Positions 1 through 64,000 of a DNA stretch of 64,000 nt are shown here, piece after piece. The notes beneath the pieces are model-generated. The model ran no database searches and was not told where the DNA came from. It saw nothing but the letters and a program-made list of their open reading frames with translations. Within the stretch, counting starts at the first letter, position 1. Each line of letters begins with the position of its first letter. Both the position numbers and the translations under genes were made by a program. Origin of the DNA: Elsinoe ampelina (Eukaryota); NCBI GenBank assembly GCA_010093995.1, contig ML992501.1, positions 138,560-202,559 of the forward strand, given 5' to 3'.

Positions 1-500
1 TAGCCTTCTAGGGATTAATAAGGTTCTATATCTTAGTATTTAACGCTCTTATCTTAATAATATATAGCTAGCTAGCCTATTTAGCTAATATAGTAAGAAT
101 AATAAGTATTCTAGCTATTAAGGTATTAGTATCTATAGTTAGTTATCTCCTTATTAATACCTAAATCCTATAGTTATAGTTAAGGCAGTTCTTAATAGAT
201 TCTAATACTTAAAAAGCAAGATAGTAGAGAATTAACTAATAAATAGAGTAGAAAAGCAATAAAGTAATATACTTATATAGGGGTAGTTATACTAGGCTTA
301 TAACTATTAACTTATATATAGGGAGGAAAAAGAATTAATTACTACCTAAACTACTAAAATAAGGTAGATTGTAACTACATAAATACTTAACCTAGTATAC
401 TAAAAGATAGCTAAATTAAAAGAACTCCTTAATAGTAATAGATTAAGACAATAATTATCTAATTTGATTATGGATTGGTAAAATAGTAAGATAGTGTTTA
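1..500. mobile_element. AT-rich, RIP-mutated repeat or transposon relic (family not identifiable)
   Basis: Very AT-rich, dense in TpA (tag/cta/taa/tta), nearly free of CpA/TpG, stops in all frames, and an abrupt shift to normal GC near 500. This is the classic fungal RIP signature. Confidence 0.75.
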
Positions 501-707
501 GTTCAGCCTTGGGATGAACTGAATCAGGGTCTTCTTGGCACTCTAGCTTATGCCTCGGTTGACAAATTTACATGATCACGTGAAGTCGCGTAGCACTTTG
601 TCGCGCAGACGCGGGCCCCTCAGCGTCACACACGACTCCTCCTCTGTCTTCGCCGATACGCCCACCGCCGCACTGCACTTTTCCTGCGACTACACCACAA
701 GTTCGCC

Positions 708-3030
708 ATGGCTCGGAACGGGGATCTTCGTAGCCTCTTCAAATCAATACCGACGAAAAGGCGATCACCAGAGGCTCTCGATTATTCTGACTCAGAAAGT
801 GTCCGCGACCTCGATGCGATCACTACCAGTACAGCACAGCGCGCGATTGCTCTGGCCTCAGACTCTCAAGACGTTTCTGGAACTTCGCATCTGACTTCTC
901 ACCATGAGCGAGCATCGTTAATGCAGGATTCACATGCGAGTTCCAGTCCTACCAGGACGCGGGCACTGCTGGAGATGACCTTTGAGGATTCCGATGAGGA
1001 CAACGCGCAGGCCCCTTCAAGAACGGCGCCCACTGAGCAAGTGGTCGAGATTGAGAGAGATGGTCTGCCCCCGACTGTTCGCGATCCCTCCTCATCGCTC
1101 TCGTCACCCGATCCAAGCCCGAAGCCTCCCGAGGCATTTCCTGGTCAGCGCTTAGACAACGACGGGCAAGATATGGTCACGAACTCAAGTTCCGATGCTG
1201 TGTCTTTGAGCCCTGGAGTCACTGACATGGAGGGAGAGGTTGAGGATGACGAGATCGAAGCACTCATATCAGCGAGGACGAGGGAAGTGCTGAACGAGCG
1301 ACAATCCAGAGCGTCCAACTCTGAATCCGAGGAACGGACTGGACACGATCTTCGGTATGCGAGACGACCGACCAAAAGGCAGAGAACGGGTGCAGCGTCA
1401 TACCCAACACCTCCGAAGCAGAACGGAGTGAAAGACATACAGTCTACGTTGGCACGGATACGCAAACATGAGGAGGTCGAGCAGAACATCAAGGATATGG
1501 ACGAGCAAGTCCGACAACGACAAGAGCGGAACGAAGCGATGGAGAAGATACTGGACACCGGAGGAGATGATAATGGAGAGCTGGCTGCGAACGTGGACCA
1601 GGCTCTGGATAATGATCAAGAAGGAGGGTATAGGGTCAAGAGAGCGCTCAAGGCTATGTCCGCTATGGAGCATGAAGTGCGATTCCACTTCTTCGACACC
1701 GTGTTTGAGGTGGACGAGACTAGGCAGAAGTTTCCTGGATCCATGGGAAAGGCGGACTACTGGGTGGAGTTACTGAATGGTCTGAACAAACAAGACGTGC
1801 CGATCGTTCACGCAACTGACAATGTCTCAGATGACCGCAAAAGAGAGCAAGCGGCGGAGTCTGGCTTCATCGCGGACATGTGCAGATACAAGCCTCTACC
1901 AGCCGAACTGCAGGAGTGGTTCTTGGGAGAGAGTAAGTCTTCTGCACACTATGCTATGCTACATCGTGCTAATTGCGCCAGTCATATTTGAGGAGCGGGA
2001 ACATCTGTCCCATGCTTACGTACAAATCTTGGTGGAATGTGCTCAGCATGAGACTACGTTAACAGCACTGGATCTCGTCATGCTCCGAGACTCGATGACG
2101 AGACTTGGTGCGCGGAACGACATCGTAGACGAATGCTATGTGGGCGAGGAAGATCCCAGCACTTTCGAGGCTCGACGGAAAGCGAAGATTGGTCGCCAGG
2201 GGCTCTTCAACTTCCTTGGTCTTCTTTCGCAGCTGAAAGATAAGCTCACGATGGAGACTCTCAGCGCCGCTCTCTTTTACTGCTGCCTCATCTTGGTCGA
2301 CAACGACGTTTCCCAGGTTCCGCGGCTGCTGGGGCGCACCGAGCAAACGGTTTCCGATCTCTTCACAGGTGTACCGGAATCAGACAAGCAGACCCTCGCT
2401 CACAATCTTGCCGACAATCTGCTCAACCGCCTCAATCACCCTGTACTCGTCTCTCGGCTACTCACTCGTATACCTTCTCTGAACACGACTGCAGCTTTGT
2501 TCAAACGTCAAGCCGCCTTCCTCGCCACGACATCCTGCTTTCCCAAAGCAGAACATCTCTCATCACCTGCCTGCTGGAGAGAAATTCAAAAAGCCATCCA
2601 AGCCGACAACTTCAAACCGAACGACAAAACAGACTACGCCTCCCTCGCCGCCCGCTTCGCCACCCTCGACCTCGCCATCGGTCCGGGATTCAGTTCCTTC
2701 TCCTTCCTCCCACCTCCACCTTCACGAGACCAACATCTCGATCCTCCCGCCACCACGATGGCAGAAGATACCACACCCCAAGACAAACGCCACACCTTCT
2801 TCCATAAACGCACAGCACCCGAGGAGCCATGCGAAGAGGAACAAGCGTTCAATGACATGGTGCAATGGGTGGTGAAGAGGGCGAGGAAGATCGATAACGG
2901 GATCCGGGATGCTGGGGCGGTGGCGTTGAGGAAGACGGAGTGTAAGGGGGTGATTGAGGGGATGGTGAGGCGGTTGGAGGGGCAGGTTAGGACGAGGAAG
3001 AAGAAGGAGAGGGGGATGTTTACTTTGTGA
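708..3030 (+). CDS. Conserved hypothetical protein, possibly Smc5/6-associated Nse6/SLF2 (CANIN-domain)-like
   Basis: ORFs 708..1991 and 1822..3030 join through intron 1933..1981 (GTAAGT..GCTAAT..CAG). A probable in-frame intron lies at 1780..1830 (GTCTGA..CTGAC..CAG). Disordered N-terminus, coiled coil, then helical C-terminal domain. The function call is a weak recollection. Confidence 0.6.
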
Positions 3031-3477
3031 GGGCGGAGATGGAGAGAGGATGGGAGGAACAGGTCGGGTGGATGGAGCGGGAGGGAGTGGGTGGGGGTGA
3101 GTGGGAGTGAGTGGGAGTAGGTGGGATGTGGGAAGAATTGGGAGACGGTGATGATGATATACCCCTTTTGCGAAGCTGATGAATGTACGATGGCGAATAC
3201 TATAGACGCAGCTCGTGTATAAAGTCTCATAGCACGATTGGGACCTACCAAGCGCTGAAAATAATGGATAACCAATTCTATGTGCAATTTGATGATCCTG
3301 TACCTGTCTGATACGCTGATGGTATGCATGCCCGTGCAGCTACCCTGTCCCGGCCCCATGATTAAACCACCCAACCCCAACCACACTCCCAACTGACTGC
3401 CCATTACCACCAGCAACACCCAAGCGCTATGCAAACTCCACCCCCTCCACCATCTCCTCCAACCACCCCCTCCCCTC

Positions 3478-5031
3478 TCACCGCCCAAAAACCCTCCCCT
3501 CCACCCCCCTCCACCCCCTCCTCACCCCCGCATCCACCGCACTCCCCACAACCCCCACCCCAACCGCAACCCCACAAACAACGACCCACCCAACCCACTC
3601 CCCTTGCGACCCCTCCCACCTCCCCCCTCTGAACCCCTCCAGCCCCTTCCCCGCCGCGAGGACGAAGAAATGCCCCCAGTATAACCCCTTCCCGATCGCG
3701 CCCATACCGACACCGAGTCCAGACCCAGCCAGACGGCGGAGGAGAGGGAGGCGTTCGACGGCGAAGACGAGGACGGCGGAGGCGATGCCGGGGAGGAGGA
3801 GGGATTGTTGCTCTTGGGATGGAGAGAGGACGGCGGGGATCATCAAAGGGGACCAGGAGGGGGTGGCGAGGAGGGCGTAGCTGCCCGCTAGCAGGCAGAG
3901 GAGGGAGAGGGTGCGGGGCGAGGGGAGGGGGCAGGGGGTGCGCGTCTGCAGGGGGTGGAGGAGGAGGAGCAGGATTCTTTTGGTTGTTGATGGGGGGGAG
4001 GGGGAGGGAGTAGGGGAAGCGCGGACGGTGCGGGGGGAGATGGGGGAGGAGGGACCGGCGACGACTGGTGAGGTTGGGGGCGTGGGTTTGCGGGAGCGAG
4101 GGAGGATTTGTGGTTGGGTGGTTGGGGGTGTGAGGTTGGCGAGGATGAAGCCGTAGAGGAAGAGGGCGAGGGAGGGGGCGTTCCAGAGGTGGAGGGCGGG
4201 GATGAGGGGGAGGGTGAAGAGGATGCGGTTCAGGCTGGTGCGTAGGCGGGAGGTGATGATGATGTGGATGAAGAGGGCAAGGGAGCCGCGGAGTTGAAGG
4301 GGGAGGATCCAGAAGAGGTCGCCGTAGTGAGTGCTGGAGGTGGAGGGGGACTGCCATTCGATGGGGGATGTAGGGTTGCTGATGGTCAGGGAGTTACGGA
4401 GCCAGTCGAGGTATTGGAGTGCTAGATTGGGTTGTTGTTGAGCGAGAGAAGTGTGGTTACTTGCCGGGACTATTTGGAGGTAGATGAGTGGTACTGAGAG
4501 GAAGGTGACGAGGAAGAAGGGAAGGTAGAGTCGGAACCATCGTCGCAGTAATGATGAAGAGAGCCGGATGTAGTAGTCTGAGGAAGCTCTGTGTGCGAGC
4601 AGCTGGTAGGACAGCACATATCCGGAGATGACAAGAAAGAGCGCAATGGAGGATTCGACGCTTGGAAGCAACGAGATGGTGGCCTCGACGATGGGACTTT
4701 CTTGAGTTTCTGTTGTGAAGATTGATCGAAAGGCGCAGAATGCCGCAAACCCTCGAAGGCCTTCAATATGGCGGAGGAGAGGTGCATCGTCCTGTGTGGT
4801 TGAGCTGGCTCGGGATCGTGACTTGGTGACTTTGACTATGGATCTGACCCATGACAAGGCACTCTTTGCGCGGGTCCATCGTGTCGTTCGTGGTGAGAGA
4901 TCCAGTTCAGATGGAAACTCAATGTCCGATTCTTCATCGCTTGCATAGTCGAGACTTTGGCGCTTTGAGAGTGGAATGGCTTCTTCTGACTTGCCAGCAA
5001 GCGTGCTATCTTTCTGCATGAATGAAGCCAT
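3478..5031 (-). CDS. Acyltransferase family 3 (OafA-like) membrane protein, divergent
   Basis: Motifs IEGLRGFAA, LFLVISGYVLS, LLRRWFRLYLP and WILPLQLRGS; several transmembrane segments; single exon. Confidence 0.8.
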   Translation of the reverse strand: MASFMQKDSTLAGKSEEAIPLSKRQSLDYASDEESDIEFPSELDLSPRTTRWTRAKSALSWVRSIVKVTKSRSRASSTTQDDAPLLRHIEGLRGFAAFCAFRSIFTTETQESPIVEATISLLPSVESSIALFLVISGYVLSYQLLAHRASSDYYIRLSSSLLRRWFRLYLPFFLVTFLSVPLIYLQIVPASNHTSLAQQQPNLALQYLDWLRNSLTISNPTSPIEWQSPSTSSTHYGDLFWILPLQLRGSLALFIHIIITSRLRTSLNRILFTLPLIPALHLWNAPSLALFLYGFILANLTPPTTQPQILPRSRKPTPPTSPVVAGPSSPISPRTVRASPTPSPSPPSTTKRILLLLLHPLQTRTPCPLPSPRTLSLLCLLAGSYALLATPSWSPLMIPAVLSPSQEQQSLLLPGIASAVLVFAVERLPLLRRLAGSGLGVGMGAIGKGLYWGHFFVLAAGKGLEGFRGGRWEGSQGEWVGWVVVCGVAVGVGVVGSAVDAGVRRGWRGVEGRVFGR

Positions 5032-5508
5032 GTCTATCGATCACGAAATACGTCGTGATTTCAGAAACAAGAAACAACTTGATCAACAAGGAAGACATGC
5101 TACCTTTCTAGCGCGGCGACATTGGCAATGTGAAATGAAAGTCTCCTTCCCCTAGGCTTTGTTTGTAACGGGCGTGCAGAAGACTGCCGCGTGTGAGGGC
5201 GACGACACGGCCAAGCATTATGGACGTTGGAGATTCCGCGTCATTACCGGTGTTCATCTCAAGAGCGGGAAGATGATGTTCTGTGGGTTTTGCGATAGAG
5301 TTGTTCGTGGAGGAGTGACGGTTGTGATGGAGAGATTCAGTGTCGACAAATCTCCGGCCCCGTCGGCGAAGCATATCAATCTCGAATTGCAGGTGAACAT
5401 GTTTCCTCGGTCTGACATGTCCCACAAAGAACCTACAGTGTTTGCGAACGCGAGTGGTACGATAGTCAAGTGTCAAGATATGTACAATTATAAAAGGCTA
5501 CACAACGC

Positions 5509-6774
5509 CTACAAATCCTTCCAGCTACCCTGCACGGGTCTTCTCCCTACAGATCCTGAATCTGTGTTCTGCCCATAGTGATTACCCTGCCCCATACCTT
5601 GCGACGGCAAAGCATCTGTTGACTGGTAAGTGTTCTGACCTGGGTACGCCGCATATGCCGGGGACTGCGTTGGTTGGGGAGGGCTGTAGCTGCTGTACCC
5701 TTGTTGCGGCGACCTCGCTGGCGCGGGAGCTTGAGTGTACTGCGAGTACGGGTCATGTGCAGGTGGGTTATGGGATTGCTCGTATCCATATGGGCTGGTC
5801 CCTTGATCGTATGTCGGGCTGTGATTCTGCGGCTGGCGTTGACCGTACGGACTCGTGTTGCCGGTGTGACCGTAGCCACCATTACTGTAGGCATCTCTCT
5901 GAGCGTATGGCGAGTCCTGCTGTTGCCGGAGACCTTGCCCCTGATTTCCGAATCCTGATCCAACCCCAGAGCCGTACGAGTTCTGACGCCCATATCCATA
6001 CGCACCAGCTGCTGCTGCACCAGCGCCTGCACCAACCGCGGCAGTTGTGCCTACACCTGGCCCATCTGCATGCGCGCTGTCCCTACCCCTGTAGTCGTCA
6101 CTCTCGAACTTTGGCAAAGATCCCTCACTGTTCAATCTGCCCATTTCCACGTCGCCCGGGCGCTGAGGACTCGACTCTTCCAAGACTCTTGTGCTCCTAG
6201 CCTCTCCCCAGCTTGGCATGGCTGGCAGTGCATCTCCGTTGGTCTTACTCGGTTCTTCGAATGTCGCAGTCGCGTATTTAGGTGGTGGCTGGCTCCTGTA
6301 CTGTCCCTGACCCGCATATCCCACCCCACCACTGTATCCTCCGGCGTTCGAGTTCGAGGGGCCTCTTGCATGGTGAGTGAATCCGCTCTCGAATTGTGCC
6401 GGGTTCACATAACCACTCTTCTGTGTGCCGTACGGATTACCATGCGCGAGAGGCGAGACATACTGGTCTCTCGGTGGTCGTGAGGAGGAGGAGCCGGACC
6501 CGCGACAACAGCCGCAGCATAGACATTTTGTGATCGAGGCGCAGCAAAAGCAGCACTGAGCGCCACAGCAGAGGATTTGCACGATGCAGTAGAGGACGGA
6601 GAGGACCATTAGTGAGCCGATTACGATGCCGACTATGACTGGCCATCTAGGGGATATTAGTCGTCGTCTTGAACACGGATTTGATATTGCATACTTGCAG
6701 TAGGCTCGGGCCATGCAGGAGTTCCACCCTGACTGAAAGGTCATGCCTTGCAGGGGATTAGGTATGCCGGACAT
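5509..6774 (-). CDS. Single-pass membrane protein with Cys-rich juxtamembrane segment and Gly/Gln/Tyr-rich tail (fungal fibroin-3-related type)
   Basis: WNSCMARAYCK joins WPVIVGIVIG after in-frame intron 6694..6647 (GTATGC..CTAAT..TAG). A TM helix is followed by CCGAQCCFCC and a low-complexity tail. Confidence 0.75.
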   Translation of the reverse strand: MSGIPNPLQGMTFQSGWNSCMARAYCKYAISNPCSRRRLISPRWPVIVGIVIGSLMVLSVLYCIVQILCCGAQCCFCCASITKCLCCGCCRGSGSSSSRPPRDQYVSPLAHGNPYGTQKSGYVNPAQFESGFTHHARGPSNSNAGGYSGGVGYAGQGQYRSQPPPKYATATFEEPSKTNGDALPAMPSWGEARSTRVLEESSPQRPGDVEMGRLNSEGSLPKFESDDYRGRDSAHADGPGVGTTAAVGAGAGAAAAGAYGYGRQNSYGSGVGSGFGNQGQGLRQQQDSPYAQRDAYSNGGYGHTGNTSPYGQRQPQNHSPTYDQGTSPYGYEQSHNPPAHDPYSQYTQAPAPARSPQQGYSSYSPPQPTQSPAYAAYPGQNTYQSTDALPSQGMGQGNHYGQNTDSGSVGRRPVQGSWKDL

Positions 6775-7387
6775 GGTGTATGGCTGTGAGATTATAGAAT
6801 GGTATCGAGAATATTAGATGGTGCCAAAAATGTCGGGTATCGAGAGAAAGGCAATTCGTCCAGCGTTGAAAAGTAATGTGAGTATATGAAGTAGTATCAG
6901 ATATCGAGTCGTCAGTGCAATCGCGTTGCCCGTGTAGTGCAACAAATGTCGACTATTAAGAGAATGTGTGACGTCGCGATCGAGGAACGAATGTAGTCGG
7001 GGACTCCGATCAAGATGTGCGCAAACAGGGAAGAGGGACAAGGTCGAAAAGAGAGAAGGAGATCTACGACATGGTGAAACGCGCCATCGGAATGCCCAGG
7101 TTTTTGTTCGCCCAGGGCTTTGGCTGCCGTGACCGAGATGAAGAGGAGGCTGTTCTGCCGTTGAAATTGCGGGGATCTCTCAAGGGCAAAACCCTGTGGC
7201 GCAGGGGGCAAGAGGCTGGATCAGATATAACGGTTTGGTAGTTATCCTCGTGTAGGTGTCAGCAACGTAAAGTACCCTCAAATGGACAGTCTGCATCAGG
7301 CTTCGATTGATCCTAGTTGAAAACGACACGTGAAGCAGGCTCTGTCCTGTACATTTCGTGTATTCATAACATCATCTACCTGTACAA

Positions 7388-9433
7388 CTATACATCCAGG
7401 TCCAAGCCCTCCAGTAGCTTGTCCAATTTTCCAAGCAAGATCTGGTAGTTCAACGCATCCTGCGCAAACTCGTCGCCGGCGACTTCTCCGTCCAGTGTCC
7501 TGATGACAGGTCCACTGGCGAATGCTTCCGCCTCACCATGCGGTGGAGTGAAGCCCGAATGCATATCGACGCCTTCATCGTCATGCAACGCCTTCTGCTC
7601 TCCTTGCGAATCGTCTGGAACGTGGTCCTCGTCCATCCATTCTGCAGCAGTGTCTTCCATGCGCAGCCTATATCGATCTGATAGATAATAGCGAATGCTG
7701 GGGAATTCGTTAGCAAGTTCTCCAGCGTAGTGCATGATGACACCTACTCATCAACCAGCTCCACTGTATCCGTCTCTTGCCGGCCCTGAATACGTGCCGC
7801 CGACTCCTTCACAATCTGAGCAAACTCCGGGTCATCAATGAACCGCTCCAGTCTGTATGCGATATAACGAGCGCCAAATTCTTCCAGTCTATGCACTCTT
7901 GTATCCCAACCAGCACGTATTACGTCATATATATCGACTACATCCTCGATGTCAGTCTCACCTCTTGGGTTCTCGGAATCGACAATCGACGTATCGCCAT
8001 TGCCTAAAGTCGAGATAATCATGGCAGCTCGCTGTTTGAGCTTCTCGATGAACAGTAGATCCGCAGCAAACAGCACGTCTACCGCAACGTCCAGCCCAAA
8101 ATCGGCCTGCTCCGTGTACAAGAATGTCAGGACAATCTCTAGGACCTGAGGCGAGCAGTCGATAGGAATAATCTGGAGATGTGGTAGTACCTGTGCTTCC
8201 CGGAAACCAGAAGCAAACATTGCGCTGAAGAATTCCGACCGCAAAAGCATGGCCCGGTGTGCTGGGAATAAAACAGACCTCTGCGGTCTGCGTATGCGAG
8301 AGGTCGACCTGGATCGATGAGAGAAATTGCCGACTGGAATGCTGTTGAGGGGTCCTTCCGTGTTCCGCACTTGGTGACTTTCTTCTGGTCTTTGGTCTTC
8401 GGCATCGTCTTGTGCCACATCTGCTCGCAACAAAACATCCGCGAAGATGGAATTGTCCCTGTCCCACTTTACCTCGTCCGCCTTACTTGCTTCGACATGC
8501 ACTTGATATTTGAGAACATGGTCTGTGAACCAGGTCGCCAATTGATCTCGAGCACGCTGTGTCTCTTCCGTCCGACGTTGCCGTGCTCTTCTGCGATCAC
8601 CTCGCTCAACAATACTCTCGAAAAGCCGCTCAATCTCCAACTGCTTGCTGAGCTTGTCAATGCCAGTGAGGATTACCTGCTCTTCTTGGTCGTCACCGAG
8701 GTCGCCAGGTGCTTCAGCCATGTACAGATACCGCACAGCAATCTCGAAAGACTGTGTGGGTATCGACTGTGACAGCTTCCATGTCGTAGTCTCAGGGGCT
8801 GCCTTGAGCTTCTTGGCAAAGTATGGCGACCTTGCCGAAAGTATGAACTTGTGGAGGTTCAAGGATGCATCGTATGTATTAAGTGTAATATCCGACGTCT
8901 TGGGCTCTTCTCTCGATAATAGGGAGGTAATGTGGGCGGCAAGTGGCTGTACAGCGTCGGTAGATTTCGAGTAGTCGTAGGACAGAAGGAGATTGCGTAT
9001 CTTATCATTCAAGGCGTTGTACAGACACCTCTCACCCTGAAAAGTGTCTCGCTCGCAAAGGGCACCGGACTCGAGTAGGTGCTGAACGACTTCATAGTGA
9101 CCGCACAGACTTGCCTGGTAGCATTCTTCAGTATCAGTCCACGGTCTTATTGAACGATGATAGAGGGTGCAGGTCTCTACTATCGATAGTCGGGAGGCAG
9201 TGGGTGCTTACTAAAATCAGTGGCGTATAATCATAACGATCCCGCGCATTGATGTTCACCCCGCGAGCAATTTGTTCCTGGCAGACTTTGAGATCCCCCC
9301 TTCGACAAGCCTCACATAGCAGCCGGAAATCATCGCTCGTGTCCAGTGGATTATCCTCTTTCAGTCTCCCAGCGGCTACCTCTTTGTGTTCGTCATGGAG
9401 GGCGGCTTCGAGTTGAAATTTATTAAGCACCAT
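7388..9433 (-). CDS. btb3: Ankyrin repeat and BTB/POZ domain protein (Cul3 adaptor, ABTB1/Btb3-like)
   Basis: Ankyrin repeats (NINARDRYDYTPLIL|ASLCGHYEVVQHLLESGA) and two BTB domains (HKFILSARSPYF, HRAMLLRSEFF). Introns 9211..9115 and 7747..7698. Confidence 0.88.
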
Positions 9434-9875
9434 CCGTTCGGTGGGAGGAGACGGCGCGTCCGACGGGTTGCTCGGGTGGCTGACGGTATTCGCGGGCAGA
9501 TACAAAGCCTCGTGGTGGCTGCTATGGAGAAGAGAAGATAGAGTCGCAACCGTCGACAACGCGATCAACGGCGACTCGAGGACGGGTGGAGTGTAGGAGT
9601 TTTGGCCGAAGCTTGACCAGTCGACGTCACGGCGCACAGACGCCCAAAAAGAGCCAGACCCTGCCAAGCACTGCCCGTCGTCTGGTTAACATGTATTCCT
9701 TTGCAAACAATGGCTCGTCAATGTCATTCCTCCATCAGCCTCATTTTCGGCATTCGTTCTCTCGACAAAACGCGAGTCTTTCCTTCGACTTCTTCCAGGA
9801 TCCCTATCGCTCATCGACTATAGCATGATCGGTGTATGAATAGCTTCATCTCTCCCATTTGCTTGTTAACCCAGC

Positions 9876-12286
9876 ATGGCTACCACCGAGGCGGACAAGT
9901 ATGAAGTGCTGGAGCGCATTGGTAATCTCCACCCTATCCGTCATGCAGGTACCGGACATTGGCGGGCATGTATGCTGACTATCCTCGCAGGTCAAGGATC
10001 TTTTGGAGTCATCAGGAAGGTCAGACGGAAGCAAGATGGACTCGTAGGTGTATTACTGCTCTTCGTGGAGACATGGGCTCACCGCCGCTCTAGGTCATGT
10101 GCCGAAAGGAAATATGCTACACAAAAATGTCCGACAAGGAACGACATCAACTCCAGGCCGAGTTGAATATTCTACGACAACTCGATCATCCCAATATCGT
10201 CCACTATCACGAAAAAGAACATCACAAGGAATCACACGACCTCCATCTCTACATGGAGTACTGCGGCAACGGTGATCTTGGCATCATGATTAAAGATCTC
10301 AAGGCTCGACACGCATTTGCTGATGAAGAATTGGTCTGGACCATCTTTGCTCAGCTTGTATCTGCACTCTACAGATGTCACTATGGGGAAGATCCACCAA
10401 GTGCAGACTCTACCGCTGTCGGGCTCGTCAAGAACGCCCACCCAATCAAGAGCAAGCTGGCTTGCGATCGAATGATCTTACATCGGGATCTCAAGCCCGA
10501 GAATGGTATGGATCTCGTGTCTAGATTACATTCTGGTTACTAACGACCGCCAGTTTTCCTAGGCGATGGCAATGCTGTCAAGCTCGGCGATTTTGGTCTT
10601 TCCAAGATCATCTCGTCGCACGACTTTGCATCTACCTATGTAGGTACGCCCTTCTACATGTCGCCAGAGATCTGCGCCGCAGAACGATATTCCTTATACT
10701 CGGACATCTGGTCTCTTGGATGTGTCATCTACGAACTATGTGCTCGGGAACCACCATTCAATGCAAAGACTCACTTTGACTTGATCCAAAAGATCAAGAT
10801 TGGAAAGGTCGCGCCATTACCTAGAACGTACTCGCGGGAGCTCTCAGAAGTCATCACAGCCTGTCTGCAGGTCAACCCAAATTCACGGCCAGATACTGCC
10901 GCTCTGCTCAATCTCCCTCGCGTCAAGCTGATTCGGAAATCGCAACAATCTGCGCTCGTCCTACAATCACATATCCTGGCCAAGGATCAAGCTGTAGAAG
11001 AACTGCGGATAGCAAAAGACCTGATCAGCCGTCTCGAGACAGAGCGACAGACAGCTTACGACGAAATGAACAAGAAGTTGCACATGGAATGGGAGACTCG
11101 TGCGCATCTCGAGATCCAACGGCAGGTCGACATACAAGAGCAGGCGATGCGACTGGAGATGTCGAAACAAATCACGGCTGGAATTGCAGAGGGCATTGCA
11201 GCACACCTCATGTCCCAAACTTCCTCACAAGCGACCTCGGCCACCTCATTCTCCTCCTCACAATCATCGACAATCGATGCGCCCACCTTTGCACGATCTT
11301 CAACCCCTACATCTCTTCTACCTAAGCAACCATCTCGATCCTCCCTCCCTACACTCTCCGAAACCTCACCTGCCCGCGCTCCGGCGGATCTCTCAACACT
11401 TTCATTGGAGGATAGTCCCCTCTCAAAACCCAAGCCAGCGAAGCGCTCCTCCAGAACCCCGTTCACTCGAGCTCGCACCATCGCCAACGCAGAAGAAATC
11501 CTCCCTTCTCCAATGGACATTCACATGGCTTCTCCTTCACCGGTACGCGCCATCCAAGGCCTGTCCCTCTCCCCTCGCCGCACCGCCCTTCCCGACTCAC
11601 AACTCCGTCAACCCGCCATCCGCGGCAATATCTTTTCTACCCGCCCACACCCACTATTCCATGTCGATGCCCGTGATCGAGACGTAGAAGACTTCTCCGA
11701 TGACGAAGATGCCGCATCGGAGACGGACAGCCCTACACGTCCCAAGGCCCCTGTCTTTGAGAAGCCCGCCCGGCCACTCTCCTCCGCTGGCCTCGCTCCT
11801 CGTCCAGGCGTACTCCGCCAAAAGACAACACCCGCCCCGTTCGGCCACCAACGCGGTAAGAGCGCCAACGTCTTCGCCCTTGCCGGCCAGACACAACCCC
11901 AGCCTCGTACGGAGTCCGCACCAGTAATCTCCCTCGCCCGCCCCGCCAGCCCGCGAGACGTAGAGAACATCCGCCCCAGCTCCTCCCCTGGCCGCAAGAC
12001 AGAACTCCCACCCCCCCGCACTAGCCCCGTGCGACGAGCCCCCGCCATTCCCGTGCAAGGCAGCCCGACTGCCCGTAAAGTCATGGCACGAACGGGCGAA
12101 GAAGGAGGATTGGAGAAGATGATTGCAGGGAGAAAAGTGCAGGGACGCACATTGGTGGAGTTGTCAAGAGATCAGGTCGGGGAGGTGGCGAATCGGATGC
12201 TCGAGCCGGCGTGTTGGGATCCGGAGAGGGATGAAATGCCGAGTCCGTTTTTGGTGAGGGGGAGGAGGGTCGTTGCTGGTCGGTGA
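9876..12286 (+). CDS. nimA: G2-specific NIMA/NEK2 family Ser/Thr kinase
   Basis: EADKYEVLERIG|QGSFG, HRDLKPEN, KLGDFGLSK, YVGTPFYMSPE, a coiled coil and the C-terminal WDPERDEMPSPFL. Introns 9922..9990, 10044..10093 and 10506..10553. Confidence 0.95.
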
Positions 12287-12525
12287 ATTCAAACACAGTG
12301 ATAGCGAGATGACTCAGCAAGGCCGAGGGGAAGGAGGGCCGGCAGAAAGGACCAGGGAACAGGATGGTGAACTTTGGTGCAAAGGCGTACGGTGCATGGC
12401 ACGGTCATTAGACATTGTGAATACACTGGTTGGGCATTGGAGTCGACGGAAAAGAACGAGGCTTGGGTACACCAGGCTTGTAATGAATCGTACAAACTTC
12501 ATTCATACCCTGCTCCCCTCCAATC

Positions 12526-13408
12526 CTATCCGTGACCTATCTTCATCCCCTCGAGGAACCAATCACCCAGCCCATCCTGACACTCGCGTAACGCTTTGAC
12601 TACGCCACTCAAATCCTCCACTTCCGCCATGCCCAACGCTTCCCCGCCAGGCTCGATCAGGATCCGCCGCGAGTACGTCTCCTCCCCGCGCACCTGGAGG
12701 GCTTGCCATCGCAGCGCCTTGATCCGTCGCTCGAACTCATCGACGTCTGTCGCTTCTCCTTCGACGACGACGGCGCCGGGGTAGCCTGGGCGCGAGAAGC
12801 CGGAGAGGCGCAGTTCGCGGGCCCAGGAGAGGATGTCTTTTCGTTTCGAGGTGGCGAGGAGGTGGTGCGACCAGAGGAGGAGGAGTTTGATGTGTTGGGG
12901 GGATGGGGTGGGGGTGGTTGAGGGGGGTGTGGGAGGGGAGGGAGTGGTGGTTGAGGTGGAGGAGGGTTGGAGGGAGTCGAGTCTGGAGGTGAGGTCTTGG
13001 ATGAGGATGTCTAGGCATTCTGAGCCGGTGGTGAGTTCGTTGATGGTTTGATCGAGGGCGGCTCGGGCTTCTTTCCGTGTGGCTGTGGGAGTGGTCTCGT
13101 GGCAGTGGAGGTATGCTTGGGGTTTTGCTTCTGATGGATAGGAAATGGGGAGGGTGATTTCGAGTGTGTAGGCTGGTCGAATTACTACCAGCCCAGTGGT
13201 TTTGAAGTGTACAAGTCGAAGGAACGAAGTGAAAGGAAGTGATGGTGGCATGATACCCACATTTGATTTTTACACTACAGCAGAATTGCTGTCCTTCGAA
13301 AGTGGTGAGGTCTACGTCTGGGCCGGCTGGTGTTCGCCACTCAAACTCGTCAGGATACATGCTCTGGAGCAGGATGAGTTCGTCCAGCTGCCGCTCGTGA
13401 TCACTCAT
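12526..13408 (-). CDS. RWD domain protein (RWDD2A/B-like, DUF1115 C-terminus)
   Basis: ERQLDELILLQSMYPDE, ITLPISYP, LWSHHLLATSKRKDI and GFSRPGYPGAVVVEG. Intron 13260..13173. Confidence 0.85.
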
Positions 13409-13810
13409 GTTGGGATCAGCTAAATGAAAGGTCGCCGCCGAACGAAGTCGTGTCCGTGTGGTGAGAGGATTACAGTGGGAAGCGCATCCTGGTAAGGTAA
13501 AATCAGAAGTAGGCAAGCAGCATTTTACAGGCGCCACATGTGCCAATGTCGCGTAGCAGGTATGCTTGTATTTCGCCCTATAATCGAGAAGTCCAACTCA
13601 AGTCGCTACACTATCGTAGCCATCTCGTGGATTCAAGGCGACCACGAGGAGTGGCATTCAGGTGAATTCGTCTCTGCCAAGACAAGTCGTCGCTGTGAAG
13701 CTTTTGGTTGCTCGGCAGCTTTCGCATGTGAAAACATCCCAACTTCATCTCCGTTTACACGGCTAATAATTTTCTCCTCCTCCTACAGAACGTCGCCTCA
13801 CTTCATCAAG

Positions 13811-15163
13811 ATGATGCCATCCATAAGAGGTGGCATGCAAGTACATGCCGTGCCTGACAATGAAAGAGCATTCGACGCCAATGGCCGCAAACTACCCTGG
13901 GGTTACGACTACCCAGAGTGAGTCCGAGTACCACCGCCTTGATGGCTGCCACTAATCTTGCACAGCGCCGACGTCGCCCGCGGCCGAACTAGCACTGAGA
14001 AAGGCCCCTTTGGTCGCTCGACCCGCCGACGAGGCTTCTCACGCTCCAAAACAGCCACACCTGCGCGAAAGGAGGATGTCGCGCGACTGGAGAATCAAAG
14101 AGCCGAAGACGACATATTCAACACCTACAAAGCCTCACAACGGACACGAGACGCGCTCGCGACTTCAAAATCTGCGCCACTCATCTCGCTGGATCCAAAT
14201 GTCGGAGCAGGGAAGGGTGTCGGAGCGGCAGGACAGGCGCAGGGACAGGAAGAGAAGGAGGCGACTGAGGTGATTCTGTATGGATATGGAAGTGGACAGG
14301 AGTGGGCCGCGATCGAGTTCTACGAGCGCATAAGTGGTGGAGCTATCCTCGAGGATTACGACAGGGTACCACCGCACACGAGGTACGATCCAGCATTATC
14401 ACTCAGCCGGGCACGGTCACAAAGAAGTTTAAGCAAGGCGGCCCTGGCGAAGAGAAACAGATACAACGGAGGATACCACTGGATCAAGGTCACATTTGAC
14501 TCGCCAGAGAGTGCAGATTTGGCTTGTGACAGGAGTCCACACACGCTGCATGGCTATCTGGTGTATGCGGAAGTCTATAGAGGAGTCGGCCCACCGAAGG
14601 ACCATGCCATTCCCTGCACCACAGCAGGCGCCATGGTCGACGGAGACAGTCTGCCAAACACCTTCAGTAGCAAGACAGCAAGTCGGCAGACAGACACCGC
14701 AACTGAGAGTCCAGAGGGAAGCAGCAGAACAGTGTCCACTGCGACCATCGGTGAGCCGATCCGAATGCGAGATCTGAGAGGACTCCAGGTGCCTCGCCCC
14801 ATCGAGAAGAGCATCAGCATGCCAGCTCTGCCTGGTGCATTATTCACGCCGACAACAAGCATGGAGCCCGAGCGCAAGGAGGTCAGACAACGTCCCATGA
14901 GGATCCAAGGAGCGACAAGAGCTGTGTTGAAGCCACCCGAATCCGCACTCATGCCTACTCAGCCAAAGTATAGCGGCTTCCTCGCGTTCCTACCCTTGTT
15001 CGGGCTCTTCTTCGGTAGCAGCAAAGGAGACACTGGCTCGACTATCCCCAAGCTCGAGAACGGCGAGGTCGACTGGAACAACGCCGGGCTGTACTGGTTG
15101 ATCTTCGCCTGGCTAGACGGCCTGCTGGGCACAGACATGTGCGGGCTGAAGAGCGATGATTAG
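13811..15163 (+). CDS. Nup53/Nup35-type RRM nucleoporin-like protein
   Basis: RRM-like segment EVILYGY...HWIKVTFDSPESADLAC...GYLVYAE and a hydrophobic C-terminus. Intron 13918..13965 (GTGAGT..CTAAT..CAG). Confidence 0.7.
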
Positions 15164-15182
15164 ATCCTTCAAATGATACCCT

Positions 15183-15752
15183 TCATCCCTTCCCGATCCC
15201 TTTTCCCTTCCCTCCTTTCGCATCCTTCGCCTGTCCCTCCGTCCTGACCTTCCTACCCGTCCGCTGACTCCTCTTCGCCTGCCTCCTCGCGCCGATAGGA
15301 AAGCGCTTCAATCCTCCACAATTCAAACACTCCACCACCTTGACATCAGCATGCGCCTTTCGTCCTCCAGTGCTGGCGTTCTCAATCCTGGTCGAGCTTG
15401 TTTTGTCTTCGATGAGTGGCGTGCTGCAGATCTTGCAGATGGAGCGCTTCACGTCTTGGGCGATGCGGACTTGGCCTCTTTTGGCTACTGTGCGCATGTG
15501 AGATGAGAGTAGGAGGGGGAGGCCTGTGTTGGGGATTTGAGGTGTGTCGTTGGTAGTTGTGTTGGTCACCGCGGTCTGCGGGATGGTCGTGGTGGAGTCG
15601 TCTTGTGCGGTAGTGCTTGGAGTATCTGGAAGTGGGGTGGTTCGTGCCACGTTTGTCGGAATCGTGAATTGTTGTGCTGCGAGGAGCTTGGCTGCTCGAT
15701 CCAGGAAGGTCACTCTCGCCTGCAGGTGTCTGGACTTTGCGCCTTTCGACAT
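15183..15752 (-). CDS. rpr2: Nuclear RNase P subunit Rpr2/Rpp21 (zinc ribbon)
   Basis: RVTFLDRAA, KRSICKICSTPL and VVECLNCGGLKRFP (two CxxC pairs); basic tail; single exon. Confidence 0.85.
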   Translation of the reverse strand: MSKGAKSRHLQARVTFLDRAAKLLAAQQFTIPTNVARTTPLPDTPSTTAQDDSTTTIPQTAVTNTTTNDTPQIPNTGLPLLLSSHMRTVAKRGQVRIAQDVKRSICKICSTPLIEDKTSSTRIENASTGGRKAHADVKVVECLNCGGLKRFPIGARRQAKRSQRTGRKVRTEGQAKDAKGGKGKGIGKG

Positions 15753-16340
15753 GGCGAGTTTATAGCTTGCTTCGGATGATATATAGAGGTGTTGAATCGG
15801 CAGTCACCCAGAGCTGGCACCGATTACTGAGGGAATCAGACCATGCAATCTTTGTTCATGCGAAAGCTCTCTGGTAGGTGTGCGGTGTGTCATGGTGCGA
15901 CTTGGTACTTCACCTCAGTATATAGATGATTCTGCACAGGCAATTCCTTCGCCTCCGGAAGAGCACCAGAAGGCCGATGAAACACAGTCCTCTACCATCC
16001 GTATCCTCAATCCAGATGCTCAGCTATGGGCTCATGAAGATCTCCGATTTCAGATGACATTTTTTGCACATGAAATGCTCGATGTGAAGTCGAATATGTA
16101 GCTGCGCGGTCATTCCACGCTAGTCCGAAAGCGGACCTGTGTAACAGAGAAGCTTCGGTCAGTCAGCGGTACCTGAAGTGAACTTCTTCACTTTGCCTTT
16201 TCCTTCCATCCTTTCACATCCACAACCGACACCACATCGATCGCAGGCGCATTCAGCATCGACCTCGCGACGTCTGAACTCATCAACCTTCGTCTTCGAC
16301 CAGTTCCTTACATCCAACCAACCCCCGCTTGAACCCCACA

Positions 16341-18163
16341 ATGTCCGCCGAAGAAGATCTCATCGATTACTCTGACGAGGAGGTTCAGACCACAACAGCT
16401 GCGCCTGCCAGCAATGGAGCTGCTGCTTCTAACGGGGATGCAAAGAAGGGTGATTTGACGGTCACTGGAGCTGGGGCTAAGGGTTCATACGTCGGTATTC
16501 ACTCAACTGGTTTCCGCGACTTCTTGTTGAAGCCTGAGCTTCTACGCGCCATCACGGACTGCGGTTTCGAGCATCCATCCGAGGGTTAGTCATTAGCGAT
16601 TCCCACATTCACTTTCTCCTCCGACCGAGCGTCCGTCCATCTTCCAGGTATGCCAGGCGAGAGATACAAGGCAATCAGCGCACGAGGATCATGTCTACTG
16701 GGCTACATTACGGCTGTAGTCTGGTGACAGATCATCAATCGAGGACACTACGAGCTCAGAAACGGGCTGTCCGAAAGAAGGCAGATCGACTCGCGAAAGC
16801 GACCTATCTACCAAGGAGGTATTGCGCACTCATCTTGACCTGAAATACGGCAAGATGCACGCAACACAAACGCTGAAGAGCTGGGGTATATGGCGGATTG
16901 CACAGAAGATGGGCGGACGCCACTTGGACGTGCTGCTTGCTTTGCATTCCACTTGACAAAATAACATCTGACACTTTTCGCCCACAGTCCAGCAAGTCTG
17001 CATTCCTCAAGCCATCCTCGGTACCGATGTTCTCTGCCAAGCAAAGTCTGGACTCGGAAAGACTGCGGTCTTTGTTCTCGCGACCCTGCAACAGATGGAG
17101 CCAATCGACGGCGAGACTTCAGTCTTGGTCATGTGCCACACTCGTGAGCTCGCCTATCAAATCAAGAACGAATACGCCCGGTTCAGCAAGTATATGCCGA
17201 ATGTCAAGACCGCTGTCTTCTACGGTGGTACGCCCATGCAAAAAGATATCGAGCTGCTCGCCAACAAGGAGACTCACCCACACATCATCGTCGCCACCCC
17301 TGGTCGTCTCAACGCTCTTGTCCGTGACAAGAAGCTTCGCTTGGGTAGCATTCAGCGATTCGTGCTCGATGAGTGTGACAAGATGCTTGACCAAATCGGT
17401 ATGTGCAAGCACTCTGGGAGCTGTTCAATCACCTAACAATATCAGACATGCGCCGCGATGTGCAGGAGATCTTCCGTGCCACCCCTACTCAAAAGCAGGT
17501 CATGATGTTCAGCGCCACCCTTGCCCAGGAAACTCGTCCTATCTGCAAGAAGTTCATGCAGAACCCACTTGAGATCTATGTCGACGATGAGACCAAGCTC
17601 ACCCTCCACGGTCTTCAGCAGTACTACATTAAGCTCTCCGAGAGCGAGAAGAACCGCAAGCTCAATCAACTTCTCGACGATCTCGAATTCAACCAAGTCA
17701 TTATCTTCGTCAAATCGACGCTCCGTGCTACCGAGCTCGACAAGCTGTTGAGGGAGTGCAACTTCCCCTCCATCGCGGTACACTCAGGTGTCAGTCAAGA
17801 GGAGCGGTATGTTTTGGCCAACTTTCAATGACAACACCTTGCTAACGACCCTTCAGTATCAAGCGCTACAAGGAGTTCAAGGAATTCAACAAGCGTATCT
17901 GCGTCGCCACCGATGTCTTTGGCCGTGGTATCGATATCGAGCGCATCAACTTGGCCATCAACTACGATCTCCCCGGCGATGCCGACAGCTACCTTCACCG
18001 TGTTGGTCGTGCAGGTCGTTTCGGTACCAAGGGTCTCAGTATCTCCTTTGTGTCAAGCGAGCAGGACGAGGAGGTGCTCAAGAGCATCGAGAAGAGGTTC
18101 GAGGTCGCCCTCCCGGAGTTCCCGAAGGAGGGCGTCGACTCGAAGAGCTACATGGCGAACTAG
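16341..18163 (+). CDS. sub2: DECD-box RNA helicase Sub2/UAP56
   Basis: [40 protein letters not shown] and HRVGRAGR. Introns 16585..16987, 17399..17445 and 17807..17856. Confidence 0.97.
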
Positions 18164-21100
18164 AGTGTCTGATTATCATGATGGTAAAAGGGACTGCTGG
18201 TGATGGGGCTAGATGGTCATGTGACTTGTGCAAACGGGAGAAAAGCAACTTCAAATCGAGCAGGTTTTCGGATCAGGTTCTGGTAGCGTTATCAAAGAAT
18301 GACATGTCTTCTCGCTTTCCGCTCCTGAGCTCCCTCACGTCGCCCTCTACTGTCATACCACGTTGCTGTCCTTGCTCTTGCTGGCTTGCGATATCTTCCA
18401 ATCAGGATTGGTCATACCGTGCTGTGGTCCCTAGTCCTGCTGTGCCGTATACTGTGTGACGATCGACAGGTCATCGTTTCATGATCGTACAACACTATTC
18501 CGTGCTGTGGTACGATAGTGGCAATTGTCAGGTCGCACAGCTAATTGCACATTGCTAAGCTTGAACGTGTGCTTACGGGACGTAGTGTGATCGATGCCCG
18601 TCACGAGGGTAGTGTCACGCGATAAAGGACTCTCGCTGACTCCGTGTGGATGTTGTGACCGTCAATGCAGATCCATGGGATGACTGTGGCGACAAGGGTC
18701 GCTTTGCAGACCTTCGTGCATCACGGAACGACAGCAGTCGTCTGAGCCTGGTAATTCGACCCCGACTGACGGATATGATGCGCTGGCAGCCCAGCATCTC
18801 TGATGGAAGCGCCGTGTCAATGCAGCGAGCATCCGGGAAAGAGCCACGCCGAAGCCACTACGCCCGAGCGATGTGAGCATGGCGTACCAAGAGTCACCCT
18901 CATTTCTGGGACAGCGAATAGAGACCGAGAATAGACTACAAAGACGGCGCCAGCATGCCGGTGAGCAATGGCGTGGCGAAGTGCAGACGGACGTCTTTGT
19001 GGAAGATCAGGGGTAGCACGTGGAAGTAGAGGACGGAGACGGCAGAGTACGAAGCTTGTTGATACTTCGCTAAGAGCCGCATGTAGATCTCTGGTACGAC
19101 TATGGCGAACAGCATGATCCATTGGCCCTACCACTAGGATGATCTACCCTAAGGTCAAGGATATAGTCGTTGTAGCATGTTGTACGACCTCAGATATCGG
19201 TTAAAATAGAAAGTCTATGGCACCATCGTGGCGAACGTCAAACGGATGTTGATCGTTCCAGTGACTAGCTGCAGATCATCAGCCGTGGTCGTCTCAGGGT
19301 GAAGATGCGGCTGAGAAATGGTGCAAGCAATATGCATGAACGTCGGGAATGGATTCTGAAAATATACGCCCGAGCCGTGTGTTCTGTCCTGTACAAGGCT
19401 GTGCTTGGAATCATATTTGGGTCGACAAGCGGCAAGTCATGTTAGGCGAGATGAAGAATGACTCTTTCTGGTAGTTTCGTCTGCTTCTGGAAACGATAGC
19501 GGTTTGACAGACGAGCCCTTTGGGTAAGGTGAGAGGTCCGGGGAGTACAGTAGAAAACTTGGAAGATGGAGCTGGAGGAAGAAAAGCAGGGAAGAGATGG
19601 CGTTCAGTGTGGCATGGTTTTGATTGGGTGGTTCGCGGAAATGGCTGCGTTCGGATTGGTGATTAGCCGGACGTCGACCTCACGTACCATCGTTATACGA
19701 GATGAGCTCCTGGGTCGTCAGGCGTCATACTGGCGGCTGTCAGAACGCCGTCTATTCCTTAGGTCCTCGGGGCCCTTGAAAAGTCGGAGATCTATCGCGT
19801 AGTAACTTTACGGTGGTGTACAGCATGACAGCTCAGGAGTCCGAGCGCTGGGTGATGTGATGTTTGGGATGCATGGTTAAATTGCGACTCGCGACGCCAT
19901 GCATGTTGCTTACGCTGGCCTGGCTCGCCTGGATGTCGGCACATCGAGGGTGTGTTTTGCCCGTCAGCTTTGGTGACTCTGTGTCTAGTGTAGAAGAAAG
20001 ACGAGCCGACGAGTGCCGGCGGTGACAGTGGAGGTAGTTAGGTTGTGGCAGAAATATGGCTTGAGCGGTTGACAGGCGGAGATGATCTTCGACCAGGCAC
20101 CTCATGTTCCATGTGTGTCAAGCTTCGGACCACGGCTCGACCCGTTGACGATTGGGATTTGGTTCAAAGTCTGTGAGACAGAAAGGAAAAGATTGGAAGA
20201 AACTGGGGACTTCATCTCGATCTCTGTCAAGCCCCCGGTCTCGCTGGTCTCTCAACGATCTGACGACGCAGGCTACTGGACAGCTCTTGCACGACCGTGT
20301 GCCCTTGGCATGCTCTGCAGATGCCTTGATCGTCGCTGAGGTAGTCTGGAAGGGACCTGTAGCAATCGCCGGTATAGCAGTCGACGTCGAAGCATCTGCG
20401 GCAGCGTTTGCCATCTGCCAGGCACCCGCGAGGATTGTTGACTTTGACTCGCACATGATTCAATAGTAGTACAGTAGTTCATCAGACCGAATTCAGCCAA
20501 TCCGCGGCTTATCTGTTGCCAAGCTTTGGCGTATGCAGTGATCGCCGTAGCCGCGGGATGGCGCATGGAGCTTTGCTGAGCAAGCAGATGCTCATGGCAT
20601 CACTTACAAGAGCTTTCTTCGACTTGAGTCAATCTACACCCCGGGTCTAGAGACATACTCGGCAGTATCTCCTGCAGCAATTGATCCCGCGCGATCCTGT
20701 AGCTCTCGGAAGAGACTTCAAGAGAGTGAGCATTTTCCCAGCCAAAAACTTCCCTTGTCAGGTCATTGCTATTTCTGAATTGAGGCCGGCCAAGCTGATC
20801 GCCCAATTACAGGGAGCTGGCCCCGAAATGAGCCGTCGAATATTGGACCTGGTCGATATCTTTTGCGAGTGCTCCGCAATGCCAATCGCACCCTATGCGC
20901 GTACAACAACGCAGTCGTCAGCTTCGGGGATTTTTTTATGCTCGATGACTGACGTATATCCGAGACCATTTGTTCTCAACGCCTACGCTATGACTACCAG
21001 CCGAGCGGCGGATGAAACATGGTCGGATCCTAAGCGTGGATGAAATAGGCTTGGTTGCTGGAATGACAGCTGCTTCGAATAGATGAACTTGAATAACGAC

Positions 21101-21749
21101 AGTCGATGAATTGCATGCGGCTCTGTGGCTGGTTCCCGCGGTCATGAAAGAGACACTACTCTAGATAGACTTTCTTGTGCATTGTACCAATGCGTTTAGG
21201 CGCATTACCCAAGACTGGCAGCAATACCTTATGTCAGTCGGGAACGCACGAACAGCCGACGAGGTCCGAAAGAACAAATATGCAACGACCACAGAAGAAA
21301 GACACGGCTGGTAGGTTAGCTTAAGACCATTGTGCGAGTGAATGCCCTGCGCTTGCCCTGATCTGTGTTGTTGGAGGATGCTCATTATTCGCTTGCAACT
21401 TTTTCTCTTTTGATCTGACCGGGATCATGGTGAGGCGGGAGCTAAGGGATCAAGGTCGCCCAAAGCCAAAGGTAGCCAATGCGGCAAAGTGGAGAGCTAT
21501 GATGAGCGCAGGAACAAGAAGGATGTGAGCAGAGATTAACTGCTGGAGCCTCTTGAGGGACTGCCTGTGTTTCTAGTAGGGCATCGGTCAGATTCCCTCG
21601 AGCTTGGAGCGCCTTCCCAAGTTCCCTCCCGGACCGATCGCCCATCATCAGCAGCCGCCGCCTTGTTCTTGCCTGCTCTTCCCCGTGAAAAAAAGTGAGA
21701 GGTTGTCTCTGGTCCATTCTCACGCCAACAGCGCCAATCTTCTCCACCA

Positions 21750-21781
21750 CTTGCCCTGCCCGACTTGCCCGACTTGCCCGC
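21750..21781. repeat. Short tandem repeat of a (GACTTGCCC)-like unit
   Basis: cttgccctgcccgacttgcccgacttgcccg, upstream of the svl3-like gene. Confidence 0.7.
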
Positions 21782-22180
21782 GCAGCTGCCACAGTGCCAC
21801 GCTGCTAAACATCCCGGTCCTGGACTTTGGTGACCATTCATCATCCTCTCTGTCTCCTCCTTCCCAACCACAAACCTTCATTTTCACTCGCGCCTTTCGT
21901 CCACCACGCCATCGGACTTTTCTACTATCACCTCTTCCGACCGCATGTCATTGTGCTAGCTGCACCTCCACGCTCGTTAATCCCTCTGTCCTTTGGCAGC
22001 CGCATGCCTCCTTTCTCCCAATTCACCTTCGCGTCTTGTTCGCCGTTGAAACTTCTGGATCGTCCAGCAGAGATATTCCCACAATCGTCACATCAAACAA
22101 CCCCTCATCCTTCACCGGTCCTGCAGGAACATTGCTCTCGTCGCACCTCTATTCGCTGAAGCACCGACGGCCCAGCCATC

Positions 22181-24838
22181 ATGGCTCCAACGCCTCCAAG
22201 GCTCAAGATCTTATCCGGTACGTATCCGTAACGGTCAACACGCAACCTGCTGCCCATTTCTGTCATGTCACGTCCGACGCGAAGGTCACTTCACTCGGCC
22301 GATCCACTTTTTCCTTTCCTACGACCTCCGTCATATCCCATCATGCTGCCATGACCGAAAACATGAGACGGTCGGACAATAAGATTAACTGTCTCGCAGT
22401 TGGCGGCAATGCCGTGTCAGCTTTCCTCTCATGGAGACTCTCAGCCACCAATGCCTGCGATGTCACGTTAGTGTGGAAATCGGGTTACGAGACGGTCGCA
22501 CAGTATGGGATCACATTTAAGTATGGACAATTTGCCAGTATACCAGAAAGAGCTGTCGGGTCTGATACAGAATACAGGTCGAGTAACAAGGCACTTGGAC
22601 AAGAGAGGTTCAAACCGAGATCAGGTGAGAAAGGATAATCACTACAATTGTGGACATCCGCTGATCTGTCCCCCAGTCGTCCGGACTCCGGAAGAGGCAG
22701 CGCAAACCTCAAAAGTTCCTTACGATTACGTCCTTCTCTGCGTCAAGGCTCTCCCAGATGTCTACGATCTCGCCGCGATAATCGAGCCTGTCGTTTCACC
22801 ACAGCACACGTGCATCCTGGTCAACACAACACATTCGCTCGGTATCGAGTCTTATCTCGAGTCAAGATTTCCCACAAACGTGGTACTATCCCTCGTCTGT
22901 GGTGCTGAGCTCACACAAGCAAACACATCAGAATTCGAGCATACTGGTTCCACCGAGTTTTGGGTTGGTCCGGCCAACAAAAATCCTGGTATCCCAGCCT
23001 CGATACAGTCGGATATGGCGGAAGCACTCGCGATGACTCTCAACTCGGGGCAGGTCGATTGCAAAGTGTCCACGAACATCAGGCAGCAGCAGTACGAGAG
23101 GATGATCGGGTACGTTCTCAAAATTCACAAATGTCTGAGCTCTCCGCTAACTGATCTTTCCAGTCCGATCGCCTTTCAACCGGCTAGTATCTTGTTCGAA
23201 ACGCCAAATCATGCAGAACTTCTCGAGAAGACCGGTGTCCGCAGCCTGATCACAGGAGTAATTGAAGAGCTGGTGACTTTAGCGGAAGCTCAAGGATGTT
23301 CGTTTCCCAAGGGCTTTCTTGAGCAGACCATGGAAACTATGATCCAACCTGTCGAAACAAACAGCCTGATGTACCAGGACTACACCGCGCGCCGTCCGCT
23401 CGAGATCGAGACCTTCCTCGGTTCGCCCGTCAAGCTTGCTCAAGAAGTCGGAATCACAGTACCACGCATCGAGACCCTCTACGCCTTATTGCATAATCTT
23501 AATATCGCCAACCAAAAGCGGCCCCTGCAGAACGCTACTGCATCACCAAACCCGACAGCTCCGCCGCCTCGCATGTCTTCTGCTGCACCTGCTTCGATCA
23601 ACGGCCACATGAACGGACCAGGACCCCGCGGCAGCATGAGGCCTGGTAGTCGTCAACCATCGATGAATGGCGGCCCACCACCTCAAATGCGCCGTGGCCC
23701 GCCTAGCGGTCCCAATGGCTATCCCCCACGCATGCCAAACGGCCACGGTCCTCCTGGTCGCGGTCCACCTCCAATGACCCGTCGACCGTCCATGGAAGGA
23801 AATGACCTGGAAGAATTCAGCCATCTCATGCTCTACGACAACATGCCCGAGGAGAACGGCGGCTATAGCGAAGGTGGCCCGACTCCTTCCTCATCTGGGG
23901 AGCTAGCTCTGCGCGAGCGCGAGCTTGCTATCCGTCAACGCGAGCTGGCCCTCCGTGAGCAAGAATACCACATGCGTCGTGGTCCACATTTACCAGGTCC
24001 AGGTCCTCGTCGCCAGCCACATCCGCACGCCATGTATGACGACGACGATGACGACGAGGGTGACTACTTCGTCAGCCATGGCCCACCTCCTGGACCTCCC
24101 GTCGACCCTGACAGCCTCGATATGATGAGCGTCACCTCTCGCCGTACACGCAAAGCCCCAAGCGCGCAACAGCTTCGTCAGAATCCCGAAATGGGTGGCA
24201 TGCCTGGCCAACGCAACAGCAGGAACCCTTTCAGCAGACCCAAGCCTCAGAACCGTGTCAGTGCACGCATGATGGCTGACGTGCCAGGTCTTCACGATTC
24301 GTTAATGTCTAACCCTCTCATGGGCTACTCCTCTGATCGATACGGCAATGTTGATAGACACAACATGAAGGCAGAGTCGAGGAGCAACTCACTGACTGCA
24401 GAACGTCTCAATGAGCTTTCGCAGAACGGCAACGGTCCGTACCCTCAACGCCGAGCCAGCCAATCTCCTGGCAACCCATTGAGCCCTCGTCCTGGGCCAG
24501 GTCCTCAACGCCGTTCCCCGCCAGGCGCAGAATACATGCGCTCACCCAACGGAGGCTACGGTGGTGACGGTCTACCGTCACCACCGGGGATGCCGGCTCC
24601 AATGCCGAGGCATCCCGGGAATGGAGTGGCGGCACCTCAGCGTGTCGAACAACAAGTCGGGGTGAGCCACCTTTATCCACCCAAGTATCCTCGCGCCCAA
24701 GAACGAAGTCTGACTGGTTCTGCGAGTGCTAGCGCGGGGAGTGGTGAGAGCGCACACTCTGCTCGTCTAGATTCCGATCCCTCGGCCCACAGCAGCTCTA
24801 GCAGTCTAGGGCCACGACCACCCATTGGTGTCCGCTGA
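22181..24838 (+). CDS. svl3: Ketopantoate reductase (ApbA)-like protein of the Svl3/Pam1 family with Pro/Gly-rich C-terminus
   Basis: RLKILS|VGGNAVSAFLSWRL, DYVLLCVKALPD and MYQDYTARRPLEIETFLG. Introns 22218..22399, 22521..22577, 22625..22676 and 23110..23163. Confidence 0.85.
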
Positions 24839-25773
24839 TTGCGTTCATCCTGTATTTTCGCATGCGACCACAACACTGCTCTATACCCTTTCTTCGGCTC
24901 TTGTACGATGCTGGCTTTTGACGAATCCCAAACCCGCACATGACGACTGTCCCTCTGGCAAGTGGTAATGACCACCACACTTGCCATCAAAAAGATTTTT
25001 CTTGCTCCAGTCAATGTCTGGACCTGCCGCTCATTCAATTCCATCTCCACCTTTGCAGTTTTGTTCTGCATCGGCTGTTCAACATTCATCACTTAATCAT
25101 CGACTTCGATCACGTACATACGATAGAAAGGCATAGGGATTCTTGGTATCAGCGGGAGGAAAAGTTTGTCACAAGGCCCGAAGAGGAAGTGACCTTGACG
25201 GAATCGACGCCGCAAGATCAATGGGGGGCATACATGTTCAGAAAACACTAGCTATTCCCCTGGTTCTCCTTTTTTTTCACATTCATCTGGATCAGACCAG
25301 CATCTATTAGCGTGCATGTGGTATTATCGATGAGACGGACGGATTATGGGAATGAAGTAGATGGAATGGGAGGAGGGAATGGGAATACGTAATAGCCGTG
25401 TATCTCACACTTTTCATCCCTATATTCCATCTTGGTGATTGTGCATTCTCACAGGTGGCGAATTGATGTCTCCAATTATCCCGCAATTGAGTTTGGCGAC
25501 GGTCCACTTTTGCCTGCCTATGCAGTTGTTGATCCATTGACTACCCGTCATGTTCGGAGATAATCTCTGATCAGATTAATCCCACTATAGACATACATTT
25601 CTTATATCTATTCTTGACCTCTACCCTTCCTACCAGTGTATAACCATACCCACCCTCCTACTGGTAGTAAGTCTCCCTGCCCCTCCCCCGTTGCCTCTAC
25701 CTTCCCTATACCAATCCCAGACCACTTCTCCTTGCCTCTCCCTCATTCCCACCTCCTCTGACCTCAAAAGTCA

Positions 25774-26699
25774 ATGGCCACCCCCCGGGTCTTCATCATC
25801 CGCCACGGCGAAACAGAATGGTCCCTCAACGGCCGACACACGGGCACGTCTGACATCCCGCTCACGTCCAACGGGGAGAAACGAATCCGCGCCACGGGGC
25901 GCGCGCTCGTGGGGGATGATAGGCTGATCGTGCCCGGGAATCTGGCCCATGTCTATGTGTCGCCCAGGCATAGGGCGCAGAGGACGTTGGAGTTGTTGGG
26001 GTTGCCTGGGTGTGGGTTGCCTTGGAAGGAGGGAGGGCGTGGGGATGGAGGGAAGCCAGGGGAGGGAGAGGGGAAGGGGACCAAGGCGGAGGTGCAGGTC
26101 ACGGAGGATGTGAGGGAGTGGGATTATGGTGATTATGAGGGGTTGACGAGTGAGACTATCAGGGAGCAGAGGGGGGAGAGGGGGCAAGGGGGGTGGGATA
26201 TTTGGAGGGATGGGTGTCCTGGGGGAGAGTGAGTCTGATCTTCTTTATGGGAAACTTCTAGAGACTACTAGCAAGGGGGACATCTGGAGGAGGGACCCAG
26301 GTGGATTGTATGTGCGCGTGCTGATCATGTAGGTCTCCTCAACAGATTACTGAGCGATTGGACCGAGTCATCGCTGAGATAAGGGAGAAGTTCCATGCAG
26401 CTGCTATTGGGAAGAAGAAGGCGGAGTATGCTGAGCCATATGATGTCCTGATAGTAGCACATGGCCACATCCTGAGAGCTTTTGCTGCAAGATGGGTTGG
26501 TAAGGACATTGCAGACAACCCGAGCTTGATCCTGGAGGCTGGTGGAGTGGGTACCTTGAGGTGAGATCGGTCATAAGAAGACACTTTGACCACGGCTGAC
26601 GCTAGTAGCTACGAGCACCATAGCATCAAGGAGCCGGCGATATTGCTTGGTGGAGCGTTCATGGCGGACTTGGTCAGGGAGGCGGAAGTGCACAACTAG
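25774..26699 (+). CDS. shb17: Histidine phosphatase of the PGM family, sedoheptulose-1,7-bisphosphatase Shb17-like
   Basis: RHGETEWS, EWDYGDYEG, WDIWRDGCPGGE and VAHGHILRAF. Introns 26229..26332 and 26561..26608. Confidence 0.88.
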
Positions 26700-26997
26700 A
26701 TAGCTTCGATCATGAACATAGAGACAGAGCGGTTTCCGGAACATCTGGGGAACAGATATGCTGGCTTGTACATCCTTCTCATGATCTCGGAGAATTGGTG
26801 TGTCCGCTGGAAGATTTCCTATCTGGCCGGCCTGATCAGCTTGCCACTTTGCTCTATCATCACACTTCATATATTCTTAGCCAATAAAGTTTGCCACAGT
26901 AAAGAGTCCATCTGCGAACAACAGTCACTACACCACTGCCAGCTCTGTACGCCAGTCCATTTGCGTCTAAATCGCGTGCCGACATCTGCCACCCGCG

Positions 26998-28143
26998 ATG
27001 TTCGAGTGGCTGTTTGGCAAGTCGTTCAATCCAGACCAAGACATACCAGATCTATCTGGCAAGGTCATTATTGTCACTGGAGGTATGTTTGTTTCATCTC
27101 GTTATATGGATCCCTCTTTACACGTCCAATGGCATCTTGTCTGCCCTCGAGCTATTGGATTCTCCCTAACTCCGTCACTAGGCAACAGTGGTCTGGGTAA
27201 AGAGTCCATCAGACAGTTCGTAAAGCACAAACCGAAGGCTGTGTTCCTTGCTGCTCGGACTGAAGCAAAGGCTCAGAGTGCCATCGAGGAGATCAAGAAG
27301 GAAACACCAGATGCCAACATCCAGTATCTCAATCTTGACCTTGGTGATCTAGACTCCGTGGCAACGGCAGCGAAAGACTTCAACTCCAGAGCTGATAGGC
27401 TGGATATCTTGATGAACAATGCTGGTAGGTCACCTCGATTGCACTCCTTATCAGTACTGCCTCTCTCCATATCAGGCTTGATACTGCAATGTGCTGTGCA
27501 CTATCTTGACCATTTCTAATAACTACCAGGCATGCTAGCCCAAGACTTCTCCCTTACACCCCAAGGCTACGAACTCTCCCTCGGCACCAATCACATGGGC
27601 CACGCGCTTCTCACCAAGCTTCTCCTACCCACCCTCCTCCGCACAGCGGAAGACTCCTCCGCCGACGTCCGCATCGTCAACCTCTCCTCGGTAGGCCACC
27701 ACTTCGCCGCTCTAACCCGCGGCCTGGTCCTCGACGCCCAAGCCTCCGCCAAAGTCTGGAACTGGTCTCGCTACGGCACCAGCAAGCTCGCGAATCTGCT
27801 CCACGCAAGGGCATTGAAGAAGCGCTACCCTCAAATCACAGCAGTAAGCTGCCATCCTGGGACAATCAACACGCAGCTATTCCACGGGGAGAGGGACTGG
27901 TGGGCTGATACGCCCGTGATCGGATTCTTCTTCAGGAACATCCACTATTTCTTGAGCTCGGTGGATTCAGGGGCGAAAAACCAGCTTTGGTGTGCGGTTG
28001 GGCCGAAGGAGGAGGTGAGGAGTGGCTTCTACTTTGAGCCGGTGGGGAAGAGGAGTGGTTGGGGACTGTACACTGGCGAGGCGGAGGCGGAGAGGCTGTG
28101 GGCTTTTACGGAGGAGGAGTTGAGGAAGCAAGGGTATGAGTGA
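26998..28143 (+). CDS. Short-chain dehydrogenase/reductase (retinol dehydrogenase/WWOX-like)
   Basis: VTGG|NSGLG, LMNNAG, NHMGH, YGTSK (YxxxK) and HPG. Introns 27083..27181 and 27425..27529. Confidence 0.92.
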
Positions 28144-28577
28144 GATTGGAAATGACGGTCAAAGATGGGTGTCAAGCAAGATGGAGTGCTGTCGGACAAA
28201 CCTTCTTATATCGATTACCATATTGGTGAACTGCCAGCGACTTGGTATAGGGAACCCCACAAGTTTCTGCAGCAATCGTGAATACTATCTATCTTGTGTC
28301 GAAAGAGGAAGATGTAGAGTGTGAACATGCATGAATAATGGTTGATCTTCCATCAGCCAAGATCTAAGCGAGCCCCACACCTGGCAGAGACGGGTATTCC
28401 CGCATCTGAACTTCTTCGAGTCGGTTTCGATAGGTGCATGCGACATTGCTTGACTTGTTCATAACGCCTGCCCGACGACACTAAAGGTGCAACAGACTGT
28501 CACAATGTTATGAGCCTTTTCTGATCATCTGCAGATATCTACGACTTCTCGTAGCTCATTGCCGTCATACCGCAGCC

Positions 28578-29352
28578 ATGGATCAAGCTAAACTTCAGCG
28601 CATGCAAAATGCTGTGCGCATAGGTGAGTCGACCTATCCAGCACCGAAATCGACCGATTATCGCAGAGCGGGAAGAAATGGAGCTATGGGACTGTACTAA
28701 CACGTTTGCAGGGTAAGATCAATCCCAGACAACCTTCAATTGAGCTATTTCAGCTCCGGCACATCTCAAAGAGAAGACATTGTCACATTCGCTGCGGGCA
28801 ATACGCAACACCATTGCACAAGATGTCAGAGAAGAGAAAGAAAAATGGCTGACATGATTTCTACAACAGTGGCAAGGGAACCCCCCGACGAAAGGTCAAG
28901 AAGGTCCACAAGTCATCCGGCACCGACGACAAGAAGCTCCAGACCACGCTCAAGAAGATGAACGTGCAGCCAATCCAGGCGATAGAGGAGGTCAACATGT
29001 TCAAGTCGGACGGCAACGTCATCCACTTTTCTGCTCCCAAGGGTGAGATTGCTCGGCCTTAAGACAACATCACTCTCACTAACATACGACAGTCCACGCC
29101 TCCGTCCCATCCAACACCTTCGCCGTCTACGGCAACGGAGAGGACAAGGAACTCACCGAGCTTGTCCCCGGTATCCTCAACCAGCTCGGTCCCGACTCAC
29201 TAGCCTCCCTCCGCAAGCTTGCCGAGAGCTACCAGCAGATGCAAAAGGCCCAGGGCGAGGCCGGCGAGGGCGACAAGAAGGATGAAGACGACGATGACAT
29301 TCCGGATCTCGTCGAGGGCCAGAACTTTGAGAAGAGCGGCGAGGTGGAGTAA
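28578..29352 (+). CDS. egd1: Nascent polypeptide-associated complex beta subunit (BTF3)
   Basis: Exons 28578..28623, 28712 (1 nt), 28870..29042 and 29093..29352 give [27 protein letters not shown]...IEEVNMFK...[14 protein letters not shown]...DIPDLVEG. Confidence 0.95.
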
Positions 29353-29852
29353 AGCCTCATAGTTCACAGGAACGATGGCTTGGAATGGGAGAATCATTCT
29401 TGGAGGAACCGAGGCCGCATGGCTGACTTTTATGGTCGGCGAGAAGGGGTGGATGTCGCAATGACTGATGGGAGCATGCATGCCGATGTGACTTCTGTCT
29501 TCAAGTGGCGAACATAGGCAGGACAAAAAGTATGGATCTGTCTTGTGGGTGTGCTATGATTATGTTCTTCCTGTCAACTATCAGTATCAATAAGCAGTGA
29601 ATCGACCTTGATGTCCAAGTCATCGCACATCTTGTGCTGACAATCAGAGACTGGAAAGTTGTCGAAGTGCTTAAGATTGGATTCAACGCTTCTACAAATG
29701 GTCTTTGTTCATTATCTACCATACCTCCTTCCCCACTCCTGCCCGCCGCGCGCCGAGTTGTCAATGGCGCGCACTCAGTCCACTCAGACAGCCACCAGTA
29801 ATGACCGAAGCCCTGTCAAACATGGATGCTACTCCTGCACGTCCCGCTCAAC

Positions 29853-30734
29853 CTAATCCCTGAACTTCCTGTTCTCGTTCTCACCAAACAGCGTCGTTCG
29901 GAGACTAGGTAAAGCATCGGTCTCGAGCAGACGCAGGCGTTCCTCAAAGGTGTTGTTGATATCGATCTTGCCAGTTCCGTTGAGAATGATGACACCTCCA
30001 GCACTACACGAATCAAGTCAGCTGTCTGCCCACTCCGGAGAGGTATACCAAGGTCAACTCACGAATCATCCGGCAACCTATCCTTCTCGTCGACCACAAT
30101 CTCAACATCCTTCTTCAGATTCTCCTTGTACTCCTTCTTCGCCTCCTCGGCCGCCTTCTTCACCAAGTCCACATCCTTCTTCCTGCACCTAATCAACACC
30201 TTCTTCTCATTCATCGCATACGCGCCCTCGAGCAGCAAATTCTTCACCGTCCCCTGATACTTCTTCTCATCCTTGGTGAACTCGCCCAGACGCTTCCTCG
30301 CCTGCTCGAACAGATCATCCAGCAACTCCTGCCTGGCGCTGAGCAGGCGAAGACGCGTCTTGTTGGCGAGTGTAGAGGCGGTGATTTGCTGCGACATGCC
30401 GGCTTGTTTGAACTTCTTCTCGTATTCCGTGTCGATGCCGTCGGTCGAGGATTGCACCAGTTGGGCTTTTTCGGCGGTGAATTCTTCGTCGGCTTTGAGG
30501 TGGATCTCGCGCGCTTTTTCTTGGGCTTCTTGACGGATGAAGGCGGTCATTTTGCGGAGCTCGGCCGCGACCTGGAAGGGGAGGTTAGCTTGATGTTGGT
30601 TGCGCGGATGTATGTTTGAGGGGACGGATAGTAGGAGGATGGTGTGCACAGCAAGCTAGATGCAAGCTGCTGCTGGGGAGAGCACTAGACTATCAACATA
30701 CCTGGTCGTCCGACATGGCGTGGACCTGCGACAT
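29853..30734 (-). CDS. vma4: V-type ATPase subunit E
   Basis: MSDDQ|VAAELRKMTAFIRQEAQEKAREIHLKADEEF and GGVIILNGTGKIDINNTFEERL. Introns 30701..30572 and 30062..30004. Confidence 0.96.
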
Positions 30735-31307
30735 GGTTGCAGTCTAGCTGTACAGCGGCCAGTCAGAATGGGAAGTGTGGCAGGCCAGAAACGTGACCGT
30801 CGCAGATGAGACTATCGATACTGCCGCCTCAACAAGCGATTGGATTGTATATGGAGCGAATGCCTGTGTAGGTCAAGTCTAAAGTGTCGAGGCTCTGTCT
30901 CTGGCCTAGCTCCAGCCTTTCATGACGGAGTGAGGTCAACCAAGCCCAAGCCCGAGCCAACCCAGCAGAGCCGCAATTCAAAGGCCCGGAGATCCCGCCC
31001 GAAACAAGCATACATCTAATCAAGATAATCTGCTGATCCACTTGTCGGCTGGTGACCAGTGACCTGCACTTATGCACACGACATCTTCACATGGACAAGC
31101 CCGACCGTTATTAGATTTGCTTACCGCCCTGATCTCGATAATTTGTCCCACGGTCCTGAGGATATCCTGAGCCGCCTATTGAACGACAATCTCCATCACA
31201 AGCGCAGACCGGTTCCTGGTTCCTGCATTCCCCACATATACGAGCACGATGCGGCGGTGACGACAAAGGGCGCCTTGAACATCGATTGAGAAGGTATCTG
31301 GTGAAGG

Positions 31308-33432
31308 ATGGCGTCTCTGTCTCCTGGGGCGGTGGTAGCGGTATGTTTGGCTGTTTGGAGAGACTCGCGCATGCACTAAAGCATTCCAGATTGGTGTTGT
31401 AGTCGGCCTCATATCAACGTGCGTACAGTCAATAGGCTTGACTCTCCAGCGCAAGTCGCACATCCTGGAAGAAGAGAAGGCGGAGCATCTACCCAAGCGG
31501 GCTCCATATCGGCGACGAAGATGGCAAATAGGAATGTTGCTCTTCTTGCTATCCAACATAGTCGGGTCCTCGATACAAATTACCACCCTTCCTCTTCCGC
31601 TTTTATCCACACTCCAAGCCTCGGGACTGGTTTTCAACGCACTGCTTGCGTCTCTTTTACTCCATGAGCCTTTCACTCGACGAACACTGCTTGGGACGTT
31701 ATTAGTTGCGACTGGCGCCCTGCTCATCTCCTTCTTCTCCGCCCTCCCCGAGCCGTCGCATACACTTTCTCAACTTCTTGCCCTCTTGGTACTGCCGGCT
31801 TTCTTGACATGGATGTCTCTTACACTCTTGCTGGTGGTGGCCATCCTGGTTCTCAACTTCCTTTCCACAAGGCTCCTCCCTCCGCACAGGTTGCGAACTC
31901 CACGAGCCCGGCTTTTTAGGGGAATGTCCTACGGCTTCGTGTCCGGCATATTATCTGCGCATGCTCTCCTGCTAGCAAAGTCCGCTGTCGAGCTACTTGT
32001 ACGCACGATTGTGGACAAGAAGAATCAATTCGGCGAGTACCAATCCTGGCTCCTCATCCTGCTCTTCCTCTTCTTGGCCCTTACCCAGCTGTATTACCTG
32101 CACCATGGTCTGCGTCTCGTCTCTACTAGCATCCTATATCCCTTTGTCTTCTGTATATACAACATCATAGCCATCTTGGACGGACTAATCTACTTCCGCC
32201 AGATGGATAGACTGGCACCACTTTCAGGCGGCTTGATAGCATTAGGCACAGTCGTGCTCTTGACCGGAGTACTCGCGCTGTCATGGCGTTTAAGCGACGA
32301 GACTTCCAACGAAGATGACTCCGACAAAGGCATCAAAGCCGACCTCCCGCACTCAGCCCTCACCCCTGGCCTTGGGCTCGTTGACGAAGAGATCAACGAT
32401 GTTCACACTCCTCTGCGCTCTTACTTCGATCACCCAGAAGAGCATTACCGCGACGACCCGTCAGACTCAGAAACCACCTTCCCAGACTTGACAAACTCCC
32501 CAACCACAAAGACCAACGAAGACGCCTCCGAGCGCGACCCTCTCCTCTCCCAACGCCCTCGCTCCCGCACCAGCAATACCCCATCGCAACAACGCCGCCG
32601 CTCCTCCGCGCGCCGCGAAGCCGCCATGCAACGCCGCCGACGCAGCACCATCAAAGAAGTGCAAACAATCTGGGACGAGCTCCGCGACGAACGAAACTGG
32701 TTCCCACCAACCACCAACCAACGGTCCCCCCGCCTGACCAACCCCGACCGCTACCGCGACGAAGAATCCACCCTCGCCCTCGCCCCGGACTCGGAATCCA
32801 CATCCAACGCCTCCCCCGCCCCCACCGCCCGCCGCGTAGCATGGGACGACAACCACGACGCCCCCACCACCGCCAACCCCAGCGCCAACGCCACACCCAC
32901 CCGCAACCCACGCACAGTGGAAGAACGTCGCGCCCGCTTCACAGGCCGAGAGAAACGCCGCACAGCGCCGCCAGGGACGTACACCTTCGAGAACGTGCTC
33001 AGCTCGCTGCGCTCTTCCGGTCCAGGGGGGAGAGGGGTCAAGCGGACCGTCAGCTGGGGCCAAGGCAGCCAGGGCACGTCCGCGTCGTTGGGAGCGCCGG
33101 GAGGACACGGCGCGGCCGAGGACGGGAGTAGGCCTTTGAGCGCCGGGCTTTTGATACCGGGGCTGTCCCCGCCGAGGAGTGGTGGGAAGAGCGAGGGGAG
33201 GGAAAGGGAGGGTGGTGCCGCGGGGAGTGGGAATGCTGGGTCCAGCGGGGGTGGGGGAGGAGCTTGGACTGGGAGAGGGGAGAGGGAGAGGGTGAGGGTG
33301 CCTAGTGTGGAGAGAGGGAATAGTTTGAGTGAAGAGGAGAGGAGGAAGAGTTGGACGGGCAGTGTCAAGTTGGATTGGTGGCGGAAGAAGAGAAGGGAGG
33401 GGGGAGGGGAAGGGGGTGCTGGAGGGACGTGA
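31308..33432 (+). CDS. NIPA-family magnesium transporter-like membrane protein
   Basis: MASLSPGAVVA|IGVVVGLISTCVQSIGLTLQRKSH, WQIGMLLF, LSTLQASGLVFN and QLYYLHHGL; about 9 TM helices then a disordered tail. Intron 31341..31389. Confidence 0.85.
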
Positions 33433-33874
33433 GACGGGGAAGGGTAAGGGAAAGGGGGATCGCATTAGCGGGGTATAGTTGGGTATTGATTTATTCTTTA
33501 TGATTTCGAATTCTGTCATGAGTGTCGGTGTGGTGCAACAACTGCGATGGTGGAGTCTGGAACCGTCCATGTTGTTATGAATGAGCACGTTTGCATTGAC
33601 AATGTCTCTTACCACTGCTCACACCTCGCCATCTCGCATCAAGCCTTGCAGCACAAGTTCCACGTTCAAGTCCCTTCAAGCAGCCTCAGTAGACAGCTCC
33701 GCCCTTTGTGGTCCTTGCGCTTTCCCGTGGACTTCGTCTCCAGCCATCTTCCTTTGAAGACCGACCATGTCAACGCCTCACAGCCACATTCACAGCCACA
33801 ACCACACCACTATGCATCCACCCTTCATTCCTCCCCTTCCTGCCCTTCCCTCCCATCCTCCCTCCCTTCTGATT

Positions 33875-35762
33875 CTACCAATCATCCTTGTCATCCTCAT
33901 CATCTACAATGCATTAGCAAAACGATTCTCCTACGAGACTGCCCTCGACAGTTCCTTTGAAGAGACTCACCACTATGAGAAACCTTACTCTTCCTCGCGG
34001 CAAGCGCACTAGCCAACGCCCCCGCCAAACCCCCATCTGCGGCCCCCGCCCCTGCTCCTCCACCACTACTACTGCCGGCGGGTGGCTCCGCGCCCGGCAC
34101 CGCAGCTGCGGACCTATCCTTCTTGTCCTTGTCGCTTACCTTCTTCAGTCGAGCACCGCCTCGGATGTCCGCTAGTAAACCACCACGGTCACCGCCGCCT
34201 GCAGGCATCTTCGGTAACGGTGGAGGCGCTGGGGCGTCGCCGTCTACGCCGACGGGTGCGCCGCGCCCGGGAGGAAGTGGTGGTGGAGGCGGGGCGCCCG
34301 AGGAGGGTGGCATTGGAGGTGGTGGGGGAGGTCCAGATGATGATGGTGGCAAGGGAGGCGGAGGAGGCGGACCTGAAGATGAAGGTGGTAAGGGGGGTGG
34401 AGCGGGTGGACCGCCGCCAGGAGGAGGGGGAACTGGTCGAGCTGATGAAGGAGGAAGGGGTGGTGGGGCAGGAGGGCCGGACTCGGCGATCTTGGGAGGT
34501 AAGGGAGGCGGCGGGCCCGGCGAAGAGATATCTGACTGTCGTGGTGGAGGTGGAGGGACCGGACCACGAGCTGGGGGCGGCGGCGGGCCGGAAGGTACGC
34601 GATTGCCGGCAAAGGGTGGTGGAACGCCAAAGCGACTTGAAGAAGGCGATTCTTCTGCTTGTCGTGGTGGAGGAGGGGGCGCTGAACCTGCTGCTGAGAC
34701 TGTTCGATTGCGGTTCGGCGTGGGTGGGGGCACATGAGCAAGCTTTCCAGCATCGGCAATGGGCGGGGGTACTCTGAATCGAGGCTGCGCTGGCGGAGAA
34801 GGTGAGGGTGATGGTGGTCTTTGCCCAGCTGGAGGTCCACCTCGCCGTGATGGAGGAGGCGCAGGTGGTGGTCCTCTTTTCGAATTACCCGAGCTTCCGC
34901 CCGTGGTCTGAGGTGATAGATCTCCAAGCCTGTTGACCGCGCCTCCCGAGGGTGGAGGAGGAGGAGGAGGAGGAGGTGCTCTCCCTGCTGGCTCTGCTGA
35001 CTTGTTCTGCTCCAAGTACGATTTGATAAAGTCGGCATGTTGCTCAATCTGATCTTCCGTAATTCCCATGGCAAGCAAATCATCTAGGACATTCTTCACA
35101 GCAGGATCCGTAAGATCGATTCCAGAGACGGTCTTTGGCGGTGGCGCCGGCGCTGGAGCGTCCCGCGGCGGTATTATTGATGTAGGTGGCTGTTGTGATG
35201 CGCTCGAGTTCCTGTGTCCTGGTAGAAGACTGCTTATGCCAAATCGACTCTTTCCTCCGCTTGTGCTGTTCGGATCATAATTGGACTTTACAGCGGATCC
35301 AAATGGCTTGTTCCTGGTATTCTTGTGCGCATTCTTCTCCCGCTCATCCATCTTCTTCTTGAATTGCTTTGCCTCCTTCTCGTCCACGAATGACAGTCCG
35401 GCCAGACATTGCTCGAGTTCGAAGCTGTGGAAGAAGGTCCGGTCCTGGTTGTACTGGAAGGTGTCGTAGATCTCCTGGTCCCATATGACTCCTCGGTTCC
35501 CTGACTACTTGTCGTCAGCATATTTGACGGCTATGGCATTCATATCACCCACCGAGATGTCTACCAGCTTGATCCAGAATGTGTTTCCTACAAGGTCGTT
35601 CGCTAATACAGCGGCGCCTTGAAGTCCAGTATAAGTCCATCTTTGCCGATTTGGATATGCTATATAAAGTTTGGCGACCGCTACAGCATGAATTTTGTTC
35701 GAAGCCTTTGGGACCGTCCGCTTGACGGTCTGCTTCTCATCGTCCGTAAGTATGGAAGGCAT
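33875..35762 (-). CDS. las17: WASP homolog (WH1, proline-rich, WH2, acidic tail)
   Basis: WH1 domain (AVAVAKLYIAYP...WDQEIY...DRTFFHSFE), polyproline runs, WH2 GLLADIRGGARLKKV and last exon DDEDDKDDW*. Introns 35552..35505 and 33970..33904. Confidence 0.93.
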
Positions 35763-36363
35763 GACTTTTGGGCCGCCGAGCGCGAGTCGATCAGGTCTCG
35801 TGCTGCGTCATGCAGGTGTATGTGGCAGTTATCTTCTACGGCAAGTGTGCTGGTAGTATCCCTGGACTTGGCGAGGGACTGTTCAAAAGTGCTCGTTGAA
35901 TTGGTCGAAGAATGAGTCGGAAAGTGGTAACTTGGATCTTTGATGTCAGGCAGCTGTGATGTTGAGGCTAAGCAGCGTCGGCACGACTGACGCAGCTGCG
36001 GGCAAGGTGAAATCTTGGCAGCCACATGCTTCGGATTTAATGACATGGTGCGCAAGAATTACAGTGGAAGGACAAAATTATTGACCTGAAGAGCCTTTAG
36101 GTTATCTCGACTAGGAGAGCTAGATCCTGCTTGATATTGTTGGTGCACGCTTGACCCGGGGCCATCCATGATGTTCTAACACGATCACGCATCAGCAACG
36201 ACCATGTCGAAAAGAGAGCCAGTAGTGAAGGGCAAAAAACAGCATTGATTGAATCATGTCTACCATGAAACCCGCGCCCAAGCAGAATGCATTCCCGGTC
36301 ATCAACTCTGCCCCAAGCATACTTGCTCGCTCTATGGACAATCCTTCGCCTTTCATACGGTGC

Positions 36364-36957
36364 TCAGATGTCGTCGATATCAACATCTCCGCCACTCTCG
36401 CTGTCATCGTCGTTCGCAAAGTCGAAACCAATACCTTCTTCGTCGCCACCGTAGGTATCTGTCTCGTTGATCTTTGCACTCTCGGGCAGTTCACCGTATC
36501 CTTTGAGTGTTCGGGCCTCGTCGGCAGAGTATTTGAGAATAACGTCGCCCTTTTCATCTTGGTAGTCTCGGAGTGAGAGTAGGATGATGTCGCCTTGGTT
36601 AATCCAGACCTTCTTTCGCAGCTTGCCGCGGATGTGTGCCAGTCTCTTCGTGCCGTCGAAGCACATGGCCTCCAAACGTCCGTTTCCAAGCATCTTTACG
36701 ACCTGGGCGTACTCTGCGTATAATCAGTCTCTGTGTCATGTACAGCCAGAGTGAAGGCTCTGTCATACCTTGTCCCTCCTCCTTGAAAGTCAACTCGCGC
36801 TTCTCATTGTCGTTCTCGTTCTTGCCCCTTCTTCGATTCTTTCCTCCCTGTGCAGTGTGTCAGCGCCTCTTCGGAGAGTCTCATGGAGCCGGGCTTTGAG
36901 AAAAATTCCGCCCGCTACCCAGGACTGGTCGCGTACCTTTCCCTTGTTCTTCGGCAT
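36364..36957 (-). CDS. tif11: Translation initiation factor eIF1A
   Basis: [17 protein letters not shown]...[21 protein letters not shown]...[12 protein letters not shown]. Introns 36936..36848 and 36768..36714. Confidence 0.97.
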
Positions 36958-37338
36958 GTTGACCTGACGGCTTCCTAGCCCCTCGCGCCTGTCTCAGACG
37001 ATAAAGTGTGTGGTGGGCTGTTTGGCAAAGGCTGAGCTGGGTGTAGTGAGTTTGTGAAGGTGAGTGTTGAGTAGAGGGACTGAGGTTAAGGACAAAGTCG
37101 TGTCGGTGAGAGAGATGCCCAAGTAGAGTGGCAGACGCAGATGACACATGCAGGCGCTGGCGGGGCTTTGCTTCAAAGCCCAAGCCGGCGGGCGGCTTCC
37201 CTTTCCAGAAGCGTCATTGTGGACGGCTGAATCTCGGGCAAATGTTCATCTCAAGCTTCACTTGCTGAAGCGACGTGCGCGAACCTTACTGCACACTGTC
37301 ACCACGTCACGAGGTCCGCTGTGCCTCGACACACTTAT

Positions 37339-38289
37339 ATGCGACATGTCTCGACCGCCTTGAGGTCTCGTTTCCGTCAGGTATCGCTGGACGATGTCTC
37401 GACCATATCGACCGTCCTGGTGAAGCACTGGTACTGGAACCTCGCACTACCAAACGTCCTCCATGCCAATCGCGACTCCATCCGTCTGACGCATAGTCAT
37501 GCGTCAAGGAGCCCTGAGGCAACGGATCTGGGCTCTGGGCTTAGTCAATCTGGGCGGCGTGCTCCATTGATTCGCAGGATATCGAGCAGGGACATTAACA
37601 TTCCCCTCTCTTCTCAGCCACAGCCTCCGCGTGTGCCACCACCGATTTCTGCTCCTCGTGCAGCCCGCCACCTAGGCGCTCCCCTGAAACAAGCTCCAAA
37701 ATTGACCACGCACGCAAGGTCACTTAACGTTCAATATCAAGCATCTCCCGTCCACCCGCGCGCCAATATCGGCCTTCCACAATTGACTCGCAATGTGGCT
37801 ATGGATATCTATCATCCGCTCAATATCTTTGCAACCCGACGTCTTGACGATTGGTCTCTCCAAAGTTTCAAATGGAACATCAGGGTCGACATCAGCGTAT
37901 CCAAAAAGGCTGTAGTCAGGAACTGGGTGCGCCGGAGAGTGCAAGCTGCCATGCGGGAACGTCTTGAAGCAAGAGGCTGGGGAGTGAACGGAGAGGTACT
38001 TGCAGCCAAGAATCCTCAAGACGAGGGAATGAGTGGCGAGACGACGAATGTGCAGAAGAGCAGAGGACAATCATCGACCGATCGAGCTACGACAGCTCAA
38101 CCCCAGCAGAATAGGCAGCTGGAAGGTGCACTGCTCGTTGTTGCAGATCAGAGTCTGATTACTGCTAGCTTCCCAGATGTTAAGGAGAAGGTGGAAAGCA
38201 TGTTGGACTGGGTAGTACAGAAGCAGAGATTGCATGCGGCAGAGCAAAAGAACCCGTGGAAGCAGCGATCGTTTGTTCGAAGACGATGA
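37339..38289 (+). CDS. Bacterial-type RNase P protein (RnpA)-like, putatively mitochondrial
   Basis: SVSKKAVVRNWVRRRVQAAMR resembles the RnpA RNR helix, and LEGALLVVADQSLITASFPDVKEKVESML resembles beta4-alpha3. N-terminus MRHVSTALRSRFRQ is Arg/Ser-rich. Possible in-frame intron 37431..37496. Confidence 0.65.
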   Translation: MRHVSTALRSRFRQVSLDDVSTISTVLVKHWYWNLALPNVLHANRDSIRLTHSHASRSPEATDLGSGLSQSGRRAPLIRRISSRDINIPLSSQPQPPRVPPPISAPRAARHLGAPLKQAPKLTTHARSLNVQYQASPVHPRANIGLPQLTRNVAMDIYHPLNIFATRRLDDWSLQSFKWNIRVDISVSKKAVVRNWVRRRVQAAMRERLEARGWGVNGEVLAAKNPQDEGMSGETTNVQKSRGQSSTDRATTAQPQQNRQLEGALLVVADQSLITASFPDVKEKVESMLDWVVQKQRLHAAEQKNPWKQRSFVRRR

Positions 38290-39261
38290 ATATTCTATCC
38301 TCAGGAAGATTGGCTGTAAGCCGTGTATACAGATCAATGTACAACTCATGATGAACACTCCACCAGACCAGTACAGATTCGAGCACCACCAGCTCAATTA
38401 TCACGCAATGTAACATGACACAAAACAGGACCTCGAGATAGCCAGTGCATCAGCGCAATGCCAGCCTTCCCTCGCGAAATCACTACATACGGCATCTGAA
38501 AGCCATGCCTATCTGACCAAAGCAGTCCATCGTCGTGGATCGACCAGGAGACCACCTATGCGGCAGGCAAGAACGAGCACGACCATCATGGCGCAGTCAT
38601 GCCTCCACAGAGCAGTCAATCCGATAACCACCACCACGTCACGCACCAAGCATAATGGCAGGAAGAATAGGGACCTCTCATACAAGACTATACATGACCA
38701 CCTCCCCCTCTCCTCTCCCTCTCCATCCCTCTGCCAACCCTGGCCCTTCGTCCCTCCCTCTCCCTTCCTTACCCTCCTCTCCCCATCCTCAGCTGGCGTC
38801 CTCCTACCAGAAACGAGCGCATCCCAAGCCCTCACCCATCCCATCGCTTCATCCACGCCATAATACGCCATAACCCCAAATGCCCCTTGCATAAAAACTA
38901 AAAAGAAGAAACGCCAGCGCTTTTCATCCCAGATCCTGCCCCTCCCTCCATGCTCGGAAAAGACAGGCAAAGCTGTTCATCGTATGTACAAAAGTAAACG
39001 GGCGGTAGAGTCCTGGTCTTCTCCGCTCGCTCCTTCCTCCTCTCCTTCCTCCGCCGGTCCCTCTGCCCTTTCGGCTTCGGGATCAGACTCGGTGTCTCCT
39101 GGCAGGACAGCTTCTCGTTCTCCTCGTTCCTCTCTCAACCCTCCCGCATCGTCTCGCCATCCCGCGTCTCCCTCTTCCACGCCCTCCCTGCCTCTCCAAC
39201 CTTCCTCCTCGTCGAAGTCCATCACGCAAACCCCTGGGTGAGACCCAGTGGGAGAGAAAAA

Positions 39262-42200
39262 CTACTTGCTCCCCCTCCCGCCTCTGCTCTTCAACCTCTC
39301 CCTGTCTTCCTCCCTGATGCAATCCAGCGTCAGGTCCCCCCTGCTGTTCTCCCTCGTGAAATCAGGTCTCGTGCTCTCCCTGCTCAGCGGCTCGTGGCCT
39401 ACGCTGTGGCTGCTCTCTACTCTCTGCAGGTAAGCGGCCGAAGTAAAGTCGCGAGTCGCTTCGAATGAAGGTCGGGTACGGCTGCGTTCCATCGAGGCGC
39501 GGACGCGGTCGAAAGAGGGTCGGGGGCGGTCGAAGGATGCGCGGGGCGTGGGTTCGCTTTCGATGGGGCTGATGCCGGGGGGGCGGGCGAGGCCGAAGGT
39601 GTCTTTGTAACCTGGGTGGGTGTCGGCTGGGGAGTGGGAGAAGGAGTCGGCTGGTTTGGGGTTGGTCCCGTCGCGGGAGGAGGGGACAGGAGGAAAGGCG
39701 CGATCGAGCGAGTTGCGAAATGAATTCAAGTCGACAGTGCCGTCCGATCCCTGTGGAGAGTAGGGGTAATGAGTTGTTGCTGTGTTGGTTACAGATGGTG
39801 GGTAAAAGGGGCGTTCTTCGTCGTGTCGTTCGTGGGGTGAGCGGTGGCGGGTGTGGCCGTTCTTGCGCTGTTCCATCGGCTTGCTGAGATCACTGCTGCT
39901 CTGCGACTCGATCTCCTTCTCGGTTGGTGCTTGGGCAGGGGCCGTGAGCTTGTTAGGGTCCACGTCGTCCAGATACTTGTAGCGCCCAAGGCGAATCTCC
40001 TCTCTGATGATATCGATATCCATCGGCATATAGATCTTCTGGAACGATTTGATAGCGAAGCGTGGCAAGAGGCACATGACAACTGTTAAAAGTGTGACTG
40101 TCCAGAATGACAACGTTCCATAGCAATTGGCGGCGGCGCGGTAGAATGTTGATGCGGACGTGAACGATGTGTATGCCCCAGTCCAGAGGAATACCAGGAT
40201 GATACTGATTGCCGTCATGAGTACAATAAACCAATCCCAGCGATATGTGTTCATAAGCACGTAAACATTGACGACAATGATTGCCGGGTGGGCGATGTAG
40301 ACACCAAGCTGCTGATAATCATTGACTCCTCGACCAGTGGGAGACTCAAAAGTGGCCGGCGCGAAGAGTAGATATGGCATGAAGAAGCATATCAGGGATT
40401 GATAGAGTGCATCGCCCATATAGAACCTAAGACTTGTTAGGGAGCTATTTTGATGACAACGACGAGTATACATGCCAGAACTTCAGGGGTGTCCACTCAA
40501 GGCGTTCAATACCCCTTCGATAGAGTTGTGGTACAGCCAGAGACACCTTGTCGCTAACGTCCTGGTCCAGAATGCCGAGGAAGATGATAGGTAAGCTGGT
40601 AAAGGCCAGATTGTACAGCAGAATGTAGGTGTAGTCGAAAACGTAAGAACAGTCAAAGCTGGCATAAGCGTTGTAAAAGAAAAGACAGAACACCCATGTT
40701 ATGTTCTATGCATGAATTAGCATTCAACGGGTAGTCGACGAGTACTTGACGTGATGCCCAGTAGAATATTTGCCGAAGAAGGATGACTCACCTTGTAGAA
40801 GAAATTGGCAATGGTCTCTGCCAATCTCCTGTAGCTCCACCGTCCATGGACAAGCAACAGTCTGGTCAAGTATCTAAACTGGCCGATAGCATAATCCGAC
40901 GACATGACAGCCTGTCTACCCTCCTCACCAGCAATACCAACACCGACATGCGCTTCTTGAATCATGCTCACATCATTGGCACCGTCACCGATACTCAACG
41001 TGATGACATCGAGACCGTTCTTGACCATGGCAACGACAGCGGCTTTCTGCGCGGGACTGACTCTGCAGCACAGCACAGACTTGCACTCCTTGCAGAGAAG
41101 GAGGAACTTCTGCCTGAGCGCATCGTCAAGCATGAGGCGTAAGGTATCACCATCGATGACGAGGGCGTGGGTTGGGTCGGGAGGTTCGTGGTTCTTCTTG
41201 GCAGCTTTGAGCTCTTCATCGCTGCCGGTCTTGCCGAAGGAGGCGAGGTGTCGATCGAGCTCTGCCTCGGCCTTGGTCATGTCGCCGTCGTCGATCTTCA
41301 GGATGATGAGGTCCATGTCATTGTCGAGCAGGTTGCAGGAGAAGCCGATGTTGATGGCGGTCTCGACCTTGTCACCGGTAAGCACCCAGAGCTTGATGCC
41401 TGCAAGACCAAGAAGGGCAATAGCATCAGGTACACCGTCTTGGAGGCGATCCTCAATAGCAGTACCGCCCAAGAGCATGAGGTCACGCTCGATACGATCG
41501 GACACTGCCTCGATCTTCTCCTCACGATCCTGAATGGCTGCGGCGGCAATCTCGTGATCCTTCTGCCAGGCTTGGTATTCCTCTTCAGTAAGATCCCGTT
41601 GAGCGATGCACAGTGTTCGTAGACCCTCGCGTGCGAACATCTCGAGATGCTCGGCGGTGATCTTGCGGAGCTCCGGTTGCTCGTCAGCCTTCAGTCGCGA
41701 GTAGATGATGCTGTCTGCACCCTTGCAGTAAAGTCGAATCTTGTTATCGGGGAACCGGATGATGATAGACATTCGCTTCCTCGCAGAGTTGAATTCGAGA
41801 GTGTTGAGGACCGTGAATCTCTGCTCGTGTCCTTGCACGGAGAGCAACATGTCGTCGCCGATGGTGGGCAGTACTGTCCAGCCACAGTCCTTGGCTGTCG
41901 CTACCAGTGCAGCTTCGTCAGGTGATTGTGCTCGGAATTCGATCTTGGGGATCTCGCCCGGAACACGCTCAGCAATGACTGTATGGCAAAGTGCGAGCGC
42001 GAGCATGAACTCCTCATTAGCGATCTTCTGCCCTTGTCCAGAGTCACCGATCAGGTCCTGCACAAAGTCTGGTGCAACAAAAGTGAGGTCATCGTCGTGA
42101 AGATACGGGTTGTCGTCAATCTCGCGCAGACCCGCCAACATCTTGATCTTGTCCTCGGCAATCTGTTTCCGTGCACGCGCGCCCTCCACCTCAACATCGA

Positions 42201-44298
42201 TACCTTCCCGCTTCTGCATACCTGCTAGAGCCTCTGTGTATGCTTCTCCGTAGGGTACACCATTCACTGTCATCTTCTTGAACTCCATAACGTTCTGCGT
42301 GAGCGTACCAGTCTTGTCCGAGAAGATGTACTCGATTTGACCTAGATCATCAGAGATATTCCAGGACTTTGGCGTACACGGGTAGTCGAGTTTCTCGTAG
42401 TACATGTAGGTGTCTGAGTAGATGAAGAAGGCCTGTGCGGTTCGGACAATTTCCAGCGAGATGTAAAGCGAGATAGGTACCAAATTCTGGAAGAGAATGA
42501 TTGCTGCCCAGAAAGTGATGAATCCGTTTAGACCTGGCGTTCCACCGTACGAGCCGAACTCGAAGAAATCTAACGATTGATTTCCAAGACCCCATGTGTA
42601 GCCTTGCACGATCGCAGCGACTAGGCACATAATGAAAAGGATGATGAAGTTGTAGATGACGTTCCAGTTCAGACTCTTTGAGATCTTTGCGCGCTTGCTA
42701 GGGGTGATGCCAGAGTTTAGCATGATTTTCGATTCATCACCAGTAAAGATGACGACACCGAGGATCCAGTCTGTGTTCTTGACACTGCAACCTCGGAGGA
42801 GAACATTGTTGATCCCAATGGGCTCGGCCATCTCCTTAGGTGGACTACCCAATTGTTGTGGATCGGGCTCTTGCCACCGTACAACTCCGCTGTATGCATA
42901 GAGATTGGCATGTGGTGGCTCGCTTTCGATGACAAAGCTCGTCCGTTCGCAATCTCGTGCTCTCCGTACTCTATGTCCGCAGTGTAGGGCATTCCGAACT
43001 TTGAGATTGGTCTCTCCGTCCAAGTTCTTGGTCTCAACGTAGCAGACTCCGTCATTGTCCGATGTCGAGAGCACAACAATATCCGCCGGAATCTGTTCGT
43101 TGTTGTAGAGGCGCACAAAGTCACCGACCTGTACGTTCTTCCAGTAGTCCTTCTTAAACCGAGCCTTGCCCGGGGCCTCCTTCGAAGTATCCACCAGACT
43201 GCCATAGTGTCTTTTGATGATCTGTGGATGTTCCGAGTGGACCTGGTCTCTCGGTACCTCCAATGATTGCCCCATCTTTGAACGTGACGTTGAGTTTTCC
43301 AGCGGCCAATTCTCCAAGGGTTTCAGCGCATTGTTCACCGCATCCAGCTCAGCGATTCCAGGTTGCGAGTGACCAGGGGTGGGGGATGGGACCGGCGTCA
43401 ATTCCATGGCACCACCGTTCTCGCGTGGTATATGACTTGAACTTCTCGGAGTGTAAGCCGACTCCCGCCTCGTGTCCACGGAAACTCTGGGTTGATCCAC
43501 CGCTCTATCGGCATATGTCTTCCCATCCTCGCCCTGCTGGCCCTTCCGCTTGGCTGTTGCGCCCTTGTACGCCTTCCATGCTTGTTGGATGACCCGGGTA
43601 TTTGCTTTCTTGAACTTCCTCCACCACGACACCTTCTCCTCTGCCGTATTCACATTCTCCCAGTCGACCAACCGGTGGGTGGGAGCATTGTTGAGTTCGT
43701 TGTCGACGACTGTTCGACGCCAATCTTCTATGGCGTCCTTTATGGCTGTGATTACTAAAATGACTATAAGGGGCACTGCGGCCAGGGCGGGATTCGTTAC
43801 GCCAAAGATGGAGAAGAACTGGTCATGTCAGCGGCATTACCAGACCCAGATAATTCGACCTACACCGATAATAATGACGAAGAGAAAGTAGATGTTGGCT
43901 ACGTTGTGTAGCTGAAACCAGAGATTCTTGGGTATAAAACTGATTGGTGTGTACTTGGCGGTCCTGATCTTGTTCCGAGGGTAGTGGGCGATCGGGTAAC
44001 CATTCGTGTCTCTCATAGACGGCGGAAGCGGTACATTGAAGAAGAGACGTCTTCCTGGTCCAGCCTCCTGCGCCTGTTCCTCCCCTGCCTGCCCATCCTG
44101 TGAGACCTGCTCCGATTCCGAGGGCCTCTGCGGAGCATGCCCCTTTCTATGCGACAGTCTCCGTAATATGCCTTCGCGCTTCGTGTGACCACTCTCTCCA
44201 GGATGCTTTTGTGTAGCCCATCTTATCCGCTTCGAAATCTTCTTGTCAGATTCTTGCGGCGCGTTGGCCTTATTCGACTTGTCCGACTCGGCGACCAT
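39262..44298 (-). CDS. dnf1: P4-ATPase phospholipid flippase (Dnf1/Dnf2, DnfA-like)
   Basis: NKIRTAKY, DGETNLK, PISL, DKTGTLT, TGDK and GDGAND. Introns 43863..43819, 40791..40706 and GC-AG intron 40475..40427. Confidence 0.93.
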
Positions 44299-44821
44299 GT
44301 TTGGGAGCGAAACGCGCGGGGATTCGAGTAGGAGTCGACGACTTTCATTCACCTACGGTCCGGTCATCTGGTAGGGCCTATTCGTACAGGGCGACAGCGC
44401 AGTGTTTGCGTGATGTGTATTGTCCGGCTGGGTCCGGATCTCACGGCTCCAAAAGCGATAGGAGTCGGAGGATTGTGAAGTTATGTTCGGCCGTGATATA
44501 GATCGTGAGTGTCGTTCAGCGGTGGCCACAATCTCACAGAGAGCCAACAAGTAGATCCGCACCGCCGTAAGTCCCAAATTCGTCACGTCGAGTGAGTAGA
44601 TCGGGAGTGAAAGTGTCCTGTTGCTGATGAAATTCAAGGGTTTCTCGGCAAGCTTGGGATGATGAACGGCGCTCGCGGAGCAAAGCACACGCTAGACTCT
44701 ACCTAAACACGCATCGCAACTCTGCAAGGCACTAAATTATTATTCAGCCTCGCCCTCGGACTTTAGCTTTGGGACCTGATCCGCAGTCCGTGTCGGTGAG
44801 ATTGTATAAATTTATCGATTT

Positions 44822-44852
44822 TCGCGCAGGCTCGCGCAGGCTCGCGCAGGCT
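44822..44852. repeat. 10-bp tandem repeat (TCGCGCAGGC) x3
   Basis: tcgcgcaggc tcgcgcaggc tcgcgcaggc in the divergent promoter region, about 530 bp upstream of the flippase ATG. Confidence 0.85.
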
Positions 44853-46196
44853 GACATGATGGCGGTGTCTTTCACATACAACCAACCATACGAGGCTATG
44901 TCACAGCTGGTGATGCCTCTACTTGCTTGACCGCACACCACTTTCTGGGCAAGAGGGCATGGCAGGGCAGGGATGAGCAGGTAAGATTGGACATGTCAAT
45001 CGAGTCAAGTTATGCATGGCCGTCATGAATGTCTCTTGTTTGATCCTCGGACACTTTTTTTGGTTTGCATCCTCCGCGCGTCTCCGCTCGGCTTGCACCT
45101 TCCTGCATTGTCGAACCCAAGCGATGGCACAATGGTCTATTCTACGCGACTATCGAGAAGAGTTCAGCAGACAGTGTCGAATGCTTGTCAAGGGATTGGG
45201 CAGTGCGACGAACTGCAGTTTCGAGGCCGTGCGAGCGTTTCACTTCTGACTTGCAGCCACAATCTAGAGGTTCCTAATCTTTGGTCGGCGCACTGGGCGT
45301 GAGCATGAGCCTAGAGGCCTTATTTTGGGTCGCCGAGTAATAGAACTTTCCGAGCATCTTCTTTCTACCTTATGTGATGTTCCCATATCAGATCTTTGCC
45401 CTTGATCGCACTTTTGATGGGGCATGAACGCGATCAAGTCCAGCCACGTATCTATCCTCTCCTATCCAAGCCGCTGGTGCCGTTGATGACCAGCAGAACG
45501 GTGATGACTATCATAGCGGTCCGTCGCGTTGACGGGTCGATAGGAGATAATATAGACGGGCATGACGACAATGTATCAGGCGAGGGACAACAGGCCGGGT
45601 ATTTTGCTTTTGTATACTACTGTACTGCACGTATCGTGTCACCGGATCTCCACATGCATGCCGAGCCTTTGTTTTCTTGCAGATTTGCAGGGGAAGCATG
45701 CGTCTTGAGCCAAAAGTCTGGTTCACACCGCAACATTGTTTCGCTGGCAGTTGTGGGTCTAGCATTCTTCTATAGTCCACTACTTATACAAACTTTTGGT
45801 CCGCCATATCGTTTGCCTTCAATTTACCTACCACACCACCGCCTCCAGTCTCTGAAATGAATAATTTGTGATGGTTTGATCAATGTCAATTTGTATCACA
45901 CGCCGCTGCTTTGCGTCGGCTCTCGCCAAGGCAAGTCTGTTTTTTGGGGGGGTGTGTGTGGGCTAATCACCCGAGTTGCCCTTCTCCTCTTTGGACACTC
46001 TGTCTCTGTGCCACATTGCCGTCGTCTTTCAGCTCCTCTTAATTGTCAGCTGCGTACCACACATCTGTCATTCATCTCGAGCAATCCAGGAACATGCACG
46101 ACCGCCCCGGGTCCATCTGAAAGGCTTGTCATCGTCTCATTCGCGGATCATGGCAGATCAGTCCGAGACCAAAATCGCAAGGACGAAAATACTCAC

Positions 46197-46933
46197 ATGG
46201 CACTTCCCGGCTCTGTCGACGCCTCACGACTTGGACTTAGCAGTGACGAGATTGCAACGCTTCAACGACATCAGCAGGTTGCATTGTCAAATGCTGGAAG
46301 CTCTTCTTCTCGAGCCGCCAGCGCGGCCTCTAGTCAAGGCCGGCTGCTACTCGATCCGACCAGTCTATCAGTTCTCGCAGCGCATTTCGACAGAGTCATG
46401 GCTGCCATACAACAGCGACTGGCTTTGGTAAGTGGTTTGCAATTTCATTACCTCTTCACATGCACAACAATGCGGGTCACGGGTCGGTCTCGCATGCTAT
46501 TCGGCCTAGGCAGAGCAACGCCACCGTACCTGTATCATCCTTGAGTCCATGAGATTGCTTGTGTGGCACTTCTTCCGACTTGCATCCTCGTCGTTCTGTG
46601 CTACCATTGCATTCCCTTCTTGTCACTCTGCTACCATACTTGCCCGCTTTACTTTTCCTTTGTTGGAACAGCCACAGTTATACGTAGATATCAAGCATTG
46701 AATCACGTACTGACCAGCCACAGCTGAACCAGCAGACACAAATCGCTGCTGCCCGTCAGACTCAGCTGGCTCAGATGACGGCGGCGCAAGCCGACGCAGA
46801 GATAGCTAGATTCCGAGCTATCCTCCGGCAGATCGATGAGCTGGAGAATGAATTCGCCAAGATCAGGCGCATCAGGGAGATAGTCCGCTCGTTTCGTGCC
46901 AGAGTGGATGCACTGGCGAGGCGAGTGGGTTGA
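46197..46933 (+). CDS. cnl1: BLOC-1 subunit Cnl1-like coiled-coil protein
   Basis: SSRAASAASSQGRLLLDPTSL...FDRVMAAIQQRL joins LNQQTQ...ILRQIDELENEFAKIRRIREIVRSFRARVDAL. Intron 46428..46723. Confidence 0.75.
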
Positions 46934-49900
46934 CGATGTCGAGTAGACGACGCGCATGGCAAACGCTCGTCAGAGTGACAGCAGGAGAAGAGAAGGAAGT
47001 TGCATCGGTCTCGTTCACGCACAGTCTTGCTTTCAAGAAGGAAGCCGCAAGGCAAAATAGGGGGTTTATGGGGACACGGCGTCTGACTCCGCCGGGTAGG
47101 GCATCACTGTGGTCGATACGGCTTTTGACACAATCGAACACCCAATGTTCATGCATATAATTGGGTTGCGGCTCATAGATCCTACGTCCCTTGCCGCGTG
47201 TCTCGACCTTCAGTCGTTGGGATTGCATTCAGGCGTTTTCCCTGATGCTACCCTGACGGTCCCCATTCAATTTTACCCCTGTTCCTTGTGACATCCCGCT
47301 GTGGGACCATCGAGCTCGGGCGGGATGGGCATCAAGGTGCGGCTCAGATGCACAACATGCTTATTCGGCCGCGTGCTTTGGCAATGCCGGAGTGTTGGTG
47401 CCGATCTCGCTGACTGAGCATTTCGAGATTACGATGGCAGCCAGAGTGTCGCCACGAGAACAGTCACGGTGCCATGCACAAGAGCTTTCATCAACATGGT
47501 CCATATCCGGATCACCCGCCGCTGTTCCTCCCGCAGCATTCCACCCGCGCATTATCATGCACAATAATCACCATGGAACTCCCTTATTGCCTTCCAGAAG
47601 CCCGCCTCCGCACTTACGCACATGCATAACGTACAAAGCGTACGAGTACACGCGGGAGGTATCAAAGTCACCCACGCCGAACAGCCCTACCACACGAGCC
47701 CCTTGCAAGCCGGAACGCGAAGGATGGCTCGGCTGCATGTCCATCCCACCTGGAAGAGCCCGGCAAGCCAGTAGGAGTTTTCTAGACGCTACCTTCACAC
47801 TTGCGCCCAAAGCACTTGTTACAGAGTCCCTCCACACGAGACATGCGAGATGCACGCGACATCCACCTCGTCAGATCACCAAGCTTTCCAATGCACTGCG
47901 AGACAGTAACGTCGCCCTTCCCTCAAGGGTCTCCAGGGCTGCACTCTCGCCTTCCAGTGGATCCTCAAGCAAGTCGGCTATTGCCCCCCACCACACCCGG
48001 AAGCCGACAATCACCCGGATCCAGCAGAGCATCTCTTCCACAAAAGCGGTGAGCAAGACATCGGAACACCCCGGAACAACAAACTCGTGGTAACGAGCAG
48101 ACCGCGCATGTCACCTCGCAGAACTCCACTTGCACTCGGAGATCCTCCGTCGCCGCGCCCGCAGCATGAGGCGGGCATTGTCTGACATGCATCTCTCCCA
48201 CAGATCGACCTTGATCTGATGACGGGTCGCGCGTCCGATCTGCATGGAATGACCCATGACAGTGGACCACAAAGGGCTTGTCCGCGGCATGAGTCGAGTA
48301 GCAATCTCGCTTTGAGCCAGCTTTTCATCCGGAGCTGCCATTACTGCCAGCAAAGGTTGGTACGATGCTGGGGAGACACATGAGGGGGATGATCGGGGGG
48401 CCATGTGGTCGTGCAGAGCCAGACTGTCCGACTGGCTTTTCTAGGGCTACCTATCCGGCTGCTGCGACTACTGCAGGGTGGGCATCATTATGAGCATAAG
48501 TCGCGGGTGAATCGGGCTATTTGTCCCCCCGTCAGGACAACACGAGTGTGCCTTGCCTGGGCCTGAGTTAACGCCGGGGATGGTGATGGTCAGGAGAAAC
48601 TCGGACGTGATATCCGGGAGCCGCGTGCGCAATATCAACTGTAAAAAACTTGTAGCGTGCTCAACCACCAGATTTGGGACGGGTGTGCACGGTGCTGGAC
48701 CCTTGTGGGTGGGAGCCAGTCGCTGCGTGTCATTTTGGACGCTGGGTCTGCCGTCTCAACGCACCTCGGACCAGTGAAGGTCGAGGTAAAAGTATTTGGT
48801 CGAGACGTCAGGCAAGCCACTGTACCACGTTTTTGAGGCCGTGGACGATTGAGGCCGTTTTGTTTTGAGACGTGAGGCTGAAGAACAATAGTCATCAGAG
48901 ACTCTGGTGACTTCAGTGGTGGGACGGAGGGATAAATGTTCAAGACGTCGTTCTGGTGGGGTGGGATAAAGTTGTGGTAGTGTATAGACGCTTTGACATT
49001 TGACATGTGATTGTCGTGTGCGTATGCAGGCTTTCTTTCTTTGATCGCATGTCTATCGATGGATCTATCTCCACAACATATCCCACAGGTCAACATCAGG
49101 GATTCAAAGCTAGGACATCTGGGAGGTGACTTCGTCCCGTCCAGCAAGCGATGTTATGGGAAATTCGACATGCACGATCTGCGGCATACTTCCAGAATAT
49201 TGTGCCGCGGTCTTGGTTCTTTGATCAAGGAGAGGATTATTGGCGACAAGTAAGCCGACATAAATTCAATCTGGAGATTATCCCGAGCACATCCTGGTCA
49301 CCTCGACACTTCTTCCTTCATGTATAGTACAGGCTCATGCTGAGGCATAAGTTACGAGTAAGCTGAAACACTGTCGGTCCTCCGGGAATGCCATGAAGCT
49401 CAATGATCGGCAGAGCTGCATTCTTTGTGTACCCACCGACTGGTAACTTTCGTGAAAGGATTGTACAGAGAGTATTGGATGGTGATCCCTACAGCAAAAC
49501 GGCTGGAACAATCATCCACATCCTCAGATTTACCCTGGCGTTCCAAACGGTGTGCGACGTGGCTCGGACTCAAGTTCGTCTATTGCTACACGCGACATGG
49601 TTCGTTACGACCCTTGTTTGAACTGAATTAAAGTCGAATCCTGTTGATCCGGCGCCCGTCTCGGCTGGTTGAATCTTTCGATGACCAGAAGAAAAAGAGC
49701 TGCGGCACATCTGGCGCCGGTCGTTGAACCACGCTGCTTCCTACCAGACCCACTTGGCATGGTATGCGACGGGAGGTCTATTTGGGAAAGAGTCAAGAGA
49801 GGCGACAATTATGATGGGCTCGTAAATGAGAGTAGAGCTCGCTTATACTCGCATTCGAGAAGCAAATGCCGAATACGTAACGGTGTGCCCTTCCAACCGG

Positions 49901-50773
49901 TCCCCACCAACGTCGTGTCTCTCGGTTTGACAGCAGTGTACGGTGTACCCTTGTATGTCCGGAGAGTGGTCGAAGGAGGGACAAAAAAAAGCGTGGGCAT
50001 GGGTGGTGGTTTCGTGGGCGTTAGCGTGCAGCCACATGCTAGTCTGGATTAATTTGCAGCGAAGAAGCATCGCTCGAGCCGCGAATAGACCGAATTAACT
50101 CGCTGCCGGTCCGAAAGCGTGAACCACTTGCAATTGCTCCTGCGAGAGGTCCACCCTCGGGGCGGCTTTAGCGCGTGGGATGAGCAAGCATCTGCTGCCT
50201 CTTATTGCGGTCCTTCATGGCTCTCTGATGAAAGCACTGCTGCAAAGAGGCATCCCGGCCGCTTCGCTCTGCCCGCGACTTTCCCCAATTGGCCTCTGCA
50301 CTGTAGTTTACTTTGCTTCCACACGGGGGGTCAATGTATTGGTGCAGTAACAAAAAAAAGCAGCCCTCTTGTCAAAGCCGGCTTTCTCCAGCGACAGTAC
50401 CGCCCGCCGTTCACACTTGGACCACCCTTACCACCCTTACAGTACCACGACTCTCTGACGAACAAGCCGCTGCTTGTCTTCGGTCGGTTACTGGTCGCCC
50501 AAGCATCTTCCGCCCGCCTGCTCCCAAAATTATTCCACAACCACCGTCGACAGACTGACAGGACACAATCCCATGCGACTCCGACTCGACTGTCTAATCC
50601 CCTCGCTAGCCGCATCATCACTCGGCTCAATCGCTCATTGATAGAGGATCCCAAGGCAAACCCCAGCCCCGGCGATCCCAAAAAGCCCAGTAATTGCAGG
50701 GCCGTGATCATCTGGCAGCACTTGCGACGTGGGGTCACACCTACAACAGAGCTATACACCACAACCTCCCCTC

Positions 50774-53601
50774 ATGACAGCGCCCGGCTCATACGGCGCC
50801 TCGTCTCCTCTGAATGTCATTGCGAACAACGCCTATTACGATCCGAGCGATATTCCAAGCGGCCCTCAGTCCTTGACTTCGGCCTCGACCCTCGACAGCA
50901 CCAAGCTGGATTCCCCCTCCACAGACACCGCCCGGCGACTCCTCCGGGACCACGAACCTTTCTTCCGTTCAGATGTAGACGTCGCAAAAGACGAGGATAT
51001 TCGAGAAATGCAGAAAGAGGATCCTTTGGGTACCCAGATATGGAAGTTGTACAGCAAGAACAAATTGCAGTTGCCAAATGCCGAGCGCATGGAAAACCTC
51101 ACATGGCGCATGATGTCCATGAACTTGCGGCGGAAAGAGATGGCCAGGCACGCGTGAGTTTATATCATTGATGCTAGCTAGATCACATTGCGTGATCAGG
51201 CGCCATATTGTGACATTTGCTAATTCACCCCAGATTTGCTCAGAGGCCGACCTCGAATTCGCCCAGTGGTATTGCACAATTACGCCAGTCGTCCGCTGCC
51301 ACCCATGCTCAGCCCACGTCGGATCCTATGAACCTCGACGAATTCATCGATCCTTCTGCCACTTCTTCCCCCTCTGGTTATGTTTCGAGGTCGTCGAGTA
51401 ATGAAGCACTCACCTCAACGGCGTCGGCGTCTGCTATACCAATCAAGAAGCAAAAGGAACTGCAGGCGCAAGAGCTTCATATATCAAGAGCATCCGCCCC
51501 TTCAGTACCCCCTGCCACACGAAATCAGAACAAGGAATTTGGTTATGTGCAACGGCATTTGAGAAAGACGAGCATAGATGAGCGGAGGGTATGATTTCAA
51601 ATGCCGATATATCATAAGAATACCACTAATATTGTACAGCCGCCTAAACGAAGGGCAGAGGCTTCACCTCAAGTCCCGGCGCTCAACACGATTGCTGGGC
51701 GGCCAGACCTTTCGAATGACCCTTCGCTGCACAACTATTCCCTCAACGCCCCTCAATCTTTCCCACACCAACAACATCACCAATCGTATACAGGCTTCCA
51801 CATCCCTCACGACCTCGATACCTCCTCCTACAACCTCGATAATGACCCCATCATCAACTCGGCTGGTCCACTCCAGCAGCAATTCACATTCTCCCCAGTC
51901 GGGTCACCCATGATCAGCAATGGTCCGTACATGAACATGTTCAACCAGCCAGCGCAAATGTCACAAATGCCATCGAATAGCCTGTATTCCTCGCCCAACT
52001 CGGCATATCCCTCGACCGTCTCCACCCCTCAACCCATGAACGATAATGAGCCCAACTTTTTTGGCGGTGGAGGAAGTGGTCTGGATCTAAGACAACAGGC
52101 ATCCATGGCTTCGTTCAATCAGTCATTACAGCATCAACATGCCGGTTCTTCGCATGCAGATGCGCCTTTCATATTCCAAGGCAACGACAATCTGTTCAAT
52201 GGCATCCCTCAATCAGCGCCGTCGGGTTTTCACCAGATGCCCATCTCTGATCACATCGACCCTTCTCAAGTGCTCCCCAATCCGAGCTTCCAGAGGAACG
52301 ATGGCATGTTCAGCTTTGGTGCAGAGTCGGATAATGAAGATGATGATACAATCAATTTTGGTGATGGTAACATCGACTATTCGCCTATGGACGACGCTTC
52401 GCTGGATCTCACAAATAACTTTGACTGGTCGGCTAATCTGTCCGGCCAATTCTCATCATTACCTACCCGCTCCGTACATGATCAACCCAAGGGTGTAAGA
52501 ATAGGACCGACAGAAATGATACCCTCACCAGACTGGTCATCAGACCTGCATAGAGGCCATGCATCGGCCGTCTCGGTCTCTGACATGCGGAATCGGAATA
52601 CTGACCCTCGATCGAAGAAGATTCCCCGAACGTCCTCAACACCTAACGCAGCTGGTCTTTCGGCTCCGGGCCAGCAATCAACATTCTCGATTCGACCGCA
52701 ATCCTCACCCTCCTCACCACCACAATCGACTGGCCTTCAGTCAGGCTTTAATTCTGCCGCTCCATCACGACCAGCTTCACCTGGCGGTACACGACCTGAC
52801 GGCCCACCAACGACATGCACGAATTGCTTCACCCAGACCACACCCCTGTGGCGAAGGAATCCCGAAGGCCAACCTCTTTGTAATGCATGCGGTCTCTTCC
52901 TCAAGCTTCACGGTGTCGTTCGACCCCTGTCACTCAAGACCGACGTTATCAAGAAGCGCAACCGTGGCTCCGGCGCCACGGGTCCACCAACTACCACAAA
53001 CCGCAGCAAGAAGGGTAGTGCATCGACCACAACCTCCGCCGCCGCGAGCCGCAAGAACAGCGTGGCGACCATCAGCGGTACCGCAACCACCTCCGGTACA
53101 GCCAACCAAACGCCAGCCACAACTCCGACAAGCGGTAAAGCCTCCAACGTGGAAAGCGAATCCCCTCGGTCCACAGCCGGCAGCGTGACCACACCATCTA
53201 CACCCGCCGCCCCAGGACCAAAGAACATCGCCATTGCCCCGGGTCCACCCAAGCCCGTCCTCGCCCCCGCTCCCTCCCAGCCTTCCCGCGTGGTTCAACC
53301 CCGCCGCGGCAGACGCCAAAGCAAGAGCGTCAGCCTCGGACAATCCCAAGGCTCAGGACCAGGACAAGTCCAAGAGGTGGAAATGGGCGGTATGGATGAA
53401 AAGAGGAAGAGCATCGCGCGAGAAGGAGGACAAGGCGGGTTCGCCGTACCTGGGACGCCGGCTAGTATTGCTTCCAGTGGTGGCGGAGGCGGAGGAGGGG
53501 GGCAGGGCCAGGGAGGACAGCAGGGTCAGGGTCAGCAAGGGCAGGGAATGCAGGGTCAGGGAGGACCGCAGGAGTGGGAGTGGTTGACTATGAGTTTGTA
53601 G
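50774..53601 (+). CDS. areA: Nitrogen regulatory GATA factor AreA/NIT2
   Basis: [30 protein letters not shown], zinc finger [25 protein letters not shown] and C-terminal EWEWLTMSL. Introns 51154..51233 and 51589..51639. Confidence 0.97.
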
Positions 53602-53689
53602 GTCGACGAATGGCCAGGAGGCGAGGGATTGGAGCAGGGACGAACGACACACGAACGAGGCGACACTGACGACTATACACCGATGCTGG

Positions 53690-53710
53690 TTTTTTTTTTT
53701 TTTCTTTTTT
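53690..53710 (+). repeat. Poly-T tract in the areA 3' region
   Basis: T14-C-T6 run about 90 nt after the areA stop codon. Confidence 0.8.
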
Positions 53711-54543
53711 GCTTTTCGCCATTTTATTTGATCTTGGAGATACCCGACGCCTTATTCTTTGCTTTTATTGTTTGGATTTACCTGACGGAAGGGGTTGTTG
53801 CCGGCTGAGAGAGCTGGGGTACATGTTTTGTCTAATGATCGATGGGGAGGACGATGTACGATGGTTTCTGTCCTGTTGCTGATGTATGGCGTTTTGTGGA
53901 TAGATCCCGATGTTAGCAGAGAAGATGCCAGGTCTTGGAGGCAGGCTCAAGGCGCGAGAGTGGGGAGACGTGAAGTACTAGTAGGATGAATATATTCCAT
54001 GTCGAGCATTCACCGACTATTCCAATCGACCTCTTTGTTCGAACGTTCACAATATGGGAATGTTTCATCTTCCGGGACTTGTGTTGCTGGTAATAGACAT
54101 GAGTTCACTCTTTCGAACAGGTGCACGACTATTCTAGCCTTCTTATCACATGTACTCCTCTTTCGATATGACAATGTTGTTTGCCTCAAACTCTTCAGGT
54201 TTACATATCCCACGCCATCCGAGAATTACTCCTTTGGTTCGTTGGTTGTCTTTTCTCGTCGCTCGCTGAACAGCTCGAGGCTTTCATGGTCATCCGTCTT
54301 GGGGTCGTAATAGATATGGGCAGTCTGACCAGCGTTACGGCGGCGATGATCCTCTGTCTGCAGGCTGTCGACGAGCAGCAAAGTAGTGCATACCACCTTG
54401 TGCTACAGAGTCAGAGGTCCCCTTTGACCAGATTGGTGAAACGCCCAGGGCGTCACGCTTGAGTTCGCTACAGTTTCTTACGTCCGTCGGAACGTCTTCC
54501 CCTGTCGTAGAAACATCATAATTTACCACTCTACAGGACCTGC

Positions 54544-55873
54544 ATGTTGGACCGCTTGAGGCGATATGTGCAGGCTCCATTCGCCTTTACCGTTGTCAGC
54601 GGCGGCGTCAGAGTCTCCTTCGCCCGACAGCTTCACGCCATGAGGACAGCACCGAGAATTTATACCGCGGATGTACCTGCCGAGCCACTGGAGCGCTATA
54701 GTCCGGGAGGCTACCATCCAGTCCACATCGGAGATCGATTCAAGGATGGAAGATACCATATCACGCACAAGCTTGGCTGGGGCAGTTACTCGACCGTCTG
54801 GCTGGCGTCGGACTCCAAGGCATCCCGACCAGTCACACTCAAGATACTGACTGCAGACCATGAACGACATCCACGCGAGGTAGAGATACTGAAGCGTATC
54901 AGAGCGAGCTCGCTCGGCGGTGGGATCTCAGGTCGAACGAATCGACTCTGTCAACTGTACGATGATTTCACAATCACTGGACCAAACGGCTACCACACCT
55001 GCCTGGTCACCGAAATTGGGAGCACAAGCGCTCAGCTTCTGGCCGAGCGTTATTCATCAGAAAGACTCCCTGGCTGGCTCGCCTGGGAGATTTCTCGCCA
55101 GATCACCCAAGCTGTGATCGATCTTCACGGGCAGCCTATCGTTCACGCAGGTAGGGCATGGCAAATCATATGACGAAAATGACGGTCTCCTAACGATTCC
55201 AGATCTCTATCCAGGAAATATCCTCATAGCATCGGCAGAAGGTCAGGAGACCCTACTTGAGAGCTTGCCACAACCGAAAAGATACGACATCCATGCCACG
55301 AAAGGTCACGCCTTGACCGCACATCTGCCGACCTACGTCGTTGAGAACGTAGAAATTCCCCTGGACACATCTCGCAAGAGCATAGTTGCCAAACTCATCG
55401 ACTTTGGCCAATCATTCGAGTTCAACTCTCCTCCGTCAAAAATCAACACTCCACTGGTCTTTCGGGGCCCCGAACTCCTCTTCGACTCTCGGTGGGACCA
55501 CCGTATTGATATTTGGTCACTGGCCTGCACCATTTTCGAGCTCGTCACGGGCCAGCCAATGTTCAACAATATCCTACCAGACAAGGAGGGTCTGACAAGG
55601 GAGTGGATCGCCATGTTCGGGCCACTACCTCCGGCGTGGGCGGCCAGGGCCCCCATAACCGACTCGGAGGGTATGGATGAGTTTTCGGTTGGAGAGTGGT
55701 TGCGGGAATGCTACTTCGAAAACGAGCGGAGGACAGACTTTGCCGAAGAGCATATTGAGTGGTTGGGGGAGATGTTGGAGGGAATGATGCGCTATGAGCC
55801 TGGAGAGAGAATGGAGGCGGAGGATGTGTTACGGTGCAAGTGGTTTGAGAGGAATTGGCTGTTGGGATGCTGA
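54544..55873 (+). CDS. SRPK-like (CMGC) protein kinase of the fungal expanded family
   Basis: EPLERYSPGGYHPVHIGD, HKLGWGSYSTVWLA, VHA|DLYPGN, LIDFG, FRGPE and DIWSLAC. Intron 55151..55202. Confidence 0.88.
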
Positions 55874-55879
55874 TGCACT

Positions 55880-56200
55880 GTTGCACTTCTCGACATCGAT
55901 CGTGATAGGATCTGCAACACGCCAGTGGAGAGTTGGAAGTGAGTAATTCACTTGCCGCTTTCCAAGTCCGCAAGAACACTGTCTTCACATCATGGCCAGG
56001 GGTGTCTATGTCCTTACTAGCAACAGAGCACGGTGTCCCAGCCCAGCTTGTGAGTAACGCAAGATCGATCTCTGCTCAAGTCATTCCCGACATGCATGGG
56101 ATGGTAGCCACCTGGACAGTAACGCTCTAGTAGTTCGACGGTATCATCGAGACTGGTGTCACAGGTTGAGATAGCTCTGATTGAACGTGGCATTCGCAAT
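55880..56200 (-). pseudogene. Decayed N-terminal fragment of an SRPK-like kinase
   Basis: ELLERYCPGGYHPMHVGNDLSRDRSCVTHKLGW, followed by a stop and loss of the Gly-rich loop. Confidence 0.75.
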
Positions 56201-56642
56201 GGGCGTGCGAGGCAATTGGAGGACTTGAGAGTCGCAGCCAATCCTTGAAGGCAGGACGTCGTGGCCCTCCACATCGGCTGCGCTCGACAGACATATGGCC
56301 ATAACATACGCGTCGTGTATCGCCATTTACATCGAGAGACTTTCAATGCAAGCAAGTGGGACTCACGGTGTTACGGAACCGGATAAGCTTGGAACGGTAG
56401 TCCCCACTCGCGATGTGATCAATGTGTCGTTCGCATGCAAGCGAAAGTTGTGGCAGAATCGATGGAGGTCTGACTTTGTGGAGCTCCAGACAACCTCTCC
56501 ACCTGATGTCACCGACTACGAAAGTATGTTCGACCACAATTCTGTCCGACCTACATAACACTGTCCAGAGTCACCATGCATACTCGCTCTCCTCAATAAC
56601 ACCTAGTCTCACATTATTGTCAGCGACAGACTCACCGCAACC

Positions 56643-57320
56643 ATGGCCTCCCTCGACCTAATCATCAAATCCACCATCCAAGCCGTCGCCCTCTCCGCCA
56701 TCTCCAACATCCTCGCCCAACTCCTCGACGCCTACAACTCCAGCGTACGCTTCTTGCCCTCCCCCCCTCCTCTCCCCCCTCTCTTCCCTCCCCACTAACG
56801 CCTCCCCCAGAAACCCTTCTCCCTCGACACAGCCACCCTAACCCGCTTCATCTTCTTCTCCCTCTTCTCCTGCCCCCCCAACGTCCTCTGGCAATCCTTC
56901 CTCGAGCAACGCTTCCCAGGCTACACCACCCCTCCCCCTCCCCCCCACACCAACGGCGCCAGCAAACCCCGCCCCAACCCCAACGACAAGCCCGCCGCGG
57001 CCCACAAGAAGAAGCTCAACAAAGCCAACACGGCGAAGAAGTGGGCCTTGGACCAAACCGTCGGCGCGCTGGCGAATACCGTCGCGTTCGTAGCGGGGAT
57101 GCTGCTGTTGAGGGGGGAGCGCGATTGGGGGACTATCGCGGGTGCGGTGCGGAGGGAGACGTGGCCGCTCATGGCGGCGGGGCAGAAGGTGTGGCCGCTG
57201 TTTAGTGTGGTGAGTTTTGCGTTGGTGCCGTTGGAGTATAGGACGTTGGCTGGGGGGCTTGTGGGGTTGGGGTGGGGGACCTATTTGAGTTTGATGGAGG
57301 GGAAGAAGAAGACGGCGTAG
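56643..57320 (+). CDS. Mpv17/PMP22 family membrane protein
   Basis: LSAISNILAQ, PPNVLWQSFLEQRFP, KWALDQTVGA and VWPLFSVVSFALVPLEYR. Intron 56745..56810. Confidence 0.9.
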
Positions 57321-57610
57321 AGAAGAGGGGAAGGGAGGGGGAAGGGGGTGGTGGGTCGGGAGATGGGTGGGAGGAGGCGAGATGTGCTTGGAGGGAATAA
57401 GAGATGGGACACCGTGGTATATGATGAATTTGATGATGTTGATGGGTACACATAGATGAGGTAGAGTGTAGTGGTAGTCTTTGTAAAGCGGTCATGATAA
57501 TGGACATGATGATACACATTCAATGCAGTCGCCTTGGCTATCTATAAGAGTCGACCTTTCGTGAATCATCCCGTTCATATCATACCGGCATCCAGTCGGA
57601 ACCCGTTGCT

Positions 57611-59692
57611 CTACACCTTTGCCTTTCGCTTCCTGGCACTAGTCCCTTCGTCGATGAAGCTAGCCGCATCAGCCTTATTGATGAGCACAGCATCCTCGCT
57701 ACCCTCTGACCCGGAGCTTGTCCTCGTCAGACGAGCTGACCTTCGACGTGGCTCGTCCTTCTCGGAACGTGCTACTCCGTCCGCATCCGCTTCGGTTGAC
57801 GACTTCTTCGCGCGACGTGACTGTCTGGGTGGAGCTGGTGTGATGGTGAAGTTGAAAAAGCCTTTCTGCTTGTCCTCTGTGGTGGCAGTGGACTTCGACT
57901 TCTGCTTCTCAGCATCTTCCTCGTCCGGCTGTATCGAGCGTTTGATGCTGTCCTCGAGTCTCTTCGCGTTGCGTTCTTGCTTCGCCGAGCTAAAGAACGA
58001 TGTCGAAAAGAAGTCGCTGAACCAATTACCTGCTTGCTCGGGCTTTTCTGTCTGCGTCTCTTTCTTCTCGTCCTTTTTCGGCTTCTCCTTCTTATCGTCG
58101 TCGTCGTCTTCGTCGTCAACTAATTCAGTGTACTCCCACATTTCTTTGACTTCGCCCTTCACCAGCGCTGTCGACCAAACGGAACCCAAAACACCAGGAA
58201 CGAGATACAACAACGCCGGTTGAGCGTGCTTGAAGACGTGCATGATGATTAGCGTCACACTCATGCCGAGGATGTACCCGACGATCGACGCATGGAAGTA
58301 CGTTCGTGAGAAGCGTGGCAGGATGTCGTCAATCGTAATGCGCTTGGTGTTTCGCGAAGCAATGGAGCCATCTGACTGTTGGCTTCCGCTTGAAGGGACT
58401 GCCAGGGTATCGCGCTGTAGCCAACTTCCCACCCAGTGATAGTCGCCCCATTTCCCTGTCACCGAGACGTACTTTGGCTTATCCACCTCGTCCTTACCCT
58501 GAGCATTCTTTTTGGTTTGTTGCCTCCGCCGGTAGTGCAAGTATAGGTCAAATCGGAGCGCGAGACCAATCATGATGCCTGGAAGGACAACGTCGCCGAG
58601 TCCAAGCATTGCCAGGCCAGGTTTCCTCCCTTCCTCTTCTGGCCTCGGAAACAGTAGCTTGATCGGGACATCCAAATTGGTGGCAACGCTGACCATAAGT
58701 GGCGTGTAAAAGACGAAATAGATGTCGTAGAAGAAGAGTGCCACGAGGATCAACGATCCAGTGCCGAATGTGGTAGGACTCAATAGCTGCAGCGCGGTGT
58801 AAGAGAAAGCAAATCCTTGCAGGTTTGTGAGATACCAAGGTGTTGAGATGAAGTTTGCATAAAGCAGTACCATGACAGCAATGACACTTGACGCGATGCT
58901 GCGAAAGCTTACTCTGGCTTTGATATCCGCTATTCCACGAAGGTGGAAAGCGACTAGGTACTTCTTGTCGAACATTCCACGTGCTTGCCAAAGCAGATCG
59001 ACGAGACCCGCCCCAAGGCTGCGACCGCCCAAAGAGCCAGGCAGCGGATCTCCACGGCGAGCTTGCATGGCCCTTTCAATTCCAGGTCTGGTAGCCCGAA
59101 TTGATGTTCCCATTGGAAAAGCGATTCTACTGTTCTGGTCGACCTTCCATAGTATGCTGTTGGCGCAATAGTACTTCGGAAAGACAAAGTTCTGCGTCAC
59201 GGCTAGTACATCGTTGATCATCCGCGCGACAGAGAAGAAGGCCATGGCCCCGAAATAGACTGCCAGGATCTTGTTCAACAGAGCAGCTCCCATGTACTTG
59301 ATGAGCATGTATAGACCGGCCAGGGTACATCCAGCTAGCAGAGGAAAGAGTATGGCATCCGAAGGTGACATGCCCTCCATCTTTGTCACGATATCGTTCT
59401 CTTCGTCATCTGACCCGCTGGTCTCCTCATCCGAGTCCGACAGACCGTCCTGAACCCTCGATTTCTTGCTCTTTCGTGTTCTCTTCTTCGGCTTCACGGT
59501 GGAGGATGGTCTTGAAAGTGATGCGTATGAGCCAGTGTAGATTGGGATGAGTGCAGAGACGACCAAGTGTAAGGACATGGGCAAGTACGGCAAAGCTGCC
59601 ATGATCGGAGCTGGTATGCTGTTCGTGATCGTGCCATAGGTCCGAGTGACATCCAAGACGGCTTCGTCCAGTATGCGCCGTACTGCCTCCAT
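57611..59692 (-). CDS. sppA: Signal peptide peptidase (peptidase A22B, SppA/Ypf1-like)
   Basis: Catalytic FFYDIYFVF and LGLGDVVLPG motifs plus QPALLYLVP. Single long ORF; an alternative start exists at 59734. Confidence 0.92.
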   Translation of the reverse strand: MEAVRRILDEAVLDVTRTYGTITNSIPAPIMAALPYLPMSLHLVVSALIPIYTGSYASLSRPSSTVKPKKRTRKSKKSRVQDGLSDSDEETSGSDDEENDIVTKMEGMSPSDAILFPLLAGCTLAGLYMLIKYMGAALLNKILAVYFGAMAFFSVARMINDVLAVTQNFVFPKYYCANSILWKVDQNSRIAFPMGTSIRATRPGIERAMQARRGDPLPGSLGGRSLGAGLVDLLWQARGMFDKKYLVAFHLRGIADIKARVSFRSIASSVIAVMVLLYANFISTPWYLTNLQGFAFSYTALQLLSPTTFGTGSLILVALFFYDIYFVFYTPLMVSVATNLDVPIKLLFPRPEEEGRKPGLAMLGLGDVVLPGIMIGLALRFDLYLHYRRRQQTKKNAQGKDEVDKPKYVSVTGKWGDYHWVGSWLQRDTLAVPSSGSQQSDGSIASRNTKRITIDDILPRFSRTYFHASIVGYILGMSVTLIIMHVFKHAQPALLYLVPGVLGSVWSTALVKGEVKEMWEYTELVDDEDDDDDKKEKPKKDEKKETQTEKPEQAGNWFSDFFSTSFFSSAKQERNAKRLEDSIKRSIQPDEEDAEKQKSKSTATTEDKQKGFFNFTITPAPPRQSRRAKKSSTEADADGVARSEKDEPRRRSARLTRTSSGSEGSEDAVLINKADAASFIDEGTSARKRKAKV

Positions 59693-60770
59693 GATCCCGG
59701 CCGGTGGTTGGAGGATACTTTGGCAAGCCACCATGTAGCCTGGTAGTTGAAGGAAAGGCCTATCGATCAGGCTGAGTATGAATTATCTGAAGTCGAGCCG
59801 ACTGACTACCATGAACTCTTGCAAGGAACCTCTTCCATTACTCCGAAGCAACGAGCAATTCTTTGAGTGTGAGTCGAGGTCACGTCGAGGGAAGAACGCG
59901 TGCATCGGCAGAGCGGGCCGATGAACCGAAGCTCACCACAGTACCTCCTTCTACGCATTCAACAGGAATGACATTGAGCTCTTCGTGCACTTTTCCTTTC
60001 ATCTCACCCCGTGCATCGTCGAAGCTGCGCTATTAAGCTCTCTACCGAGCATTCGTCCTTCGTATCACGATCATGCTTGGGCCTCGATGCTAGGTTCGCA
60101 ACAAGCGACATCCAACGTACCTACCGTTACGACCTCATTTGGAGAAGCATAGGTAGATCAGGATCATCAGGTAGGTCTGACGGGGAACATCCATTCGGCC
60201 CGACTTTCTTTCGGCTCTGCCTATTTCTCGTGGCTTTGCAACGGCCACTGTCTAGCCCACTGAGGACTCGGCCCCTCTCAACGGCTGAAGCGAAGTGACA
60301 CTTGCCTGCTTGGGAGTCGCCGTGCAATACTCAACTAGCAATGTTTTCCCGAGACAGGCGCGGCAAATCCGAGTCCACTGCGAAGACACGGGACGGTAAG
60401 GATCTGTCATGGTCAACGTAGAAGCTCGTCTTGTTACGACGGGCGGGCTTCCTTTTCCGTCTGCCCGGCACAATATCCGGTGTTCTGGACGGAACATGGC
60501 GACAGAGCTGATGTACGCCTCCGCTACCAATGCCAGGATCTTTTGATCGGTAATTCAGACTTATGTCTCACTGACCGGCCTGACAACCAGACGGTACAGA
60601 CAGAGTTCCGCGACTTCGACCGCTCTTCCCCTTTGCGTCATGTAAATCTACTGCGACCGTTGTATGTGTCTGAACAGGTCGATAGAGTTTCGTGACAGTT
60701 TGCCCTCGAGGATATCTCATGAAATTAACACAGTTGACTCCTCCCACTTCACACCCCGTCGGCCAGCACA

Positions 60771-61932
60771 ATGGCGGTGTCCATCACAGATATCTTGGAG
60801 GCACTACACCACCTTTCGGCAATATCAAAAGCATTCCTCGTCATCACAACTATTGCCCTATGTTTGCGGATATGGACGAGGGCCTTTATCCTAAGACGAG
60901 TCGGCTTGGATGACTATGCCATGGTCATGGCCTATCTTTGTTATGTCGCCACATGTGCCTTGACCCTGGTAGTTAGCTTTCAGGTCCACAACATCTTCAG
61001 AGGTCATCCAATGAATATGAAAGCTCTTCCGAAGGTATGGTGCCTGCACTCTGCGCCTCTTCACTGCGCGCTCATGTCCTAACGCTATTCAGATTGTGAA
61101 AGCTGACACGAGCTTGTACATTTTCACCATGGTCTTCCTCAAAATCTCTCTTGGATTCTTCTTCCGGGATATCTTCAAAGCACACCGAGCCCAACGAATG
61201 CTAGTATGGTTCATCATGATCACATCCACCCTCTGGGGCATCGCCAACTGCCTCTTCAGCGTCTTCTCCTGCGGTCTACTCAGAGGCTTCCTCGTCAACG
61301 CCCCTGACTGCGCCGTCTGGCACCAATACGGCAAATTCAGCATCGCCTGGTCCTCTTACAACGCAGCCACCGACATGATCCTCGCCATCATCGCCGTCCA
61401 CGCCCTCTGGATCGCCAACCTTCACACCCGGGCCCAGATCTACGCCAGCATCGTCCTCATTTTCGGCACCGTCGGCGGCGTCGCCTCCATCGTTCGCATC
61501 GCCGTCATCACTGAAGCCAGCCAAGGTCTCCAAGCCTACACCATCGGCCTCAAATCAGGCTACTGGACCCTCCTCGAAGCCGGCATCGGTATCACGGCCG
61601 CCAACCTCGCTTGTCTCCGGCCCCTACTGCGCGCCTGCAGAGACAAGATCACCTCGTCTTTCTCGCGCACCGCACCTACGGAGATGGTCGACACGATTCC
61701 CTTTACGGAGAACACGTTCAGCTCACACGGCTTCTCCAAGAATCTCACGGGTCTGTCGAGCGCGTTGACGGCGCAGGGCCCGCAGACGCCGCAGATCAGA
61801 GATTGGCGCGAGGACAGGATCGATAAGGACCTGGAGTACTGCACGCCTAGCGCGGCGATTATTGGGAGTGTGACGACGAATGAGCAGGCGCCGGGGAGGC
61901 AATGGAGTTTGCAGACGCATAATTTGATCTAG
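60771..61932 (+). CDS. PTH11-like (rhodopsin-domain, CFEM-less) integral membrane protein
   Basis: LRIWTR...VGLDDY, FLKISLGFF, NAATDM, SIVRI, W..LEAGIGITAANLACLRPL. Intron 61035..61092. Confidence 0.88.
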
Positions 61933-62813
61933 CGGGACGGTTGTAGAGGATGGAGTATGGTTCTTTGTTTGATGCATGGCGCGGCGTTGAATGGGATCAT
62001 GGGAATGCCCGGGTCAGCTCTGATGAGAGATACAATGTGTGGTTGTTTGATACTACTACTCTTACTTTTCACTTTTCCTCTTGCTTCTGTGAAGACTTTA
62101 CTCCTTCTCTTGCTTTGGTGAAGACTTGCTCCTTCTCCATACTGCCAATGCTTTCTCCTAACTTCCCTTTTCTCCCTATCACGCTTCATGCTCTTTGTTA
62201 TCTGCCATGTAGCATTGATCACCATTCAAGCCGGCACAAAGGGCGTGGTCTAGGCGATCTCTCTTTGTCATCTTTTTTTTCCCGCACCTGCTGTTCTTTC
62301 TGCTACCCAACGATCTGGTCGATGGCAGGAGGACGCAAGGCGTACTGGAAAGGGAGCTTCCTTGAGAGATTCCGCATAGGCTTGGAAGAACGCGTGTCGG
62401 TGAGCAAGTACCGGGTTCGGCTTGTAGGGGCCGAAGCAAGGGGTTGTAAGGCTGACTTCAAGGGTGGGGTGGAGAACTGCAGAGTGAAGAGCTGAATGGT
62501 TAGTGATTCTGCTTGCTCTAGTGGCTTCTATCCCCACTGTCTTTCAAGTCTTTGTGGTATCGTTTTAGGCCAGTCTCTTCTTGCTCTGATGCTCAACGGG
62601 GTCTGGAAAGCGCCCGAGGCCGCGCTGTTTGTCTTGAAACGCTCTTCTGACGCGTACCTGGAAGGTTCTGCTGTGACTATGGGCTGCATCTGGATGTTGA
62701 AATTGTAAATGCGGGTGGTTCGCGATGTCTTTTTAGCCTATGCCTGGGTGCTAAACTCATACTAGGATTGTGTCAGTGGGCGTACGCATTGGTTCTTGCG
62801 TCTTGGTCACCAT

Positions 62814-63515
62814 CTACCGCTTTGTAGACGCGTGTATTGGCGACCTGACGTTCAGATTGAATTCTCTTGATGATGTCAGGGAAATCTGCTGTCTTTCTGA
62901 TTGCATTGGTGATACCCTGGGAGGGTGGTCTGTTGTCTGATCGTCTGAAGTTGTCATAGCGATGCGTTTCGATGGCCTCGGACGCGAATGGTTGAAGGAA
63001 GGATGGTCTATAGTACTTCCACCCACAGTTGGCAGCGTGTCGGTCTCCGTGATGTCGTGATGATGCGAAGGCTCTTTAGAGGGCCCAGTAGAGGAGCAGT
63101 CCCTGAGGATGTCAGCCATCAAACGACACCTCCGGCAGTACCCTGCCAGCGGTCGCGCCTCCGACGATATGCCCGTCGCTTGTAGCGGCTCTGCGTCTTT
63201 GTATCCGCAGCCTAGACGCCGCCGTAATGCATCCTCTTTGTCATGAATCGTACCTCCTCTTTGTCCGTGATGCTTGACCCAGTCCGTGGCGCCTTCTTGA
63301 AACATCGTAGCATGGTCTGGGTGTGCTGACACTCGTTGACAAGGATCATCTGCTGCTGCAATGGGCCGAAGGTGCAGCAGCTTAGAGTAGCCGATGGTAG
63401 TGCAGAATGGGAGTGGATCGGGCTTAGTCTTGTGTCCTCTGTCGAAGGGGACTGTGCGTGATTTGTGGAAAGGCAGGGCTGGGTGGATCCTGTTGCAGGT
63501 CAGTAGTCGGTGCAA
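62814..63515 (-). other. Orphan ORF or degenerate gene of unknown function
   Basis: A 233-codon open frame with a branch point and acceptor (CTGAC..CAG) near 63490, but no upstream exon in a matching phase and no recognisable domain. Confidence 0.25.
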
Positions 63516-64000
63516 AACAGCAACAGTGACAAGTAGAACCGACGGCCATCATTGATAGGAGCCTGCTCGTAGTCTCGATCTTGAAATCAATGTCATTGGC
63601 ATATACTATCAATGCTGTACTGTGGATATGCTGGTTCATTTGGGGACAGACCCCCTCGCAGATCCACCAGGAGCACTAGACGATGTGGTACAAGTCATTG
63701 ATCCTGCATGATCGCCTCCTGAGCATTTCCCGTGTACAACAGAGCAGCAAGCGACCTGACTACAAAGAGCCCCCTTGTCTCAATGTTCCTCTGCTGTCTT
63801 CATTCCCATCTAACCTCGACGTAATGTGGACAGCATCGACGCGTTCCCCCAACATGGACCTCCAAACACGTCCCGAGGGAGCGTCACATGGAAGAGGGCC
63901 GAGCTTTCCACCCAGCGAGGCTTCCAGAATCACAATAATTGATCTCACTTACGACTCTTCACCTCCTTCTTCACCACCATCAGCACCTTCTTTGTTTCAC

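Follow-up and report, generated by a model that had tools for sequence, protein, structure and literature searches.

The NAC-beta gene (EGD1/BTF3) on the + strand of the window, by which we mean the whole stretch of 64,000 nucleotides of Elsinoe ampelina DNA that was analysed, very probably contains a constitutive exon of one nucleotide, the G at position 28712, which lies between two introns that are taken out by two ordered splicing reactions. This reading is carried by the junction observed in the mRNA, by the two sets of splice signals on either side of the base, and by the conservation of these signals that we observe in related loci. Single-nucleotide exons have been published before and are known but rare, and this gene is newly added to them.

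The four-exon gene occupies positions 28578-29352, and all the features described here are on the + strand. Coding exon 1 (28578-28623) begins with the ATG at 28578, encodes 15 residues and the first base of a Gly codon, and ends in phase 1 with ...CGC ATA G. It is followed by intron 1 (28624-28711, 88 nt), which has a GTGAGT donor, an ACTAAC branch motif at 28696-28701 and a CAG acceptor; by the single-nucleotide exon at 28712, whose G takes the second position of the GGT codon for Gly in RIGGKG; and by intron 2 (28713-28869, 157 nt), which has a GTAAGA donor, a GCTGAC branch motif at 28848-28853 and a CAG acceptor. Coding exon 3 (28870-29042) opens T GGC AAG GGA ACC, supplying the third base of the Gly codon and then GKGTPRRK... 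and the NAC domain, and is separated by intron 3 (29043-29092, 50 nt, GTGAGA..CTAAC..CAG) from coding exon 4 (29093-29352), which runs to the stop codon TAA. The 3'UTR extends to at least 29648, and the 5'UTR contains an intron of 48 nt (28487-28534, GT..AG). Around G28712, a canonical acceptor and a canonical donor form the block CAG-G-GTAAGA at 28709-28718, each of the two flanking introns has its own branch site and a viable length, and no other AG-N-GT site exists in the 246-nt interval between exons 1 and 3.

With G28712 included, the CDS is 480 nt long and encodes a NAC-beta of 159 aa. Without it the frame shifts after RI and translation stops after 45 residues at the TGA at 28959-28961, which bears out the claim, made in an earlier sequence-only reading of this DNA, that skipping the G shifts the frame. 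Every coordinate given in that reading proved correct when we re-read the sequence and rebuilt the gene model. Its statement that only G+G+T rebuilds the frame is too strict, as a GT at 28628 is also in frame and adds one Asp. To judge from sequence similarity, the gene belongs to the NAC-beta/EGD1/BTF3 family: Pfam NAC (PF01849) matches the exon-3 peptide (E = 7e-16, 58.3 bits as against a cut-off of 21.3), 902 proteins among 921 candidates were found at E <= 0.001 in a protein database search, and among the 120 matches listed, those that carry a protein name are nearly all NAC subunit beta.

For the mature transcript, we aligned to the window the contigs of four public runs from three studies (X1, X2, X5 and X15, with one contig per run). 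None of the runs is on record as RNA; several are marked 'RNA?', with about half of the sampled words present, like a spliced transcript. The contigs of the 'RNA?' runs are without three or four GT-AG introns, which fits RNA, because DNA would keep its introns. In the contigs of all four runs, position 28623 is joined to 28869, so that 245 bases are skipped of the 246 that lie between the exons, and the mRNA thus keeps exactly one of them. The junction reads ATAG-G-TGGCAAG and gives RIGGKG in each case. The mature mRNA holds exactly one base that is supplied by neither neighbouring exon.

The window and the four contigs show no other differences and no indels, with exon 1 covered free of differences in all four runs and exon 3 covered as well. 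In the same four contigs intron 3 is spliced, with 29041 joined to 29092 (the cut may sit 1 position further, GT..AG), and the X1 contig sets the reach of the 3'UTR given above. The 5'UTR intron is absent from the contigs of X2 and X15, which join 28484 to 28533 (the cut may sit 2 positions further) and both reach further upstream, and the loose end of the X5 contig matches the upstream UTR exon.

Related loci were obtained by scanning metagenome contigs with the exon-3 peptide, which gave 577 pattern matches; tblastn upheld 297 of these, and the 80 best were retained as loci. Together with the window, these comprise 73 genomic sequences with exons 1 and 3 (72 loci and the window), 5 fully spliced sequences and 3 sequences in which exon 1 is not recognisable; a strict exon-1 pattern had left 8 loci without exon 1, and a looser pattern recovered 5 of them. 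The 73 intervals between exons 1 and 3 represent 62 distinct sequences and 55 clusters that share less than 20% of their 11-mers, meaning that the introns themselves are not conserved. In 73 of the 73 genomic loci, exon 1 ends with ...R-I and a G before GT, and exon 3, preceded by YAG, opens on the last base of a Gly codon, so that the one-base mismatch is universal within this set.

Within these otherwise divergent intervals, AGGGT is found in all 62 distinct sequences and in all 55 clusters, as compared with a mean of 6.2 and a maximum of 14 clusters of 55 in 200 dinucleotide-preserving shuffles, and it is the only 5-mer common to all 55 clusters. The sequence-only reading had proposed an alignment across relatives for a conserved AG-G-GT, and this is what the comparison yields: besides the pentamer itself, the full context (AGGGT preceded by CTRAY, with neither sub-intron shorter than 40 nt) occurs in 53 of 55 clusters, against a mean of 0.86 and a maximum of 3 in the shuffles. 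Positions that were not selected on also look like splice sites: C or T precedes the AG (position -3) in every one of the 55 clusters, and in the second donor 53 clusters have +3 A and 54 have +5 G. A CTRAY motif stands 5-27 nt before the 3' end of sub-intron 1 in 53 clusters, and one stands 10-22 nt before that of sub-intron 2 in 54, the lengths being 61-487 nt (median 93) for the first sub-intron and 68-252 nt (median 138) for the second. The internal splice signals are conserved in orthologues, and the intron sequence that surrounds them is not.

Several individual loci depart from the usual layout. In three of them (L024, L051 and L060) sub-intron 1 is enlarged to 475-487 nt, against the median of 93, and the single-nucleotide exon and a second sub-intron of 82 nt are kept. 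In L002, exon 1 is split by an extra short intron (after ...MDHEKLAR), about 330 nt upstream of position 581, and the branch-CAG-G-GTAAG block is still present downstream of the split exon. The same block is present in L078, which ends early on its contig. In L063, which also ends early, no AGGGT was found in the only 168 nt available upstream.

The fully spliced loci agree with the mRNA of the window. At the junction, all five of these cDNA-like loci (L017, L030, L047, L059 and L065) have ATH GGN GGN AAR. Among them, L017 encodes an uninterrupted protein of 157 residues with RIGGKG, which is identical to the Dissoconium aciculare protein P0073 over the length of P0073 save that the latter has RIGIGKG at this place. 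The Ophiobolus disseminans protein P0018, which has RIGGKG, is 99.4% identical to the product of the genomic loci L010, L015 and L039, and all three of these carry the two-intron arrangement. As regards other content of the introns, a search of 28300-29700 against Rfam returned nothing at E <= 1, the branch motif apart no 6- to 8-mer of intron 2 is conserved among the related clusters, and neither sub-intron has a conserved element beyond the splice signals in those clusters. With no Rfam match and no conserved block in intron 2, a snoRNA or other intronic RNA cargo is not supported.

We propose that G28712 would act as a constitutive exon between two complete U2-type GT-AG introns of 88 and 157 nt, each with a full set of donor, branch site and acceptor. 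The same few bases belong both to the acceptor of intron 1 (CAG-G) and to the donor of intron 2 (G-GTAAGA), and because of this overlap two spliceosomes could not act together, so that the introns would have to be removed one after the other. If intron 1 were removed first, ATAG would be joined to the G and the donor ATAGG-GTAAGA would be left, like a recursive splice site that leaves one base; if intron 2 were removed first, the acceptor TTTGCAG-GTGGC would be left for intron 1. Either order would lead to ATA GGT GGC AAG, encoding I-G-G-K. Neither step would change the flanking bases much, so that the sequence offers no clue as to which comes first. The separate and ordered excision of the two introns is, in our view, soundly inferred from this arrangement.

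The sequence-only reading had gone further and suggested that skipping of the G could serve as a switch on NAC levels. According to this idea, a controlled fraction of the transcripts would skip the base, shift frame and be destroyed by NMD, and the dosage of NAC-beta would be tuned in this way. The TGA reached by the skipped form, at 28959-28961, does precede the last exon junction, at 29042, by 81 nt, a geometry that usually triggers NMD, and all 55 clusters have kept the arrangement even though fungi commonly lose introns. Against this, the four contigs include no skipped form, though contigs drop rare variants and cannot show them, and the sub-introns contain neither a conserved element beyond the splice signals nor a match in Rfam. 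The retention of the arrangement can also be explained without a function: removing just one of the two introns needs a precise deletion, and introns near the 5' end are the ones lost least often. We consider a regulatory exon of this kind unlikely, and the switch on NAC levels is an unsupported guess.

A different alternative to the single-nucleotide exon is that one intron of 245 nt with non-canonical ends is removed in a single step, for example with ends TG (UG)..AG through a cut one base inside the GT, or with GT..CA. The joint in the RNA fits four registers (it may lie up to 3 places further on), and if it is read as a single intron the ends are GT..CA, TG..AG, GA..GT or AG..TG. As the retained base is a G, one may always assign it instead to the first donor, as the opening base of its GT, and the RNA sequence alone never excludes such an intron. 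The mature junction predicted by the sequence-only reading, ATAGGTGGCAAG, is present in all four runs, and the prediction was correct to this extent; the same joint is equally compatible with a single non-canonical intron, and finding it is therefore not decisive. Only the conservation of internal signals or splicing intermediates can separate the two readings. As to the latter, a half-spliced form, with one intron gone and the other retained, was found in none of the 4 contigs or 80 loci, a point on the side of the single intron, and contigs drop rare forms.

The conservation of internal signals, by contrast, argues against the single intron, which leaves unexplained why 53-55 of 55 clusters, with the rest of the intron unalignable, should retain a further branch motif, a YAG and a GTRNG donor at a single place. 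Moreover, at 245 nt it would be about five times as long as the gene's other two introns (48 and 50 nt). Nor, to our knowledge, does the U2 spliceosome make constitutive use of the ends of any of the four registers. If the GT-AG rules hold, the single AG-N-GT site of the interval makes the two-intron path through G28712 the only route to the observed mRNA. These points leave the single non-canonical intron very improbable; on that reading the internal block of branch motif, AG, G and GT would have been kept for some other reason, for example as a splicing enhancer or a decoy site. It is well supported that the comparison of related loci settles in favour of the single-nucleotide exon what the RNA joint alone could not, as far as sequence conservation can do so.

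The public gene model of this species has still another structure. The best protein match, P0001, is the NAC subunit beta of Elsinoe ampelina, a Dothideomycete, and is 100% identical over the query; its 160 aa, with RIGDGKG, are letter for letter those of a model with a single GT-AG intron from 28628 to 28869, whose donor GT lies four bases past the strong donor. This model owes its appeal to its exact agreement with P0001 and to one-residue insertions of the same kind in 12 of 60 organism-named homologues. However, in the contigs of all four runs exon 1 ends at 28623-28626 and not at 28627, and the contigs skip 245 nt and not 242. The inserted residues (D, I, N, T, H, E or A) vary between species, most of them correspond to a codon made up of donor positions +3 and +4 and the exon base that follows, and the transcript-like sequences are without the insertion. 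The RNA contigs of the four runs refute the donor at 28628 as the main form; they include no use of this +4 donor, and contigs cannot show that rare forms are absent. We regard the chance that the public model is correct as negligible. An artefact, either a base missing from the assembly or an extra G in the mRNA through RNA editing or polymerase slippage, has nothing in its favour beyond the bare one-base discrepancy and can practically be set aside, given that the same phase mismatch with an internal AGGGT recurs in 72 independent metagenomic loci and that the RNA contigs show no further difference or indel against the window.

The difficulty of modelling the single-nucleotide exon is visible across the family, as the sequence-only reading had anticipated in saying that gene finders miss such exons. 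The junction is correct in only 7 of the 60 organism-named homologues. Among the 53 wrong models, 12 have one spurious extra residue, 4 have one or more residues missing, 17 have longer insertions, and 20 have lost exon 1 or carry a foreign N-terminus. The correct protein is already implicit in some public models, such as P0018. A simple rule would repair models of this gene: the end of exon 1 is in phase 1 and the start of exon 3 in phase 2, and the missing base comes from an internal branch-YAG-G-GTRNG block.

Two public proteins with unusual N-termini were also seen. Upstream of the NAC-beta gene in the window, the ORF at 27523-28143 (+) encodes a short-chain dehydrogenase-like protein that ends ...RLWAFTEEELRKQGYE. 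In the Elsinoe fawcettii protein P0031 (454 aa, with dehydrogenase Pfam domains and NAC), the orthologue of this upstream gene is fused directly to exon 3 of NAC-beta, presumably because exon 1 and the single-nucleotide exon could not be modelled. P0068, listed as a 'NAC subunit beta' from cork oak (Quercus suber), shares 96% identity with the exon-3 peptide, and its N-terminus is unrelated; it has the look of a fungal contig within the plant assembly.

The lineages that carry the arrangement group with three classes of Pezizomycotina, an approximate placement, as the classes of the metagenome loci were assigned by NAC-beta protein similarity alone, which is weak. In the NAC-beta tree, a weak one in which 1 of 83 inner branches is starred, L045, L071, L074 and L076 group with proteins of Chaetothyriales (SH-aLRT 91), and L026, L057, L061, L070 and L073 group with proteins of Parmeliaceae (SH-aLRT 94). 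The remaining loci are not clearly placed, and their nearest named proteins are mostly from Dothideomycetes. By near-full-length identity, L045 is 94.4% identical to a Fonsecaea protein as against at most 89.9% to other classes, while L069 and L073 are 92.5% and 92.8% identical to P0096 of Pseudevernia consocians (Parmeliaceae), with margins of 5.5 and 6.2 points; most of the margins that separate classes are smaller than 6 points, and for 13 of 54 representatives there was no full-cover match. Among the class labels of the named proteins in the tree and in the identity comparison, those of Elsinoe, Alectoria, Fonsecaea, Ascosphaera, Kalaharituber and Dissoconium were confirmed by taxonomy look-up.

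The named gene models that do not fit the expected junction lend independent, indirect support to a wide spread of the single-nucleotide exon. A one-residue insertion is present in models of Dothideomycetes, of Ascosphaera aggregata (Eurotiomycetes) and of Alectoria fallacina (Lecanoromycetes), and the model of Kalaharituber (Pezizomycetes) has a six-residue insertion at the same spot. As every comparable locus that we found has it, the arrangement is inherited and not a quirk of this genome. A stronger proposal would be that this is the oldest and most widely kept single-nucleotide exon known, that it predates the split of Dothideomycetes, Eurotiomycetes and Lecanoromycetes, with an origin that may reach the base of Pezizomycotina as the frame mismatch in the Pezizomycete model suggests, and that it has been kept because the dosage of NAC-beta is set by obligatory splicing in two steps, in which the G is skipped now and then and the skipped transcripts go to NMD. 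Taken as a whole, this strikes us as unlikely.

Among published cases, the nearest is the single-nucleotide exon of the P450 gene CYP621A in Fusarium, which its authors present as the first in a fungal gene and the second overall (Nelson & Syed 2026, PMC12940212). As described there, the two cases are alike in being fungal protein-coding genes in which a conserved motif holds a Gly codon whose middle G is the exon, set within the identical AGGGT pentamer, with a phase-1 exon end facing a phase-2 exon start; in both, comparison and public RNA reads are the support and annotation had missed the exon (PMC12940212). They differ in that the reported CYP621A exon belongs to one genus and to 20-24 genes that are rarely expressed and whose role is unknown (PMC12940212), whereas NAC-beta is a housekeeping, ribosome-associated chaperone subunit and its exon is seen in 55 non-redundant lineages grouping with three classes. 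NAC-beta goes unmentioned in the Results and Discussion of the CYP621A paper (PMC12940212), and our literature search, with most subscription journals outside its reach, found no paper describing the NAC-beta exon.

In Arabidopsis, APC11 is reported to have a constitutive single-nucleotide exon between two GT-AG introns, and here too the public cDNA or annotation was wrong (Guo & Liu 2015, PMC4674806). This is a plant gene and its exon base is an A (A333), so that the junction is free of the ambiguity caused by a G, and the exon was demonstrated experimentally with GFP-fusion constructs (PMC4674806), whereas the NAC-beta exon is supported by RNA contigs and sequence comparison. For another fungus, Coprinopsis cinerea, a long-read annotation based on full-length transcripts lists 13 exons of 1 nt in 13 genes; this species is a basidiomycete, and the part of the report that we cite gives counts, without gene names or conservation (PMC12230235). 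The mechanical problem and its solution are the same in the snoRNA host transcripts of Candida and relatives, in which adjacent introns lie one G apart, zero-length exons also occur, and ordered, nested or recursive splicing regenerates a splice site (Donovan et al. 2016, PMC5033589). Those transcripts are non-coding and their introns carry snoRNAs (PMC5033589), whereas the base in NAC-beta is coding and its introns have no match to an RNA family.

Two further arrangements were considered and rejected as names for the one described here. In ratchet points, the recursive splice sites of Drosophila, AG and GT are juxtaposed and no base is left behind. The NAC-beta gene is not a case of such a zero-length site, as one G lies between the AG and the GT and is retained, although the mechanism would be alike. 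In a stwintron, an inner intron interrupts the donor, the branch site or the acceptor of an outer intron and all of the sequence is discarded (PMC5587772). Recursive sites and the stwintrons of Pezizomycotina share with the present case the stepwise removal of a long stretch at an internal AG-GT. The two introns of NAC-beta are not a stwintron, since the splice signals of each are complete and uninterrupted and the mRNA retains G28712.

What makes the single-nucleotide exon of NAC-beta stand out is its conservation across many lineages, its housekeeping host gene and the scale of the misannotation; the published coding cases are single plant or Fusarium genes. The gene is expressed and of an essential type across a large group of fungi that includes laboratory models, and in these the spliceosome must routinely handle an exon of one nucleotide. 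It would offer a convenient natural system for studying how the removal of adjacent introns is ordered and how a minimal exon escapes skipping. The presence of two introns one base apart, across lineages that group with three classes, bears on the gain of introns beside existing ones, and the persistence of these introns bears on why 5'-proximal introns stay.
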